From NCBI GenBank assembly GCA_019239875.1, contig JAFAZI010000197.1, positions 162 through 64,161 on the forward strand: a stretch of DNA of 64,000 nucleotides, in the 5' to 3' direction. Below, piece by piece: positions 1-64,000 of this stretch. The notes beneath the pieces were generated by a model. The model was not told where the DNA came from and ran no database searches. It worked only from the letters and a program-made list of their open reading frames with translations. This stretch comes from Frankiaceae bacterium (GTDB taxonomy: Bacteria; Actinomycetota; Actinomycetes; JAFAQI01). Position numbers and translations under genes: made by a program. Numbering within the stretch: position 1 is the stretch's first letter; every line of letters begins with the position of its first letter.

Positions 1-1158
1 GTTGCCGCCGTTCGCGTGAACGAACCCCCAGCCTCCGTTGCGAAGCAGCGGCACCATCGCAGCGATCGCCTGACCGCTGGAGTTGGAGACCGGCGCGCCG
101 GCGAAGCCAAGACCGCCCGTGACCGTGAGCTCTCGCGTCAAGTCGAAGCCCAGCGCCGCCGCCGACATGCGCACGATGGCGGGGAAGCACGCGTAGAGGT
201 CGACGTGATCAACCGTCTCGGGAGTGACACCGGCGTACTCCATCGCCGCGCCGCCGGCGGCAGCCAGCGCCGGCGTCTCATGGAGCAGGTTGCGGTGCAC
301 CACCTGCCAGGTCTCGTGACTCGAGGTCGACACATGGGGATAGACGAACCGATCCTCGGCGATCCCCGCCGCCTCGGCGGTCGCAACGCTGGTGATGATG
401 ACCGCGGAGCTCATGTCGACGGTGTTGTTCGCGACGTGTGCCTTCGTATAGGGAAACGAGATCATCCGGTTGTCGGGAGTCGCCTCGCGGATCTCCGCCG
501 CCGTTCTTGGCGTTCGATCCCACGCGTAGGGGTTGCGCGCCGCCACCTGGCTGAACCGCTCCCACAGCTCGGAGATCTCGTTGCGGTGGTCGTCCATCGA
601 CGTACCGGTGTGGATCCGGAGGCTGTCGTCGAGCAGTGCGTACGCCGTCGCGGCAACGCCCAGCACGCGCATCTCCTCGATCATCTCGGGCTCGAACGCA
701 CCGATCGACTCCGGAGTGCCGGCACCCGCATCCGTGTTCCATGCGCGCTCGACGTCGAGCGCCCGCAACTTCTTACGGGCTGCGCCTGCCTCGCCGCCGA
801 CGACGACCGCGACGTCGATCTCGCCGCGCGCGACGCGTTCCGCCGCGATGCCGACCAGGTCTTGCGGCGCACTGCCCGAAATGGCGGCGAGTGCGGTGCG
901 GGCGCCAGGCGCATCGATCGCCGCTGCAACGAGACGGCCCGGGTCCTGGTAGCTCCAGAAGCCGCCGACGACGGCGATCCAGTCGGCCTTGTTGAGCAGG
1001 CCGGGTGCGCCGGCGTCGGCAGCGGCATCTCGAACTGCTTGCGTCATGAGCTCGATCGGGCCGAGCACCTCGGCGGGATCGGACCAATCCTCGGAGCGTT
1101 GGATGACCTGCGCCGCCCCGACGATGACCGGTCGCTGTGCCTCCGCCACGTCGAGCAT
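1..1158 (-). CDS. Thiolase-like acetyl-CoA acetyltransferase family protein (3' end outside the window)
   Basis: Not in the ORF track. Manual translation from ATG 1158: MLDVAEAQRPVIVGAAQVIQR...PIELMTQAVRDAAADAG...WSYQDPG...SGSAPQDLV...VAVVVGGEA, a thiolase-like N-terminus. AGGA lies upstream. Confidence 0.7.
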   Translation of the reverse strand, partial: MLDVAEAQRPVIVGAAQVIQRSEDWSDPAEVLGPIELMTQAVRDAAADAGAPGLLNKADWIAVVGGFWSYQDPGRLVAAAIDAPGARTALAAISGSAPQDLVGIAAERVARGEIDVAVVVGGEAGAARKKLRALDVERAWNTDAGAGTPESIGAFEPEMIEEMRVLGVAATAYALLDDSLRIHTGTSMDDHRNEISELWERFSQVAARNPYAWDRTPRTAAEIREATPDNRMISFPYTKAHVANNTVDMSSAVIITSVATAEAAGIAEDRFVYPHVSTSSHETWQVVHRNLLHETPALAAAGGAAMEYAGVTPETVDHVDLYACFPAIVRMSAAALGFDLTRELTVTGGLGFAGAPVSNSSGQAIAAMVPLLRNGGWGFVHANGGN

Positions 1159-1195
1159 TGTTTCCTGTCGTGCCCGACGCCGTAGGGTCGGCCTC

Positions 1196-1420
1196 ATGAC
1201 CGATGGTGATCTTGCTCAGTACGTCGTGTCGATGGCGCACGATCTGCGGACACCGCTCACCTCGATCCGAGGATTCGCCGACGTGCTGGTTCGCGGTGCG
1301 GACCGGCTGTCGGATGAGAACCGGCTGGACTACCTCGAGCGGATCAAGGCCGCGGCGGCCTCGCTCGACGAGATGATCACCCAGCTGGCGACGACCGCCG
1401 GTGACGCCGTACCGGACTGA
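1196..1420 (+). CDS. Stand-alone histidine kinase dimerisation/phosphoacceptor (HisKA) domain protein, 74 aa
   Basis: H-box MAHDLRTPLTSIRGFADVL followed by helix RLDYLERIKAAAASLDEMITQL. No ATPase domain. Confidence 0.7.
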   Translation: MTDGDLAQYVVSMAHDLRTPLTSIRGFADVLVRGADRLSDENRLDYLERIKAAAASLDEMITQLATTAGDAVPD

Positions 1421-1463
1421 GCCGTACCGGTGAGCCGTCGCGGATCTGCTCGCTGAGGTCTGC

Positions 1464-3623
1464 CTACGCTGCGGCGGGGTCGGGGTACATCGTCAGAAGC
1501 GTGTCGGCGTTCACCGGTCGGCCGTAGAGCCAGCCCTGAGCATGCGGGCAGCCGAGCTCGATCAGGCGATCGGCCACCGGCGGCTCCTCGATCCCCTCGG
1601 CCACGATGTCGAGGTTGAGGGCCGTGCCAAGGCGGATCACCGACTCGACGATGGCGAGGTCGGTCGGTGAGGACAGGACGCCGGAGACGAACGACCGGTC
1701 GACCTTGACCGTGTCGACAGGCAGCGACCGGAGGTAGGTGAGCGACCCGTAGCCCGTGCCGAAGTCGTCGAGCGCGATCTTCACGCCGTTCTCCGACAGC
1801 GTGCGCAGTTCACTCAGCCCGGAACCGACCAGGTCGACCAGCTGGCGTTCGGTGACCTCCAGGGTGAGGGCGCCGGGTTTCAGCTCGTAGTCCTCGCACA
1901 TCCGGGCCACCGTCGCCGCCAGGTCGGACCGGAGCAGCTGCTTCGCGGAGACGTTGATCGACATGGACAGGTTGCTGTTCGGGGACTGCCATTGCGCGAG
2001 CGTTGCGCACGCCTGCTCGAGCACCCACTGCCCGATCGGGACGATGAGGCCGGTCTCCTCGGCGACCCGAATGAACTCGGCCGGCGGCATCAACCCGGAC
2101 TGCGGGTGATGCCAACGCAGCAACGCCTCCGCGCCGACGACGCCGCCACTCGCGAGATCGACGATCGGCTGGTAGACCGCGGCCAGCTGGAACTTGTCGA
2201 GCGCGTCGCGCAGGTCGCGCTCGGTTTCGAGTCGGCCCACGGCCTCCGCTCGCAGTGCGTCGTCGAACACCTCCCACCGCGACCGGCCCTTGTCCTTGGC
2301 GCGGTAGAGCGCGGTGTCGGCGTCACGCAGCAGTTCCTCCGCCGTACGGCGCTGATCACCGGAGATCGCGATGCCGACGCTCACCGTCACCGCCAGCTCA
2401 TTGCCGTCGACCGTGACGGGTCGTTCGAGCGTGGCGCGGGTGCGGTCGGCGATCGCGACCGCTTCCAGCTCCGCGGCCCCGGGCTCGGCCGGCAAGTCGT
2501 CGCAGCACACGATGAACTCGTCGCCGCCGATTCGCGCGACGGTGTCGACCGGCCGCACCGCCTCAGGCAAGCGGGCGCCAACGACGCGTAGGAGCTCGTC
2601 GCCGGCGTCATGACCGAGCGAGTCGTTGATCACCTTGAAGTGGTCGAGGTCGAGGTACATCACCGCGACGCTTCGCCCGGAGCGAACCGACCGGGCCAGC
2701 GCCTGCCGGATCCGGTCGAGCGCCAGCAACCGGTTCGGCAGCTGGGTCAAGGCGTCCACGAAGGAGTACTGCTCGATCTGCTCCTGCGCCCGCCTGCGGT
2801 CGTTGACGTCCTCGATCTGGGCGATCGCCTGCCACATGTTGCCGTCGCGGTCACGCAGCAGCGACCCGGTCATCTCGACCCAGGTGGGCTCACCGTCGGC
2901 ACGGATCATGCGAATCTCGATGGCGAACGGACGGTCCGGCCGACCGAGTGCGCGGGTGTAAGCGGCGATCGCCCCGTCGACGTCCTCCGGGTGGATCCAG
3001 TCGACCAGCGGTCGGCCCTCGATCTCCTCGGCGCGGGCTCCGAGGATGACGTGCAGCGCGTGGTTGCTGGCCACGACGCGGCGCGTGCCATCGGGCTCAA
3101 AGGTCGTCAGCGCCATGCCGACGTGGCTGTCCTCGAAGGCGCGGCGGAACCGGTGTTCGCTGACCGCGAGCGCCTCGATCGCTTCGGTCCGCTCGGCCAG
3201 CGCTGTGGCCAGCTCGTTCTGTATCCGTTGGCGCTCGACGGCGTAGCGAACCGTGCGCACCAGGTTGTCGACGTCGATGCGTCCTTTGACGAGGTAGTCC
3301 TGAGCGCCGGCTGCGACGGCTTGGATCGCGAGGCTGTCGCTGTCGGTCCCGGTCAGTACGACGGTGGCCGTGCCGCGGCTCGCCTCCGTGAGGCTCAACA
3401 GCCCGGAGAGACCTTGCGCATCCGGCAGTCCGAGGTCCAGCAGGATGCAGTCGTACGCCTGCGTCGCGAGCCGGGCCGTCGCCTCGGCGATGCTGCTCGC
3501 GTGCGACGTGGTGACAGGAGATGTCGAGTGCCCGAACATCGCGTCGATGAGGACATGGTCGTCGGGCGAGTCGTCGATGACGAGGACTCGGTCGGCCGCC
3601 GTCGGGGGGTTGCTGGCGGTCAT
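1464..3623 (-). CDS. REC-PAS-GGDEF-EAL diguanylate cyclase/phosphodiesterase
   Basis: REC ([19 protein letters not shown]), PAS (WIHPED), intact GGDEF, EAL and DDFGTGY. Start set at MTASNPP. Confidence 0.92.
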
Positions 3624-3852
3624 TTCACCCCCATGTTGACTAGTTGGTTGTCCGACCCCCTCCCGATGCTGAGCATCAGGAGTGACTCGAACCAAGTCCG
3701 CACGCGAGTACTCGCAGTCTGACCCGCCGACACAAGCCCGACAAGTAGCCTGCAGCTTTCATTTCTTGTGTATCGCCCGTCACACTGGCATCAATCCGGC
3801 AAATGGGTGAATTTCAAAACGCTACCGAATTGGATTCTTTTACAGAACAGGC

Positions 3853-3923
3853 GGGCGAAGCGGATTTGGTGTCGTGAATGGCCCGCCAGAAACTCACGTC
3901 GCAACACCAAATCCGCGTCGCTC
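3853..3923. repeat. Long intergenic inverted repeat (REP-like palindrome, family B)
   Basis: Perfect core GCGGATTTGGTGT (3860-3872) / ACACCAAATCCGC (3904-3916), with imperfect pairing extending on both sides. Confidence 0.75.
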
Positions 3924-3955
3924 CTCGCCCGACCGCTGGCCCGGGCGGGCAGGAC

Positions 3956-4573
3956 TCAGTCGGCGTAGATGTTGACCAGCGGTTCGGGGTACGCCGACTC
4001 CGGTGCGCGGCCCGTTGCGACGAGGACGTACGCCATACCGGTCTCATCCGCGGACGGTGCCGTCGGTGTGCAGCCGAGCTTGCCGAGTTCGGTCGTCACG
4101 TGCGAGATCGCGGGCGCCAGGCCAGGACCCAGCTCGGAAGGCCGGCCGACCGCCGCGCGGATGTCGTCGGCGTGCAGGAACGCGTCGTACCAGAGGGCCT
4201 CGACGGCATCGGCGAGCGTGCCGTCGTACCCACCCGGTGCGGGCTGCGACCACGACTCCTCCGGGAACGCGGGAAGCAGCGCCTCGGTGGCCTTGCGGAC
4301 CTCGGCGCACTCGTCGGCCAGCTCCTTCAGCGAGGACGAGCGGCGCTCTGCGACCTCGCGCTCGGTAACCTCAGGCGTGCCCAAACCCTCCAGCCGGCCG
4401 GCGGCGATGTCTGCCATCGTGCCGATCATGTGGGCGGACACGTCGCCGACGCTCCAGCCCGTGCAGCGGGTGGGGGTGTCCCGGTCCTCACTCGGCAGCG
4501 AGCGGAGGAGTTCCTCGAACCGGTCGAGCTCGGACAGCAGTCCGGCGCTGAGCTGGTCTCTCGTGAAGATCAT
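3956..4573 (-). CDS. Mycothiol-dependent maleylpyruvate isomerase (MDMPI/DinB-like) family protein
   Basis: TPTRCTGWSVGDVSAH and DAFLHADDIRAA motifs. Confidence 0.8.
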   Translation of the reverse strand: MIFTRDQLSAGLLSELDRFEELLRSLPSEDRDTPTRCTGWSVGDVSAHMIGTMADIAAGRLEGLGTPEVTEREVAERRSSSLKELADECAEVRKATEALLPAFPEESWSQPAPGGYDGTLADAVEALWYDAFLHADDIRAAVGRPSELGPGLAPAISHVTTELGKLGCTPTAPSADETGMAYVLVATGRAPESAYPEPLVNIYAD

Positions 4574-4596
4574 TGACGGCCCTCCCAAGGCAACTA

Positions 4597-4613
4597 ACAT
4601 GCAGGCTGCACGC
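4597..4613. promoter_or_regulatory. Putative TetR operator between divergent genes
   Basis: Palindrome TGCAG-G-CTGCA within ACATGCAGGCTGCACGC, immediately before the TetR start codon. Confidence 0.4.
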
Positions 4614-4617
4614 ATTT

Positions 4618-5241
4618 ATGTCAGATAAGGAGCCCGCCGTCAAGCCGTCGTCAGCGACGCCCGCCAGGCGCACGCAGAGTGAACGCAGAGCGGCCACCCG
4701 CGGCGCGCTCGTCGCGGCGGCTCGCGCGCTGTTCGCCGAACGCGGTTTCGCCGGAGTGAGTCGCGAGGAGATCGTCGAGCGCGCCGGCGTGACCCGCGGC
4801 GCGATGTATCACTACTTCGCGTCGAAGGAGGACCTGTTCCGCGCGGTCTACGAGGAGGTCGAACGCGACTTGTGCGAGGCGATCGCCGTCGCGGCGATGA
4901 CCGCAGGGGACGACCCGGTCGAGGAGCTGCGCCTCGGCTCGGTCGAGTTCCTGCGGTCGGCGACCCGGGGCGAGGTACGGCGGATCGCGGTGCTCGACTC
5001 TCCGGCGGTACTCGACGCCGAGACCCGCAACGCCGTTGCGGAGCAGTACGGCCTCGGAATGCTGCGGGCCGCGCTCGCCGCCGTCGACGGCGCCGGGCGA
5101 CTCGCCGCCGGTCCGGCCGACCAGCTGGCGCCGATGCTGATGGCGGTGCTTCACGAAGCGGCGACGCAGATCGCCGACGGTGCCGACCCGGCCACCACGA
5201 TCGGGCTGGTCGAAGCGCTGCTCGAGCGCATCACGACGTGA
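4618..5241 (+). CDS. TetR/AcrR family transcriptional regulator
   Basis: HTH LFAERGFAGVSREEIVERAGVTRGAMYHYFASKEDLF. Confidence 0.92.
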   Translation: MSDKEPAVKPSSATPARRTQSERRAATRGALVAAARALFAERGFAGVSREEIVERAGVTRGAMYHYFASKEDLFRAVYEEVERDLCEAIAVAAMTAGDDPVEELRLGSVEFLRSATRGEVRRIAVLDSPAVLDAETRNAVAEQYGLGMLRAALAAVDGAGRLAAGPADQLAPMLMAVLHEAATQIADGADPATTIGLVEALLERITT

Positions 5242-5350
5242 CGCGCAGGCGGCCACCTTGCCGGAAGGCTGACACAACGCGCCGTTGTGGTTGAGCACTC
5301 CGATTGCCAGTGCGAGACTGCGGCTCTCTGCAACGGACATGGGGGACTGG

Positions 5351-7420
5351 GTGGGCTACTACATCGGGGTTGACCTCGGGACGACGTACACGGCTGCTGC
5401 CGTCGCCCGAGACGACCGCGTCGAGGTAGCGGCGCTCGGCAACCACTCGACGGCTGTGTCGTCCGTCCTCTGGGTGGGTGAGCAGGGTGACGTGCTCGTC
5501 GGCGATGCCGCGCAGCGCCGAGCGCTGTCCGATCCCGCCCGCGTTGCCCGGGAGTTCAAGCGCCGCCTCGGTGACACGACCCCGCTGTTGCTCGGCGGCA
5601 CGCCGTACTCGGCGGAGGCACTGTCGGCGAAGCTGCTGTCGTGGGTCGTCGCGGAGGTGACCCGGACTGAGGGCGCGCCGCCGGACGGCGTCGCCGTCAC
5701 CCACCCGGCCAACTGGGGCTCGTACAAGAAGGACCTGCTCGCCCAGGCCGTCCGGCTGGCCGACCTTCCGGCGGCGACAACCCTCACCGAGCCACAGGCC
5801 GCCGCGATCTTCTATGCCTCGCAACAGCGGGTCGAGGCGGGTGACGTGGTCGCGGTCTTCGACCTGGGTGGCGGCACCTTCGACGCGGCTGTGATCCGCA
5901 AGGTCGACGACGGCCGGTTCGACATCCTGGGCGAGCCGGAGGGCATCGAGCGACTCGGTGGGATCGATTTCGACGATGCGGTCTACGCCCATGTCACCGC
6001 GATGGCGCAGGAGGCCATCGACGGTCTCGACCCGGACGATCCGACGGCGGTGACCGCGGTCGCGAGGCTGCGCGAGGAGTGCGTCGAGGCGAAGGAGGTG
6101 CTGTCCTCCGACACGGAGACGACGGTTCCGGTGATCCTGCCGTCGATGTCCACCGAGGTGCGGTTGACCCGGGCCGAGTTCGAGGACATGATCCGGCCCC
6201 GGATCGAGGACGCCATCGGGGCGATGCGCCGCTCGCTGGCCACCGCCGAGGTCGAACCGAAGGACGTCAAGGCGATCCTGCTGGTCGGCGGGTCGTCGCG
6301 GATCCCGCTGATCGCGCAGATGGTGTCGGCGGCCTTCGGCCGGCCGGTGGCCGTTGACGCCCATCCCAAGAACGCCATCGCGATGGGGGCGGCGATCGCT
6401 GCCCGGACGGCCGCGGAGGGGCCGGTTGCCGAGGCGGCCGCCGTCGAGGAGCCGCCGCTGCCCGTGCAGCCGGAACGGGACACGACCGCAGTGCTGGGAT
6501 CACCGCTTGCCGATGCCGAGCTGGCTCCGACCACCCCCCTCGTCACGCCGCCGTCGGTGCCCCCGCCGCCCCCGACCGCGAAGGGCGGCCGGAGCAAGGC
6601 AGCGATGATCCTGCCGGCGTTGCTCGGCCTCGCGCTCGTCGCCGGCGGCGCCTATTACATGTTCGGGCGCGACAAGGGCCACGACCACAACAAGTCCAAG
6701 GCGTCGTCATCGTCAGGGACTTCGGGGTCGAGCGGGTCGAGTGGCTCGAGCAGCGGGGGGACACCGACCACGGCACCGACGCCGCACGAGATCCTGACCG
6801 AGGACCTCCTGCTCAACCCGGCGAGTGACACCACACCGGTCGACTCCCACGGCTCGATCGAGTGCCAGAACGTCGCCGCCTGGGCGCGCGGGGTCGACCC
6901 GTCGACGGCTGGCTCCAACTTCCAGACGCAGTGCGTCCGGGTCACGTGGCAGAAGGACGGGTCGGACGAGCAGGTTGTCGCGGCCTTCACGACGACCGCC
7001 GATGGGTCGCTGTCGCCGCGGGTGGAGATCCTGACCCAGGACGCCTCCGGCATGTGGATCCCGGTGCTCGACGCGGACGGATCGGCGGAGAGCTTCTCGA
7101 AGGCCACGATCAGCGACCCCTCCCTGACCGGGAGCGGCGAGGTCGACCCCGAGTTCGTCGTCAACTGGCACAAGAACGACGGCGCTCAGCAGACCACGAT
7201 CGTGCAGAGCAACAACGGGGTGCCGGCGGTCATCGGCCAGACCATCGAGGCGTTCCAGGCGAGCCTCGTGATCAGCGGCTCGCGAATCGTCATCTACGGC
7301 GCCAAGACCGACGGCGGCGACCTGCGGCAGAACACCATCACCTGGAACTCCTCGCAGGGGAAGTACTTCGGGTTGTTCAACTACGACGTGCACCCGCCGG
7401 TCCCGTCGTCCTCGCTGTGA
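5351..7420 (+). CDS. Membrane-anchored Hsp70-family protein (ATPase domain, Pro-rich linker, TM helix, extracytoplasmic domain)
   Basis: GVDLGTTYT, VFDLGGGTFD and LLVGGSSRIP motifs. No DnaK substrate-binding domain. TM segment MILPALLGLALVAGGAYYMF, then a Ser/Gly linker. Alternative start ATG 5339. Confidence 0.88.
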   Translation: MGYYIGVDLGTTYTAAAVARDDRVEVAALGNHSTAVSSVLWVGEQGDVLVGDAAQRRALSDPARVAREFKRRLGDTTPLLLGGTPYSAEALSAKLLSWVVAEVTRTEGAPPDGVAVTHPANWGSYKKDLLAQAVRLADLPAATTLTEPQAAAIFYASQQRVEAGDVVAVFDLGGGTFDAAVIRKVDDGRFDILGEPEGIERLGGIDFDDAVYAHVTAMAQEAIDGLDPDDPTAVTAVARLREECVEAKEVLSSDTETTVPVILPSMSTEVRLTRAEFEDMIRPRIEDAIGAMRRSLATAEVEPKDVKAILLVGGSSRIPLIAQMVSAAFGRPVAVDAHPKNAIAMGAAIAARTAAEGPVAEAAAVEEPPLPVQPERDTTAVLGSPLADAELAPTTPLVTPPSVPPPPPTAKGGRSKAAMILPALLGLALVAGGAYYMFGRDKGHDHNKSKASSSSGTSGSSGSSGSSSGGTPTTAPTPHEILTEDLLLNPASDTTPVDSHGSIECQNVAAWARGVDPSTAGSNFQTQCVRVTWQKDGSDEQVVAAFTTTADGSLSPRVEILTQDASGMWIPVLDADGSAESFSKATISDPSLTGSGEVDPEFVVNWHKNDGAQQTTIVQSNNGVPAVIGQTIEAFQASLVISGSRIVIYGAKTDGGDLRQNTITWNSSQGKYFGLFNYDVHPPVPSSSL

Positions 7421-7449
7421 TCACCGCCGAAGGAGACTGAGAGCACGCC

Positions 7450-8274
7450 ATGGCATCGCTGCAGGAGCTGTTGAAATGGCTCGAGCAGTTCATGCACGGC
7501 AACCTCTCGCAGCACAACCAGCCGCACGCCCCAACCAGCGCAGCCGGCGCGGTGCCTCATGCGTCCATGCCCTCCATGTCGTCGATGCCGCACGCGCCGA
7601 TGCCGGCCGGCGCGGATCATCCAGGGCTGCCGCCTGGGCTGGCCGGCGCCTCACCGCAGGAACTTCAGGCGGCCATGCAGCAGTTCACCGAGCGCCACCC
7701 GGAGCTCGCGCCGTACCTGCACATCGACGGGTCGACCGATCTGCAGTCGATGCTCAGCCAGCTGCAGTCGATCCCGGTGGAGGCGTTGCAGGGCTTCACG
7801 CCGTCGACCGACCTGGCCGAACCTGACGGCTTCGACCTCGGCGGCCCGATGGCCGCGGAGTTCGGCGTGCCCGGGTTCGATGCCGAGGACGTCAGCAACT
7901 TCAACAGTTTCGCTGATGGGCTCGGGTCCGGCGGCGCCGGCGAGCTCTCCGATCTGCCGTCCGTGCTGCTGGACCCGACAGCCGGTGAGTTCGGCCCGTT
8001 GCCGACGTCGGTGGGCGCCGGCATCGGCGACGACTACGACGCGTTGGCCGGAGCCCTGTCGGGTGACCTGGGCGCCGACTACACCGACCTGCTGGAGAAC
8101 GTGCCGACGGTCAGCTTCGAGCCAGATCTACCGACCGTCGAGCCGATCGGGGAGAGCTTCGATCCGGCCACCCAGGACTTCGACGCCGGGCTTCCGGCGT
8201 ACGACGAGCAGCAGTTCGAGGCACCGCTGCACGGCGAGGACTTCACCCAGGTCGAGGACTACCAGGACCAATGA
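7450..8274 (+). CDS. Highly acidic hypothetical protein in the IniB/Rv0340 position
   Basis: Strong RBS (AAGGAG). Stop overlaps the dynamin start (ATGA). Only one Lys and one Arg. GLAGASPQELQAAM weakly resembles the IniB N-terminal domain. Confidence 0.7.
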   Translation: MASLQELLKWLEQFMHGNLSQHNQPHAPTSAAGAVPHASMPSMSSMPHAPMPAGADHPGLPPGLAGASPQELQAAMQQFTERHPELAPYLHIDGSTDLQSMLSQLQSIPVEALQGFTPSTDLAEPDGFDLGGPMAAEFGVPGFDAEDVSNFNSFADGLGSGGAGELSDLPSVLLDPTAGEFGPLPTSVGAGIGDDYDALAGALSGDLGADYTDLLENVPTVSFEPDLPTVEPIGESFDPATQDFDAGLPAYDEQQFEAPLHGEDFTQVEDYQDQ

Positions 8275-10142
8275 CAGCGCCGAATCCAACCCCCGCGGCC
8301 GCGCCCGATGCGGGCAAGCAACGCGGCGAGCTGATCAAGGTCATGGCGGCCGCCGCCACCGCGGCGCAGAACGGCAAACGCGGCGACCTGGTCAAGAAGC
8401 TGCAGTCGGCGACGGCGCGCCTGACCTCCAGCGGTGCGCGGGTCGCGGTTGTCGGGGAGTTCAAGAAGGGCAAGAGCTCGGTCGTCAACTCGCTCATCGG
8501 CGGCGCGGTGTGCCCGGTCGACGACGACATCAGCACCGCCGTACCGACCGTTCTGCGCTATGCGGACACGCTGTCCATCACAGGCGTCGCCCTCGAGGGC
8601 GAGCCACCGAAGGAGGTCGCCAAAGAGCTCAGCAAGGAGCAGATGGGCAAGGCGATTCGCGGTGCGGGTGACTTCCAGCGCGTGGAGATTGCGCTGCCGA
8701 GCCCCTTGCTCAAGACCGGACTGGTGGTCATCGACACGCCGGGTGTCGGTGGTCTGCAGTCGGAGCACGCGTTGCGAACGCTCGCGATGCTGCCGTCCGT
8801 GCATGCGCTGCTGTTCGTCTCGGACGCGACGCAGGAGCTGACCGCTCCAGAGATCGCCTTTCTCGCCAACGCGCGGCGCCTGTGCTCCAACGTCGTCTGC
8901 GTCCTCGCGAAGACCGACATCTTCCCGTTCGTCGATGCGGTGGTCGAGGCGAACCAGAAGCATCTGACGAACGCCGGGATTGCCGCTCCGATGATGACGG
9001 TCTCCTGCGAGCTTCGAGCCCGCGCCCGGGCGGCGAAGGACCCGGTGCTGGGCGAGGCGTCGGGATTCGGGCCGCTCGAGGCGATGCTCGTCACGCGGAT
9101 CGCGGCGAACGCCGAGGCGTTGGCAATGCGCGCCGCCGCCGCCGATGTGTTGAGCGTTCTCGACCAGCTGTCCAAGCCGCTGGCAGCGGTGCGGGAGGCG
9201 CTGAAGACGCCCGAGAACCAGGCCGAGCTGCAGGCCAATCTCGAAGCGGCGAAGCACCGTGCCGAGTCGCTGCGGGCGCAGACCGCCAAGTGGCAGATGG
9301 TGCTCTCCGACGGCGTGATGGACCTGCAGAACGAGGTCGACCACGACATGCGGGCGCGGATGCGAGCCATCAGCCAGGAGGCAGAAGCGTCACTCGACCA
9401 GAGCGATCCAGTGAAGATGTGGGACGAGTTCGGGCAGTGGCTCGAGACTCGGGTCGTGTACGACGTCACCGAGAACTACGTGATGTTCACCCAGCATGCG
9501 CTCGCCCTGACCGAGCGGGTCGGCGCGATGTTCGCCGAGGACGCCGCTGACCTCGGCGAGGTCGCGAACGTCGCCGCCCCGACTCATCTGCTCGACAAGG
9601 TGATCGACCCTGAGCTCCCGAAGGCCGCCCTGCAGGGAGGCGGTGGTTCGGCCGCGATCTCGTTGTTCCGCAACACCTACAGCGGAATGTCGATGTTCGG
9701 GGCGCTCGGGGGCCAGGGAATGATGCACATCTTCACCGGGGCGATGAACCCGTTGACGCTCGGTCTCGGTCTCGTCCTCGGCAGCCGGTCGGTCAGCGAC
9801 GAGCACACCCGGCAGCTCGAGGCTCGCCGAAACCATGCCAAGGCGGCGGTCCGCAAATACACCGACGAGGCGTCGTTCGTCGTCGGCAAGGACTCCCGCG
9901 ACGCGATCCGCACCTTGCAGCGGTCGGTGCGTGACACGTACTCCGCACTCGCCGAGGAGCTCGTCAGGTCGACCACGACCGCGGTGCAGCAAGCCACCGC
10001 GGCTCTGCAAGGCGCGCAACAGGATCACCAGAAGAAGCTGCAGGCGATCGACGCGACGTTGAAGGCGTATCAGACGCTCGCCGCGCAGGCGGCGAAGTTC
10101 GCGCCGCCCGTCGCCAAGGCAGCCCCGAAGGCAACCGGCTGA
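8271..10142 (+). CDS. iniA: Bacterial dynamin-like GTPase, IniA-like
   Basis: G1 GEFKKGKS, G3 DTPG, G4 AKTD, helical stalk and hydrophobic paddle (FRNTYSGMSMFG...NPLTLGLGLVLG). Symbol reflects family-level similarity. Confidence 0.85.
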   Translation: MTAPNPTPAAAPDAGKQRGELIKVMAAAATAAQNGKRGDLVKKLQSATARLTSSGARVAVVGEFKKGKSSVVNSLIGGAVCPVDDDISTAVPTVLRYADTLSITGVALEGEPPKEVAKELSKEQMGKAIRGAGDFQRVEIALPSPLLKTGLVVIDTPGVGGLQSEHALRTLAMLPSVHALLFVSDATQELTAPEIAFLANARRLCSNVVCVLAKTDIFPFVDAVVEANQKHLTNAGIAAPMMTVSCELRARARAAKDPVLGEASGFGPLEAMLVTRIAANAEALAMRAAAADVLSVLDQLSKPLAAVREALKTPENQAELQANLEAAKHRAESLRAQTAKWQMVLSDGVMDLQNEVDHDMRARMRAISQEAEASLDQSDPVKMWDEFGQWLETRVVYDVTENYVMFTQHALALTERVGAMFAEDAADLGEVANVAAPTHLLDKVIDPELPKAALQGGGGSAAISLFRNTYSGMSMFGALGGQGMMHIFTGAMNPLTLGLGLVLGSRSVSDEHTRQLEARRNHAKAAVRKYTDEASFVVGKDSRDAIRTLQRSVRDTYSALAEELVRSTTTAVQQATAALQGAQQDHQKKLQAIDATLKAYQTLAAQAAKFAPPVAKAAPKATG

Positions 10143-11608
10143 TGTCGAACTCGCTGCTGGCGCGAACCGCGTCGGTCGCCGACCGAGCCGTCGCGGCGTA
10201 TGCCGGGTCACCCGTCGAGGCCGCCAGCGTGGAGATCCGTCGCCGGCTGGACCTGCCGGTGCAGGTTGCGATCGCTGGAAAGGTGAAGGTCGGCAAGTCG
10301 ACGCTGCTCAACGCGCTGGTCGGCGAGGAGCTCGCGCCGACGAACGCCAGTGAGTGCACGCGCATCGTGACCTGGTATCGCCGCGCCGAGGTGACGCAGG
10401 TGACCGCCGTGCCGTACCAGGGGTCGCCGCACCCGGTGGCGTTCTCGCGCAACGGCGCCCTCGACGTCGAGCTCGGCGCCGAGTCCGCGGAGTCGCTGCG
10501 ATGGCTGATGGTCGACTGGCCGACCGAGCGGCTCCGGGCGATGACCTTGGTCGACACGCCAGGCATCGCGTCGCTGTCGACCGACCTCTCGCAACGCACG
10601 ACCGCCTTCCTCGATCCGACCAGCGAGGACCCGGGCACCGTCGATGCGGTCATCTACCTGATGCGACACATGCACACCGCAGACGTCCGGCTGCTCGAGA
10701 GCTTCCACGACCACGACCTCGCGCAGCCGAATCCGGTCAACTGCATCGCCGTGCTCTCGCGCGCCGACGAGATCGGAGTGTGCCGGCTTGACGCGATGAA
10801 GTCGGCGCACGCCATCGCAGATCGATACATCGTGCAACCCTCGATCCGGCGCCTGGTGCAGGACGTCGTACCGGTCGCCGGCCTCCTTGCCCAAGCCGCC
10901 GTGTCGCTCCGGGAAGAGGAGTTCCGGTTCCTACGGTCGATGGCGCAGGCAGGGGTCCGCTCGAACTCGCCGGTGCTCGGTTCGGTGCAGGAGCTCTCCG
11001 CGGCGGACACCGAGATCGACGACGTCGTCAGCGCCTCGGTGCGTCGGGCACTGGTCGAACGATTCGGGCTGTTCGGGGTGCGGTGGGCGATGGAGTGGCT
11101 GTCCCGGGCGCCGGAGGCGACGGCGACCGAGCTCGCCGAAGCGCTCGCGAAGGTGAGTGGCCTCACCCATCTCCGCGAGATCGTGATGCAACAGATCGCC
11201 GCACGGTCCGGGCTGCTCAAGGCCCGCTCGGCGATGACCGCGCTGACGCGCCTCGCGGCGACGAACCCGGTCAACGGGCTGTCGGAGGAGCTGGAGGCGC
11301 TGGCGGCGGGCGCACACGAGCTCGCCGAGCTCCGCATGCTCAACGCCCTCCGGCTCGGCGCCGTACCGCTGAAGGACGACCAGCTCGCAGAGGCGGAGCA
11401 GATCCTCGAACGCTCCGGCCAGGCGGCCGCGGCGCGGATCGGGTTGCCACCGGACGCGGAGGTGGGCGAGGTACGACGCAAGCTGCTGGCCTCGCTCGAG
11501 ACGTGGCAGAAGCGGGCCGAGAACCCGCTGTCCAAGCAGGCCGTGGTCGATGCCTGCCGCGTGCTCATCCGTAGCTACGAGGGGATGCTCACCGACCTCG
11601 CCGGTTGA
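10142..11608 (+). CDS. iniC: Bacterial dynamin-like GTPase, IniC-like
   Basis: G1 GKVKVGKS, ECTRIVTWY, DTPG, G4 SRADE, AHELAELR. TGATG coupling to the upstream dynamin. Symbol reflects family-level similarity. Confidence 0.85.
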   Translation: MSNSLLARTASVADRAVAAYAGSPVEAASVEIRRRLDLPVQVAIAGKVKVGKSTLLNALVGEELAPTNASECTRIVTWYRRAEVTQVTAVPYQGSPHPVAFSRNGALDVELGAESAESLRWLMVDWPTERLRAMTLVDTPGIASLSTDLSQRTTAFLDPTSEDPGTVDAVIYLMRHMHTADVRLLESFHDHDLAQPNPVNCIAVLSRADEIGVCRLDAMKSAHAIADRYIVQPSIRRLVQDVVPVAGLLAQAAVSLREEEFRFLRSMAQAGVRSNSPVLGSVQELSAADTEIDDVVSASVRRALVERFGLFGVRWAMEWLSRAPEATATELAEALAKVSGLTHLREIVMQQIAARSGLLKARSAMTALTRLAATNPVNGLSEELEALAAGAHELAELRMLNALRLGAVPLKDDQLAEAEQILERSGQAAAARIGLPPDAEVGEVRRKLLASLETWQKRAENPLSKQAVVDACRVLIRSYEGMLTDLAG

Positions 11609-11611
11609 TGG

Positions 11612-12226
11612 CTAGAACAGGTCCCCGATGTCGTCGATGATGCTGGAGCCGACGTCCGCCACGTCGTCGACCACGCTGGTCGCAACATCTGCGACCGCAC
11701 CGCCGACGAACTCTGCGTCGTCGACGAGCACATCGCCGAGCAGGCCGGCACCGTCGCCGATCGTCTCGCCGACGTCACTCGCAGCGTCGCCGACCCAGCC
11801 GGCGACTGAGCCGAGGGCACCGCCCACGTCATCGACGACATCCATGGCGGCGTCGCCGATCGCGCCATCTCCGATATCGCTGAAGACCTCGCCGACGTCG
11901 TCGACGATGCTGCTCCCGATGTCGATGATCGGCGCGGCGATCCACTCGGCGTCGTCGACCAGCACGTCGCCGAGGACCCCGGCGCCTTCGCCGATCGCCT
12001 CACCGACGTCAACCACCGCCCCCGCGATCCCGCTCGCGACGTCACCGGCGGTGTCGACGACATCCATCGCCGCGCCGCCGACGATGTCCGCCGCCTGACC
12101 GAAATCACCGTCGACGACCGCACCAGCGATGCCGCCGATTCCCTCAGCGACATCACCGACCGCGTCGATCACCGGCTCCGCGAGGTACTCAGCGCCTTCC
12201 GCTACGCCCTCGAAGTACTCCGTCAT
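11612..12226 (-). CDS. Acidic Gly/Asp/Val/Ala-rich repeat protein ending DDIGDLF
   Basis: 204 aa with no Lys/Arg, an internal duplication, and a start 11 bp after the upstream stop. Confidence 0.7.
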   Translation of the reverse strand: MTEYFEGVAEGAEYLAEPVIDAVGDVAEGIGGIAGAVVDGDFGQAADIVGGAAMDVVDTAGDVASGIAGAVVDVGEAIGEGAGVLGDVLVDDAEWIAAPIIDIGSSIVDDVGEVFSDIGDGAIGDAAMDVVDDVGGALGSVAGWVGDAASDVGETIGDGAGLLGDVLVDDAEFVGGAVADVATSVVDDVADVGSSIIDDIGDLF

Positions 12227-12237
12227 GACGGGCTTGG

Positions 12238-13020
12238 TCAGAACAGGTCGCCGATGTCGTCGATGACGCTGCCGACCGCGTCGCCGATAGCTTCACCGGC
12301 ACCTTCGACTGCGTCCACGACTCCACCGCCGACGTCACCGACGACTCCGCCGACGTCAGCGAGGCCGCCGAACAGGCCACCGCCGATGTCCTCGACCTCG
12401 TTGACTACGCCGCCGAACACGTCGCCGACCGCGCCGGCACCGGCTTCGAGGCCGCCGAGCAGGCCGCCCGCGGCGTCCTCGACGCCGCCGACGACTCCGC
12501 CCACCCCGGACTCGATGCCGCCGAGCAAGCCCCCTCCGACGTCCTCGACGGCTCCGATCACACTTCCGACACCGCTCGCGACACCTCCGACGACGCCCAT
12601 GCCGATGTCCTCCGCGCCGGTCAGCAGACCGCCGCCGATGTCCTCCAGGCCGCCGAGCACGTCACCCGACGCGATCTCGCCCACCCCGTCGACCAGACCA
12701 CCGACCGCTGCCTCGCCGCCGCCGATCACACCGCCCGCGATGGACTCGACGCCGTGCAGGGCACCACCGGCGATGTCACCGGCTCCGGCCAGCGCGCCAC
12801 TCGCCACCGACTCGACCCCGTGCAGTGCCCCGCCGGCGACTGACTCGGCCGCGCCGAGCTCGCCACCTGCGACCGACTCGAGCCCTTCCAAGCCGTGGCC
12901 CATGACGCCTTCCGCGGTCCCCAGCGCGTCGTGCCCCAGCTCCTCGGCGATTCCCAGTTCGCTCTCGAGCTGATGCTCGATGGCGGAGACGCCATCAGAA
13001 AAGCCGTCCTCGATGCTCAT
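12238..13020 (-). CDS. Acidic Gly-rich 11-mer repeat protein ending DDIGDLF
   Basis: 260 aa with no Lys/Arg/Pro. Repeats GLESVAGGELG/AAESVAGGALH/GVESVASGALA. RBS GGGGA upstream. Confidence 0.72.
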   Translation of the reverse strand: MSIEDGFSDGVSAIEHQLESELGIAEELGHDALGTAEGVMGHGLEGLESVAGGELGAAESVAGGALHGVESVASGALAGAGDIAGGALHGVESIAGGVIGGGEAAVGGLVDGVGEIASGDVLGGLEDIGGGLLTGAEDIGMGVVGGVASGVGSVIGAVEDVGGGLLGGIESGVGGVVGGVEDAAGGLLGGLEAGAGAVGDVFGGVVNEVEDIGGGLFGGLADVGGVVGDVGGGVVDAVEGAGEAIGDAVGSVIDDIGDLF

Positions 13021-13064
13021 CGCTGTCCCCGATTCTCAGATGTCAGTGGTTGATGGAGAGGGCG

Positions 13065-13586
13065 TCAGCCCTCAAAGACCCCGCCGGGCCCCTGGTCGAT
13101 CGTGTAGTCCGGCTCGGCTTGCATCGTCTCGAGCGTGTGACCTTGGTCTTCGAAGCTCGAGAACTCCTGCGTCGGGTTGAGGTGAGCCTCGAGCTCCTCG
13201 ATCTGCTGCTCGATCTGGTGCAGCTCCTCGAGCGGGCTCATCGACTGCGGGTCGGATCCGGCGACTGGGTCGGATCCGGCACCTGGGTCCGCCGGGTGCT
13301 GCGCGAGCAGGTCCTGGTAGGCCTCGCCCATGGTCTGGTGGTTGGCGTCCTGGTAGGCCTGACCGACGGTCTCCACGTTGCCAAGCGTCGGCGGCGCGTC
13401 GCCGGCCAGCTCGTTCACAACCTCGACGAAGCCCGGCTCGAGAACTTCGGCGAGCAGGTTCGGGTCCTCCCGCAGCGCTGCCATCACGGCGTCGTGGTCG
13501 TTCTCGATCGCGCGCTGCTCGGTGTACTGGGTGCCCGCGAGGATGTCCGGGATGTTGTTGGCGGAGATGTCGTCGTTCTGACTCAT
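13065..13586 (-). CDS. Acidic hypothetical protein, first gene of the repeat-protein operon
   Basis: ATG preceded by AAGGGGGA. Short repeats (ETVGQAYQD/QTMGEAYQD; AGSDP x2) and a coiled-coil-like LEELHQIEQQIEELE. Confidence 0.65.
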   Translation of the reverse strand: MSQNDDISANNIPDILAGTQYTEQRAIENDHDAVMAALREDPNLLAEVLEPGFVEVVNELAGDAPPTLGNVETVGQAYQDANHQTMGEAYQDLLAQHPADPGAGSDPVAGSDPQSMSPLEELHQIEQQIEELEAHLNPTQEFSSFEDQGHTLETMQAEPDYTIDQGPGGVFEG

Positions 13587-13748
13587 GCGAGTCCCCCTTG
13601 ACACAGGATCCGATCCGAAGGGGTCAAACGGTCGCACCGGGCGTAGTAGGTGTCAAACGGTTCCGGAAACTCGCCAAAAGTTTTGTCAGATTCGCGACAA
13701 CTCTGCTGTTGATGGCCTGCGTCGGCGCCAATAGAGGGTGCCGACTTG

Positions 13749-13807
13749 GTGACCTTGACGCTTGTGGCCCTTGAAGGTGCGCAGGAGACCACAAGCGTCA
13801 AGGTGAC
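13749..13807. repeat. Long intergenic inverted repeat (REP-like palindrome, family C)
   Basis: Perfect 16-bp arms ACCTTGACGCTTGTGG (13752-13767) / CCACAAGCGTCAAGGT (13789-13804) with a 21-nt spacer. Confidence 0.8.
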
Positions 13808-13862
13808 GGGCTTCAGGAAGCGCCTGGAAGCCGTGGCCTAGCCGCAGTCCCGTCGTACCGAT

Positions 13863-13883
13863 AATCTGACGCCTCGTCAGATT
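13863..13883. promoter_or_regulatory. Operator-like palindrome upstream of the AhpD/CMD gene
   Basis: AATCTGACG-cct-CGTCAGATT, perfect 9-bp arms just before the RBS. Confidence 0.5.
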
Positions 13884-13895
13884 GCGGAGGGGAAC

Positions 13896-14384
13896 GTGGC
13901 GCGGATCGATCTGCCCGACGGCGACCAGCCGGATGTCGTCAAGGCGCTCGTCCTGCGGCCCGCGTTCGCCAAGGGCGTCGGCGCGATGAACGAGGCGTGC
14001 TTCGCGAGCACTCTCGACTGGCGACTGCACGAGCTGGTGCGGTACCGGATCGCGATCATCAACGGGTGCGCGACCTGCCTCAGCTGGCGCACACCGGAGG
14101 CGGTCGAGGCGGGTGTCACCGAGGACCTGCTCGTGGGCGTCGCGGACTGGCGCACCTCCGAGCGCTACACGGACCGCGAGAAGATCGCGCTCGACTTCAC
14201 TGAGCAGTTCTGCGGTGACTCGGCGGGGATCAGTGACGAGTTCATGGCGCGGCTCGGCGAGCACTTCGACGCCGGCGAGATCGTCGAGCTGGCGCTCGTG
14301 ATCGGCAAGTACCTCTCACAGGGCCGGTTCATGCAGGTGCTCGGCCTGGACCAGGCCTGCGTGGTGCCGACGGCTGCTCCGTGA
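13896..14384 (+). CDS. Carboxymuconolactone decarboxylase/AhpD family protein
   Basis: HELVRYRIAIINGCATC (CxxC), YTDREKIALDF, HFDAGEIVEL. Confidence 0.85.
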   Translation: MARIDLPDGDQPDVVKALVLRPAFAKGVGAMNEACFASTLDWRLHELVRYRIAIINGCATCLSWRTPEAVEAGVTEDLLVGVADWRTSERYTDREKIALDFTEQFCGDSAGISDEFMARLGEHFDAGEIVELALVIGKYLSQGRFMQVLGLDQACVVPTAAP

Positions 14385-14404
14385 CCGACTCCGCGCGCGG
14401 GGGG

Positions 14405-14620
14405 TCAGGGCTTGGACTGGTCGGCTTGCTTCGCTTCCTTCTCGATGTAGTCCTCCGCCTTGTCGGCGAACTTCGAGATCTGGCCGTGGTGCTTGCCGCC
14501 GGTCTTCTTGTCGACGATGCCCTCGACCTTGGACAGCGCCGACTTCAACTGATCGGGATGCTCGCCGACCGCCTTCTCGACCTGCGACGCGGTCTTCTTG
14601 ATCTTGTCCAGGAATCCCAT
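14405..14620 (-). CDS. Rv0909/MT0933-like small 'antitoxin' family protein
   Basis: MGFLDKIK...VDKKTGGKHHGQI pattern. Confidence 0.7.
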   Translation of the reverse strand: MGFLDKIKKTASQVEKAVGEHPDQLKSALSKVEGIVDKKTGGKHHGQISKFADKAEDYIEKEAKQADQSKP

Positions 14621-14653
14621 GCCGTCACCTTATTGCCGGGAGGCTGATCGTTC

Positions 14654-15730
14654 ATGTCACGCACTTTTCGCGTCGTCCAGTGGAGCACCGGTCATGTCGG
14701 CAAGCACGCGATCGCCGGCATCGACGCCCGCCCCGACCTGGAGCTGGTCGGCGTTTGGGTCTCGAATCCGGACAAGGTGGGCAAGGACGCCGGAGAGCTG
14801 GCCGGGCTCGGCCGGACGCTTGGCGTCACGGCGACGAACGACGCTGCCGAGCTGCTTGCGCTGCAGCCCGACTGCATCGTCCACACCGCGTGGGCCGACA
14901 CCCGGCTGTTCGAGGCGCTCGCGGATCTGGCGCAGTTCCTGCGAGCCGGCATCAACGTGGTGTCCACGAGCCCGGTGTTTCTGCAGTACCCGCACGGCGA
15001 CGCCGCCACGATGGCCGGCGACGTGATCGCGGCCGCGCACGAGGGCGGCGCGTCGATCTTCGTGAACGGCGTCGACCCCGGTTTCGGCAACGATGCGTTG
15101 CCGCTCGTCGTGTCGGGGATCTCCGAGCGGATCGAGGAGGTTCGTTGCGTCGAGCTGCTCAACTATGCGACGTACGACCAGGCCGACGTGTTGAAAGACA
15201 TCATGGGCTTTGGTACGCCGCTGGACGAGACGCCGTTCCTGCTCAACCCCGGCGTCCTGACCCTGGCCTGGGGGAGCATCGTCCACCAGCTGGCGGCCGG
15301 CCTCGACGTCGAGCTCGACGGCACCGAGGAGTGGTACGAGCGGTGTCCGGCGCCGGAGGACTTCGACATCCCGACCGGCACCATCCCGAAGGGCACGCAG
15401 GCGGGGCTTCACTTCGAGGTGCGCGGCATGAAGGACGGCAAGGCGGTCTTCGTCCTCGAGCACGTGACGCGGCTGCGCGACGACCTCGCGCCTGAGTGGC
15501 CACAGCCGGCGGGCCAGGGTTGCTACCGCGTGATCATCACGGGCGAGCCGATCTACACCGTCGACCTGCAGCTGCTGGGCACCGATGGCGACCACAACAC
15601 GGCCGGGCTGAAGGCCAGCGCGATGCGGATCATCAACGCGATCCCCGACGTCGTGGCGGCCGCGCCCGGCCTGGTGACCGCCCTCGACCTCCCGATGATC
15701 ACCGGCCGCGGCCTGGTCCGCACCGACTGA
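14654..15730 (+). CDS. NAD(P)-dependent dehydrogenase, dihydrodipicolinate reductase/2,4-diaminopentanoate dehydrogenase-like
   Basis: RVVQWSTGHVG Rossmann start, GVDPGF, NAIPDVVAAAPGL. Confidence 0.8.
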   Translation: MSRTFRVVQWSTGHVGKHAIAGIDARPDLELVGVWVSNPDKVGKDAGELAGLGRTLGVTATNDAAELLALQPDCIVHTAWADTRLFEALADLAQFLRAGINVVSTSPVFLQYPHGDAATMAGDVIAAAHEGGASIFVNGVDPGFGNDALPLVVSGISERIEEVRCVELLNYATYDQADVLKDIMGFGTPLDETPFLLNPGVLTLAWGSIVHQLAAGLDVELDGTEEWYERCPAPEDFDIPTGTIPKGTQAGLHFEVRGMKDGKAVFVLEHVTRLRDDLAPEWPQPAGQGCYRVIITGEPIYTVDLQLLGTDGDHNTAGLKASAMRIINAIPDVVAAAPGLVTALDLPMITGRGLVRTD

Positions 15731-15756
15731 CCCCGCCGTACCCCACCGCCCCGTTT

Positions 15757-15822
15757 TCGCCAAACCGTCTCGAATCGTTGGTTCGAACCGACTAAAAGCA
15801 ACGATTTGAGACGGTTGGGCGA
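15757..15822. repeat. 66-bp REP-like palindrome, family A copy 1
   Basis: TCGCCAAACCGTCTCGAATCGTTGGTT...AAGCAACGATTTGAGACGGTTGGGCGA. Three more copies in the window. Confidence 0.9.
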
Positions 15823-15886
15823 TGAAATCCCGGGGGGTGGGGGCGGGAGGATGGTGTGACGGGGGCTGAGCGAGGCTGGTGATGAC

Positions 15887-16720
15887 GTGGCGGATGAGCG
15901 GGTGAGCCCGACCGCGCACTACACGGGGTACGTGTGGGCACGGGCCGGCCTGTCGGACCCGGCCTTCGTGACCAACGAAGGCCGTCTCCTTCACTCCACC
16001 CTCGCCCCGTTGAACCTGACGTCGCAGCTGTGGCGCGGGCCGACGCTCGACGGCTTTCTGCTGGCCCGGCACCGCCTGATCGACCAGCTGCTCGAACAGG
16101 CCGTGGAGTCCGGGGAGATCAGCCAGGTGATCGAGGTCGCGGCCGGGCTGTCACCCCGGGGCTGGACGTTCGCGAAGAAGTACGGCGACCGGATCACCTA
16201 CGTGGAGACGGACCTGCCCGGAATGGCAGCCCGAAAGCGCAAGGTGCTCGCCGGGCTCGGGTCGCTGAGTGAGCATCACCAGGTCGTCGAGCTCGACGCG
16301 CTCGCCGACGCGGGCGCCGGGAGCCTGCTCGAACTGACCGGCCGGCTCGATGCCGGCCGTGGCACCGCGATCGTGACGGAGGGACTGGTCAACTACTTCG
16401 ATCGCGACACCGTCGTCGCGATGTGGCGACGCTTCGCCACCGCACTCGGCAGGTTCTCGACCGGCAGGTACCTCTCCGACCTACACCTGCACGGGGATAC
16501 GAACCCCACCCTCACGTGGGTGTTCACCCTCGGTCTGTCGGCGTTCGTCCGCGGCCGGGTCCATCTTCACTTCGAGAATGTCGACGAGGCGACGACCGCA
16601 CTTCTGGACTGCGGGTTCGGCACCGCGGTGCTGCACCTTCCAACCGACTTTCCGAAAGTCATTGGCAATCGTCGCGATCCGGCGGCGAAGATGGTCCGGA
16701 TCGTGGATGCTTGCCGCTGA
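15887..16720 (+). CDS. Class I SAM-dependent methyltransferase (leucine carboxyl methyltransferase-like)
   Basis: SPTAHYTG, QVIEVAAGLSPRG, YVETDLP, IVTEGLVNYF. Confidence 0.82.
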   Translation: MADERVSPTAHYTGYVWARAGLSDPAFVTNEGRLLHSTLAPLNLTSQLWRGPTLDGFLLARHRLIDQLLEQAVESGEISQVIEVAAGLSPRGWTFAKKYGDRITYVETDLPGMAARKRKVLAGLGSLSEHHQVVELDALADAGAGSLLELTGRLDAGRGTAIVTEGLVNYFDRDTVVAMWRRFATALGRFSTGRYLSDLHLHGDTNPTLTWVFTLGLSAFVRGRVHLHFENVDEATTALLDCGFGTAVLHLPTDFPKVIGNRRDPAAKMVRIVDACR

Positions 16721-16846
16721 TGCACCCGGGTGAAGCAGTGGTCGGACCCGCCGGAGCCGACAGGAATATCTCGCCCCTGGACCGGCGCTCATGACAAAAT
16801 AGGTAGTCGCGACGGCGGGACGCGAGCGGTGAGGGGAGAGCTCTGC

Positions 16847-17734
16847 ATGACTCAAGAGCGCCTCGATATCGCATCGGTCGGGTTCACCGGTAGCGAGGCC
16901 GCTCCCTCCGAGAGGTTGGGACTCCTCGACCGGCTCCGAGCCCGGCGGCGCACCTGGCTCGCCATTCGCGGGGTCCGTGAGTTCATCGTGTGCGCGGCCG
17001 TATACGTGTGCTACGACGGCACGCGATACCTCATCGCGCGCGACCACGACGCGGCCTACAAGCACGGCCGCGATCTGCTGAAGTTCGAGAACAGCTGGCA
17101 CCTGAATCCCGAGCACGCGCTGAACCAGGTGTTCACCGCGCACATCTCGATAGGACTCCCGGCTGACTACATCTACGCGACGCTGCACTACATCGTCACG
17201 CCGTGGGTGCTGATCTGGTTGTGGCGCCGCTACCCGATGTCGTACTCGAACGCACGGTCGGTGATCATCGCCACCACGGTCGTCGGGCTGATCGGCTTCA
17301 CGCTCTACCCCGTGGCGCCGCCGCGCCTGCTCGGCGGGTTCCAGGACACGATGTCTCACTTCTCTCACTGGGGCTGGTGGAGCGACGCGGGCTCCGCTCC
17401 GCGAGGCCTCGGGGCCGACACCAACCAGTTCGCCGCCATGCCGTCGTTGCATGTTGGATGGGCGCTGTGGGCCGGCTATCAGATGGTGCGACACGGCCAG
17501 CATCGCGTCACCCGCTGGCTCGGCGCCCTGTACCCGATCGTGCTGTCGGTCGTCGTCATGGCGACGGCCAACCACTACCTGGTCGACGTCCTCGCCGGCG
17601 TCGTGGTGGTGGGAATCGGGGCGGTCATCGGGACCAACTTCACGAAGCTCACCAGGCGGATCTGGCCGGATCACGTTCCCGGTGCGATCCAGGCGACGGT
17701 GGCCAACCACGCCGAGTCCACCGCGCCTGCCTAG
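16847..17734 (+). CDS. PAP2-superfamily membrane protein (inositolphosphorylceramide synthase-like)
   Basis: YPVAPPRL, NQFAAMPSLHVGWA, TANHYLVD and several TM helices. Confidence 0.85.
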   Translation: MTQERLDIASVGFTGSEAAPSERLGLLDRLRARRRTWLAIRGVREFIVCAAVYVCYDGTRYLIARDHDAAYKHGRDLLKFENSWHLNPEHALNQVFTAHISIGLPADYIYATLHYIVTPWVLIWLWRRYPMSYSNARSVIIATTVVGLIGFTLYPVAPPRLLGGFQDTMSHFSHWGWWSDAGSAPRGLGADTNQFAAMPSLHVGWALWAGYQMVRHGQHRVTRWLGALYPIVLSVVVMATANHYLVDVLAGVVVVGIGAVIGTNFTKLTRRIWPDHVPGAIQATVANHAESTAPA

Positions 17735-17762
17735 TGCCGCACGCCATCGACTCGGGGCACTG

Positions 17763-19409
17763 ATGCCCTCCACCTACACAGGGATCGGCGTCAGCAGCGG
17801 CGCCGCGGCCGGGCCGGTCGCGCGAGTGCACGGACCAGTGCTGCCGCAGCGCGACGGCGCGCCGGTCGACGTCGAGACGGAGTCCAACCGCGCTGCCGAT
17901 GCGCTCGACGCCGTCGGCGGTGAGCTCGAGGCGCTTGCGCAGCGCGCCGGCGCTTCCGGGTCGGTGCTGGTCCGGCAGGCCCGGATCTCGCGTGACCCGT
18001 CCCTCGCCTCGATCGTCGGTCAGCTGGTCAGCTCCGGCCGGCCCGCGCCTCGGGCGGCGTGGGAGGGTTTCGGCGCCTACCGCGACATGCGCGCCGCCGA
18101 CCCGATGCGCGCCGTCCCTGACCGCGTCGAGCTCGACGACATCCGGGACCGGGTGGTGGCGAAGCTGCTCGGCGAGCCGGCGCCTGGGATCCCGGATCCT
18201 GGTACGCCGTTCGTGCTCGTCGCGCGCGACCTGTCGCCGGCTGTCACGGCGGGGCTCGACCCGCAGCGCGTCCTTGCGATCGTCACCGAGCGCGGTGGGC
18301 CGACGAGTCACACCGCAGTGCTGGCCAAGGCGCTCGGCATCCCGGCGGTCGTGGCGTGCCCGGGCGCCGCATCACTGCGAAGCGGGCAGCAAGTGCTCGT
18401 CGACGGCGCTGCGGGCTCGGTCACGGCCGAACCCGATGCCGAGGCGCTCGGTGCGGTGAGCCGCCCCGGTGCATCGGCAGCCGGCGGGCCGAAGGGTCCC
18501 GGGCGCACGGCGGACGGTCGCCCCGTCACCCTGACGGCCGCGGTCGGATCGATGTCCGACGTGGCCGACGCGATCGAGGCGGGCGCCGAAGGGGTCGGCG
18601 TGTTCCGGACGGAGTTCGCGTTCCTCGACCGGTCGGAGCCGCCGTCGGTGGCCGAGCAGGCGGCCGCCTACCGCGAGGTGTTCGACGCCTTTCCCGGCCG
18701 GCAGGTGACGGTTCGCACGCTGGACATCGGCGCGGACAAACCGGCGTCCTTCGTCCGACTCGGCGACCAGCCGAACCCTGCACTCGGCGTGCGCGGCCTG
18801 CGCGTCGCTCGCCGGCATCCCGACCTGCTCGGCGACCAGCTGACCGCGATCGCGAGCGCCAGCCGCGGAACCAAGGCCGAGGTGCGCGTGATGGCGCCGA
18901 TGGTGGCGACCAGCGCGGAAGCGGCCTGGTTCGCCGCGCAGGCGCACCAGGCGGGTGTGAACACAACCGGCGTCATGGTGGAGGTGCCAGCGGCCGCCCT
19001 ACGTGCCGCGGACCTGCTCCGCGTGGTCGACTTCGTGTCGGTCGGCAGCAACGATCTCGCGCAGTACACGTTCGCGACCGACCGGGCCGACGGCGAGCTC
19101 TCCGACCTGCTCGACCCGTGGCAGCCCGCCTTCCTCGACCTTGTGGCGACCGTGCTGCGGGCGGGCGCCGTCGCGGGGCGCCCGGTCATGGTGTGCGGCG
19201 AGGCGCCGAGCGATCCGCTGTTGGCGCTGGTGCTCGTCGGCCTCGGTGCGGCCGGGTTGTCGATGACCCCGCGCGCCCTCGCCGACGTACGCATGACGTT
19301 GGCGCGCCACACCATCGACGACTGCATCAACGTCGCGGCGGCTGCTGTGTACGCCGACGGCCCGTCAGAGGCCCGGGCCCGAGTCCGCGAGGCCCTCGAC
19401 CACCCCTGA
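17763..19409 (+). CDS. ptsI: Phosphoenolpyruvate-protein phosphotransferase (PTS enzyme I)
   Basis: GGPTSHTAVLA phospho-His, GVFRTEF, RTLDIGADK, NPALGVRG, MVEVP, GSNDLAQY, VCGE. Confidence 0.88.
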   Translation: MPSTYTGIGVSSGAAAGPVARVHGPVLPQRDGAPVDVETESNRAADALDAVGGELEALAQRAGASGSVLVRQARISRDPSLASIVGQLVSSGRPAPRAAWEGFGAYRDMRAADPMRAVPDRVELDDIRDRVVAKLLGEPAPGIPDPGTPFVLVARDLSPAVTAGLDPQRVLAIVTERGGPTSHTAVLAKALGIPAVVACPGAASLRSGQQVLVDGAAGSVTAEPDAEALGAVSRPGASAAGGPKGPGRTADGRPVTLTAAVGSMSDVADAIEAGAEGVGVFRTEFAFLDRSEPPSVAEQAAAYREVFDAFPGRQVTVRTLDIGADKPASFVRLGDQPNPALGVRGLRVARRHPDLLGDQLTAIASASRGTKAEVRVMAPMVATSAEAAWFAAQAHQAGVNTTGVMVEVPAAALRAADLLRVVDFVSVGSNDLAQYTFATDRADGELSDLLDPWQPAFLDLVATVLRAGAVAGRPVMVCGEAPSDPLLALVLVGLGAAGLSMTPRALADVRMTLARHTIDDCINVAAAAVYADGPSEARARVREALDHP

Positions 19410-19420
19410 CCCGCCGCGGG

Positions 19421-20959
19421 TCAGCCGTCGAGCAGGCCGGGTGAGGTGTAGAGCAGACAACCGGCGACCCCGCGAGCGTTGGGCCGCCGGGCATCCGGGC
19501 GGTCGACGTTGGCGAACTCGGTCGCGAACTTGCGGTAGATCGGCGCCCGCCCCTGCTCCCGGATCGCGATCATCGACTCGTCGTTGCGGTGCAGGCCCTG
19601 CGCGTTCCAGTTCTCGCTGCCGGTCAACACGAGATTCTGGTTCTGCTTGCCGCCGATGGCGCCGCTCACCAGCAGGTACTTGGAGTGCACGAACAGGCAG
19701 CGCGGCACGACCGGGAAATCGGGGTTGTGGAACTCGGGCCGGATCCCCTGCCACATGCGGAAGGTCGGTCCTTGCAACGGCGCCAGCTGCCGAAAGGTCT
19801 CGACGTCGGTCTCGCTGTAGACCAGCTGCACGTCACAACCGACCCGAATCAGGCGCTGGAGCTGTCGGGTGATCTGTGGCCGGTCGTGGAACTGGTACAT
19901 CGCGATCTGGATCAGCGTCCGGCCGCGTGTCATGTGGCCCAGGGCGTGTCGGACCCGCCGGTAGGACGGCGTCGCGCCGGGATCGGTGCAGTTCGTGACC
20001 TCGCTGAGCAGGTTCGCCACGGTGTCTACCCGCGCGTCCTGATGCTTGGTGTCGGTCCGGCCCTTCTTCGGGAAGCCCTGGTTCGGCCCGCCCTTGATCT
20101 GGCCGTGGAATGAGGGGTCGTTGCGGGGGAAGAAGTAGCTGCTGACCCGGGCCGTGCCGACCCGATGGGAGCGCGTGGTGCCCATCGCACCCCCGAGATT
20201 CGGGTGGCGACGGCTCGTGAGAAGCGTCTTGAAGTACCGGTGGTAGCGCGCGAAGGCCGACGTGCCGCCGACGAGCTGCACTGCATTGTTGTAGGTGTTG
20301 TTCTCCGCCTCCGGCGTGAGGTTCTGTGACGTCACGATCATCGCCGGCTTGCGGTGGCGTCCGGTCTGCGAGACGAGCAGCACCTTCGAGTGCATGATGT
20401 TGTCGCCCGCGCAGGCCGTGTCCTTGGAGTGGTGGGTGCAGACCACGAGCTGTGACGGTCGCTTCAGCCCGCTGGCGGGCGCACGGAGCATGGTGTACGC
20501 CGGATTGGGCGCGGGATAGCTCGACCGTGGAACGCCGCCGTCGAAGACCACGCGCACCCGAGCATGTGCGGTGTTCTGGGCCCAGATCAGCGCCTTCACG
20601 AGGCGGCCGATCGCGCCGTCGTCACGGATGCCGTCCGAGCCAGGCGCACTGTCGAACAGGTACATCGCGAGCTCGATCGTCGGATGGTGCTTCGCGTCGG
20701 CCTTCACCTGGGTGACGCTGCAGATGAGGGACGTCATCGCATGCGTGATCCGGTCCTGGTCGGCTCGCGACTTGCCCAGCGGATTGGTGAAGTACGCGCT
20801 GGATCTCGGGTGGGCCTGGATCAGGCCACCGCACGGCCCGGACGGCACCGCCGTGGCGGGGGTCGGCGCGACGACGGTGCCGCTGACCAGTCCGGAGGTC
20901 ATCAGCGCTGCCGATGCCAGCGCGGCATGGCGCAACACGCGGCGTGCGCGGCGTCGCAT
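19421..20959 (-). CDS. Secreted phospholipase D-superfamily protein (two HxK motifs)
   Basis: Signal peptide, MHSKVLLVS...TSQN and VHSKYLLVS...TGSENW...NDE. Confidence 0.8.
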   Translation of the reverse strand: MRRRARRVLRHAALASAALMTSGLVSGTVVAPTPATAVPSGPCGGLIQAHPRSSAYFTNPLGKSRADQDRITHAMTSLICSVTQVKADAKHHPTIELAMYLFDSAPGSDGIRDDGAIGRLVKALIWAQNTAHARVRVVFDGGVPRSSYPAPNPAYTMLRAPASGLKRPSQLVVCTHHSKDTACAGDNIMHSKVLLVSQTGRHRKPAMIVTSQNLTPEAENNTYNNAVQLVGGTSAFARYHRYFKTLLTSRRHPNLGGAMGTTRSHRVGTARVSSYFFPRNDPSFHGQIKGGPNQGFPKKGRTDTKHQDARVDTVANLLSEVTNCTDPGATPSYRRVRHALGHMTRGRTLIQIAMYQFHDRPQITRQLQRLIRVGCDVQLVYSETDVETFRQLAPLQGPTFRMWQGIRPEFHNPDFPVVPRCLFVHSKYLLVSGAIGGKQNQNLVLTGSENWNAQGLHRNDESMIAIREQGRAPIYRKFATEFANVDRPDARRPNARGVAGCLLYTSPGLLDG

Positions 20960-21104
20960 GGTCCCCCCGTGGCTGGGTCGGCGGTCGGTGGTGAATGGTT
21001 CGACGCGTGCGTCGCCCACCCCTGTCATGTCGTCATTCGAACAACGATGATGAACCGGTTTGGTTGCGCGATTTGGCGCAACCCTGAATTGTTACTGTCG
21101 CCCG

Positions 21105-24102
<2,998 letters not shown>

Positions 24103-24288
24103 GCTGTCAATCTACAACATTTGCTTCGGACAACCAAACCATTTTGCTGGCCTAACAGTTATGACGTTTGTCACAATCCGATCCGCTCAAGTCCTCAAGA
24201 ATCTGCGCGTTGTGGCCGTACTGAGCACAGAAGTGCTTTACCGTTGGGCACTTCCTGCCCCCTTCCCCAGGCCGGAGTAAGGCACCGA

Positions 24289-25929
24289 ATGCACCACCGC
24301 TCATCGATGTTCCGTGGTCTGACGGCCGTTGCCGTCAGCCTCGCGATCGCCGCACCGATCGGTCTGTCCAGCCTCCCCGCGCACTCGGCGGCGAAGGTGA
24401 TCGACGGGCCCGACGTCGCGTCGTACCAGCATCCGAGCCCGAGCCACCGCTATCCGTACGGGCAGCCGATCCGCTGGAACCAGGTCCGCAAGGCGGGCAA
24501 GGAGTTCGCGATCGTCAAGGCCACCGAAGGCCTGACCTACACGAACCCGAACTTTGCCGGGCCGCACTTCAACGACTACGCGGACGCCGCCGCGGCGGGC
24601 CTGGTCCACGGCGCGTATCACTTCGCCCGACCTGCTTTCCCGATCGTCGCCTCCGCGCGGTCGCAGGCGCGCTACTTCGCACGGGTCGTCGGGCCGGTCA
24701 CCACCAAGTCGACCCTCCCACCGGCACTCGACCTCGAGGTCGACGGCGGCCTGAACCCGCCCCAGCTCGTGACGTGGGCACAGGCGTTCTTGCTGCAGCT
24801 GCGCAAGATGACCAACCGCACGCCGATGCTCTACACCTATCCGAGCTTCTGGACGACGAACCTCGCGGACCCGAAGGCGTTCGCCCGCTACCCGCTGTGG
24901 ATGGCGGAGTACGGCGTCTCGCACGCGCCGGTCGCCGACCTGTGGCAGTACACGTCCACCGCTCAGGTGAAGGGCATCGTGGGCGATGTCGATGTGTCCA
25001 AGTACGTCGGCACGTCGTCGACCGCCCTGCCGTGGAAGACCCTCGCCAACGGCACGATCTCGACACCATGGAAGGCAACCGCCCCCGGCCCGCCGCAGCA
25101 CGCCGCGGCGACCATCGACGGCACCACGGCAACGATCACCTGGATCCCAGGCGACGCCGGCACCCAGCGCGTGACGAAGTACGTCGTGACCGCGAACCCC
25201 GGCGGCGCGACGACGACGGTGAGCGGGTCGACGTTCCTCGCCTCGGTCAACGACCTCACCACCGGTACGCCGTACACCTTCACCGTGACCGCCGTGAACA
25301 AGGTCGGCCCTGGCAAGCCATCGGCGTCGACCAACACGGTGATCCCGACGGTTCCGACCGAGCTCTCGGCCGCGGTCAACGACTCCTCGAAGTTCGGTGA
25401 GCCGTTGCCGCTGCGTGCCCGGTTGCGGCGAAGTGACACGAAGGCTGCGTTGGCCAAACAACCGGTGCTGATCTTCCGGCGCCACGCCGGCGGGCGATGG
25501 AAGCGAATCGAGAAGCTCAGCACCAATCGGAAGGGGCGGGTGCACACCGTCCTGCATCCGAAGAGCTCCGCCCAGCTCGAGGCGGTCTTTCCGGGCGCGA
25601 CCGGAGTCGCCCGTGCCGCGACGTTCGAGCGGTACACGGTGACGCCGAACGTCAGCGCGCGGCTCTCGGCGCCTGCGGTCCACCATGGTCGTCAGGTGAC
25701 CCTCGATGGCGCGGTCAAGCCATTCGTCGTCGGACAGCAGGTGGCACGACAGCGAAAGATCGACGGCAAGTGGGTCACCCGCGGCCGGACCACCGTGGAC
25801 AACCGCGGCCACTACCTGTTCCTGATCCGGCCGAACTTCGTCGGTGACTACGTCTTCCGCGTCGTTGCGGCCGCGACGGCTCGCCGCGGCCAAGGCTTCT
25901 CGACCAAGGTCCAGCTCACCGCCACCTGA
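24289..25929 (+). CDS. Secreted GH25 muramidase with a fibronectin type III domain and C-terminal Ig-like domains
   Basis: Signal peptide, DVASYQ, KATEG, GAYHFA, LDLE, WQYT. FN3 motif GTPYTFTVTAVN. Confidence 0.88.
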   Translation: MHHRSSMFRGLTAVAVSLAIAAPIGLSSLPAHSAAKVIDGPDVASYQHPSPSHRYPYGQPIRWNQVRKAGKEFAIVKATEGLTYTNPNFAGPHFNDYADAAAAGLVHGAYHFARPAFPIVASARSQARYFARVVGPVTTKSTLPPALDLEVDGGLNPPQLVTWAQAFLLQLRKMTNRTPMLYTYPSFWTTNLADPKAFARYPLWMAEYGVSHAPVADLWQYTSTAQVKGIVGDVDVSKYVGTSSTALPWKTLANGTISTPWKATAPGPPQHAAATIDGTTATITWIPGDAGTQRVTKYVVTANPGGATTTVSGSTFLASVNDLTTGTPYTFTVTAVNKVGPGKPSASTNTVIPTVPTELSAAVNDSSKFGEPLPLRARLRRSDTKAALAKQPVLIFRRHAGGRWKRIEKLSTNRKGRVHTVLHPKSSAQLEAVFPGATGVARAATFERYTVTPNVSARLSAPAVHHGRQVTLDGAVKPFVVGQQVARQRKIDGKWVTRGRTTVDNRGHYLFLIRPNFVGDYVFRVVAAATARRGQGFSTKVQLTAT

Positions 25930-25948
25930 CCCGGCTCAGGCCCGAAAT

Positions 25949-26051
25949 CTCCCCGTTTCTGAACACAACGGCGCGCGGACGATGTTGTCGGAGCGCGAGA
26001 GAAGCGTGCGCGATCGCTGACGCGCGCTCGTTGTGTTCAGAAACGGGCGAG
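25949..26051. repeat. Long intergenic inverted repeat (family D)
   Basis: Perfect 19-bp arms CCCGTTTCTGAACACAACG (25952-25970) / CGTTGTGTTCAGAAACGGG (26029-26047), extended inward by GCGCGCG/CGCGCGC. Confidence 0.85.
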
Positions 26052-26128
26052 GGTCGACGGGGGCTCGACCGCAATCACGTGGCGATGTTTTGATGGCCGC
26101 GTCTGATTCGGCGAACGCGGGAGACCAC

Positions 26129-27772
<1,644 letters not shown>

Positions 27773-27794
27773 CGTCGGTTCGGTCACGACCCCG

Positions 27795-29030
27795 CTAGCC
27801 GAGCTGCAGCGGCAGCGGGGCAGGACGACCGAGGTGGTAGCCCTGACCCCACGCGACGCCGAGCTCACGGAGTACGACGAGTTCGTCCTCGGTCTCGATC
27901 CCCTCAGCGATGATCGTGGCGCCCGTCTCGGCCGCGAACTGGACGAGGCTGGTGACGAGCGCCCGTTTCGCAGGATCCGTGTCGATCGCGGTGATGAGCG
28001 CGATGTCGAGCTTGATGATGTCCGGTGCCATCCGCAGGATGTGCTCGAGTCCGGCGTAGCCCGTCCCGGCGTCGTCGACCGCTATCCGGCCACCGCGCTC
28101 GATGAAGTCCGCGAGGTTGCTGCGCAGCTCGCAGTAGTCCTCGACCTTCGTGTGCTCGGTGATCTCGAGGACGATCCGGTCGGCCGGCAGCCGGCGCAGG
28201 TACGACGCGAACTCCATCGTGCAGGCCGTGCTCGCGGAGAGGTTCAGCGACACGAACGCGCCCGCCGGCAGCTCGTCGAGGTTCGACAGCGCGAGGGCGA
28301 CCGCGGCGAGCTCGAGCAGCTCGAGGCGGTCGACGAGCGCTGCCTCCGCAAACCACTCGTTGGGTGGTCGCGTCACCGGGCCGGCGAAACGCGCCAGCGC
28401 CTCCGCGCCGACGATCGACCGTGTCGCGAGGTCGACGACGGGCTGGTACGCGATCGACATTGTGCCGGGCACGAGAGCGGCATCGATCCGCTCCGCCCGT
28501 TCCGCCGCGAGGATGGCTGCCTCGTGCTCGATCGCGTGCTGCAGCTCGAGTTCGGCGACGAGCGTGTCAGTGTGCTCGCGGAGCCGCTGGTACAGCGCCC
28601 GGGTCTCCAGCAGGTTGCGGACGCGAAGCACGACGTCCACGGCGTCGACCGGCTTGGTGAGGAAGTCCTTCGCGCCGTCGGCGAGCGCGTTGCGGCGGGT
28701 GTTGTCACTGATGTCGGCGGTCAGCACGAGCACCGGGACGAATTCCTCCGGGTCGAGCGCCGAGTTGAGGCAGGCCAGGAACGTCAGGCCGTCCAGCCCC
28801 GGCATGTGCAGGTCGAGGATGACGAGGTCCGGCGGCTCGGTCGAGCACTCCGCCAGAGCCAGGACCGGATCCGTGTAGCCCACGACCTCGCCGACGCCCG
28901 CGTGACGCAGCATCCGGTCGACGACGTCCACGTTGGCGGCGACGTCGTCGACGACCACGACGCGAGCGTCCCGGAGCACGTCCGTCGGGTCGTCGGCCAG
29001 GACTGGCCGGGCGATGTTGGACCGGATCAT
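27795..29030 (-). CDS. Response regulator with EAL phosphodiesterase domain (REC-EAL)
   Basis: VVVDD, ILDLHMP, DFLTKP; EAL, DDAGTGY, IAEGIE, QGY. Confidence 0.9.
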   Translation of the reverse strand: MIRSNIARPVLADDPTDVLRDARVVVVDDVAANVDVVDRMLRHAGVGEVVGYTDPVLALAECSTEPPDLVILDLHMPGLDGLTFLACLNSALDPEEFVPVLVLTADISDNTRRNALADGAKDFLTKPVDAVDVVLRVRNLLETRALYQRLREHTDTLVAELELQHAIEHEAAILAAERAERIDAALVPGTMSIAYQPVVDLATRSIVGAEALARFAGPVTRPPNEWFAEAALVDRLELLELAAVALALSNLDELPAGAFVSLNLSASTACTMEFASYLRRLPADRIVLEITEHTKVEDYCELRSNLADFIERGGRIAVDDAGTGYAGLEHILRMAPDIIKLDIALITAIDTDPAKRALVTSLVQFAAETGATIIAEGIETEDELVVLRELGVAWGQGYHLGRPAPLPLQLG

Positions 29031-31441
29031 CGAGACACTCCTGTGGCCTGGACGATGTCGAGCAGCTGCCGGACATCGATCGGTTTGGTGAGGTATTCAC
29101 TCGCACCTTCGGCTTTCAGGCGCTCGAGCGTCGACGGTGTGGCGTCGGCACTGATGACGACCACGGAGATACCGGCCGTCGCGGGGTTGCCCTGCAGGCT
29201 GGCGAGTACGGCGTCACCGGGAGCGTCCGGCAGGTGCAGGTCGAGCAGGATCAGGTCCGGCTGATGCTGACGAGCGAGCGCGATGCCTTCGGCGGCGGTC
29301 GTCGCGGTGAGCAGCCGAACCCCGAAGGCACGACCGAGGACCCGCTCCACGAGGCGGAAGTTCGCCGGGTTGTCCTCGATCTGCAAGACGGTGCGCTGGA
29401 ATGACTCGTCGGCTCGCTCGGCCGGCATCCCTGGGATCGCGGCGATCACGTCGCCCTCGACCTCCGTCGGCTCCGCCGCCGGCAGCTCGATCCAGAAGGT
29501 GCTGCCTTGCCCCACCTCGCTGTCGACGTCGATCACCCCGCCCATCGCGTCCATCAGGTGCCGCGACAGGGTCAGCCCGATGCCGGTGCCCTCGACCTCG
29601 CCAGCGTGCTTCTCCAGCCGCTGGAACGGCGCGAAGACCTGATCGCGCTCGTCGTCGTCGAAACCGAGGCCGGTGTCGGACACGAAGATCCGCGCGACGC
29701 CATCGGCTTCCTGGCGACTCGAGACGGTGACCGAGCCGTTCGGCCGGTTGTATTTCACGGCGTTCGTGAGGAGGTTCAGCAGCACCTGCTGCAACCGTTG
29801 CCGGTCGGCCATCACGGTCCGCACCTGGCCGTCGTCGGTGACGAACAGGCTGACCCCCCGTTCGTCCGCCGCTGGCCGCACCATGTTGACGGCGATGTCG
29901 AGCACCTCCGCGACGTCGACCGGCTCGACGGACATCGACAGCCGGCCGGACTCGATGCGCGAGATGTCGAGCACCTCGTTGATGAGGGCGAGCAGATGCC
30001 GGCCGCTGGACATGATCTGCTGGACCGGCTGGCTCTGCTCCTGCTGCAGGCCTTCGATCTCGAGGATCTGCGCGTAGCCGAGGATGGCGTTCAGCGGCGT
30101 ACGAAGCTCGTGGCTCATCCGCGACAGGAACTCGCTCTTGGAGCGGTTCGCCGCGTCCGCTGCGGCCTGCGCGGCTTCCCTTACCTCGGCGGCGTGGTGC
30201 CGATCGTCGATGTCGAGTGCGTAGACGAACACCGAGCCGTCGGGCACCTGTGCGCTTCTTGCCGGGACAATGACCGCCTCGACCCAGCGGGACTCGCCCG
30301 CGCCCATCCGCAGCCGGAACTCCATCGTCGTGGCCACGCCCTCCGGCTCCGATGCGGCGAAGCGGAGCGCGTCGCGCACACCCGTGGCGTCGACGGGATC
30401 GACATGACGCGCGACGAAGTCTGCCTCGACGGTGTCGGCTTCGGAGATACCGAACCGTTGCTCGATGTTCGGGCTCACGTACGACGCGGTCCCGTCCGCG
30501 GAGTCGAGCACCATCATCACGAGCGGGCCGGTCGACACGAGCCGGTTGATGAACAGCCGCGCTTCGCCGAGCTCCTGGTTGGCGCTCGCGAGTGACTCGG
30601 TGCGCTGGTCGGCCAGATCCTCGGCGTATCGGCGGCGGCGGGTGAGCGTCTCGATCACGATCGTGAGCAACGTTGCGAGCGCCAGCCCGGCGCCGAGCAC
30701 GAGCCACGGGAGCGCGGCGGTCCACCAGCCGACGAGGTCGCCGCGGGCGGTGAGGTACATGCTCCACTCGTTGTCGCCGACGAGGAACGCCGTGCGGCTG
30801 CTCGGGTTGCCGACGATCGGCAGGTTGGCGTCGTTGGTGAACACCAGCGACGACGGGCGGTCGGTCGGTGCGGCGTACAGCGCGCCGCGCAGGTCGCTGA
30901 ACGGCGACGCGACGGTCGAGACCGGGGTGGGGTCGATGGCGGACTCGACGAAGACGACCCGCCCGGCGATCGGTACGGCGATGCCCATCACGGGTCCGGA
31001 CCGTGTGGGAACGACCATCGATGCGCCGGTCAACGAGTGCGCGCCAGCGTCCGCGAGGGTGAGATGCGCCTTGCCGGTCAGGATCGACCCGACCTGCTGC
31101 CCACCGCCGACGACGCCTTCGATGCGGTAACCGCGAGCGGTCGGGCGGACCACTGCGACGAAGGCCTGTTCGCCCGCGAGGAATGGCTTGGCGCCAGCAG
31201 TCAGGGTCTGCTGAGCGTCGCCGGGGTCGGCGGCCGCCACTGCGCCGAGCTCCTTCAGTGAGGCGAGCTGCTCCTGGAACGTGGCCTCGATCAGATAGGT
31301 GACCGCGGCGGCTCGCTCGTCGAGGATCCGGGTGCGCTCGCTCGCGACCGACGTACGCATCGCCACGCAGCCGAGGATTGAGAGGCCGGCGATCAGCGCC
31401 GCCGTGCCGATCGACAGCGGGCGAAGTATTCGACTGAGCAT
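29027..31441 (-). CDS. Hybrid membrane sensor histidine kinase (extracytoplasmic sensor, PAS, HisKA, HATPase, REC)
   Basis: Two TM helices, FLSRMSHELRTPLN, NLLTNAVKY, DTGLG, GTGIGL, and a C-terminal REC. Overlaps the REC-EAL start. Confidence 0.9.
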   Translation of the reverse strand: MLSRILRPLSIGTAALIAGLSILGCVAMRTSVASERTRILDERAAAVTYLIEATFQEQLASLKELGAVAAADPGDAQQTLTAGAKPFLAGEQAFVAVVRPTARGYRIEGVVGGGQQVGSILTGKAHLTLADAGAHSLTGASMVVPTRSGPVMGIAVPIAGRVVFVESAIDPTPVSTVASPFSDLRGALYAAPTDRPSSLVFTNDANLPIVGNPSSRTAFLVGDNEWSMYLTARGDLVGWWTAALPWLVLGAGLALATLLTIVIETLTRRRRYAEDLADQRTESLASANQELGEARLFINRLVSTGPLVMMVLDSADGTASYVSPNIEQRFGISEADTVEADFVARHVDPVDATGVRDALRFAASEPEGVATTMEFRLRMGAGESRWVEAVIVPARSAQVPDGSVFVYALDIDDRHHAAEVREAAQAAADAANRSKSEFLSRMSHELRTPLNAILGYAQILEIEGLQQEQSQPVQQIMSSGRHLLALINEVLDISRIESGRLSMSVEPVDVAEVLDIAVNMVRPAADERGVSLFVTDDGQVRTVMADRQRLQQVLLNLLTNAVKYNRPNGSVTVSSRQEADGVARIFVSDTGLGFDDDERDQVFAPFQRLEKHAGEVEGTGIGLTLSRHLMDAMGGVIDVDSEVGQGSTFWIELPAAEPTEVEGDVIAAIPGMPAERADESFQRTVLQIEDNPANFRLVERVLGRAFGVRLLTATTAAEGIALARQHQPDLILLDLHLPDAPGDAVLASLQGNPATAGISVVVISADATPSTLERLKAEGASEYLTKPIDVRQLLDIVQATGVSR

Positions 31442-31631
31442 CTCGAGCCTCCTGGTCAGTGCGATCGCGACTGAGCAGGGCGGCTCTGGTCGGGAGCTAC
31501 GCGGCTTGTGCCGTACCGAAATTGTCCGGTTTGGACCCATGCGTCGTGAATGGCTAGTCGGAGTGGTTTTGCCCCTACTCGCGATGACGGGGCCGAATGC
31601 CGTAGTGACGAGGCCGATCGGGTGACCCCAA

Positions 31632-31697
31632 TCGCCCAACCGTCTCGAATCGTTGGTTTGAGGCAACTGAAACCAACGATTCGAGACGGTTGGACGA
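31632..31697. repeat. 66-bp REP-like palindrome, family A copy 2
   Basis: TCGCCCAACCGTCTCGAATCGTTGGTT-N12-AACCAACGATTCGAGACGGTTGGACGA. Confidence 0.9.
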
Positions 31698-31706
31698 AAG
31701 GCTGGG

Positions 31707-31732
31707 CAACCTTTTGCCCGGGATGGCGGTCT
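31707..31732 (+). promoter_or_regulatory. Putative ECF (SigE-type) autoregulatory promoter
   Basis: CAACC-N16-GGTCT upstream of the ECF sigma gene, resembling the AAC...TC promoters of actinobacterial SigE-type factors. Confidence 0.35.
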
Positions 31733-31768
31733 GATGTGTGATCGGTACGGCGAGACCTGGGGGTCGAC

Positions 31769-32263
31769 GTGGACTCACGACTTGCGGAGTACGTCCGCGG
31801 TCAGTGGCCCGCCCTCGTGCGGTACGCGACGCTGCTCTGCGGCGACCCGAGCGAGGCGGAGGAGATCGTTCAGTCCACGTTGACCCGCGTCGCCGTCCGC
31901 TGGCGCTTCATCGACGGCAAGGACAACCCGGACGGTTACGTCCGGCGCGCACTGGTCCGCGCATGCATCGACAGCGGCAAGCGCCGACGGCGGGAGCCGG
32001 CGACAGCGATCCTGCCGGACGTCGGCACCGCCGACCAGAGCACTCGCATCGCCGACGTGGACCAAGTGCGCCGCGCGCTCGCGACGCTGCCGCCGCGGCA
32101 GCGCGCCGTGCTCGTCCTCCGCTACCTCGACGACGCGAGCGAGGCCAGGACGGCCGAGGTGCTCGGGTGCTCAGTCGGCACGGTGAAGAGCCAGACGGCC
32201 AAGGGGCTCGCCAAGCTCCGTGACCTCGTTGCCCTCGACGAGATCGGACAGGGATCCACATGA
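31769..32263 (+). CDS. SigE-family ECF RNA polymerase sigma factor
   Basis: LVRYATLLCGD..AEEIVQ; region 4 LPPRQRAVLVLRY...GCSVGTVKSQ. Confidence 0.9.
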   Translation: MDSRLAEYVRGQWPALVRYATLLCGDPSEAEEIVQSTLTRVAVRWRFIDGKDNPDGYVRRALVRACIDSGKRRRREPATAILPDVGTADQSTRIADVDQVRRALATLPPRQRAVLVLRYLDDASEARTAEVLGCSVGTVKSQTAKGLAKLRDLVALDEIGQGST

Positions 32264-34377
32264 CCCAGATCGAGGACCTGCTGCGGGCGGCGCTGAACGA
32301 GACTCCCGCGCCGCGCCCGACCACGGTCGACCCGATGAGCGATCTGGAGCGCCGGATCGGGCGGGCGCGGATGCGGATCGGTACGGCGGCCGTGGCCGCG
32401 GTAGCGGTGGTCGTCGCGGCGATCGTCGTGCCCCTGTCACTGGTCGGCGGCTCGCACGACCGGGTGGTCCGGCCTGCGGTCCAGCCGTGGGCCGGCCGAG
32501 CGGACTTCGCGGTCGCGGGCGCCGGCGCCGTGTGGACCCTCGCGGCGCATCCGGCCGGGAGTACGACGTACGCGGTCGAGCAGCGCGACCCGAGCACCGG
32601 TTCGGTCGAGCACCGCTATCCGGTGCGCGACGTGACCGCGCCCGACGGCATGTGGTTCGGCCTCGGACAGGTCTGGATCGCCAATGGCGGCGAGACCACG
32701 ACGACGCAGACCATCAAGCTGGTCGCGGTCGATGCCGCGACCGGTTCGGTGGCGTCGTCGTCACTCGACCTGCCGGGCATCGTCACGTCGATCGCGTTCT
32801 CAGGTGACGGTCACGCGTGGCTGGCGAGCCGAGGGCGGGTCTACGAGCTGTACCGCAGCCGGTCACGACTGGGCGCGCCGCCGATCTTGGGATCCAACGA
32901 CTCGGGCGCGGTGACGCTGTTGCCGGTCCCGGAGCCGCGACCTGGCGCGCTGCTCGCGACCGATGGTGCACAGGCACTTCCGCCGATCTCCCTGGAGAAC
33001 GCCACGCAGGCACCGGCTGACTACCCCTCGACCTGGCTGCCGGTCGCCAGCGCCGGTGGCGCCGACGTGTGGGCGACCGACGGCCTGCCCGGCGCGGGGG
33101 CCGGCGGGCGGCAGCTCGTCCGTGAGCATGTCGACGCGACCGGCAGCGTGTCGATCCAGACGCGGATCCAGCTGCTCGGCGACTTCGAAGCCATGGTCGC
33201 GGCCCCTGACGGGATCTACGCGTGGACGCGGTCCGGGAGCCAGGGCCGGATCGCGTACTACCCGTCGAGCGAGCTCGCGAGAAGCAACCCGCAGCCGCAT
33301 GCGCTCCTCGATGCCGACCCCGCGCATGTCGTCACGGACCCGGCGGGCGGTCTCGTGGTAGTCGGCGCGGACCAGCGGCTCGAGCGCTGGGTACCGCCGA
33401 CCGGCGGTCGGCTAGCGCCACCGGCGCCCCAACGGATCCGGGTCGGCACGGTGAATGCGGTGGTCACCGGCGGCGGGTACGTGTGGACCTTGCGACCCGC
33501 CGGGCACTATCGCCATCACCTCGCCGCCAACGGTGCCGCGGACGGGCTGATCACGAAGCGTGACGCCCGGACGCTCGCGCCCATCCACACCTACCGGGTC
33601 GCGGGGCCGGTCGACTTCATGGCGTACGGCGCCGGCCGGGTCTGGGCCTGGGGTGGCGGGGACGGCGCCTACCCCCACGCCTACCTGCGGGTCCTGCGGC
33701 CGAGCGACGGGAGCGTCATCAACCAGCGAATCGCCGGCCATCGCCCGCTGTCGGACATCAAGTTCCAGGGCGGGTCCGGGTGGCTGCTCGAGGAGCTCCC
33801 GTCCGCGGTGGTGCCGGCGTCGGTCCACGCGGGCCGGCTGGTTCTCGGCACCGAGGTGCCCGCGCCCGACGCGACGACGCTCGCCGCCGGCAACGGCATC
33901 GTCTACGCACTGGCCTCGTCCAGCACACCCAGCGGCACTGCGGACACGATCGCGACGATCGACGCCAGGACGCAGCGGGCGGTCACGGTCCCGCATGCCG
34001 ACGGGCACGTCTTCGCCGTACTCCCGGACGGGTTCCTCGCCATCCGTGACCGCGTTCTGGTCCGCGAGGACGCCGATGGCAACGTCGTCGGCACCTCACT
34101 CGATGCCCGCATGCGATACGTGCGGGTCGCGCAGGACAACGGCCTGATCTACGTGGCGCTGGCCCGCCCCGGATGCCAGGCGACATCGTGTGTGAACCTC
34201 GTCGTCTATCGACCTCGGGATCTCGCTGGAGGTACGGCGAGCCCCAGCGCCGCGACGCATCTGCCGCGTGGTGGGACGCCGAGCTCGCTGGCCATCGACG
34301 GGACCGGTGCCGTCGACGCCGTTCAGGGTTTCGACGCCCTCTACCGGTGGTCCCCGACAGGTGGCGGCGCCTCCTGA
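32260..34377 (+). CDS. Probable membrane anti-sigma factor with a duplicated extracytoplasmic beta-rich domain
   Basis: ATGA overlap with the sigma gene. Short cytoplasmic IEDLLRAAL segment, a TM helix, then two related halves. Confidence 0.65.
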   Translation: MTQIEDLLRAALNETPAPRPTTVDPMSDLERRIGRARMRIGTAAVAAVAVVVAAIVVPLSLVGGSHDRVVRPAVQPWAGRADFAVAGAGAVWTLAAHPAGSTTYAVEQRDPSTGSVEHRYPVRDVTAPDGMWFGLGQVWIANGGETTTTQTIKLVAVDAATGSVASSSLDLPGIVTSIAFSGDGHAWLASRGRVYELYRSRSRLGAPPILGSNDSGAVTLLPVPEPRPGALLATDGAQALPPISLENATQAPADYPSTWLPVASAGGADVWATDGLPGAGAGGRQLVREHVDATGSVSIQTRIQLLGDFEAMVAAPDGIYAWTRSGSQGRIAYYPSSELARSNPQPHALLDADPAHVVTDPAGGLVVVGADQRLERWVPPTGGRLAPPAPQRIRVGTVNAVVTGGGYVWTLRPAGHYRHHLAANGAADGLITKRDARTLAPIHTYRVAGPVDFMAYGAGRVWAWGGGDGAYPHAYLRVLRPSDGSVINQRIAGHRPLSDIKFQGGSGWLLEELPSAVVPASVHAGRLVLGTEVPAPDATTLAAGNGIVYALASSSTPSGTADTIATIDARTQRAVTVPHADGHVFAVLPDGFLAIRDRVLVREDADGNVVGTSLDARMRYVRVAQDNGLIYVALARPGCQATSCVNLVVYRPRDLAGGTASPSAATHLPRGGTPSSLAIDGTGAVDAVQGFDALYRWSPTGGGAS

Positions 34378-35126
34378 GTGTCCGGGTCGGCGGGCTCGCC
34401 GGCGCGACTGCGGAGAATCTCCTCGTAGGCGTCGATCGGGCTGTGGAGGCCGAGTCCGCCGTCGGCGTCGATGATCTGACCGGTAACCCAGTCGAGACCG
34501 TGGACGGCCGCGATGACCCGCGCGACCTGTGCGGCGCTACCAATCGATCCGAGTGCGGTGCGATGGCTGACCCGGGTGAGCCAGCCGCGGTCGAGCGGCG
34601 CCCCGCCGAGCATTGGAGTATCGGTGACGCCCGGCCCGACCGCGTTCACACGGATTCGCGCCGCACCCCACTCCGCCGCCGCTACCTTCACGACCATGTT
34701 CAGGGCGGCTTTGGACGCGCAGTAGGCGCCCATGTTGCGGTCGGTGAGGTGAGCGCTGACGCTGGTCACCGCCACGAACGATGCCGGACGGTCGTGCTCG
34801 GCGAGTCGACGGGCCCACTCCCGCATGACCAGCATCGGCCCGCGGGTGTTGACGGCCTGCACGCGGTCCCATTCGGCCATGTCGAGGTCAGTCAGCAAGC
34901 CTGACGAACCGACGCCTGCGCAGACCGACAGCCGGTCAACCAGTCCGACGGCGGCAACGGTGGCCTCGACAGCGGCTCGGACGCCGTCCTCGTCGGAGAT
35001 GTCGACGCGGATGTCGGCGGGCGGCTGCACGTCCCACACCGACACGTCGTGGCCGGCGTCCCGCTCCTGCTCGGCGAGTGCCGCTCCGATACCTGACGCG
35101 CCTCCCACGATCACCGACACGGTCAC
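34341..35126 (-). CDS. Short-chain dehydrogenase/reductase
   Basis: GGASGIG, YCASK, RVNAVGPG. Confidence 0.9.
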   Translation of the reverse strand: MTVSVIVGGASGIGAALAEQERDAGHDVSVWDVQPPADIRVDISDEDGVRAAVEATVAAVGLVDRLSVCAGVGSSGLLTDLDMAEWDRVQAVNTRGPMLVMREWARRLAEHDRPASFVAVTSVSAHLTDRNMGAYCASKAALNMVVKVAAAEWGAARIRVNAVGPGVTDTPMLGGAPLDRGWLTRVSHRTALGSIGSAAQVARVIAAVHGLDWVTGQIIDADGGLGLHSPIDAYEEILRSRAGEPADPDTQEAPPPVGDHR

Positions 35127-35701
35127 GGGCTGAGTCCCTTCAGGAAGAGATCGGCGAGATCATCGGCCGCGGCAGCGACCTGACGGCTGGTGGCACGCCT
35201 CGGCAGCTGTATCCCCGTGGTGTTCACGGCGCCCAGCAGCGCAAGCGCGACCGCGCGGGGCGCCTGACTGCACACCAGCGTCCCCTCGCGGATCCCTTCT
35301 GCGATCAGTTCGCTGACCGGGCGGATGAACGAGGCCTCGGCGGCGTCACGGATCTGCGGTGAACGCGCCGCGCGTCCGAGGTCGAACTGCAGCGCTGCGC
35401 TGGCTGCCCTGCGACGGTGAAACAGCGCCAAGTGAGCGCGCAGCACGGCGCGCAGCCGGTCTGGTGCCGGTCCGTCGCTTGCCGCGGCCTCGACGACGAC
35501 CTCCTCCACCTCGCCGAGCAGTTCTCGGAAGATCCAGGCGAGCACGACCTCCTTGGTCACGGAGTGGTAGTACAACGTCGCCTTCGGGATACCGGTGGCG
35601 GCCGCTATCTCCGCGACCGACGTACGGTCTGCCCCTTGCGCCGCGAACAGGTCAGCCGCGGCCCACAGCTTGTTCGCCATCCCCGGCGGCAGCACCATCA
35701 T
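35123..35701 (-). CDS. TetR/AcrR family regulator
   Basis: SVAEIAAATGIPKATLYYH HTH. Confidence 0.85.
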   Translation of the reverse strand: MMVLPPGMANKLWAAADLFAAQGADRTSVAEIAAATGIPKATLYYHSVTKEVVLAWIFRELLGEVEEVVVEAAASDGPAPDRLRAVLRAHLALFHRRRAASAALQFDLGRAARSPQIRDAAEASFIRPVSELIAEGIREGTLVCSQAPRAVALALLGAVNTTGIQLPRRATSRQVAAAADDLADLFLKGLSP

Positions 35702-35712
35702 GACCTTTCGCG

Positions 35713-35744
35713 CTTGGACTTGTAGTCTAGACCAGCAGTCCAAG
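35713..35744. promoter_or_regulatory. Tandem palindromic TetR operator between divergent genes
   Basis: CTTGGACTtgtAGTCTAGACCagcAGTCCAAG: two overlapping TRGACY-N3-AGTCYA palindromes that also form one large inverted repeat. Confidence 0.6.
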
Positions 35745-35760
35745 ATTCTGAGGGGCGGAG

Positions 35761-36192
35761 ATGCCGAAAGTCCATCACAGCGCCATCTGCACGCGCGACG
35801 TCGAGTCCAGCCTGCGCTTCTGGTGTGACGGTCTCGGATTCGTGCCGTTGATGGATCTGTCGTTCGAGGGGGACTGGCCGACGCTGTTCAACGCGGCGAC
35901 CTCCTCGCTGCGGTCGGTGTTTCTCGGCGACCCGGCCGACAGCACGAGCGGCATCGTCGAGCTCGTCGACCTCGGCGAGATCCCTTCCGCATCCGCCGTT
36001 CACGAGCCCGTGGTCGGGTTCTTCCTGCTCTCGGTGTACGCCGACGTCGACGAGGTACTTGCGCGCTTGGCTGCGCTCGGGCTGGGCGGCGTGCCAACCC
36101 GTACGGTGACCAGCGGTGTAGCGATGGCGTGCGTCACCGACCCGAACGGAGTACGGGTCGAGCTGATCGACGCCGCTCAGGCGAAGGTATGA
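35761..36192 (+). CDS. VOC/glyoxalase family protein
   Basis: HHSAICTRDVESSLRFW...DPNGVRVEL. Confidence 0.85.
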   Translation: MPKVHHSAICTRDVESSLRFWCDGLGFVPLMDLSFEGDWPTLFNAATSSLRSVFLGDPADSTSGIVELVDLGEIPSASAVHEPVVGFFLLSVYADVDEVLARLAALGLGGVPTRTVTSGVAMACVTDPNGVRVELIDAAQAKV

Positions 36193-37625
36193 CTCGACGA
36201 GTCGCCGTTGTTGGAGCCGGCGCCGGCGGGATCGCGATGGGCGTCGCCCTCAAGCGGGCCGGTTACGAGTTCACGATCTTCGACGGCGCCGACGGGTTCG
36301 GCGGCACGTGGCGTCACAACACGTATCCGGGTGCTGCCTGCGACGTTCCCTCCCACCTGTACTCGTTCTCCTTCGCACTCAATCCGCGGTGGAGCAAGAC
36401 CTACGCCACCCAGCCGGAGATCCTCGCCTACCTCGAGGGGGTCGCCCGTCACCACGGGCTCGACGAGCACCTGCGGGCCGGCACCCGGGTCGGGTCGGCA
36501 GCGTGGTCCGACGAGCGCCAGAGCTGGACCGTGACCACCGCGTCCGGCAGCGTGGAGACCTTCGACGTCATCGTCACTGCCGTGGGAATGCTCGACATCC
36601 CCAACATCCCGCACATCCCCGGCATCGAGCGGTTTCGGGGCCGAGTCTTCCATTCATCGAGGTGGGACCACAGCCGGTCGGTGACCGGTGAGCGCGTTGG
36701 ATCGATCGGCACCGGCGCAAGCGCGATCCAGTACGTGCCAGCGATCGCTCGGGACGTCCTGTCGCTGACGGTGTTCCAGCGAACCCCGATCTGGGTCTCC
36801 CCACGCTTCGATGAACCGTTCACCGACGAGCAGATGCGCACCTTCACCGATCAGCCCGAGCAGATGCAGGCGCTGCGCGACTACATCTGGCAGCAGTACG
36901 AGGACGCCAGTTTCGACGCCGGGGACGAGCAGACGCGCAAGGCCACCGAGCTCGCCCGTAGCTACCTGCACCGCAAAGTCCACGATCCCGATCTACGCGC
37001 GAAGCTCACCCCGGCGTACCCCGTCGGCTGCAAGCGGCCGCTGCTGTCCCGCGACTGGTTTCCGACCCTCACCGCTCCGCACGTGCGGCTGGTCACCGTC
37101 GGCGTCAGCGAGTACACCGAGGCGGGACTGCTCACCGCTGACGGCGAAGAGCATGAGCTCGACACCGTCATCTACGGCACCGGGTTCACCGCCGCGGACT
37201 ACCTCAGCAGTCTGAGCATCACCGGCACAGCGGGTCGCACGCTGCACGACGAGTGGAGCGACGGCGCTGAGGCGTACCTCGGCACGACAGTTAGCGGATA
37301 CCCGAACCTGTTCACCCTCTACGGACCGAACACCAACGGGGTCAACTCCATCCTCTACATCCACGAAGCGCAGGTCCGCTACGTCATGAGCGCTCTCGAC
37401 CTGCTGGCCGAGTCGGGCGCCCGGTCGATCGACGTCAAGGCTCAGGTGCAGGCCGACTACAACCAGCGGTTACAGGACGCGATGCACGGGACGGTCTGGC
37501 TGGCGAACTGCAACAACTACTACCGGCACCCCAGCGGCAAGGTCGTCACGCAGCTGCCTTACAGCGGCGGCGAGTTCGCCCGCCGTACCCAACGGGTGGA
37601 CCCCGCCGACTACGACCTGACCTGA
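36189..37625 (+). CDS. Flavin-containing (Baeyer-Villiger-type) monooxygenase
   Basis: GAGAGG, GGTWRHNTYPG, FHSSRWD, GTGASA, GCKR, GTGF. Confidence 0.9.
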   Translation: MTRRVAVVGAGAGGIAMGVALKRAGYEFTIFDGADGFGGTWRHNTYPGAACDVPSHLYSFSFALNPRWSKTYATQPEILAYLEGVARHHGLDEHLRAGTRVGSAAWSDERQSWTVTTASGSVETFDVIVTAVGMLDIPNIPHIPGIERFRGRVFHSSRWDHSRSVTGERVGSIGTGASAIQYVPAIARDVLSLTVFQRTPIWVSPRFDEPFTDEQMRTFTDQPEQMQALRDYIWQQYEDASFDAGDEQTRKATELARSYLHRKVHDPDLRAKLTPAYPVGCKRPLLSRDWFPTLTAPHVRLVTVGVSEYTEAGLLTADGEEHELDTVIYGTGFTAADYLSSLSITGTAGRTLHDEWSDGAEAYLGTTVSGYPNLFTLYGPNTNGVNSILYIHEAQVRYVMSALDLLAESGARSIDVKAQVQADYNQRLQDAMHGTVWLANCNNYYRHPSGKVVTQLPYSGGEFARRTQRVDPADYDLT

Positions 37626-37691
37626 TCGCCCAACCGTCTCGAATCGTTGGTTCGAGGCGACTGAAACCAACGATTCGGGACGGTTGGGCGA
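37626..37691. repeat. 66-bp REP-like palindrome, family A copy 3
   Basis: Starts immediately after the monooxygenase stop and ends 13 nt from the tRNA-Ser CCA. Confidence 0.9.
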
Positions 37692-37704
37692 AAAGCTGCG
37701 GGGG

Positions 37705-37797
37705 TGGCGGAGGCTCCGGGATTTGAACCCGGGATGGGGGGTTACCCCAAACCGCATTAGCAGTGCGGCGCCATAGACCGGACTAGGCGAAGCCTCC
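37705..37797 (-). tRNA. tRNA-Ser(GCT)
   Basis: GGAGGCT/AGCCTCC acceptor stem plus GCCA, anticodon arm CCGCA-CTGCTAA-TGCGG, long variable arm, GGTTCAAATCC T-loop. Confidence 0.95.
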
Positions 37798-37871
37798 TCG
37801 CAGCGTTTCCGCCGCGCCCGACGAGGTTAGCGCAGACAGGATTCGCGCCCGAGCGTGTAGAAGTGGCTGCC

Positions 37872-40376
37872 ATGCGCCGCCTCCCCCTCGTCGTCGCGAC
37901 CGCTGCCGTCGCCGCCCTGTCCGTTCCGCCCGCTCTCGCCGCCGCGCCGCATCACCTGTCCGAACCTGGCGTCGCCATGACCGCGCCAGCGTCGGACAAC
38001 TCGCCGGCCGCGCATCACTACAAGGTGACGGTGACCCGTACGACGGGCGGCGTCCCGCACATCCTCGCGAAGAACTTCGGCGACGCGGGCTACGGCTACG
38101 GCTACGTCTTCGCGCAGGACAACATCTGCACGATGGCCGACGACTACGTGACGGTCGAGGGCCAGCGGTCGCGGTTCTTCGGCCCGACCGACGGCTACAC
38201 CCAGCGCGGCAACGGCGTCAGCGTGACCAACGAGGACTCCGACATCTTCTGGACCCAGATCCGCGACTCGGGGCTCGTGCCGCGGCTCGCGGCCCGCAAG
38301 CCGCCGCTCGGCCCCACGAACCAGCTCCGCCAAGGCGTTCGCGGCTACGTCGCCGGTTACAACGCCTACCTCCGCCACATCGGCGGCAGCAAGGGCATCA
38401 AGGACCCGGCGTGCAAGGGAGCGCCGTGGGTGCGGCCGATCACGGTCGAGGACGCCTACCTGCGCTTCTACCAGCTCGTCGAGCTCGCAAGTGGCGACGT
38501 CGTCATCCCCGGGATCGCCGAGGCCGCCCCGCCAGCGCCCGGCGCGCCGCCCGCACCAGGCATGAACCCGCACCGGGCGGCGCGGCTGCTCGCGCAGGGC
38601 TGGCACCGCTCGATGGGCGATCTGGGCAGCAACGCGGTCGCGATCGGCAAGGCCGGCACGCGCGATCACAAGCACGGCATGCTGCTCGGCAACCCCCACT
38701 TCCCCTGGGTGGGCCCCGAACGCTTCTATGACGCGCAGATCCACATCCCGGGCGTCGTCAACGTGACTGGTGCGGCGCTGTTCGGCGTCCCGCTGGTGCT
38801 GATCGGCCACAACCAGACGATGGCGTGGAGTCACACGGTGTCGACCGCGTTCCGCTTCACGCCGTACCAGCTCCAGCTCGTACCAGGCTCGCCGACGGAG
38901 TACATGGTCGACGGCAAGGTCCACAAGATGCAGCCGCGGACCGTGACGATCGTGGAGCGGGGCGCCGGGGGCAAGCTCACCAAGCTGACCCACACGACGT
39001 GGTGGACGCGGTATGGCCCGGTGTTCAACTCGATCCTCGGGATCCCGTTGCCCTGGACCACCCAGTCCGCATTCGTTCTGAAGGATGCGAACGCCACCAA
39101 CTTCCGCGTGTTCAACCACTTCCTCGCGACCGATCAGGCGAAATCGGCGACCGAGGAGCTGCGAATCCTCAAGAAGTACGAGGGCATCCCGTGGGTCAAC
39201 ACGATCGTGTCCGACCGTGCCGGACATGCCCTGTACGCCGACATCGGCACCGTCCCGAACGTCCCGGACACGCTCGCGGCAGCGTGCAACGTCCCGTTGG
39301 GCGATGCGACGACCAAGCTCCTCGGCCTGCCCGTCCTCGACGGCTCCAGGAAGGCATGTGACTGGCGCAAGGACAAGGATGCGGCGATCCCGGGGATCTT
39401 CGGTCCGAAGCACCTGCCGCATCTGTTCCGCCACGACTACGTGACGAACTCGAACGACTCGTACTGGCTCTCCAACCCGCACCACCCGCTCACCGGCTTC
39501 GCCCGCATCATCGGTGATGAGAAGAAGCCGCGGTCGTTGCGGACCCGGATCGGCCTGATCATGACCCAGAACCGGGTCTCGGGGATCCACGTCAAGAAGG
39601 GCTTCACGCTGGCCTCGATGACCCACATGGTGTTCTCGAACCGCCAGTACGGCGGGGAGCTCATGCGGGACAAGCTGGTCACGCTCTGCCAGTCCTACGA
39701 GGCGAGCGGGACCATCCCCAGCTCGAGCGGCCCGGTGTCGGTCGACAACGCCTGCACGGTGCTCAAGCACTGGGACCTGCACGAGAACGCGCACAGCCGG
39801 GGCTCGGTGCTGTTCCGCCGGTTCTTCGACAACCTGACCGGGGCGGCACAGGGCACGATCTACAGCTTCACCGACCTGACGCCGTACTTCACCCGCCCGT
39901 TCCAGGCGGACGATGCCGTGCACACCCCGAGCGGGCTGAACACCAGCGATCCCGAGGTGGCGACCGCGCTCGGCGACGCCATCAAGGACCTCGACGACGC
40001 CCACTACCCGTTGGGCGTCGCGCTGGACAAGGTCCAAGGAGTCCATCGCAACGGCGTATTCATCCCGATCCAGGGCGGTGAGGGCGACCCGAACGGCGAG
40101 TTCGACGCGATCTATGCACCCTGGATCGACGGCCAGGGCTTCGGCGACGTCGATGACGGGTCGTCATTCGTGCAGGCGGTGACGTGGAAGACCGGCCATC
40201 GCTGCCCGGTGGCGCGAACGATTCTGACCTACTCGGAGTCCAGCGATCCGACCAACCCGCACTACGCGGATCAGACAAGAATGTTTTCGAAGAAGCGCTG
40301 GGTCCACGACGCTTTCTGCGGCGCCGCCATCCGGCACGATCCGAATCGGGCGGTTCTCCACCTATCGGGGCACTGA
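37872..40376 (+). CDS. Secreted penicillin acylase-family Ntn hydrolase (aculeacin A/AHL acylase PvdQ-like)
   Basis: GVPHI, GYVFAQDN, autoproteolytic G-SNAVAIG, LLGNPHFPW, NSNDSYW, ILTYSES. Confidence 0.88.
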   Translation: MRRLPLVVATAAVAALSVPPALAAAPHHLSEPGVAMTAPASDNSPAAHHYKVTVTRTTGGVPHILAKNFGDAGYGYGYVFAQDNICTMADDYVTVEGQRSRFFGPTDGYTQRGNGVSVTNEDSDIFWTQIRDSGLVPRLAARKPPLGPTNQLRQGVRGYVAGYNAYLRHIGGSKGIKDPACKGAPWVRPITVEDAYLRFYQLVELASGDVVIPGIAEAAPPAPGAPPAPGMNPHRAARLLAQGWHRSMGDLGSNAVAIGKAGTRDHKHGMLLGNPHFPWVGPERFYDAQIHIPGVVNVTGAALFGVPLVLIGHNQTMAWSHTVSTAFRFTPYQLQLVPGSPTEYMVDGKVHKMQPRTVTIVERGAGGKLTKLTHTTWWTRYGPVFNSILGIPLPWTTQSAFVLKDANATNFRVFNHFLATDQAKSATEELRILKKYEGIPWVNTIVSDRAGHALYADIGTVPNVPDTLAAACNVPLGDATTKLLGLPVLDGSRKACDWRKDKDAAIPGIFGPKHLPHLFRHDYVTNSNDSYWLSNPHHPLTGFARIIGDEKKPRSLRTRIGLIMTQNRVSGIHVKKGFTLASMTHMVFSNRQYGGELMRDKLVTLCQSYEASGTIPSSSGPVSVDNACTVLKHWDLHENAHSRGSVLFRRFFDNLTGAAQGTIYSFTDLTPYFTRPFQADDAVHTPSGLNTSDPEVATALGDAIKDLDDAHYPLGVALDKVQGVHRNGVFIPIQGGEGDPNGEFDAIYAPWIDGQGFGDVDDGSSFVQAVTWKTGHRCPVARTILTYSESSDPTNPHYADQTRMFSKKRWVHDAFCGAAIRHDPNRAVLHLSGH

Positions 40377-40651
40377 TAGGCTACGAAACCATTGCAAACA
40401 CAAGGTTTCCGGACATTCGGAAGGTCTAGGATTCATCGTGTGAATGTGGGCGCGCCCCGGTTCGGCATAACTATTCGGGGGGTCCAATCGTTGGTCAATC
40501 ATGACTATGTTCGTGGTCAAGTGAGCGCGGCTGATGGCCGAAATTAGGGGGGCAGGCAAGAATGGCTCCGGCTGAGGCCTTCCCCATTCCCCACCTGTAG
40601 GACGAAGCGATCGCCGCTTTGTGGCACGTGTCGAAATGGAGTGAGCTACTC

Positions 40652-42157
40652 GTGACGGGACGCCCAGCCGCTGCCGCGTTGGCAACCGCCATCGGCCTCA
40701 CCGTGTCGCTAGCGCCGAGTGCAGCCAGTGCCCACACCTTCCGCCCCGGCGCGCCAAGCGGCCTCCACGTGGTCAAGGTGACCAGCTCGTCGTTCACGGT
40801 GGCGTCGAAGCCCGCGCCGCACGCGACGCGCTACCGGCTGTTCGCCTCGACGACCCGCAGCAACCTGTTCGTCCAGAACATTCGCAACGCGCAGCGCGGT
40901 CCGCTGTCGAAGTCCCCTCGCGTCCGCATCGGCCACCTGACCGGTGGCTCGGTGCCGTACTACTACCGGGTCGAGGCGCTGAACCAGCAGCGGTGGAAGT
41001 TCTCCGGCACGATCGGCGAGGTCGGGCTTCGGCCGGCGGCGCCGGCGAACGTGCACGGACGAGCGAACGCGATGCAGACCTTCGTCACCTGGACCCCGTC
41101 GCAGACGGCGTCCGGCTACAGCATCGAGCAGTCGACCAGCCGTGACATGTCGGCCCACCGCAAGGTGTTCAACATCCGCGGCAACACGGGCTCGTACACG
41201 CCGTACGGCCTGAAGCCCGGCAAGACCTACTACTACCGCGTGCGGGCGCTGAACGCGTCGACGCCGTCGTCGTACAGCGCCACGACCGCTGTCGTGAACC
41301 ACAGCCGGCACCAGTCCGTGCGGGTCATGACCTACAACATCAAGGAAGCGCGCTTCGACGGCACCCGTGAGGGCAGCGGTCGCATCGCCCCGTGGATGTC
41401 AGCCCGTCGCCCGGCGGCTGCCGCGCTGATCAAGCAAGCCCACCCGGACGTCATCGGCATCGAGGAAGGCGCCTCCCCGATCGGCCACCGCGGCGGCCCG
41501 CGTCAGGTCGACACGCTGCGCAATGCGCTCGGCGGCGAGTACGCGCTCGCCCGGACGGAGGTCCCGCCGAGCCAGGCCGGCACCCACCGGACCGGCAACT
41601 ACATCCTGTACCGCAAGGCCGCCTACCGGGCGGTCGGCAAGGGCGGGCACTGGGCGCTCGGCGACCGGCGGTGGGCCGCGCACCAGATCCTGCGCAACCG
41701 GGCGACGGGTGCGAAGTTCCTGTTCGTCGACGCGCACCTGCGCCAGCAGGCCGGGCGGGCCAACGACGTCCGCCGCAAGCACGAGACCCAGCGGCTGGTC
41801 AGCCTGGGCCATGCCCTGGCTGCTCGTCACCACGTGCCGGTCGTGTACGTCGGCGACTTCAACTCCGACCCGTTCGACCACCACGCGTTCAACGCGCCCT
41901 CGATGGTGATGAAGGCCCACCACGTCGCGGATGCGTACAACGTGGCGCAGCACCGGCAGAATGCTCGCTTCAACACCGCGAACCACTACCTGCGCCGGCC
42001 GCCGCACGTCGGCGCCCGCATCGACTACGTGTACGCGCCGACGGGCGTCGGGGTGAAGTCGTGGCGACTCATCATGCACGTGCGTCACGGCAGCTTCGTC
42101 GGCACGATCCCCTCGGACCACAACCCGCTGGTGTCGGACCTCAGCATCCCCTTCTAG
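40652..42157 (+). CDS. Secreted FN3-repeat plus endonuclease/exonuclease/phosphatase domain protein
   Basis: Signal peptide, two FN3-like units (YYYRVEALN, YYYRVRALN), EEP motifs MTYNI, GIEE, GDFN, IDYV, SDH. Confidence 0.85.
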   Translation: MTGRPAAAALATAIGLTVSLAPSAASAHTFRPGAPSGLHVVKVTSSSFTVASKPAPHATRYRLFASTTRSNLFVQNIRNAQRGPLSKSPRVRIGHLTGGSVPYYYRVEALNQQRWKFSGTIGEVGLRPAAPANVHGRANAMQTFVTWTPSQTASGYSIEQSTSRDMSAHRKVFNIRGNTGSYTPYGLKPGKTYYYRVRALNASTPSSYSATTAVVNHSRHQSVRVMTYNIKEARFDGTREGSGRIAPWMSARRPAAAALIKQAHPDVIGIEEGASPIGHRGGPRQVDTLRNALGGEYALARTEVPPSQAGTHRTGNYILYRKAAYRAVGKGGHWALGDRRWAAHQILRNRATGAKFLFVDAHLRQQAGRANDVRRKHETQRLVSLGHALAARHHVPVVYVGDFNSDPFDHHAFNAPSMVMKAHHVADAYNVAQHRQNARFNTANHYLRRPPHVGARIDYVYAPTGVGVKSWRLIMHVRHGSFVGTIPSDHNPLVSDLSIPF

Positions 42158-42190
42158 GTCGAGCCCCGCCTCTCGCCGGCTCGGCGCGCG

Positions 42191-42266
42191 CTAGTTGTCG
42201 CCGAGCCGTGCGAAGTGGGTCGTCCGCGCGGGGTTTTGGGCCCGCTTCGCGCGGCTCGCGGACTAG
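42191..42266. repeat. REP-like palindrome, family E copy 1
   Basis: GAGCCGTGCGAAGTGGGTC ... GGCCCGCTTCGCGCGGCTC, related to 49121-49198. Confidence 0.7.
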
Positions 42267-42329
42267 GGGGCCCACACCGCCCCCGATCGACTCGGGTTTG
42301 AGGGGCGCTCCGCAGGAAATCGATCTTTC

Positions 42330-43943
42330 ATGCCCGACGCCGTGGTCATCGGTGCCGGTCCCAACGGCCTGGTCGCGGCAAACCGGCTAGCGGACGCCGG
42401 CTGGAGCGTCGTGCTGCTCGAGGCGGCATCGGATCCCGGCGGCGCCGTGAAGACCGCGGAGGTCACGGCACCCGGCTTCCACAACGACCTGTTCAGCGCC
42501 TTCTACCCGATGAGCGCCGTGTCCCCGGTGATCCGAGACCTCCGACTCGAGGAGCACGGGCTCGAGTGGACACACGCGCCGCTGGTGGTCGCGCACCCCA
42601 CGCCGGACGGCCGGGTCGCCATACTGTCACGGGACATCGACCGCACCGCCGCCTCGCTGGACGCGTATCACCCCGGTGACGGCGCGGCGTGGCGCAGTCT
42701 CGCGGCCAACTTCCGCGCGATCAAAGAGCCGCTGTTCGACGCTCTGTTCCGGCCCTTCCCGCCAGTGACGCCGGCCGTCCGAATCGCCCGCCAGCTCGGC
42801 AGCGGCGGGATGCTGCGGTTCGCGCGGTTCTTCACGCTGCCGCTGCGGCGCTGGATCGATGAGGAGTTCGGTGGCGAGGGGGCAGCGTCATTGATCGCCG
42901 GCAACGCACTGCACAGCGATCTGGGGCCGGACCAGGCGGGCAGCGCGGTGTTCGGCTGGCTGCTGGCGATGCTCGCGCAGGACGTCGGCTTCCCGGTGCC
43001 TGTCGGAGGTGCCGGCCGGCTGACCGGCGCGATGGCGAGCCGGGCGAGGAGCCGCGGTGTCGAGATCGTCTGTGACGCGCCGGTGGAGCGCGTGGTCGTG
43101 AAGAACGGCCGGGCGGTCGCCGTCGTGACCGCCGACGGCCGTGAGGTGCCGGCGGCCAGGGCGATCCTCGCGGCGGTTGACGCGCCCCAGCTGTTCCGCT
43201 CGATGGTCGGCCTGGAGGCCCTGCCCGCACGGCTCGCCCGTGACCTGGACCGCTTCCAGTGGGACAACGGCACCCTGAAGGTCGACTGGGCGCTCGACCG
43301 CCCCATCCCGTGGCGGCAGCCCGAGCTCGGCGAAGCCGGGACGGTGCATCTGGGCGGCGACCTCGACGCGATGTCCCGCTACAGCGCGCAGCTGTCGATG
43401 GGGCAGGTGCCGGACAGGCCGTACGCCGTGGTCGGCCAGATGACGACGTCCGACCCCACCCGCTCGCCCGCGGGTACCGAGGTCGCGTGGGCCTACACGC
43501 ATCTGCCACAACGAGTCCGCGGCGACGCGGGGCCTGACGGCCTCACGGGTCGATGGGACGCCAAGGAGGTCGACGTGGTCGTCGGCCGCCTCGAGCAGAC
43601 GATCGAGGACGCCGCGCCGGGCTTTCGCAAGACGATCATCGCCCGGTACGTCGTCGGTCCCTGGGAGCTCCACGCCGCTGACCGCAGCCTCTGGCAGGGT
43701 GCCCTCAACGGCGGCTCGGCGTCGATCCACCAGCAGCTGTTCTGGCGTCCGGTTCCCGGCCTCGGCCGACCCGAGACACCGATCGCGGGTCTGTATCTGG
43801 CGTCCGCGTCGGCGCACCCGGGCGGTTCAGTGCACGGCGGCTGCGGCGCAAACGCCGCGACGGTCGCGCTTCGGCACGCCGGCGTGCTCGGTCCGGCGCG
43901 TAGCCGACTGAGCCAGCGGCTACAGGACGCGATCTACCGCTGA
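42330..43943 (+). CDS. Phytoene desaturase-family FAD-dependent oxidoreductase
   Basis: GAGPNGL, HNDLFSAFYP, GLYLASASAHPGGSVHG. Confidence 0.85.
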   Translation: MPDAVVIGAGPNGLVAANRLADAGWSVVLLEAASDPGGAVKTAEVTAPGFHNDLFSAFYPMSAVSPVIRDLRLEEHGLEWTHAPLVVAHPTPDGRVAILSRDIDRTAASLDAYHPGDGAAWRSLAANFRAIKEPLFDALFRPFPPVTPAVRIARQLGSGGMLRFARFFTLPLRRWIDEEFGGEGAASLIAGNALHSDLGPDQAGSAVFGWLLAMLAQDVGFPVPVGGAGRLTGAMASRARSRGVEIVCDAPVERVVVKNGRAVAVVTADGREVPAARAILAAVDAPQLFRSMVGLEALPARLARDLDRFQWDNGTLKVDWALDRPIPWRQPELGEAGTVHLGGDLDAMSRYSAQLSMGQVPDRPYAVVGQMTTSDPTRSPAGTEVAWAYTHLPQRVRGDAGPDGLTGRWDAKEVDVVVGRLEQTIEDAAPGFRKTIIARYVVGPWELHAADRSLWQGALNGGSASIHQQLFWRPVPGLGRPETPIAGLYLASASAHPGGSVHGGCGANAATVALRHAGVLGPARSRLSQRLQDAIYR

Positions 43944-44398
43944 GCCGGGTGCAGCGTGGCGCCGCGGCTCTCGCTGACCCGCTCGAGGCGTCGCAGTGTC
44001 TCCACGTTGCGCACCTTGATGACCAGGTCGAACAGCGGGTTGTGCAGCACCTTGACGATGCCGTCGAGCGGCTTCTCGTCAATCTCTACCAGCGACGTCC
44101 GCTCCGACTGTGGCGTGACGTTCAGAACGACCCGAAAGCGCCCCGCCGGCTGCGAGTTGATCGCGAGGTCCAGCCGGCGTTCGGACGGGTCGACGTCGAG
44201 CACCTCGGTGTGGCTGTCATGCCGTAGCGGGAAGTGCCCGATCGTGTAGTGCAGCCGGGAGCCCTTGGCCGGGAACGTGTCATCCACGTCACGGATCTTG
44301 CGGGTGCCGACCACCCAGTCGCTGTACGTCCAGCCGTCGGACAACGCGTCCCACACCTGGTCTGCAGGTAGCGCCATCACGCGCCGGTTGATCGCCAT
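43934..44398 (-). CDS. SRPBCC/polyketide cyclase family protein
   Basis: VWDALSDGWTYSDWVVG...RNVETLRRL. Confidence 0.8.
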   Translation of the reverse strand: MAINRRVMALPADQVWDALSDGWTYSDWVVGTRKIRDVDDTFPAKGSRLHYTIGHFPLRHDSHTEVLDVDPSERRLDLAINSQPAGRFRVVLNVTPQSERTSLVEIDEKPLDGIVKVLHNPLFDLVIKVRNVETLRRLERVSESRGATLHPAQR

Positions 44399-44446
44399 CT
44401 CGACAGCCTTCCCGCGCCCCGGTCCAACTATCCATTGGGTTCCGGG

Positions 44447-47041
44447 TCAGCCGGTGTTCTGCAACCCGGCGGCGACGCCATTGACGCTGAGCAGCAGCAG
44501 ATTCCGCAGCCGGGCCTCCTCCGCTTCGTCCGCGAACTCGCCGAGCCGCAGGGCACGCAGCGCGCGCAGCTGGAGATGAGACAGCGCGTCGACGTAGGGG
44601 TTCCGAAGATCGACGGCGGCGGCGAGGATGTGCCGGCCCTCCAGCAGGCGGTCAGAGCCGAGGACGCCGAGGACCTGCTCGGTCGTGCGATCCAGCTCGG
44701 CGAGTACGCGGTCGGTGATGTCCGGGCGGTCACCCAGCGCGAGGTAGCGCGTGGCGACCACGCGGTCGGTCTTCGCCAACGACATCTCGGCGTTGTCGAT
44801 GAGTGCGGTGAACAGCGGCCACTCGCGGTACGCCGTACGGAGATCGTCGGTCGAGGCGGCGGCGAGCCCACTCCCGAGTCCGTACCACCCGGTGAGGTTG
44901 CAGCGGGTCTGCGACCAGGCGAACACCCACGGGATGGCACGCAGGTCGTTGAGGGTGAGGCCTCCCTTGCCCCCGGGCCGCCGCGAGGGGCGAGATCCAA
45001 GTGCGAGATCAGCGAGCTCCTCCAGCGGCGAGACCTGGGCGAAGAAGTCGGCGAAGCCGTCGGTCTCGACCAGGGCGCGATAGGCCTCCCGGCTGGCGCG
45101 CTCCATCAGCGACCCCAGCTCCGCGAAGCGTGCGGCAGCGTCGGAGTTGCGCTGCCCCACCGCGGGCGTCCCGGCGAGCAGCACGGCCGCCGTCACCTGC
45201 TCGAGGTGCCGTTCCGCGATCTTCGGGTTGCCGTAGCGCGCGAAGATGACCTCGCCCTGCTCCGTGACCTTGAACCGGCCGGCAACGCTGCCCGGCGGCT
45301 GCGCGAGGATCGCCCGGTTCACCGGCCCGCCGCCCCGCCCGAGGGACCCGCCGCGGCCGTGGAACAGCGTCAGCGCGACGCCGTTCTCATCCGCCCACCG
45401 AGCCAGCGCGGCCTGGGCGTCGTACAGCAGCAAGGTGGCGGAGAGCGGTCCCACGTCCTTCGCCGAGTCGGAGTAGCCGAGCATCACCTCGAGCCGCTCG
45501 GGTCGACCGTGCTCCGCCACCCACTCGTCGAGCGTCTCGGTGCACCGGCGAAGGTCCTCCCCAGTCTCGAACAGCGGGACGACGTCGAGCCGGAGCCCGT
45601 CCGCGCGGTCGCCGAGGGCATGGCGCACGAGCCGCGGCACAGCGGCGAGGTCGGCGGCGGAATGGCAGAAGCTGACGACGTACCGGTGGCAGGCCCGTTC
45701 CCCCCAGCGGTCCTGCAGCGCGGCCATCACGCGGATCGTGGCAAGCACTTCGCGGGTCATGTCCTCGCTGGGCTCGCCCTCGTGCGCGTCGAGGTCGGCG
45801 AGCGCGGCCGCGTGCACGCCACTGTGCTGCCGGATCTCGAGCTCGGCGAGGTGGAAGCCGAACGTCTCCACCTGCCAGATCAGGTTCTGGAGCTCGCCGT
45901 ACGCCGACCGCGCCGCGCCGGCGGCGGCGAGGGAGTCCTGGACGAGGCGGAGGTCGGCCAGCAGGTCGTCGGGTGAGCGATAGGCCAGGTCGGCGTCGCG
46001 GGTCCGGGTAGCCCGGATCCGGGCGGCCGCGAACATGACCTTGTGCCGGTGCGGCTGACCGCTCGACGCCCGGGCCAGTGCCGCGCTCTGCTTCGGGTGC
46101 GCGGTCGCGTCGGCGTCGAGGGCGGCCCGAAGCTCGTTGCTGGGCGGCGTCATCTCGATGCTCTGCGTCAGGCTTCGGCCGATCCGCGTCGCGGCGTTCT
46201 CCAGCGCGCGCAACACGTGGTCGGCCTGCACCTCGAGCGCCTCGCGGGTGATCTCGGAGGTGACGAAGGGGTTGCCGTCACGATCGCCACCCACCCAGGA
46301 TCCGAGGACGAGGTACGGCGGAGTCCGCGGCGCCGTCGTACCGGTTCCGCCGAGCGCCTGCTCGGTCGCGCGGTAGAGCCTCGGCGCCAGCCGGAACAAC
46401 GTCTCGTCGAACACCGCCATCGTGGCGCGCACCTCGTCGAGCGGATCGAGCCTCGTCGGGCGCACCAGGGCGGTCTCCCACAGCGTGGAGATCTCCTCGC
46501 GGACCCGCCGCTCCGCGTCCGCGCGCTCGCTGTCGCCCACCCGCGGGTCGTCACCTCGCTCCAGCTCGGCCGCGATCCGGTGCAGCGCCGTGACGACCGC
46601 ACGGCGTCGGGCCTCCGTCGGATGCGCGGTGAACACCGGGTGGACCTCGACGGACCGAAGGGCATCGGCCGCAGCATCTGTGCCGAGCTCAGCCACGGCG
46701 CCGGCGAGTGAGTCGCGCGACGGAGCTCGGTCGAACCGGTCACGGTGCCGCAGGACGCGGACCCGGTGCCGCTCCTCGGCAAGGTTCACGAGATGGAACA
46801 GCACGGTGAACGCCCGTGCGACGCGCTCCGCCTGGTCGAGCGGCAGCGCGTCGACGAGCTGTTGCGGATCGACGTCGGCGTCGCCGCGTCGCACGTCGCG
46901 GCAGGCCCGGCGCAGCGCCTCCACGTCGTCGTAGAGGTCGGTGCCACCAGACTCGGCAACGACGTCACCGAGCATCGCGCCGAGCCGCCGGACGTCGTCG
47001 TGAAGCGGGGTGAAGCCGTCGTCCGGTCGCTCCGCCGTCAT
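44447..47041 (-). CDS. ppc: Phosphoenolpyruvate carboxylase
   Basis: VFTAHPTE, WVGGDRDGNP, VMLGYSDSAKD, FHGRGGSLGRGGGP, LRAIPWVF, C-terminal LQNTG. Confidence 0.96.
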   Translation of the reverse strand: MTAERPDDGFTPLHDDVRRLGAMLGDVVAESGGTDLYDDVEALRRACRDVRRGDADVDPQQLVDALPLDQAERVARAFTVLFHLVNLAEERHRVRVLRHRDRFDRAPSRDSLAGAVAELGTDAAADALRSVEVHPVFTAHPTEARRRAVVTALHRIAAELERGDDPRVGDSERADAERRVREEISTLWETALVRPTRLDPLDEVRATMAVFDETLFRLAPRLYRATEQALGGTGTTAPRTPPYLVLGSWVGGDRDGNPFVTSEITREALEVQADHVLRALENAATRIGRSLTQSIEMTPPSNELRAALDADATAHPKQSAALARASSGQPHRHKVMFAAARIRATRTRDADLAYRSPDDLLADLRLVQDSLAAAGAARSAYGELQNLIWQVETFGFHLAELEIRQHSGVHAAALADLDAHEGEPSEDMTREVLATIRVMAALQDRWGERACHRYVVSFCHSAADLAAVPRLVRHALGDRADGLRLDVVPLFETGEDLRRCTETLDEWVAEHGRPERLEVMLGYSDSAKDVGPLSATLLLYDAQAALARWADENGVALTLFHGRGGSLGRGGGPVNRAILAQPPGSVAGRFKVTEQGEVIFARYGNPKIAERHLEQVTAAVLLAGTPAVGQRNSDAAARFAELGSLMERASREAYRALVETDGFADFFAQVSPLEELADLALGSRPSRRPGGKGGLTLNDLRAIPWVFAWSQTRCNLTGWYGLGSGLAAASTDDLRTAYREWPLFTALIDNAEMSLAKTDRVVATRYLALGDRPDITDRVLAELDRTTEQVLGVLGSDRLLEGRHILAAAVDLRNPYVDALSHLQLRALRALRLGEFADEAEEARLRNLLLLSVNGVAAGLQNTG

Positions 47042-47050
47042 GGCGGAAGG

Positions 47051-48247
47051 TTACGAAGTCGGCGAACTGCTCGATCCGCCGGAGGGTCGGTCGGACGGCG
47101 ACGTGGTCGGTGGCGTGTGCTGGCGGGGCGGTCGTTTCGCGCTGGCCGGGAGCACGAGCGGCATCGTCGTGTAGCCACGCCGCCGCCAGGTCGGCAGCAC
47201 CCTGCGCAGCGCCCGCACGGTCTCGACGCGGTTGCCGCCGCCGTCGTGGCAGAGCACGATGTCGCCCGGCCGGCCGCGCAGCATCTTCGCCTGGATCCGC
47301 TTGCGTCCAGGCATCGCCCAGTCCCGCGGATCCACATCCCAATCCAGCGGCGTGAGGCCGTAGGCGGCGAGGGCGCGGAACACGAACGGTGACCAGTCCC
47401 CGCCGGGTGAGCGGAACAGCTCGGGCGTCACCTTGGCGGCACGCTCGATCGCTCGCTGCGTCTTGGTGATCTCGGCGACGATGCGCTTCTCCGACTGGCG
47501 GGCGAATGGCTGCACATGTGTGTAGCTGTGGTTGACGATCGCGTGGCCCGCGCGGTGGATGTCGCGGATCAGGCCCGGATAGGTGTCGGCGTGGATGCCG
47601 ACCACACAGAAGGACGCCTGCATGTGATGGCGTTCCAGCAGGCGCAACACCTTGGGGGTCCAGTCCGGGTCCGGGCCGTCGTCGATCGTGAGCGCGATCG
47701 CGTGAGCCGGCGGACTCGTGTCCACGTCGTGGACGGTGTAGATCGGGTGCGATCGCTCCCGGACCTTGGCCGCGGGCAGCGACACGTGCTCCTCGCGACG
47801 TGACCGGTGACCGCTGGAGCGGTGCTTGCCGTCGTGCTTCCCGTTGTCATGGCCGTGCGGGTGGTGACCCTTGCCGCCCGCGTGCGAATGACCGTGACGG
47901 TGCAGATCAGCGTGCTGGTGGTGCGGGCCGGTCGAGTCGCCGTTGCCATGCAGGCCCTTGTCGGGCAGGGTCGGGCGGTGCGTCGGCTGGCTGCTCGTCT
48001 CCGGCGCTGTGGTCCCGCCATTCGCGCCGCCACTTCGCTGGGGCAGTGGCGTCGAGGGTCCGCCCTGGACCGTCGCCGAATGGTGGTGGGAGCTGCGAAA
48101 CAGCTCCACGACCCCGCCGCCGGTGAGCAGCGCGACCGCGCCGAGGATCGCGCGTCGCGTGATGCTGGATCGCGGCGTTGTCGGCGTACGCGTCAGCCCC
48201 GCGCGCCCATACGACGTCCGCGGGTAGCCAGAATTTCTGCGCCGCAT
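47051..48247 (-). CDS. Polysaccharide deacetylase (CE4/NodB) with membrane anchor and His-rich linker
   Basis: TIDDGP, NHSYTH, FRSPGG, DPRDW, IVLCHDG. TRRAIL precedes a hydrophobic segment. Start uncertain. Confidence 0.85.
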   Translation of the reverse strand: MRRRNSGYPRTSYGRAGLTRTPTTPRSSITRRAILGAVALLTGGGVVELFRSSHHHSATVQGGPSTPLPQRSGGANGGTTAPETSSQPTHRPTLPDKGLHGNGDSTGPHHQHADLHRHGHSHAGGKGHHPHGHDNGKHDGKHRSSGHRSRREEHVSLPAAKVRERSHPIYTVHDVDTSPPAHAIALTIDDGPDPDWTPKVLRLLERHHMQASFCVVGIHADTYPGLIRDIHRAGHAIVNHSYTHVQPFARQSEKRIVAEITKTQRAIERAAKVTPELFRSPGGDWSPFVFRALAAYGLTPLDWDVDPRDWAMPGRKRIQAKMLRGRPGDIVLCHDGGGNRVETVRALRRVLPTWRRRGYTTMPLVLPASAKRPPRQHTPPTTSPSDRPSGGSSSSPTS

Positions 48248-48418
48248 CGAAGAACTCTTACGGAAGGGGACGGGGAAGGTGTCGTGTAGTGAGACGACGG
48301 TAGGTGCTGTTTGGTTGCCTTGCCAGGCACATCGGCACCAAGGTTTTTCGTGTCGCTGCTTTTCGTTACCCTACAACGGTTTCTCGTGAGTTCTCGACTG
48401 CTGCGATACGGTGCCGCG

Positions 48419-48958
48419 GTGACCGACGACGCGTCGAGCAGCCCGAAGGTGGCAGGTCTGTCCCCGACGTTCCGGCACCTCGACGATGCTGACGTGCCCT
48501 GGCAGCAGGTCAAGCGGATCCAGCGTGCCGACGGCAGCGAAGCCGCGGTCTGGGAGAAGTGGTTCGCGTTCTCGCCGGACCCGCCGTACCTGTCGCTGTA
48601 TGCGAAGTGGGACCCCGGAATGGTGATCCGCCGCCACGGTCACCACAGCCCGCACGTGTTGTTCGTCATGGAAGGCGAGATGTGGTGCGGCGACCGGCAC
48701 TGTCCCGCCGGCACCCACATCGAGCTGCCATACGGCGCTGCGTTCGGGCCGTTCCTCGCCGGACCTGACGGCACTGTCTTGCTCGAGGTCATGATGGGCG
48801 ACCCGCGTTCGTGGGGCGACGACCAGGCGCTGTTCGAGCAAGTGCTCGCTGACCAGGGCGCGTCGGTCCTGCCGGACGTGCCGCTGGACTTCCCGGACTG
48901 GCTCACGGACCTGCGGTCACGCTGGGTCGCCGAGGATCCGGCACCGACTGACGGTTGA
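48419..48958 (+). CDS. Cupin-fold protein
   Basis: RRHGHHSPHVLFVMEGEM cupin-like motif. Confidence 0.65.
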   Translation: MTDDASSSPKVAGLSPTFRHLDDADVPWQQVKRIQRADGSEAAVWEKWFAFSPDPPYLSLYAKWDPGMVIRRHGHHSPHVLFVMEGEMWCGDRHCPAGTHIELPYGAAFGPFLAGPDGTVLLEVMMGDPRSWGDDQALFEQVLADQGASVLPDVPLDFPDWLTDLRSRWVAEDPAPTDG

Positions 48959-49015
48959 CTTCGCCGCCGGGCCGCCTCTCCGGGAGCGACGGCTACACTC
49001 GTCTGCGCTTCAACT

Positions 49016-49088
49016 GCGCTCGTAGCTCAACGGATAGAGCATCTGACTACGGATCAGAAGGTTGGGGGTTCGAGTCCCTCCGAGCGCG
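49016..49088 (+). tRNA. tRNA-Arg(ACG)
   Basis: GCGCTCG/CGAGCGC acceptor stem, TCTGA-CTACGGA-TCAGA anticodon arm, GGTTCGAGTCC. CCA not encoded. A TACACT -10-like box lies at 48994-48999. Confidence 0.96.
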
Positions 49089-49120
49089 CTTCGTGTCCCG
49101 CCGCCCAGACCTATCGGCGT

Positions 49121-49198
49121 GAACTGATCGCCGAGCCCCGCGAAACGGGCGCCAGAGAGCCTTTCGAAGGCCCGTTCCGCCCGGCTCGGCGGCAGCTC
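49121..49198. repeat. REP-like palindrome, family E copy 2 (possible bidirectional terminator)
   Basis: TCGCCGAGCCCCGCGAAACGGGC ... GCCCGTTCCGCCCGGCTCGGCG between the convergent tRNA-Arg and oxidase genes. Confidence 0.7.
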
Positions 49199-49207
49199 GG
49201 TGGCGCC

Positions 49208-51268
49208 TCAGGTGGCGTGGCGCCGGTTCGCGCGGCGGTAGCCGATGATCAGCGCCAGCACCAGCGCCTCGGCCAGGGATGCCGACCCGGTCCGGCCGAC
49301 CATCCGCCACCAGTCGGTCGGCCCGGCAGATGCGCCCATCGGGTCAGCCGAGTCCATCCCGTCCATCGCCATCGGCGTGGCGACCCGATGGTGCGTGCCG
49401 GCCAGGTAGTAACCGGCCGGAAGGGCGTGGTGGCCTCGCTTGACGACCGCGAACTGCGCCATCATCCCGTCGTCCTCATGGTTCAGCATGTGGCAATGGA
49501 TCATGAAGACACCGGTGTAGTCGGTGAACTTCGCGGCGACCTTCACGGTCTGGCCGGGATCCACCCGCCAGGTGTCCTCGATGCCACGCAGGTACGGCGG
49601 CGGCTTCTTGCCGTTGTACTCGACCGTGCGCCAGGTCTCCTCGTGGATGTGGATGAAGTGCGTGATCGGGCTGACGTTCTTCAGCTTCCAGGTCTGTGTG
49701 GACCCGAGCGGCACCGTGTAGTCCACCCGATTGGGGTCGAACGGCTTGCCGTTCACCGACCAGTAGGTGCCGTCGGTCTCGTTGCCGCGGAGGCCGAACT
49801 TCCACACCTTCGCGACCTTCTTCGGCGCTTTCAGCTTCGGCGCCGGCTCGATCGCAGCCGGGATCCGCGACGTGTCCTTCGCGGCGTGTGTCACGCGGAA
49901 CTGCATGATCTCGGCGTTCGGGGTGCCGAGGCCACTCGGTGCGGAGCCCTTGGTCGGGATCGAGTCGAGCACGATCTTCTTGTGCAGCTCGCCGTGGAAG
50001 TCGACGATCACATCGGCGCGCTGCGCCGGACCGAGGATGATGTCCTGGCGGATCACCGGCTTCGGCAACAGCCCGTTCCCCGTGCCGATCTGTACGAACG
50101 GCCGGCCGTCGGACAGCGCAAAGTCATATGACGTGTAGTCCGACCCGTTGAGCAGCCGCAGCCGGTACCGATGGGCAGCGACCTTCTGGTACGGCGCATA
50201 GCGGCCGTCGACCAGGATGTGCGTGCCGACCGTCGCGTCGTTCGGCGGCGCCATCGGTCCGGTGATCGGACCCATCGCCGGCGGCGGGAACGGGTCGGTG
50301 AGCTGGTTGTTGTCGTTGAAGCTGCGGTCCGCGATGAGCAGCGGTACGTCGTACTTTCCCGTTGGGAGGCGCAGCTTGGGCGTCCGCTTGTCGTGCGTGA
50401 TGAACATGCCCTGCAACCCCTCCCAGTTGTTCTTGGCGGTCCGGGACATGCGGTGGTCGTGGTAGTACTCGAACGCCGCTCGCTCCGGCTTTCCGGCCTC
50501 GCGCAGCGGGTAGTTGTAGGTGTGCGACTTCCCGTGCTTGATCAGGTGGGTGGTGGGCTGGCCGTCAGCGGCAGCCGAATGGTGATCGCCGTGGAAGTGG
50601 GTCGAGATCGATCCGGCGGCGTCGGGCAGGTCGTTGATGAAGGTGACCTTGGTGTCCTTGCCGGCCGGACGCTTGATCGTCGGGCCGGGATAGCTGCCGC
50701 CGTAGGTCCACATGTAGGTGCGCTGCCCGGTCGGCAGCACCCGCACCGGTGTCTGCTTGGCGTGCAGCGTGATGTGCGCCTTGGTCTTGACCGGGGGAAT
50801 GAGCAGGGGCTGGTCGAAGCTCTGCGGCGTGGGGTGGACCCCGCCGCCCTTGCCCTCGACGATCAACTTCCCCTGCATGTTCGGGTGGAAGCTGCAGAAG
50901 AAGTCGTACCGGCCTGGCGCCAGGTCGCTCGCGGCCGGGATCGAGGTCGTGGAGCCGGGCGACACGAGGACGCTGAACAGCGGGTCGCCGTGGGAGTCGT
51001 GCGCGACGGAGGTCACCGTGTGGTCGATGGAGTCCAGGTTGGTGGCGCTTAAGGCGCCGCCCTTGGAGATGGTGACGACGCGGGTGGCGTAGCCGTGGGT
51101 CTGCGCGTTGTGGGGGATGACGATCGTCGCCGAGGTCTGGCGCAACGCCTGCGGCGTGTGCCCGAGCGACATCCCCTCCGCCGCGGACGCGGACGGTACG
51201 ACGCCGTACCCGACCGCCGCCGCGATCGCTACGCTCAACGCCGCAGCATGCCCCCGTGCAATTCGCAT
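49208..51268 (-). CDS. Multicopper oxidase with an extra N-terminal cupredoxin domain and a C-terminal membrane anchor
   Basis: HTVT...FFCSFHPNM type-1 site; HFHG, YHDH, HFIHIH, HCHMLNHEDDGMM; Met-rich tail followed by a TM helix. Confidence 0.9.
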   Translation of the reverse strand: MRIARGHAAALSVAIAAAVGYGVVPSASAAEGMSLGHTPQALRQTSATIVIPHNAQTHGYATRVVTISKGGALSATNLDSIDHTVTSVAHDSHGDPLFSVLVSPGSTTSIPAASDLAPGRYDFFCSFHPNMQGKLIVEGKGGGVHPTPQSFDQPLLIPPVKTKAHITLHAKQTPVRVLPTGQRTYMWTYGGSYPGPTIKRPAGKDTKVTFINDLPDAAGSISTHFHGDHHSAAADGQPTTHLIKHGKSHTYNYPLREAGKPERAAFEYYHDHRMSRTAKNNWEGLQGMFITHDKRTPKLRLPTGKYDVPLLIADRSFNDNNQLTDPFPPPAMGPITGPMAPPNDATVGTHILVDGRYAPYQKVAAHRYRLRLLNGSDYTSYDFALSDGRPFVQIGTGNGLLPKPVIRQDIILGPAQRADVIVDFHGELHKKIVLDSIPTKGSAPSGLGTPNAEIMQFRVTHAAKDTSRIPAAIEPAPKLKAPKKVAKVWKFGLRGNETDGTYWSVNGKPFDPNRVDYTVPLGSTQTWKLKNVSPITHFIHIHEETWRTVEYNGKKPPPYLRGIEDTWRVDPGQTVKVAAKFTDYTGVFMIHCHMLNHEDDGMMAQFAVVKRGHHALPAGYYLAGTHHRVATPMAMDGMDSADPMGASAGPTDWWRMVGRTGSASLAEALVLALIIGYRRANRRHAT

Positions 51269-51412
51269 CTGTGAAGTTTCGCATCTCGCCCGCACGCTCG
51301 TGGCGGTTTAGCGAGGCGGCCTACTGGCTATGGCAATGACACAGGGGTGGGCTTAAAGTGCGCGCGTCAACGTATGACCATTCGCGGCGGTCAAAATTCA
51401 TGAGGAGGCTGC

Positions 51413-52330
51413 ATGTCAGGAAGAACCCGGATGTCGGTGGGAGTCGCGGTCGCGGCTACCACCTCGCTCGCGCTTGTGGGGGTGAGCGCTGGCTCAGCGA
51501 TCAGCGCCCCGCACGCGACCAAGACCATCGCGGCGACACCCAAGCTCAAGGTGAAGGTGTCCAAGCACAAGTTCAAGGTGCACGGGCCGAGCGCCTTCCA
51601 GCCCGGCACGGTCGCGCTGACCGGTATCGGCAAGGGCGGCAACGGTGCGTTCGAGATCGTCCGGCTGAAGCACGGCTACACGTACCACCAGCTGCGTCAG
51701 GACATCAAGACCTTCGGTGCCAGCTACGGCCCGAAGGGCCCGTCGAAGTCAGGGCTCAAAGCGTTTCACCGCGCGTTGGCAAACTCGACTGAGTACGGCG
51801 GCCTGGCACCGTCTCAGGGCCAGAAGCTGCGTGGCTCGGTGAAGTTGAACAAGGCGGGCACCTACTACCTGTTCAACGACAGCACCAACACTCCCAAGCC
51901 GCACCCGGTGATCCTCACGGTGTCCGGGCCAAAGGCGCACCGTGCACCGGTCGCGACCTCCGCCACGGTGAAGGCGACCAAGAAGGCACGCTGGCATGGC
52001 GACAAGACGCTGCCGGCCAAGGGCACGATCAAGTTCAAGAACATCTCCAAGGGCATGCACAAGTCGCCGCACTTCGTGGACCTGGAGCGAGTGAAGCCGG
52101 GCACGACCCGCAAGGACGTCCTCGACTTCTTCGCCAACGGTCACGGCCGGCCGCCGTTCGCGGTCCCCGGTCCGTCGGTGGACTCCGACATCGTCGGCCC
52201 GCATCAGTCGATGACGCTGCGCTACAAGCTGCACCGCGGCTCGTACGCACTGATGTGCTTCTTCCCGGACCCGATGACGGGCATCCCCCACGCCTTCATG
52301 GGCATGGTGAGGATCGTCAACCTCAAGTAG
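51413..52330 (+). CDS. Secreted basic protein with a cupredoxin-like C-terminal copper motif
   Basis: Signal peptide, PHFV...YALMCFFPDPMTGIPHAFMGM (H...C...H...M). Confidence 0.65.
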   Translation: MSGRTRMSVGVAVAATTSLALVGVSAGSAISAPHATKTIAATPKLKVKVSKHKFKVHGPSAFQPGTVALTGIGKGGNGAFEIVRLKHGYTYHQLRQDIKTFGASYGPKGPSKSGLKAFHRALANSTEYGGLAPSQGQKLRGSVKLNKAGTYYLFNDSTNTPKPHPVILTVSGPKAHRAPVATSATVKATKKARWHGDKTLPAKGTIKFKNISKGMHKSPHFVDLERVKPGTTRKDVLDFFANGHGRPPFAVPGPSVDSDIVGPHQSMTLRYKLHRGSYALMCFFPDPMTGIPHAFMGMVRIVNLK

Positions 52331-52357
52331 TTCTGCAGTAGTACGTGGCGGTCGCCG

Positions 52358-53266
52358 TCACGCGGTCCTCGGCCTCGTCGCCGATCGACTCGCGTGGCGG
52401 CGATTGTCGTTCCACGAGACGTCAGAGAGACCGAGCACGGCGAATGCCATCAGCACGATGAGCGGACCGGTGTTCGGATCGGTCGACTGGCCCGTGGTCA
52501 GGTCGCCGAGCCCTTGGACCAGCACCCAGGCTGCAACGCCGACGCCGATTCCGGTGTAGGCCGATGCGATGCGGGCCCGGCCGGGGATCGTCGCCCAGAG
52601 CGCGATGAGGACCTCGACGGCGATGATCGCCGCAACCACGAGGTCGGAGATGTGGTGCCGCGCGAGGGTGTTGTCGAGGTGCCGGATCCAGCCCATCGCC
52701 TCCATGCCGCCATCCTCGAAGGCCGCCGCCAGGGCGTCGCCCGAGTTGTTGCCGGCTGCCAGCTGCATCCCCGCACCCATCACCCACAGGGCGCACCAGG
52801 CTGGTAGGGCGAGCAGCGACGGCCGCACATCCGACGCCCCGGTGCGGTCGGGCCACGCCGTCACCGCCACCACGGCATACAGCAGCGCGGCTCCCGGCGC
52901 TCCGCTCAGCAGCGTCTCGCCGGTCGTGAGCCCGCCGATGCCCTCGCCCAGCCACCACACGAGCAGCCCCCACGCGACGGATCCGAGCAACGCGACGCGC
53001 ACGGTACGACGCCAGAGCAACGCCGTGCCGAGGGCGAGCTGGAATGCTGCAAAGCCGGCGTTCGTGAGCACCGGATGCGTGATGATGATGTCCGCGGCCC
53101 AGTGGGCGGGATGTGCAACCCACCACGGCGTGCCGGTGGCCGCCTCGCCGAGGATGACCTCGCGACCGAAGGACTTCGTGAACATGTACCGCTGACATTG
53201 CAGCGCGCCATCGACGATCCAGAGCGCGGCCAGGCCGAGCTGCAGGTGTCGACGGGTGACGTGCAT
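52358..53266 (-). CDS. Polytopic membrane protein with two DoxX-like repeats
   Basis: About 8 hydrophobic segments. Internal repeat (LWIVDGALQ...WWLGEGIGGL / LWVMGAGMQ...WVLVQGLGDL..TDPNTGP). Confidence 0.6.
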   Translation of the reverse strand: MHVTRRHLQLGLAALWIVDGALQCQRYMFTKSFGREVILGEAATGTPWWVAHPAHWAADIIITHPVLTNAGFAAFQLALGTALLWRRTVRVALLGSVAWGLLVWWLGEGIGGLTTGETLLSGAPGAALLYAVVAVTAWPDRTGASDVRPSLLALPAWCALWVMGAGMQLAAGNNSGDALAAAFEDGGMEAMGWIRHLDNTLARHHISDLVVAAIIAVEVLIALWATIPGRARIASAYTGIGVGVAAWVLVQGLGDLTTGQSTDPNTGPLIVLMAFAVLGLSDVSWNDNRRHASRSATRPRTA

Positions 53267-53304
53267 CGCGTCGATTGTCGTGCCCGTAGCCGTCCGTCGG
53301 CTAA

Positions 53305-54321
53305 CTACCCCTTGTGCGTGGAGCGGCCGCGGTCGCCGTACGGGTCATCACGTTCTGCCACCGCCTGCCGAAACCCGACCGTCGCCGCCCGCTGCTGGAA
53401 GGCATAGCCCTCGCGGGTGTGTCGGGCGACGCCGTCGAACACCGTGCTCACCATCATGCTGTTCGCGACCCCTTGGTTGAGCAGGACGCTGTTCATGGCG
53501 AGCTTCGCCATCATCAGCTGGTTGGTCGGCATCCGCGCGATGCGCTCGAGCAGGTTCTCGGTCCGTGCCTCGAGGTTCTCGGCCGCCGGCGCCTCGACCA
53601 CGAGGCCCCACTCGGCCGCCTCGGCGCCGGAGATCGTGTCGCCCGTGAACAGCAGTCGCTTCGCCCGCTGGTCACCGAGTCGGTGGGCCCACATGCCTGC
53701 GGCGGGGATGCCCCACACTCTGGTCGGCGGATACCCGATCTTCGTATCCGATGCAGCGATGATCTGGTCGGCGAACAGCGCGATGTCGGTCCCACCCGCA
53801 ACGCAGAACCCGTGCAGCTTCGCGACGGTTGGCTTGTTGGCATGCAGCAGGCAGGCGAAGCCGCGGTTGAACCGGCTCATCAGCGCGTAGTCCAGCATCG
53901 GGTCCCAGGTACGCCGCGGATCGTGGTTGCGGGCCTGGACGGCCGGGTCGAGCGCCGTGCCTCGCCGGTCGACCTTCACGTCCGACTCGTCCATGCCGTG
54001 CTCGGCGAAGACCGAGAGGTCGTAGCCGCCGCAGAATCCCTTGCCGCGCCCGGCGACGACCATCACGTGCACGCGAGGGTCAAGGTCGGCGCGCTCGACC
54101 GCGTCGGCGAGCTCGACGGGAGTGTCGAGGGTGATCGCGTTGCCCTGCTCAGGGCGGTTGAAGGTGATCCGCGCGATCCGGCCGTCGACCTCGTATGTCA
54201 GGGTCCGGTACTCGCGATCGTCAGGGGGCGCTGGTCGACCGTCGAAGGGGGCGCCGGGTCCCTCGGTCCAGCCGTCGTACCAACCAGCCGGCCGATCGCC
54301 GCCGTGGTCCTGCTCAGTCAT
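53305..54321 (-). CDS. Crotonase/enoyl-CoA hydratase family protein
   Basis: ITFNRPEQGNAI, FCGGYDL, HGFCVAGG, IGYPP. Confidence 0.88.
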   Translation of the reverse strand: MTEQDHGGDRPAGWYDGWTEGPGAPFDGRPAPPDDREYRTLTYEVDGRIARITFNRPEQGNAITLDTPVELADAVERADLDPRVHVMVVAGRGKGFCGGYDLSVFAEHGMDESDVKVDRRGTALDPAVQARNHDPRRTWDPMLDYALMSRFNRGFACLLHANKPTVAKLHGFCVAGGTDIALFADQIIAASDTKIGYPPTRVWGIPAAGMWAHRLGDQRAKRLLFTGDTISGAEAAEWGLVVEAPAAENLEARTENLLERIARMPTNQLMMAKLAMNSVLLNQGVANSMMVSTVFDGVARHTREGYAFQQRAATVGFRQAVAERDDPYGDRGRSTHKG

Positions 54322-54368
54322 CACCGCTCCTGTCCATGGGCTCGGAGTGGTTCTATCGCGTGGCGGTC

Positions 54369-55550
54369 TCAGCCGCAGGCGACCGGTCCGCCCTTGCTCG
54401 CGGGCACCAGCTTCTTCGGGATCGCCACGCGACTCCATTCCCCGTGCCGGAACCGCTCCGCGATCGAGTGGAACGGCGACTGGCAGCTGCCCTTCTTGGC
54501 GTAGTCCCCGCCGGCGAGCACGAGCTTTCTCGAGGCGGCGACGTCATTGAGCGCGGTGTACTTGGGCACCGAGATCGGGCGGACGGCGGTACCGGACTTG
54601 CCGTGCAGGACCGCGGCGATCGCCACGGCCTCGCCGACACCGACCAACGAGGTCCGGCCGACGGCGTAGGCATGTGATCCGGACGCGCCGATGCCCAAGA
54701 ACATGCCCGGTGTCGCGCCGTCGAGGTGCTTGAGCTTGATGGACTTCCACGTCGACCCGGCGAGCCGCAGCACGACCGGCGTCGCCGTGGTGCCGTTGCG
54801 GTAGCCGGCAACCCAGGTGTGGGTCGGGGTCGTCGCGACTGACTCGGCGACGACCTCGGTCGGCAGCCGGACCTCGGCCCACTTGGAGCCATTCCAGTGC
54901 TGAACGGTCGACGTGTTCCCCTGCTCGGCGATCCACGTGTTCTTGGGACCCGAGGTGGCGATGGACGCGGCGCCGAATTCGGCCGCTGATGACTGCGGCA
55001 GCTTCGTGTCTTTCCACTTGTGGCCGTTCCACCGGAACGCGACGTTCGGCGTGAAGTCCCCGGGTGACCCGACCAGCCACGCGTTGCGCTTGCTCGAGGC
55101 TGCGATGTCGATCAGCCGGCCGTGTGTGAACCCAGGCACCGGCATCCGACGGAAGACGCCGGACTTCCAACGAGCGAGTAGCGGGTGGTACGTCGTCGTT
55201 GTCGTGTCGTACGTGTCGCCGGCGACCCACGCTGTCGTGGCGGTCGCGCCCGCGATGCCGTTGAGATAGACGCCGGTCTTCGGGACGCCTGTGATGCGTT
55301 CCTTGGACCAGGTGCCGTGGTGGTAGCGCCGGATGACGTCGCCGACGCTCGAGCTGCCGGGCCGGTAGTTGAAGGCCAGGGCCCACGCATCCGTCGACTT
55401 CGGCGTGACCGACAGCTGGTAGATCTCGGAGTTCAGGCCGCGGCCGGCTTTGTCCGGTCCGGCAGCCGCGTGGCCGGTGGGTTCAATCGACAACGCCGTT
55501 AGTGGGAGCGCGAGGAGCAGCGACACCGTGGCGGTTCGCAGTCGCGCCAT
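54369..55550 (-). CDS. Secreted beta-propeller-like repeat protein
   Basis: Signal peptide and repeated AWxxG...HWNGxKW blades. Confidence 0.65.
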   Translation of the reverse strand: MARLRTATVSLLLALPLTALSIEPTGHAAAGPDKAGRGLNSEIYQLSVTPKSTDAWALAFNYRPGSSSVGDVIRRYHHGTWSKERITGVPKTGVYLNGIAGATATTAWVAGDTYDTTTTTYHPLLARWKSGVFRRMPVPGFTHGRLIDIAASSKRNAWLVGSPGDFTPNVAFRWNGHKWKDTKLPQSSAAEFGAASIATSGPKNTWIAEQGNTSTVQHWNGSKWAEVRLPTEVVAESVATTPTHTWVAGYRNGTTATPVVLRLAGSTWKSIKLKHLDGATPGMFLGIGASGSHAYAVGRTSLVGVGEAVAIAAVLHGKSGTAVRPISVPKYTALNDVAASRKLVLAGGDYAKKGSCQSPFHSIAERFRHGEWSRVAIPKKLVPASKGGPVACG

Positions 55551-55554
55551 GGCG

Positions 55555-56013
55555 TCAGTAGACCACTTCGAAGCGATCGATGAACTCGGCCTGCGCGGCG
55601 ATGAGCTTCCGCCTCGCGGTCGCGAGATCCACCCACGCCGCCCGGTCGATCTCGGGGAACTCCTGCAGCCGCCCCCACCCTCGTGGCCACTCGATCTCGA
55701 AGGTGTTGCTCACGACTGCGCCGGCGTCCAGGTCGCCCTCGAGTGCCCACGCAGTGACCACCTTGCCGTTCGATTGCGTGATCTCGCCGAGGCTGATCGG
55801 GTCGCCCTCGGGAGGCGGCTGCCCGAGCTCTTCCGCGAACTCGCGCCGCGCGCAGGCGAGCGGTTCCTCGCTGTCGTCGTACTCGCCTTTGGGGATCGAC
55901 CAGGCGCGGTCGTCCTTGCGTGCCCAGAACGGGCCACCCATGTGGGCGATCAGCACCTCAGGGCCGGACTCGGTACGGCGAAACACCAGTAGTCCCGCAC
56001 TCCGCCGCGTCAC
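55555..56013 (-). CDS. NUDIX hydrolase
   Basis: HMGGPFW, WSIPKGE...ARREFAEELG Nudix box. Confidence 0.88.
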   Translation of the reverse strand: MTRRSAGLLVFRRTESGPEVLIAHMGGPFWARKDDRAWSIPKGEYDDSEEPLACARREFAEELGQPPPEGDPISLGEITQSNGKVVTAWALEGDLDAGAVVSNTFEIEWPRGWGRLQEFPEIDRAAWVDLATARRKLIAAQAEFIDRFEVVY

Positions 56014-56046
56014 ACGCCCATTCTCCGGGCGCTCGTGAAGCGGCGG

Positions 56047-57147
56047 TCAACCCAGGGGCAGGGTGAACCGGAAGCTGGAGCCGCCATCGATGCGGGGCTC
56101 GTACCAGGCTGCTCCACCTTGTGCCGTAGCCAGCTCGCGGACGACGTAGAGACCGAGTCCAGTTCCGGAGGCGCGTGATCCCGTCGCACGTGCGTACTGC
56201 TCGAACAGCTGCGGCCTGAAGGAGTCGGGTACTCCCGGCCCGCGGTCGTCGACCCGCACGAGTGCGCGGCCCTCAGCGACCGATGCCGTGATCGACACCG
56301 GCGCCGCGCCGTACTTCATCGCGTTGGACACGAGGTTCGTCAGCATCTGCTGTACCCGCACCGGGTCCGCCACGACCTGGAGCTCGCCGGGGGCGTCGAC
56401 CGTGATGTCTGTCTGGTCTGCGACCGCGCGAGCGGCCGCTCGCAGAGCGGGGGTGAGGTCCATCGGCTCCGGCTGCGCGGAGAGGCCGCCGCGCTGTGCC
56501 TGGGCGGACGTGAGGAGATCCGCCGTGACCCTGTCGAGCACGCGGGTCTGCCGGACGATCGCGTCCAGCAGCTCGTCCATCCGGGCGGCGTCGAGCTTGT
56601 CGCGCCGCTGCATCAAGGTCTGCGACAGGCCGATCAGCACGGTCGACGGTGTACGCAGCTCATGTGCGGCCGTCGCCACGGCAGCTCGAAGCGCCTCGAT
56701 CTCCTCGTGCTCACCGGCCTGCTGATGCGGGATCCGTGGGGCGGCGACGGCGGGGGGCGCACCGATGCCGAGGATGTCATCGAGCATCGCCACGACGTCG
56801 TCGGGCTGAGTGCCCTTCTGGAGGTAGCCGTCTGCCCCTCGGCTGACCGCCTGCTCGGCCATCCGGTCCGCCTCGAAGCCGGACAGCACGACGACCTTGG
56901 TCGTCGGCGCCGCGCTTCGGATCCCTGGCAGCGCTTCGAGCCCGTCCATCACCGGCATCGCCAGGTCGAGCAGGACCAGGTCGGGCTGCCACTCACTCAC
57001 GACCTTGATGCCCGCCGCGCCATCGCCTGCCTCGCCGACCACCGTGTAGCGGTCGGAGAGCTCCAGCACCATGCGCAACAACAGGCGGAGGTCGGGGGTG
57101 TCGTCGATGACGACGACCGTCGCCAACCGGGAGGAGACGGTGATCAT
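56047..57147 (-). CDS. Soluble hybrid REC-histidine kinase
   Basis: REC (VIDD, LLDLAMP), AHELRTP, NLVSNAMKY, DRGPG, GTGLGL. Confidence 0.9.
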   Translation of the reverse strand: MITVSSRLATVVVIDDTPDLRLLLRMVLELSDRYTVVGEAGDGAAGIKVVSEWQPDLVLLDLAMPVMDGLEALPGIRSAAPTTKVVVLSGFEADRMAEQAVSRGADGYLQKGTQPDDVVAMLDDILGIGAPPAVAAPRIPHQQAGEHEEIEALRAAVATAAHELRTPSTVLIGLSQTLMQRRDKLDAARMDELLDAIVRQTRVLDRVTADLLTSAQAQRGGLSAQPEPMDLTPALRAAARAVADQTDITVDAPGELQVVADPVRVQQMLTNLVSNAMKYGAAPVSITASVAEGRALVRVDDRGPGVPDSFRPQLFEQYARATGSRASGTGLGLYVVRELATAQGGAAWYEPRIDGGSSFRFTLPLG

Positions 57148-57728
57148 GTAGCGGCCTCGTCCAGCGCAGCCGGTTTCGAGCGCAGCATGCCGGTCCCCAA
57201 TCGCTCCGGGTGCGTCCCCAGCAGGTCAGTGATCATGTGGCTGGCGGATCCGATGGCTGTCTCGAGTGCCGCTGTCGCCTTCGCTCGATCGTCGAGGTCG
57301 AGCGCCAGCTTCGCGACGACCAGACCCTGTAGCACGTTGTCGTTGAGCTCCAACGCCTGCGCCTCTCGCTGTCGCATGTCTTCGAAGAGCTGCGCGCCGC
57401 GCATGAGGGGCCCGTAGGTCCGCCGCAACGTCCAGTAGTAGATGCCGACCGCCGCGCTGATGACGTCCCACGTGGCCATCTGCCAGTCGTACGACGCACG
57501 CATCGCCAGCCCCTGTGGCTTCTCGACGCCGAGGCCCGGCAGCAGCATGTGCACGGTGTGCCCGCCGTGATGCACGGCGCAGGTGAAGAAGATCGCAGCC
57601 GTCGCGGCGCCCAGTGCGTTGGTCCGGAGCTGACGGCTCTCGATGAGCGGCTTGACGATCGCGTACGCGATCGCGAGATACGCGAGCGCGACGAGGGCGT
57701 TCGCGACGAGTCCGATGTGCCACCACAT
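57144..57728 (-). CDS. Three-TM ethylene-receptor-like sensor fused to a degenerate HisKA_3 helix
   Basis: NALVALAYLAI ... IFFTCAVHH; C-terminal ALELNDNVLQGL. ATGA coupling to the downstream gene and TGATG coupling to the upstream gene. Confidence 0.65.
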   Translation of the reverse strand: MWWHIGLVANALVALAYLAIAYAIVKPLIESRQLRTNALGAATAAIFFTCAVHHGGHTVHMLLPGLGVEKPQGLAMRASYDWQMATWDVISAAVGIYYWTLRRTYGPLMRGAQLFEDMRQREAQALELNDNVLQGLVVAKLALDLDDRAKATAALETAIGSASHMITDLLGTHPERLGTGMLRSKPAALDEAAT

Positions 57729-58393
57729 CAGGCGCTCCTTCCGCTGAGTCCGATAGTCAGGCGCTCCACGACACCGGTGCAGCGGAGCAGGCCGACCACG
57801 GTTGCGACTTCCGCGATGCTGGCGAGGAGATCGGGCGCACCGACGGGCTCGACCTCGGCGAGACCGAACGGCAGGCCGACGGTGCGCGTGACGACCCAGA
57901 GCGTCACGGTTGTGAGGCTGGTGAGGATCCCCGCTGCGAACAGCCCGCTGCTCGGTCGTCGTACGGCGAGCACGGACCACACGACCTGCCAGGTGGACAG
58001 TGCGAGGAAAAAGATCCCGAAGCGAAACGCCTCATGAAAATGGGCCGGGCAGACGGCGGCATGCACGCCAGCGGCGGCGAGGCTCCCCATGATCGCGACG
58101 ACGAGCGCCGGCCGCGCGCGGTCGGTGACGTGGTGTCGATGATCGTGTCCGGCGGCTCGGAGCTCCGCGAGCCGCACCAGGTTGCCGGTAGCGGCCGCGA
58201 ACCTCAGCTCGGCGAGTGCAGCGCGGCGGCGGCGCATCGCCAGCGGCGAGAGCATGGCAAGGACGGTCGCTGCACCACCGATGACCAGCCCGGCATGTGC
58301 AACGTGCACGACGGCCGTCACCGACGAAGCTGCCGCAGCCAAGCTCGCAGGATCGGTGCCCACCAACTCACTGTGCCTGACAATTGCCGGCAT
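57728..58393 (-). CDS. His-rich integral membrane protein
   Basis: HVAH, GHDHRHH, GVHAAVCPAHFHE, WVVTRTVGLPFG..EPVG. Start uncertain. Confidence 0.6.
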   Translation of the reverse strand: MPAIVRHSELVGTDPASLAAAASSVTAVVHVAHAGLVIGGAATVLAMLSPLAMRRRRAALAELRFAAATGNLVRLAELRAAGHDHRHHVTDRARPALVVAIMGSLAAAGVHAAVCPAHFHEAFRFGIFFLALSTWQVVWSVLAVRRPSSGLFAAGILTSLTTVTLWVVTRTVGLPFGLAEVEPVGAPDLLASIAEVATVVGLLRCTGVVERLTIGLSGRSA

Positions 58394-58526
58394 CGGATGG
58401 CGATCGTCGAAGTAACCCGAATGGCGGAGGCGGAAGGCCCGGGTATGCCCAACTATGGCCGACGGTTCGCAACCCGCCTGTTGCAAAGGCGGTCTCGCCG
58501 TCATGATGGGTCGCGGGAGGTTGTCG

Positions 58527-60287
58527 ATGCTCGACATGCGAATTGCCGGTGGCACGATCGTCGACGGGACCGGCGGGGAGCCGTTCGTCGGTGACGTGAT
58601 GGTCAAGGACGGATCGATCGTCGAGGTCCGTCGTACCGATGGCGCGTCGAACGGCACGCCCGAGGCGGCGGAGACGATCGACGCGACCGGGCGGCTCGTG
58701 ACGCCCGGCTTCGTCGACATCCATACGCACTACGACGGGCAGGTCAGCTGGGACCCGCTGCTCGAGCCCTCGAGCGGCAACGGCGTCACCACGGTCGTGT
58801 CCGGCAACTGTGGCGTCGGCTTCGCGCCGGTGCGTCCTGGCACCGAGGACTGGTTGATCTCGTTGATGGAGGGCGTCGAGGACATCCCGGGTACGGCGCT
58901 GACGGAAGGCATCACGTGGGGATGGGAGACCTTCCCTGAGTACCTCGACGTGATCGGCAAGCGCGAGCTCTCGGTCGACTTCGGCGTCCAGGTGCCGCAC
59001 GGCTCCGTGCGCGCGTACGCCATGGGCACGCGCGGCGCGAAGAACGAGCCGGCGAGCCCGGAGGACATCGCCGCGATGGCTGTCATCGTGCGCGAGGCGA
59101 TGGCGGCGGGAGCCCTCGGGTTCTCGACGTCGCGCACCATCGCCCACAAGGCGATGGATGGCGAGCCGGTGCCCGGCACGTATGCCGCGGAGGACGAGCT
59201 GTTCGCTCTCGGTCGCGCGATGGCGGCGGGCGGCGGCGGGCGGGGCATCTTCGAACTGGCGCCGGCGGGTGGCACGGGCGACGACCTCCTCGCGCCGATG
59301 CGCGAGCTCGACTGGATGCAGCGGCTGTCGAAGGAGATCGACCGGCCGGTGTCGTTCGCGCTGGTGCAGGTGCATTCCGCACCGGATGAGTGGCGCGAGC
59401 TGATGGACCTGTCCGCCGCGGCCTACGAGGCGGGGTCGCAGCTCTACCCGCAGGTGGCGGCGCGGCCGTTCGGCATGTTGATCGGCTTCCCGGGTCACAA
59501 CCCGTTCAGTCACCGGCCCACCTTCCGGCGAATCTGCGAGCTGCCGCTCGAGGAGCGCGGCGCGGAGCTGTCGAAGCCGGCGATCAAGGCCGCGATCCTC
59601 TCGGAGGATGACCTGCCGGTCGACCCCTCCAAGCAGTTCGACGCGATGCATCTCGGGCTGCAGGCGGCGTGCGACCAGATCTACTCGATGGGTCAGCCAC
59701 TGGACTACGAGCCGACGCCCGACCAGACGGTTGCTGCCCTGGCCGAGGCGGCGGGGATGAGCGGCCTCGAAATGTTCTACGACCTGATGCTCGCCGAGAA
59801 CGCGCAGGCGCTGTTGCTGTTGCCGTTCTTCAACTACGTCGGCGGCGACCACGAGGTGATCCGCGAGATGCTGCTGCACCCGGCAGGTGTCTCCGGGCTG
59901 TCCGACGGTGGCGCGCACTGCGGGATGATCTGCGACGCGTCGTACCCGACGTACCTGCTCACCCATTGGGCGCGCGACCGGGTCCGCGGCGAGAAGCTGC
60001 CGCTGCAGTACGTCGTCAAGAAGCAGACCGCCGACACTGCGCACCTGTTCGGGCTGACCGATCGTGGCGTGATCGCCGCGGGCAAGAAGGCCGACCTGAA
60101 CGTCATCGACTTCGATGCGCTGCAGCTCCAGACGCCGCGGATGGCGCATGACCTACCGGCGGGTGGTCGCCGGCTGGTGCAGGGGGCGACCGGCTACACG
60201 GAGACGATCGTGTCCGGCCTGGTCACGCGCCGCAACGGGGTCGACACCGGCGCCCGCCCCGGCCGCCTGGTCCGCGGCCCCCGCTGA
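58527..60287 (+). CDS. N-acyl-D-amino acid deacylase-family amidohydrolase
   Basis: PGFVDIHTHYD, GVTTVVSGNCG, SDGGAH, DRG....GKKAD. Confidence 0.9.
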   Translation: MLDMRIAGGTIVDGTGGEPFVGDVMVKDGSIVEVRRTDGASNGTPEAAETIDATGRLVTPGFVDIHTHYDGQVSWDPLLEPSSGNGVTTVVSGNCGVGFAPVRPGTEDWLISLMEGVEDIPGTALTEGITWGWETFPEYLDVIGKRELSVDFGVQVPHGSVRAYAMGTRGAKNEPASPEDIAAMAVIVREAMAAGALGFSTSRTIAHKAMDGEPVPGTYAAEDELFALGRAMAAGGGGRGIFELAPAGGTGDDLLAPMRELDWMQRLSKEIDRPVSFALVQVHSAPDEWRELMDLSAAAYEAGSQLYPQVAARPFGMLIGFPGHNPFSHRPTFRRICELPLEERGAELSKPAIKAAILSEDDLPVDPSKQFDAMHLGLQAACDQIYSMGQPLDYEPTPDQTVAALAEAAGMSGLEMFYDLMLAENAQALLLLPFFNYVGGDHEVIREMLLHPAGVSGLSDGGAHCGMICDASYPTYLLTHWARDRVRGEKLPLQYVVKKQTADTAHLFGLTDRGVIAAGKKADLNVIDFDALQLQTPRMAHDLPAGGRRLVQGATGYTETIVSGLVTRRNGVDTGARPGRLVRGPR

Positions 60288-60324
60288 CCGTCCGCAGCGG
60301 TGGGCGCCCGCCGCCCTCTCTTTA

Positions 60325-60390
60325 TCGTCCAACCGTCTCGAATCGTTGGTTTCGGGGCTCCAAAAGCAACGATTCGAGACGGTTGGGCGT
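60325..60390. repeat. 66-bp REP-like palindrome, family A copy 4
   Basis: TCGTCCAACCGTCTCGAATCGTTGGTT-N12-AAGCAACGATTCGAGACGGTTGGGCG between convergent genes. Confidence 0.9.
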
Positions 60391-60453
60391 TACTTGAGGA
60401 TGGTGGGACGGCAGTGCGGTGCGGTAGGGACCTTGGTGGGGCGGGTACGGCGG

Positions 60454-62013
60454 TCAGCGCGCGTCGTCGAGAGCCTCGTAGCCGGCGTTGTAGCCGGGGA
60501 CGAACGTGATGCCCGGCCCGCCGGAACATCCGGCGCCGCCGAGGTAGAGGCCCTTGATCGGCACCGGCAGGTCGCGCCAGCCGCGAGGTCCTGGTCGGTT
60601 GGCGCCCATCAGCTCCGGGTGGATCAGACCATGGCAGAAGTCGCCTTCGGGGCAGGCGAACATCGACTCCATGTGGTAGCTGGCGAAGGTCGTGTGCTTG
60701 GTGATCAGGTCGCGGAAGTTCGGCGCGAGCTTGCTCACCTTGTTGATGATCCGCTCGCCCATCTGCGTCTTCAGCCGGCCGTGGATCGTGCGGTCGTTCT
60801 CGACGGGGAAGTACATGGCGTAGACGCTCGCGGCGTGCTTGCCTGGCGGCGCCATGTCCGGGTCGAACACGGTCGGGATCTGCAGGCTCATCGACGGGTC
60901 CTCGGGGACGACGCCGCGACGGCAGTTCTCGAAGTCGAGCTGCATGTCCTCGGGTGAGCCGAAGTAGCCCACCGACGCCTGCATCCCCGGCTCGTTGAGG
61001 ACTTCGTACGGCGCGTCGTACTCCGGCAGCCCGTCGAGTGCAAAGTGCATCTGCAGGTACGCCGCACGGTGGTCGACGCTGGACACGCGAGCGATCAGGT
61101 CGTCGGGCAACGACGCGGGGTCCAGCAGCTTGGTGAACGTCACTCCGGGATCGAGGTTCGAGATGACGATCGGCGCCGTGATCCGGTCACCGTCCTTCAG
61201 CTCCACTCCGGTGACCCTGCCGTCATCGGTGAGGATCCGGGCGACCGGGGTCTTGAGCCGGACCTCGCCGCCGAAGGACTCGAACTGGCTGCGCAGGTAG
61301 TCGCTGATCGCCCCGATGCCGCCCTTCAGCTTGCGGATCATGTCGACCCCGGGCGGGGTCGCGAGCGCGTAGGCGAGACACGTGGCGCTGCCTGGCGTGT
61401 ACGGCCCGCGGTACGTCGAGTTGATCGCGAGGAAGGCCAGCATGCCCCGCACCACGCGGTGCTTGTCCTTGTCCGGCAGGTAACGGTTGAGCACCTCGGC
61501 GACCGGCGAGAACAGCATCTCCTGGATGGCCTGCCGCTCGGCTTCGTTCGTCGCACAGGCGAACATCTCGTCAACCGTGTGTGGCTCGGTCCGCACCTCG
61601 AACCGGGACAGCGCGCGCGACGGAGCGGCCGCCCACGCCGTGAGGTTCGCCATGCCGAGCAGCGCGTCCACGCCGGCACCGTCGGCCAGGTGCGTCATCA
61701 GCTTCTCGACGTCGCGGTAGAAGACCATCGGCGCATCGCCGGGCCCGCCAAGGGTGACGGAGTTGACCTCCGTCTCCACCGTCGGGACCTGATCCAGACC
61801 GAGGTCCGCAACGATCGCGGGCGCCGGCGGGAAGAGGATCGACCCCGCGATCTCGAAGTGGTACCCATCCCACAGCTCGACGGTCGACGCCATGCCGCCG
61901 GTGTACTTGTTCTTCTCGACTACCAGGGTGCGCAGACCGCCGCGGGCGAGGATCGTCGCGGCGGTCAGCCCGTTGTGCCCCGCCCCGATGACGATCGCGT
62001 CGTAGTCAGTCAT
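60454..62013 (-). CDS. Phytoene desaturase-family FAD-dependent oxidoreductase
   Basis: GAGHNGL, APPGKH, GLYLGGAGCSGGPG...PGYNA. Confidence 0.85.
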   Translation of the reverse strand: MTDYDAIVIGAGHNGLTAATILARGGLRTLVVEKNKYTGGMASTVELWDGYHFEIAGSILFPPAPAIVADLGLDQVPTVETEVNSVTLGGPGDAPMVFYRDVEKLMTHLADGAGVDALLGMANLTAWAAAPSRALSRFEVRTEPHTVDEMFACATNEAERQAIQEMLFSPVAEVLNRYLPDKDKHRVVRGMLAFLAINSTYRGPYTPGSATCLAYALATPPGVDMIRKLKGGIGAISDYLRSQFESFGGEVRLKTPVARILTDDGRVTGVELKDGDRITAPIVISNLDPGVTFTKLLDPASLPDDLIARVSSVDHRAAYLQMHFALDGLPEYDAPYEVLNEPGMQASVGYFGSPEDMQLDFENCRRGVVPEDPSMSLQIPTVFDPDMAPPGKHAASVYAMYFPVENDRTIHGRLKTQMGERIINKVSKLAPNFRDLITKHTTFASYHMESMFACPEGDFCHGLIHPELMGANRPGPRGWRDLPVPIKGLYLGGAGCSGGPGITFVPGYNAGYEALDDAR

Positions 62014-62068
62014 CGCCCCTCCATGATCGACTTCACACCGATCATGTCAGGCGCGGCCACGCAGTCGA

Positions 62069-63487
62069 TCAGTCGATCGGACGATGGTGCTGCTTGGGCA
62101 TCGCAGTGATTCGTACGCGGGTGCTCTTCGGCGTCTGGTCGCCGGTGTTCAGCTGGAAGTAAAGCCGGCCATGGCGGTCTGGCGGGGTGACGTACGACTT
62201 GCTGCCGGCCGGCGCGATCGAATACATGGTGCCGCGTTTGAAGATCGGTGCCGAGCGGATGATCGCGACGCCGGTGCCCTTCACGCGGAAGCCGTGCCGG
62301 TTCGCGTGGTGGATTGAGCCCCACGCGATCGGTTCGCTTCGCTGCCACCGCACCTTCCAGCCGAAGCTCTTCCAATGCTTCTCCGTCGAGACGTAGTGCA
62401 CGCGTGTCGGCGGTGCGGGCGGGTTCGCGAACTGATGCATCAGCGGCTTGATGAAGTGCCTGAGGTCGCGCGCCCAGTACGGCCAGGCATGAGTGCCGCT
62501 GTTGTAGTCGTAGACCTGCACCGGCATGTGGAGATGACGCAGCCGTTGGACGAAGTCTTGGGTGGAGAAGTGCGTCAGCGACTCGATCCCGCCCTGGCTC
62601 GCTGTGCCGACCGGGTTGGTGACCGGGTCGTCGTACTTGCCAGGTGCGCCGTCCGCGGTGGCGAGCCAGAGCCCCATGCCGCGCAGGTTGCGGACGATGT
62701 ACGCCGGGTCGTGGCCCTTCCAGTTCATCTGGTCGGTGACGACGTTGCCGAACGGCGCGTCAGGCTGCACATGATTGAGCCCAACCATGGTCGCGCTGAT
62801 CACAGCATTCGCGCCGGCTCGGGCGGTGAGCGCCCGGTCGATCTCGGGCGCGCCGGAGAACGATGCCATCTCGACGAACTTGTCGGGATAACGAGCGGCG
62901 AGGATCGCTGCGCCGTACCCGCCTTGTGACAGCCCCGCCACTGCGCGCCCGGTGCGGTTGCGGATCGTTGCAAGGTTGGCATCGATCCACGGGATCAACT
63001 GGTGGGCGTTGTAGGTCTCGAACTGCGCCTTGCCCATCGCCGTCGAGCGATCGACCCAGTTGCTGAACCACGAGCCGCCGTTGCCGTCGAAGCCGATGTC
63101 CGAGGTCACCGTGATCAGGTCGTAGGGACGAGTCGTCGGGACCGCGCCGCCCGCCTTCACCCAGTCAGTGCTGTGGCCACTGGTGCCAGGAAACAGGTAC
63201 AGCGTCGGGTAGCGGCGGTCGGGGCGATAGTGCACCGGCAAGATGATGCGCACACCGAGCGGCCGCGCCAGAGCCTTCGGACGGATCGTGGCCTGAAGCT
63301 GTCGAGCGCCGACGCGCTTCACCTTGATGACCTTCACGTGATGCGCGTCGCGCAGGCTGACGGCGGCATTGGCCGCGCCTCGCTGCGGAGACGCGGGCGC
63401 CTCGCCGGCGGCGGTGACGAGGGTCGCCGCCGCCGCGCAGCAGCCGACCCCGAGGGCGACCAACCGATGCTGGGTCCTGCGTCTCAC
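62069..63487 (-). CDS. Secreted esterase, antigen 85/mycolyltransferase-like alpha/beta hydrolase
   Basis: Signal peptide, YPTLYL, AVAGLSQGGYGA, GTHAWPYW, plus an extra C-terminal domain. Confidence 0.8.
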   Translation of the reverse strand: MRRRTQHRLVALGVGCCAAAATLVTAAGEAPASPQRGAANAAVSLRDAHHVKVIKVKRVGARQLQATIRPKALARPLGVRIILPVHYRPDRRYPTLYLFPGTSGHSTDWVKAGGAVPTTRPYDLITVTSDIGFDGNGGSWFSNWVDRSTAMGKAQFETYNAHQLIPWIDANLATIRNRTGRAVAGLSQGGYGAAILAARYPDKFVEMASFSGAPEIDRALTARAGANAVISATMVGLNHVQPDAPFGNVVTDQMNWKGHDPAYIVRNLRGMGLWLATADGAPGKYDDPVTNPVGTASQGGIESLTHFSTQDFVQRLRHLHMPVQVYDYNSGTHAWPYWARDLRHFIKPLMHQFANPPAPPTRVHYVSTEKHWKSFGWKVRWQRSEPIAWGSIHHANRHGFRVKGTGVAIIRSAPIFKRGTMYSIAPAGSKSYVTPPDRHGRLYFQLNTGDQTPKSTRVRITAMPKQHHRPID

Positions 63488-63562
63488 CGCACTCCTCCCG
63501 AATGCGGAGAAACCTAGCCCAACTTGATCTTCCCCGGGGCCGATGCCTTGAATGTCAGCGGA

Positions 63563-64000
63563 TCAACGTTCGCTGTTCACGACGGTGCGACGGGTCGAGA
63601 CGGGCGCGGTGGCCGTCGTGGTCTCAGTCCGTCCGTCGTCTGTCAGGTCGATGGTCTCGCGGCGGGACTCCACGGCCTCGATGTCACGGATGCCCACGAC
63701 GCTCGCACGGCCGATACCGAGCGCCGCGAGGAAGACGATCACGGCGCCGAGCCCGTAGAACATGCCGAGCTGCTCCCACACGACACGGTCCGCCGAACCC
63801 ATGGGACTGCCGATGTCGCCCGGGCTCCACCACGGTGCGATCACCGTACCGACGACGAACCAGCCACCGGCGAGGGCGGCCATCCAGCCACCGATCATCG
63901 CGGTGAGCCGGTTGCCGGCCATGGTCAGCAGCAGGCCACCGACGAATGCCACGGCGCCGGGCAGGACTTCGAGCCAGCCGCGGGCCTGCGTCCAGTGCCA
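63563..64000 (-). CDS. Membrane protein (5' end outside the window)
   Basis: Hydrophobic helices GGWMAALAGGWFVVG and FYGLGAVIVFLAALGIGR. The frame stays open to the window edge. Confidence 0.65.
   Translation of the reverse strand, partial: WHWTQARGWLEVLPGAVAFVGGLLLTMAGNRLTAMIGGWMAALAGGWFVVGTVIAPWWSPGDIGSPMGSADRVVWEQLGMFYGLGAVIVFLAALGIGRASVVGIRDIEAVESRRETIDLTDDGRTETTTATAPVSTRRTVVNSER

What the first reader, a model, noticed from the sequence alone, without database searches (positions are those of the whole stretch)
5351..13586. Candidate membrane-remodelling system: anchored Hsp70, dynamin pair and a convergent operon of ultra-acidic repeat proteins
Seen: a + strand operon (Hsp70-TM, acidic protein, IniA-like and IniC-like GTPases, the last three translationally coupled) ends 3 bp from a - strand operon of three acidic proteins. 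All four small proteins share an extreme Asp/Glu bias with almost no Lys/Arg. Known: mycobacterial iniBAC encodes a Gly/Ala-rich IniB and two dynamin-like proteins, with IniA active in membrane fission; other dynamin pairs act in membrane repair, sporulation septation or phage defence. Inference: the IniB role is split and expanded here into separate amphipathic proteins that could be cargo, coat or curvature partners for the dynamins, with the Hsp70 as a transmembrane trigger. I do not know this seven-gene layout as a described system.
Basis: partly seen in the sequence, partly recalled or inferred. Interest (0 to 1): 0.85.

Follow-up and report, generated by a model that had tools for sequence, protein, structure and literature searches.

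The report
Extended iniBAC-type dynamin locus variant
This is an uncultured actinobacterium's version of the mycobacterial iniBAC membrane-stress locus, in which the two dynamin-like GTPases come with a membrane-anchored Hsp70-like ATPase and several lysine/arginine-free acidic proteins that seem to stand in for the poorly understood IniB.

Summary
In detail: seven genes lie as described, with a 3-bp gap between the convergent operons. Four of the genome's seven Lys/Arg-poor acidic ORFs sit here.

The core is known. g3 is a full-length IniA orthologue (E 1.4e-92 to PDB 6J72) and g4 is its IniC-like partner.

Three points go beyond the described iniBAC:
- **Hsp70-like partner.** An Hsp70 ATPase domain followed by one transmembrane helix recurs beside iniA/iniC: 36 of 80 metagenome loci, at least 23 of 41 class genomes, and Nocardia farcinica. 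I found no paper describing this.
- **g5 and g6 belong to the system.** They are Gly/Asp/Val repeat proteins with helical periodicity and a shared ...DDIGDLF end. A relative keeps the convergent position in a second genus. Other relatives lie directly upstream of iniA or are fused to the g2 N-module. DIGSF ends close IniB_N proteins in other ini loci.
- **Phe-ended tips are enriched.** Acidic ini-locus proteins end in Phe far more often than other ORFs, and the two Rv0340-family proteins I scored end this way.

g7 occurs only here, so its membership is unproven. No expression data exist, and the binding prediction gave no verdict. Verdict: a new variant of a known kind, with moderate to high interest.

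The parts
4573..5241 (+). TetR-family regulator directly upstream of g1. Not conserved in related loci, so probably a local regulator.
   Evidence: Pfam TetR_N 1.9e-19 and TetR_C_41 3.9e-16. No tetR hit in the 41 class loci.
5273..5289 (.). Perfect 7-3-7 palindrome CACAACG-CGC-CGTTGTG between TetR and g1. Candidate operator.
   Evidence: It is the only zero-mismatch copy in the window. With up to 3 mismatches there are 5 matches against 3.6 expected.
5339..7420 (+). g1: Hsp70-like ATPase domain (no substrate-binding domain detected), Pro-rich linker, one predicted transmembrane helix, Ser/Gly linker and a C-terminal domain of about 200 aa with two Cys.
   Evidence: Pfam HSP70 1e-57 over residues 105-374 only. 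NCBIfam DnaK/HscA hits lie far below their cut-offs. The same architecture is seen in 20 of 21 3'-complete homologues next to iniAC. The longest ORF starts at TTG 5285. ATG 5339 fits the usual Hsp70 N-terminus (read).
7450..8274 (+). g2: acidic protein (44 D+E, 2 K+R) in the IniB position, with a conserved N-terminal module. A rare family.
   Evidence: 7 homologues among 5.8 billion clusters; alignment A1. The N-module is fused to the tail family in G006, P0024 and P0022. No IniB_NTERM match.
8271..10142 (+). g3: IniA orthologue (dynamin-like GTPase).
   Evidence: PDB 6J72 IniA E 1.4e-92, residues 29-611. Dynamin_N 4.9e-20. GKS P-loop, DTPG and KTD motifs are visible.
10142..11608 (+). g4: IniC-like second dynamin-like GTPase.
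   Evidence: Dynamin_N 4.6e-10. Homologues at 37-41% identity lie next to IniA in the family-f40 loci, three of which were scored and carry Rv0340_fam or IniB_NTERM proteins.
11612..12226 (-). g5: 204-aa K/R-free Gly/Asp/Val repeat protein ending IIDDIGDLF.
   Evidence: Periodicity at lags 11 and 18, z about 6. Related to g6, G006conv, C40a/b and C85.
12238..13020 (-). g6: 260-aa K/R-free Gly-rich (79 G) 11-residue repeat protein ending VIDDIGDLF.
   Evidence: Lag-11 z 10.5. 33-nt DNA repeats at 60-77% identity. Homologue convergent to IniC in G006.
13065..13586 (-). g7: 173-aa acidic protein with a strongly conserved N-terminal domain of about 95 aa. First gene of the minus-strand operon. Membership in the system is unproven.
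   Evidence: 10 homologues, all unnamed metagenome proteins. No hit in G006, G031 or G001, nor in any other fetched locus. hhalign to IniB_N, A3 and g2 gives probability under 3%.

Best explanation
The region is a lineage-specific form of an extended ini (iniBAC-type) envelope-stress and membrane-remodelling locus of Actinomycetes. SHOWN: an IniA orthologue and a coupled IniC-like dynamin-like GTPase. A membrane-anchored Hsp70-like ATPase that travels with this pair across the class. Acidic, almost Lys/Arg-free proteins in the places where other lineages carry IniB_N-domain proteins. g5 and g6 are IniB-repeat-like proteins. Their repeats have helical periodicity (lags 4, 7, 11, 18, 22), with a Val/Leu/Ile face and an Asp/Glu/Gly face. 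They end in a conserved C-terminal tip, ...D-D-I-G-D-L-F. INFERRED mechanism: under envelope stress the IniA/IniC pair uses GTP to bind and cut or reseal the cytoplasmic membrane, as shown for mycobacterial IniA and for IniA/IniC-dependent vesicle release. The Hsp70-like protein has its ATPase in the cytoplasm and its variable C-terminal domain outside. It acts as the membrane-resident organiser or sensor of the machine. The acidic repeat proteins are clients of the machine. They dock through the Phe-ended acidic tip, lie on or in the stressed membrane through the hydrophobic face (a glycine-zipper segment in the C85-type members), and leave with the vesicle or envelope fraction, as reported for M. 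tuberculosis IniB. The confidence figure is for 'extended ini-type system that includes g5 and g6'. The client/docking mechanism alone I put at about 0.3.
For: Core: IniA E 1.4e-92; Dynamin_N in g3 and g4; start/stop overlaps.

Hsp70 link: an NBD homologue at 51-64% identity lies in 36 of 80 metagenome IniC loci, and in 24 of the 39 loci of at least 8 kb. 20 of 21 3'-complete copies have one TM after the NBD. In a class sample, 33 of 41 iniC loci have an Hsp70-like hit within 9 kb, and 23 of 41 have one with a TM. Among 41 relatives the g1-type NBD (E at most 1e-50) occurs in exactly the 3 genomes that have IniC. Nocardia farcinica has Hsp70-TM, IniB, IniA and IniC in one locus.

Minus-strand link:
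- g6-like and IniC-like genes occur in the same 2 of 25 family genomes.
- In G006 a Gly-rich protein ending VVDDIGDLF is again convergent, 17 bp from IniC.
- A tail-family protein ends 1 bp before iniA in L017.
- The G006 762-aa protein, P0024 and P0022 fuse the g2 N-module to the tail family.
- The end D[IL][GE][DS][LIF]?F closes 6 of 7158 ORFs in the 80 loci. All six are acidic and upstream of iniA, and five are distinct.
- Acidic ORFs in ini loci end in F, FD or FE in 14 of 42 cases against 22 of 1562 other ORFs (class sample), and 8 of 57 against 17 of 1431 (metagenome).
- The two Rv0340_fam proteins scored (163 and 192 bits) end GFDIF and GFDLFD.
- A convergent acidic gene right after IniC recurs in 12 of 56 loci, and that family is IniB_N-related (hhalign 95%, E 2e-8).
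- Nocardia IniB is a 1042-aa protein with 2 K/R and 316 Gly and helical periodicity.

Literature (passages read): IniA mediates fission (PMC6715688, abstract in the search listing). IniA and IniC are needed for vesicle release, and IniB is vesicle cargo of unknown function (PMC10240201). IniB is found in the cell-wall fraction (PMC7350357).
Against: No IniB_NTERM domain in the window or the genome (the control genomes did not ring either, so this is weak). g2 and g7 show no detectable homology to IniB_N.

g7 was found in no other ini locus, and not in G006, which is 96% complete.

One of the five tail-bearing genes of this genome lies away from dynamin genes: C85 sits between a thioredoxin-TPR gene and an enoyl-CoA hydratase gene. 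The context of two more, on the 2.3-kb contig C40, is unknown.

L016 (IniC 74% identical) shows no acidic ORF in the 1.5 kb after IniC.

No shared operator was seen between the two promoter regions.

Homology among the repeat proteins rests partly on biased composition. With composition correction some pairs fall to E 1e-4 to 1e-6.

The AlphaFold2 model of g5 is all-helical but of low confidence (pLDDT 47).

Counts across loci are not independent. Several loci are near-duplicates (L035/L036, L071/L077, L075/L076, L085/L086, L046/G006).
Confidence: 0.65

Rival explanations
1. Only the plus-strand operon is the ini system. g5, g6 and g7 are an unrelated neighbouring operon of acidic glycine-rich stress or envelope proteins that happens to abut it.
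For: One paralogue with the same tail (C85) lies away from dynamin genes, and the context of the two on C40 is unknown. g7 is unique to this locus among all loci fetched. L016 has no acidic ORF in 1.5 kb after IniC. No shared operator.
Against: The convergent layout is kept in a second genus. Tail-family genes are fused to the g2 module or lie directly upstream of iniA. The tail occurs on IniB_N proteins in other ini loci. Four of the genome's seven such ORFs lie together here.
Confidence: 0.2
2. The acidic proteins are negative regulators, not clients. As polyanionic lipid mimics they would cover the membrane-binding surfaces of the dynamins, or hold the Hsp70-like ATPase, until stress releases them.
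For: Extreme negative charge with no Lys or Arg. Tight genetic coupling of acidic genes to iniA in many loci: 21 of 36 with an adjacent upstream acidic ORF. In M. tuberculosis, complementation with iniAC gave more vesicles than with iniBAC (passage in PMC10240201).
Against: IniB is reported in vesicle cargo and in the cell-wall fraction, which fits export better than cytoplasmic inhibition. Nothing here tests binding.
Confidence: 0.2
3. The locus is an anti-phage defence system of the dynamin (LeoA/LeoBC) kind.
For: g3 matches PADLOC LeoBC at 2.2e-15 and LeoA at 2.4e-12, and g4 matches LeoA at 5.1e-05. The locus is patchily distributed among relatives: 3 of 41 genomes.
Against: The match to IniA is far stronger (314 bits against 55). 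No other defence model hit any of the seven proteins. The flanks encode housekeeping-type enzymes, with no mobile or defence genes among those scanned. Related loci in Mycobacteriales-type genomes carry Rv0340_fam and IniB proteins.
Confidence: 0.07
4. g5 and g6 are not genes but shadow ORFs of GC-rich repetitive DNA.
For: Low-complexity sequence. A 239-aa ORF on the opposite strand. No Pfam or NCBIfam hit. The word-based search found nothing.
Against: GC3 0.82-0.84 with GC2 0.43-0.49, as in coding frames. Conserved end and length in G006 at only 34% identity. Family members P0021-P0027 in an all-against-all library. A tight operon with Shine-Dalgarno-like sites.
Confidence: 0.03

Closest known systems
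Mycobacterial iniBAC / Rv0340-Rv0343 locus (IniB, IniA, IniC)
   Same: IniA orthologue followed by a coupled second dynamin-like GTPase. An acidic, K/R-poor protein lies directly upstream. Related loci carry IniB_NTERM and Rv0340_fam proteins.
   Different: No IniB_NTERM domain here. The IniB position holds g2, a different N-module. The Gly-rich repeat proteins are separate genes on the opposite strand and carry a DDIGDLF tip. A TetR gene stands where mycobacteria have IniR (IniR from PMC10240201 passages). An Hsp70-like membrane protein heads the operon.
Nocardia farcinica ini locus (NZ_LN868939.1, read here without annotation)
   Same: Hsp70-like ATPase with a TM, a K/R-poor Gly/Ala/Val/Asp repeat protein, IniA and IniC in one locus.
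   Different: There the repeat protein is one 1042-aa IniB with an IniB_N domain, on the same strand as iniA. The Hsp70-like gene is divergent and itself ends in Gly/Val/Glu repeats. dnaK-grpE-dnaJ follow iniC.
Paired bacterial dynamin-like proteins (B. subtilis DynA, Streptomyces DynA/DynB, Campylobacter DLP1/2, E. coli LeoABC)
   Same: Two dynamin-like GTPases side by side in an operon, with presumed membrane remodelling (passages of PMC6104087).
   Different: The passages and search listings I saw mention no Hsp70-like or acidic repeat partners for those systems. Sequence similarity is much lower: BDLP 5e-12 and Campylobacter DLP 2e-09.
Amphipathic 11-residue-repeat lipid-binding proteins (synucleins, apolipoproteins, perilipins, group-3 LEA) - analogy, recalled
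   Same: 11/3-type helical periodicity with one hydrophobic face.
   Different: Those proteins flank the hydrophobic face with Lys. g5 and g6 have none and are Gly-rich and strongly acidic. There is no homology.
Acidic C-terminal tips ending in Phe (SSB C-terminus, ribosomal stalk P proteins) - analogy, recalled
   Same: A flexible acidic protein ends in a short acidic-hydrophobic motif with a terminal Phe, which in those cases docks on partner proteins.
   Different: No homology. The partner here is unknown.

Membership tests
iniBAC-type locus | IniA orthologue (dynamin-like GTPase with the IniA fold) | tested here: met
   phmmer against PDB 6J72 IniA: E 1.4e-92, residues 29-611 of 623.
iniBAC-type locus | Second dynamin-like GTPase (IniC) immediately downstream in the same operon | tested here: met
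   g4 Dynamin_N 4.6e-10. 1-bp start/stop overlap. 37-41% identical to the gene after iniA in the family-f40 loci, three of which were scored and carry Rv0340_fam or IniB_NTERM proteins.
iniBAC-type locus | IniB: protein with the IniB N-terminal domain (NF038175) upstream of iniA | tested here: not met
   No NF038175 hit for g2, g5, g6 or g7 at E 0.1. None in the genome, though the controls were silent. hhalign of the g2 family against IniB_N: probability 0.9%.
iniBAC-type locus | Gly-rich, K/R-poor protein associated with the dynamin pair | tested here: met
   g5 and g6. Compare Nocardia IniB with 316 G and 2 K/R in 1042 aa.
iniBAC-type locus | Induction by cell-wall inhibitors through IniR | not testable with these tools
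   No RNA run holds the stretch. The upstream regulator is TetR-type.
Dynamin superfamily | G1 P-loop, G3 DxxG and G4 motifs in a Dynamin_N domain | tested here: met
   g3: GKS, DTPG, KTD. g4: GKS, DTPG, and RAD in place of KxD (read). Pfam.
Hsp70/DnaK chaperones | Nucleotide-binding domain plus C-terminal substrate-binding domain | tested here: not met
   Only the NBD matches (residues 105-374 of PF00012). DnaK and HscA NCBIfam scores are 172-175 bits against cut-offs of 620-822. A TM helix and an unrelated C-terminal domain follow. So it is an Hsp70-like ATPase, not a DnaK.
Rv0340 family (NF038176) | Match over the curated cut-off of 100 bits | tested here: not met
   No hit for g2, g5, g6 or g7. 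Met by proteins of related loci L117 and L126.
LeoABC-type dynamin defence | Specific match to the LeoA and LeoBC models, and a defence-island context | tested here: inconclusive
   Weak hits of 55 and 45 bits, which general dynamin homology explains. No defence or mobile genes among the ten flanking ORFs scanned.
DDIGDLF-tail family (defined here) | K/R-poor Gly/Asp/Val repeats with helical periodicity and a C-terminal D-[DE]-[IL]-[GE]-[DS]-[LIF]-[FL] | tested here: met
   g5, g6, C40a, C40b, C85, G006conv, L017up and P0021-P0027.

The most novel reading that the evidence does not exclude
Actinobacterial Ini machines are three-part devices: IniA, IniC and a membrane-anchored Hsp70-like ATPase. 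Their substrates are a modular class of Lys/Arg-free amphipathic acidic proteins, namely IniB, the Rv0340 family and the g2 and DDIGDLF families. Each has an exchangeable N-module and a Phe-ended acidic C-terminal docking tip. The machine loads these proteins onto stressed membrane and exports them with vesicles. That would give IniB a function at last, and would define a signal-peptide-free export or coating route.
Probability: 0.2. Interest if true: 0.8.

Novelty: new variant of a known kind. Interest (0 to 1): 0.6.

Why it matters
iniBAC is the classic reporter of cell-wall damage in mycobacteria, and IniA/IniC drive vesicle release. Yet IniB has no known function, and the papers I searched and read describe no partner of the dynamin pair.

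This locus and its relatives give three concrete handles:
- a conserved Hsp70-like membrane ATPase beside iniAC, also in loci that carry Rv0340-family proteins;
- a short Phe-ended acidic tip shared by otherwise unrelated acidic ini proteins, which can be used as a peptide bait or mutated;
- natural split and fused forms that show which modules work together.

These make the question 'what do IniB-type proteins do for the dynamins?' directly testable in harmless actinomycetes.

Tried and rejected
- **Word-based homologue search with g5:** nothing at E 0.001, not even itself. Low complexity defeats it, so I used motifs, BLAST without masking, and the all-against-all library instead.
- **Genome-contig scan for the back-translated tail:** 4 hits, all chance matches in non-acidic frames of unrelated phyla.
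- **Metagenome scan with the g2 alignment:** 591 pattern hits, none confirmed.
- **hhalign of g2 and g7 against IniB_N, the convergent family A3 and each other:** no relation detected.
- **AlphaFold2 of g5 with 8 sequences:** pLDDT 47, all helix.
- **AlphaFold2 of the g1 C-terminal part, single sequence:** pLDDT 40. Both models were too poor for fold searches, so none were run.
- **Complex prediction of IniA with g5 residues 135-204:** no verdict (score 0.00, controls not run). This is no evidence either way.
- **ESM Atlas for g7 and g2:** no usable hit.
- **Sequencing runs:** no RNA holder listed, so expression and co-regulation could not be examined.
- **Shared operator search:** none found between the g1 and g7 upstream regions.
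- **Promoter/terminator scan:** nothing beyond chance near the operons.
- **Phage-defence reading:** only weak Leo hits.
- **Plasmid collection:** the two useful records (Nocardia, Nonomuraea) carry no annotation there, so I read their DNA myself.
- **Literature:** searches found no paper that links an Hsp70-like protein or Phe-ended acidic tips to iniBAC or to bacterial dynamin operons. Subscription journals and supplements were not searchable.
- **Whether g2 homologue P0008 and g7 homologue P0016 share a contig:** both list a longest contig of 92,651 nt, but this could not be checked.

Full report
**1. What is there**

The window is part of a 65-kb contig of a 4.15-Mb, roughly 69% GC genome assembled in 206 contigs. 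Between a TetR gene (4573-5241) and a carboxymuconolactone-decarboxylase-family gene (13896-14384) lie seven genes.

On the plus strand:
- g1 (5339 or 5285 to 7420)
- g2 (7450-8274)
- g3 (8271-10142)
- g4 (10142-11608)

On the minus strand:
- g7 (13586-13065)
- g6 (13020-12238)
- g5 (12226-11612)

g2/g3 and g3/g4 overlap by 4 and 1 bp. The two operons end 3 bp apart. All seven have coding-like codon-position GC. An independent metagenome run holds identical contigs that bridge the IniC/g5 and g5/g6 junctions, so the layout is real.

**2. The known core**

g3 aligns over its whole length with the solved IniA of M. smegmatis (E 1.4e-92) and has the dynamin G motifs. g4 has a Dynamin_N domain. 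It is 37-41% identical to the gene that follows iniA in the family-f40 loci, of which three were scored and carry bona fide Rv0340-family or IniB_N proteins. This is therefore an iniA-iniC pair.

From the papers:
- IniA mediates membrane fission (PMC6715688, abstract in the search listing).
- IniA and IniC are both needed for vesicle release in M. tuberculosis (PMC10240201, passages).
- IniB is vesicle cargo of unknown function (PMC10240201, passages).
- IniB is a Gly-rich protein found in the cell-wall fraction (PMC7350357, passages).

**3. The Hsp70-like protein**

g1 matches Hsp70 only in the ATPase domain. DnaK and HscA models score far below their cut-offs. After the ATPase come a Pro-rich linker, one hydrophobic helix, a Ser/Gly linker and a domain of about 200 aa with two Cys.

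This is not a chance neighbour:
- Among 80 metagenome loci found with IniC, 36 hold a homologue of the g1 ATPase at 51-64% identity, and 24 of the 39 loci of at least 8 kb do so.
- 20 of 21 copies complete at the 3' end have one predicted TM after the ATPase and are 608-772 aa long.
- In an even sample of the class, IniC-like genes occur in 43 of 301 genomes. Of 41 loci examined (one partial match left out), 33 have an Hsp70-like hit within 9 kb, and 23 have one with a TM. Some of the 33 are the canonical dnaK.
- Among the 41 closest genomes, the g1-type ATPase (E at most 1e-50) is found in exactly the three genomes that have IniC. Kin are not independent, so I give this as a pattern and not as a test.
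- In the named record of Nocardia farcinica the locus reads Hsp70-like+TM (divergent), a 1042-aa IniB, IniA, IniC, then dnaK-grpE-dnaJ. Nonomuraea gerenzanensis has a more distant pair followed by an Hsp70-like gene with C-terminal hydrophobic segments.

I found no paper describing this association.

**4. The acidic proteins**

In the whole genome only seven ORFs pass a simple filter: at least 70 aa, K+R at most 3%, D+E at least 12%, coding-like GC3. Four of them are g2, g5, g6 and g7.

*In other ini loci.* Such proteins are the rule there. An acidic ORF lies upstream of iniA on the same strand in 24 of 36 metagenome loci with room to see it, and is adjacent in 21. The ones I scanned carry the IniB N-terminal domain (NF038175). 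A convergent acidic gene directly after iniC, as in this window, is seen in 12 of 56 loci. All 12 sit between iniC and a divergent Hsp70-like gene. That family is related to IniB_N (hhalign 95%, E 2e-8). So the convergent layout has parallels, though with other proteins.

*g2.* It belongs to a rare family of 7 homologues with a conserved N-terminal module, and shows no detectable relation to IniB_N.

*g5 and g6.* Both are K/R-free and built of diverged 11-residue (33-nt) repeats. Sequence autocorrelation peaks at 4, 7, 11, 18 and 22 residues, the signature of an amphipathic helix. Val, Leu and Ile fall on one face, and Asp, Glu and Gly on the other. Both end in IDDIGDLF.

*The tail family in this genome.* The genome has five such ends. 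Two are here, two lie in tandem on a 2.3-kb contig (C40), and one is a 476-aa protein (C85) far from any dynamin gene.

*Links between the tail family and the ini system:*
- In G006, another genus of the family, the operon Hsp70-TM, g2-like, IniA, IniC is again met head-on by a Gly-rich gene ending VVDDIGDLF. g6-like and IniC-like genes are found in the same 2 of 25 family genomes.
- The g2-like gene of G006 is a 762-aa fusion. Its first 144 residues match g2 (E 2.5e-22). Its last 212 residues match C85 (50% identity, E 9e-41), and it ends DDIENFL.
- Searching C85 against 1.84 billion representatives gave only 13 hits. Seven are true relatives, all ending D-D-[IL]-[EG]-[DS]-[LIF]-[FL]. Two of them (P0024, P0022) are again fusions with the g2 N-module.
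- In L017 (IniC 74% identical) a C85-like protein ending DIGSIF stops 1 bp before iniA.
- In the 80 metagenome loci the end D[IL][GE][DS][LIF]?F closes 6 of 7158 ORFs. All six are acidic ORFs upstream of iniA, and four of the five distinct ones carry IniB_N.
- More loosely, acidic ORFs of ini loci end in F, FD or FE in 14 of 42 distinct cases against 22 of 1562 other ORFs (class sample), and 8 of 57 against 17 of 1431 (metagenome). The two Rv0340-family proteins scored end GFDIF and GFDLFD.

The Phe-ended acidic tip is thus a module shared by otherwise unrelated ini-locus proteins. The C85-type members also have a Gly-zipper-like hydrophobic segment, which is what the weak hits P0030-P0032 share.

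*g7.* It has a well-conserved domain of about 95 aa and 10 unnamed homologues. But its profile hits nothing in G006, G031 or G001, nor in any other fetched locus. Its place in the system rests only on being first in the operon with g6 and g5.

**5. How it most likely works**

Shown: the parts and their linkage. The rest is inferred from what is known of IniA and IniC, and runs as follows:
- The GTPase pair remodels the cytoplasmic membrane under envelope stress.
- The Hsp70-like protein, with its ATPase inside and a variable domain outside, is the membrane-resident organiser or sensor.
- The acidic amphipathic proteins are clients. They dock by their Phe-ended tip, associate with stressed membrane through their hydrophobic face, and leave with vesicles or the envelope fraction.

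One detail supports an envelope-side role for the repeats. The Nocardia Hsp70-like protein carries Gly/Val/Glu repeats like those of g6 after its TM helix.

A rival reading within the same system is that the polyanions hold the dynamins off the membrane until needed. The M. tuberculosis observation that iniAC complements to higher vesicle output than iniBAC fits that reading. I could not test binding. The one complex prediction gave no verdict, and no RNA data exist.

**6. Comparison and novelty**

The core is a member of the iniBAC kind. The defining IniB_N domain is absent, so I do not call g2, g5 or g6 'IniB'. They occupy its place and share its composition, its periodicity and the tip.

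PADLOC gives only weak Leo-type hits, and the flanks are ordinary metabolic and signalling genes, so defence is unlikely.

What is new is not the seven-gene layout as such. It is what the layout points to: an extended ini locus, with an Hsp70-like membrane ATPase and modular Lys/Arg-free proteins with a Phe-ended tip, that is widespread in Actinomycetes and that I could not find described.

I rate it a new variant of a known kind, with interest 0.6.

Supplements of the papers were not available and may hold operon maps that bear on the Hsp70 neighbour.

Noticed in passing
window 13752-13804 (upstream of g7, minus strand): A perfect 16-bp inverted repeat (arms 13804-13789 and 13767-13752, 21-nt loop) lies in the 310-bp gap between g7 and the divergent CMD-family gene. 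Closer to g7 there are two direct copies of CCGTTTGAC about 30 nt apart. These may be an operator or a terminator.
   Followed up: no
window 5273-5289: A perfect palindrome CACAACG-N3-CGTTGTG lies between the TetR gene and g1 and is unique in the window at zero mismatches. It is likely the TetR operator. The TetR gene is not conserved in related ini loci.
   Followed up: partly
L096 (Nocardia farcinica NZ_LN868939.1) 1676-3679 minus strand: After its TM helix and a Pro/Ala-rich stretch, the ini-linked Hsp70-like protein ends in Gly/Val/Glu repeats (GEGVGGVVGGV type) that resemble the g6 repeats. This places such repeats on the presumed outer side of the membrane.
   Followed up: no
L096 10661-14385: In Nocardia farcinica iniA-iniC lie immediately upstream of canonical dnaK-grpE-dnaJ. 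Several class-sample loci also show a canonical DnaK within 9 kb of iniC (27-28% identity hits without a TM).
   Followed up: partly
G000 contig C40 581-1609 (L004): Two further tail-family genes (170 and 167 aa, ending VIDDIEDLF and IIDDIGDLF) lie in tandem on a 2.3-kb contig. Their wider context is unknown.
   Followed up: partly
L101 (G086) 4788-8990: One class genome has two Hsp70-like+TM genes (56% and 60% identical to g1), with a convergent-family acidic gene between them, next to iniC.
   Followed up: no
window 1464-3695 minus strand: A response-regulator-PAS-GGDEF-EAL protein (a c-di-GMP turnover enzyme) lies 1.6 kb upstream of the cluster. A 2026 paper title in the search listing (PMC13413693) links a c-di-GMP receptor to iniBAC regulation in mycobacteria.
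   Followed up: no
G031:C1 2345458-2346594 and 2376349-2377812: In this genome of another family the g1-type Hsp70-like gene (43% identity) and the IniC-like gene (37%) are both present but about 30 kb apart, so the link need not be by adjacency.
   Followed up: no
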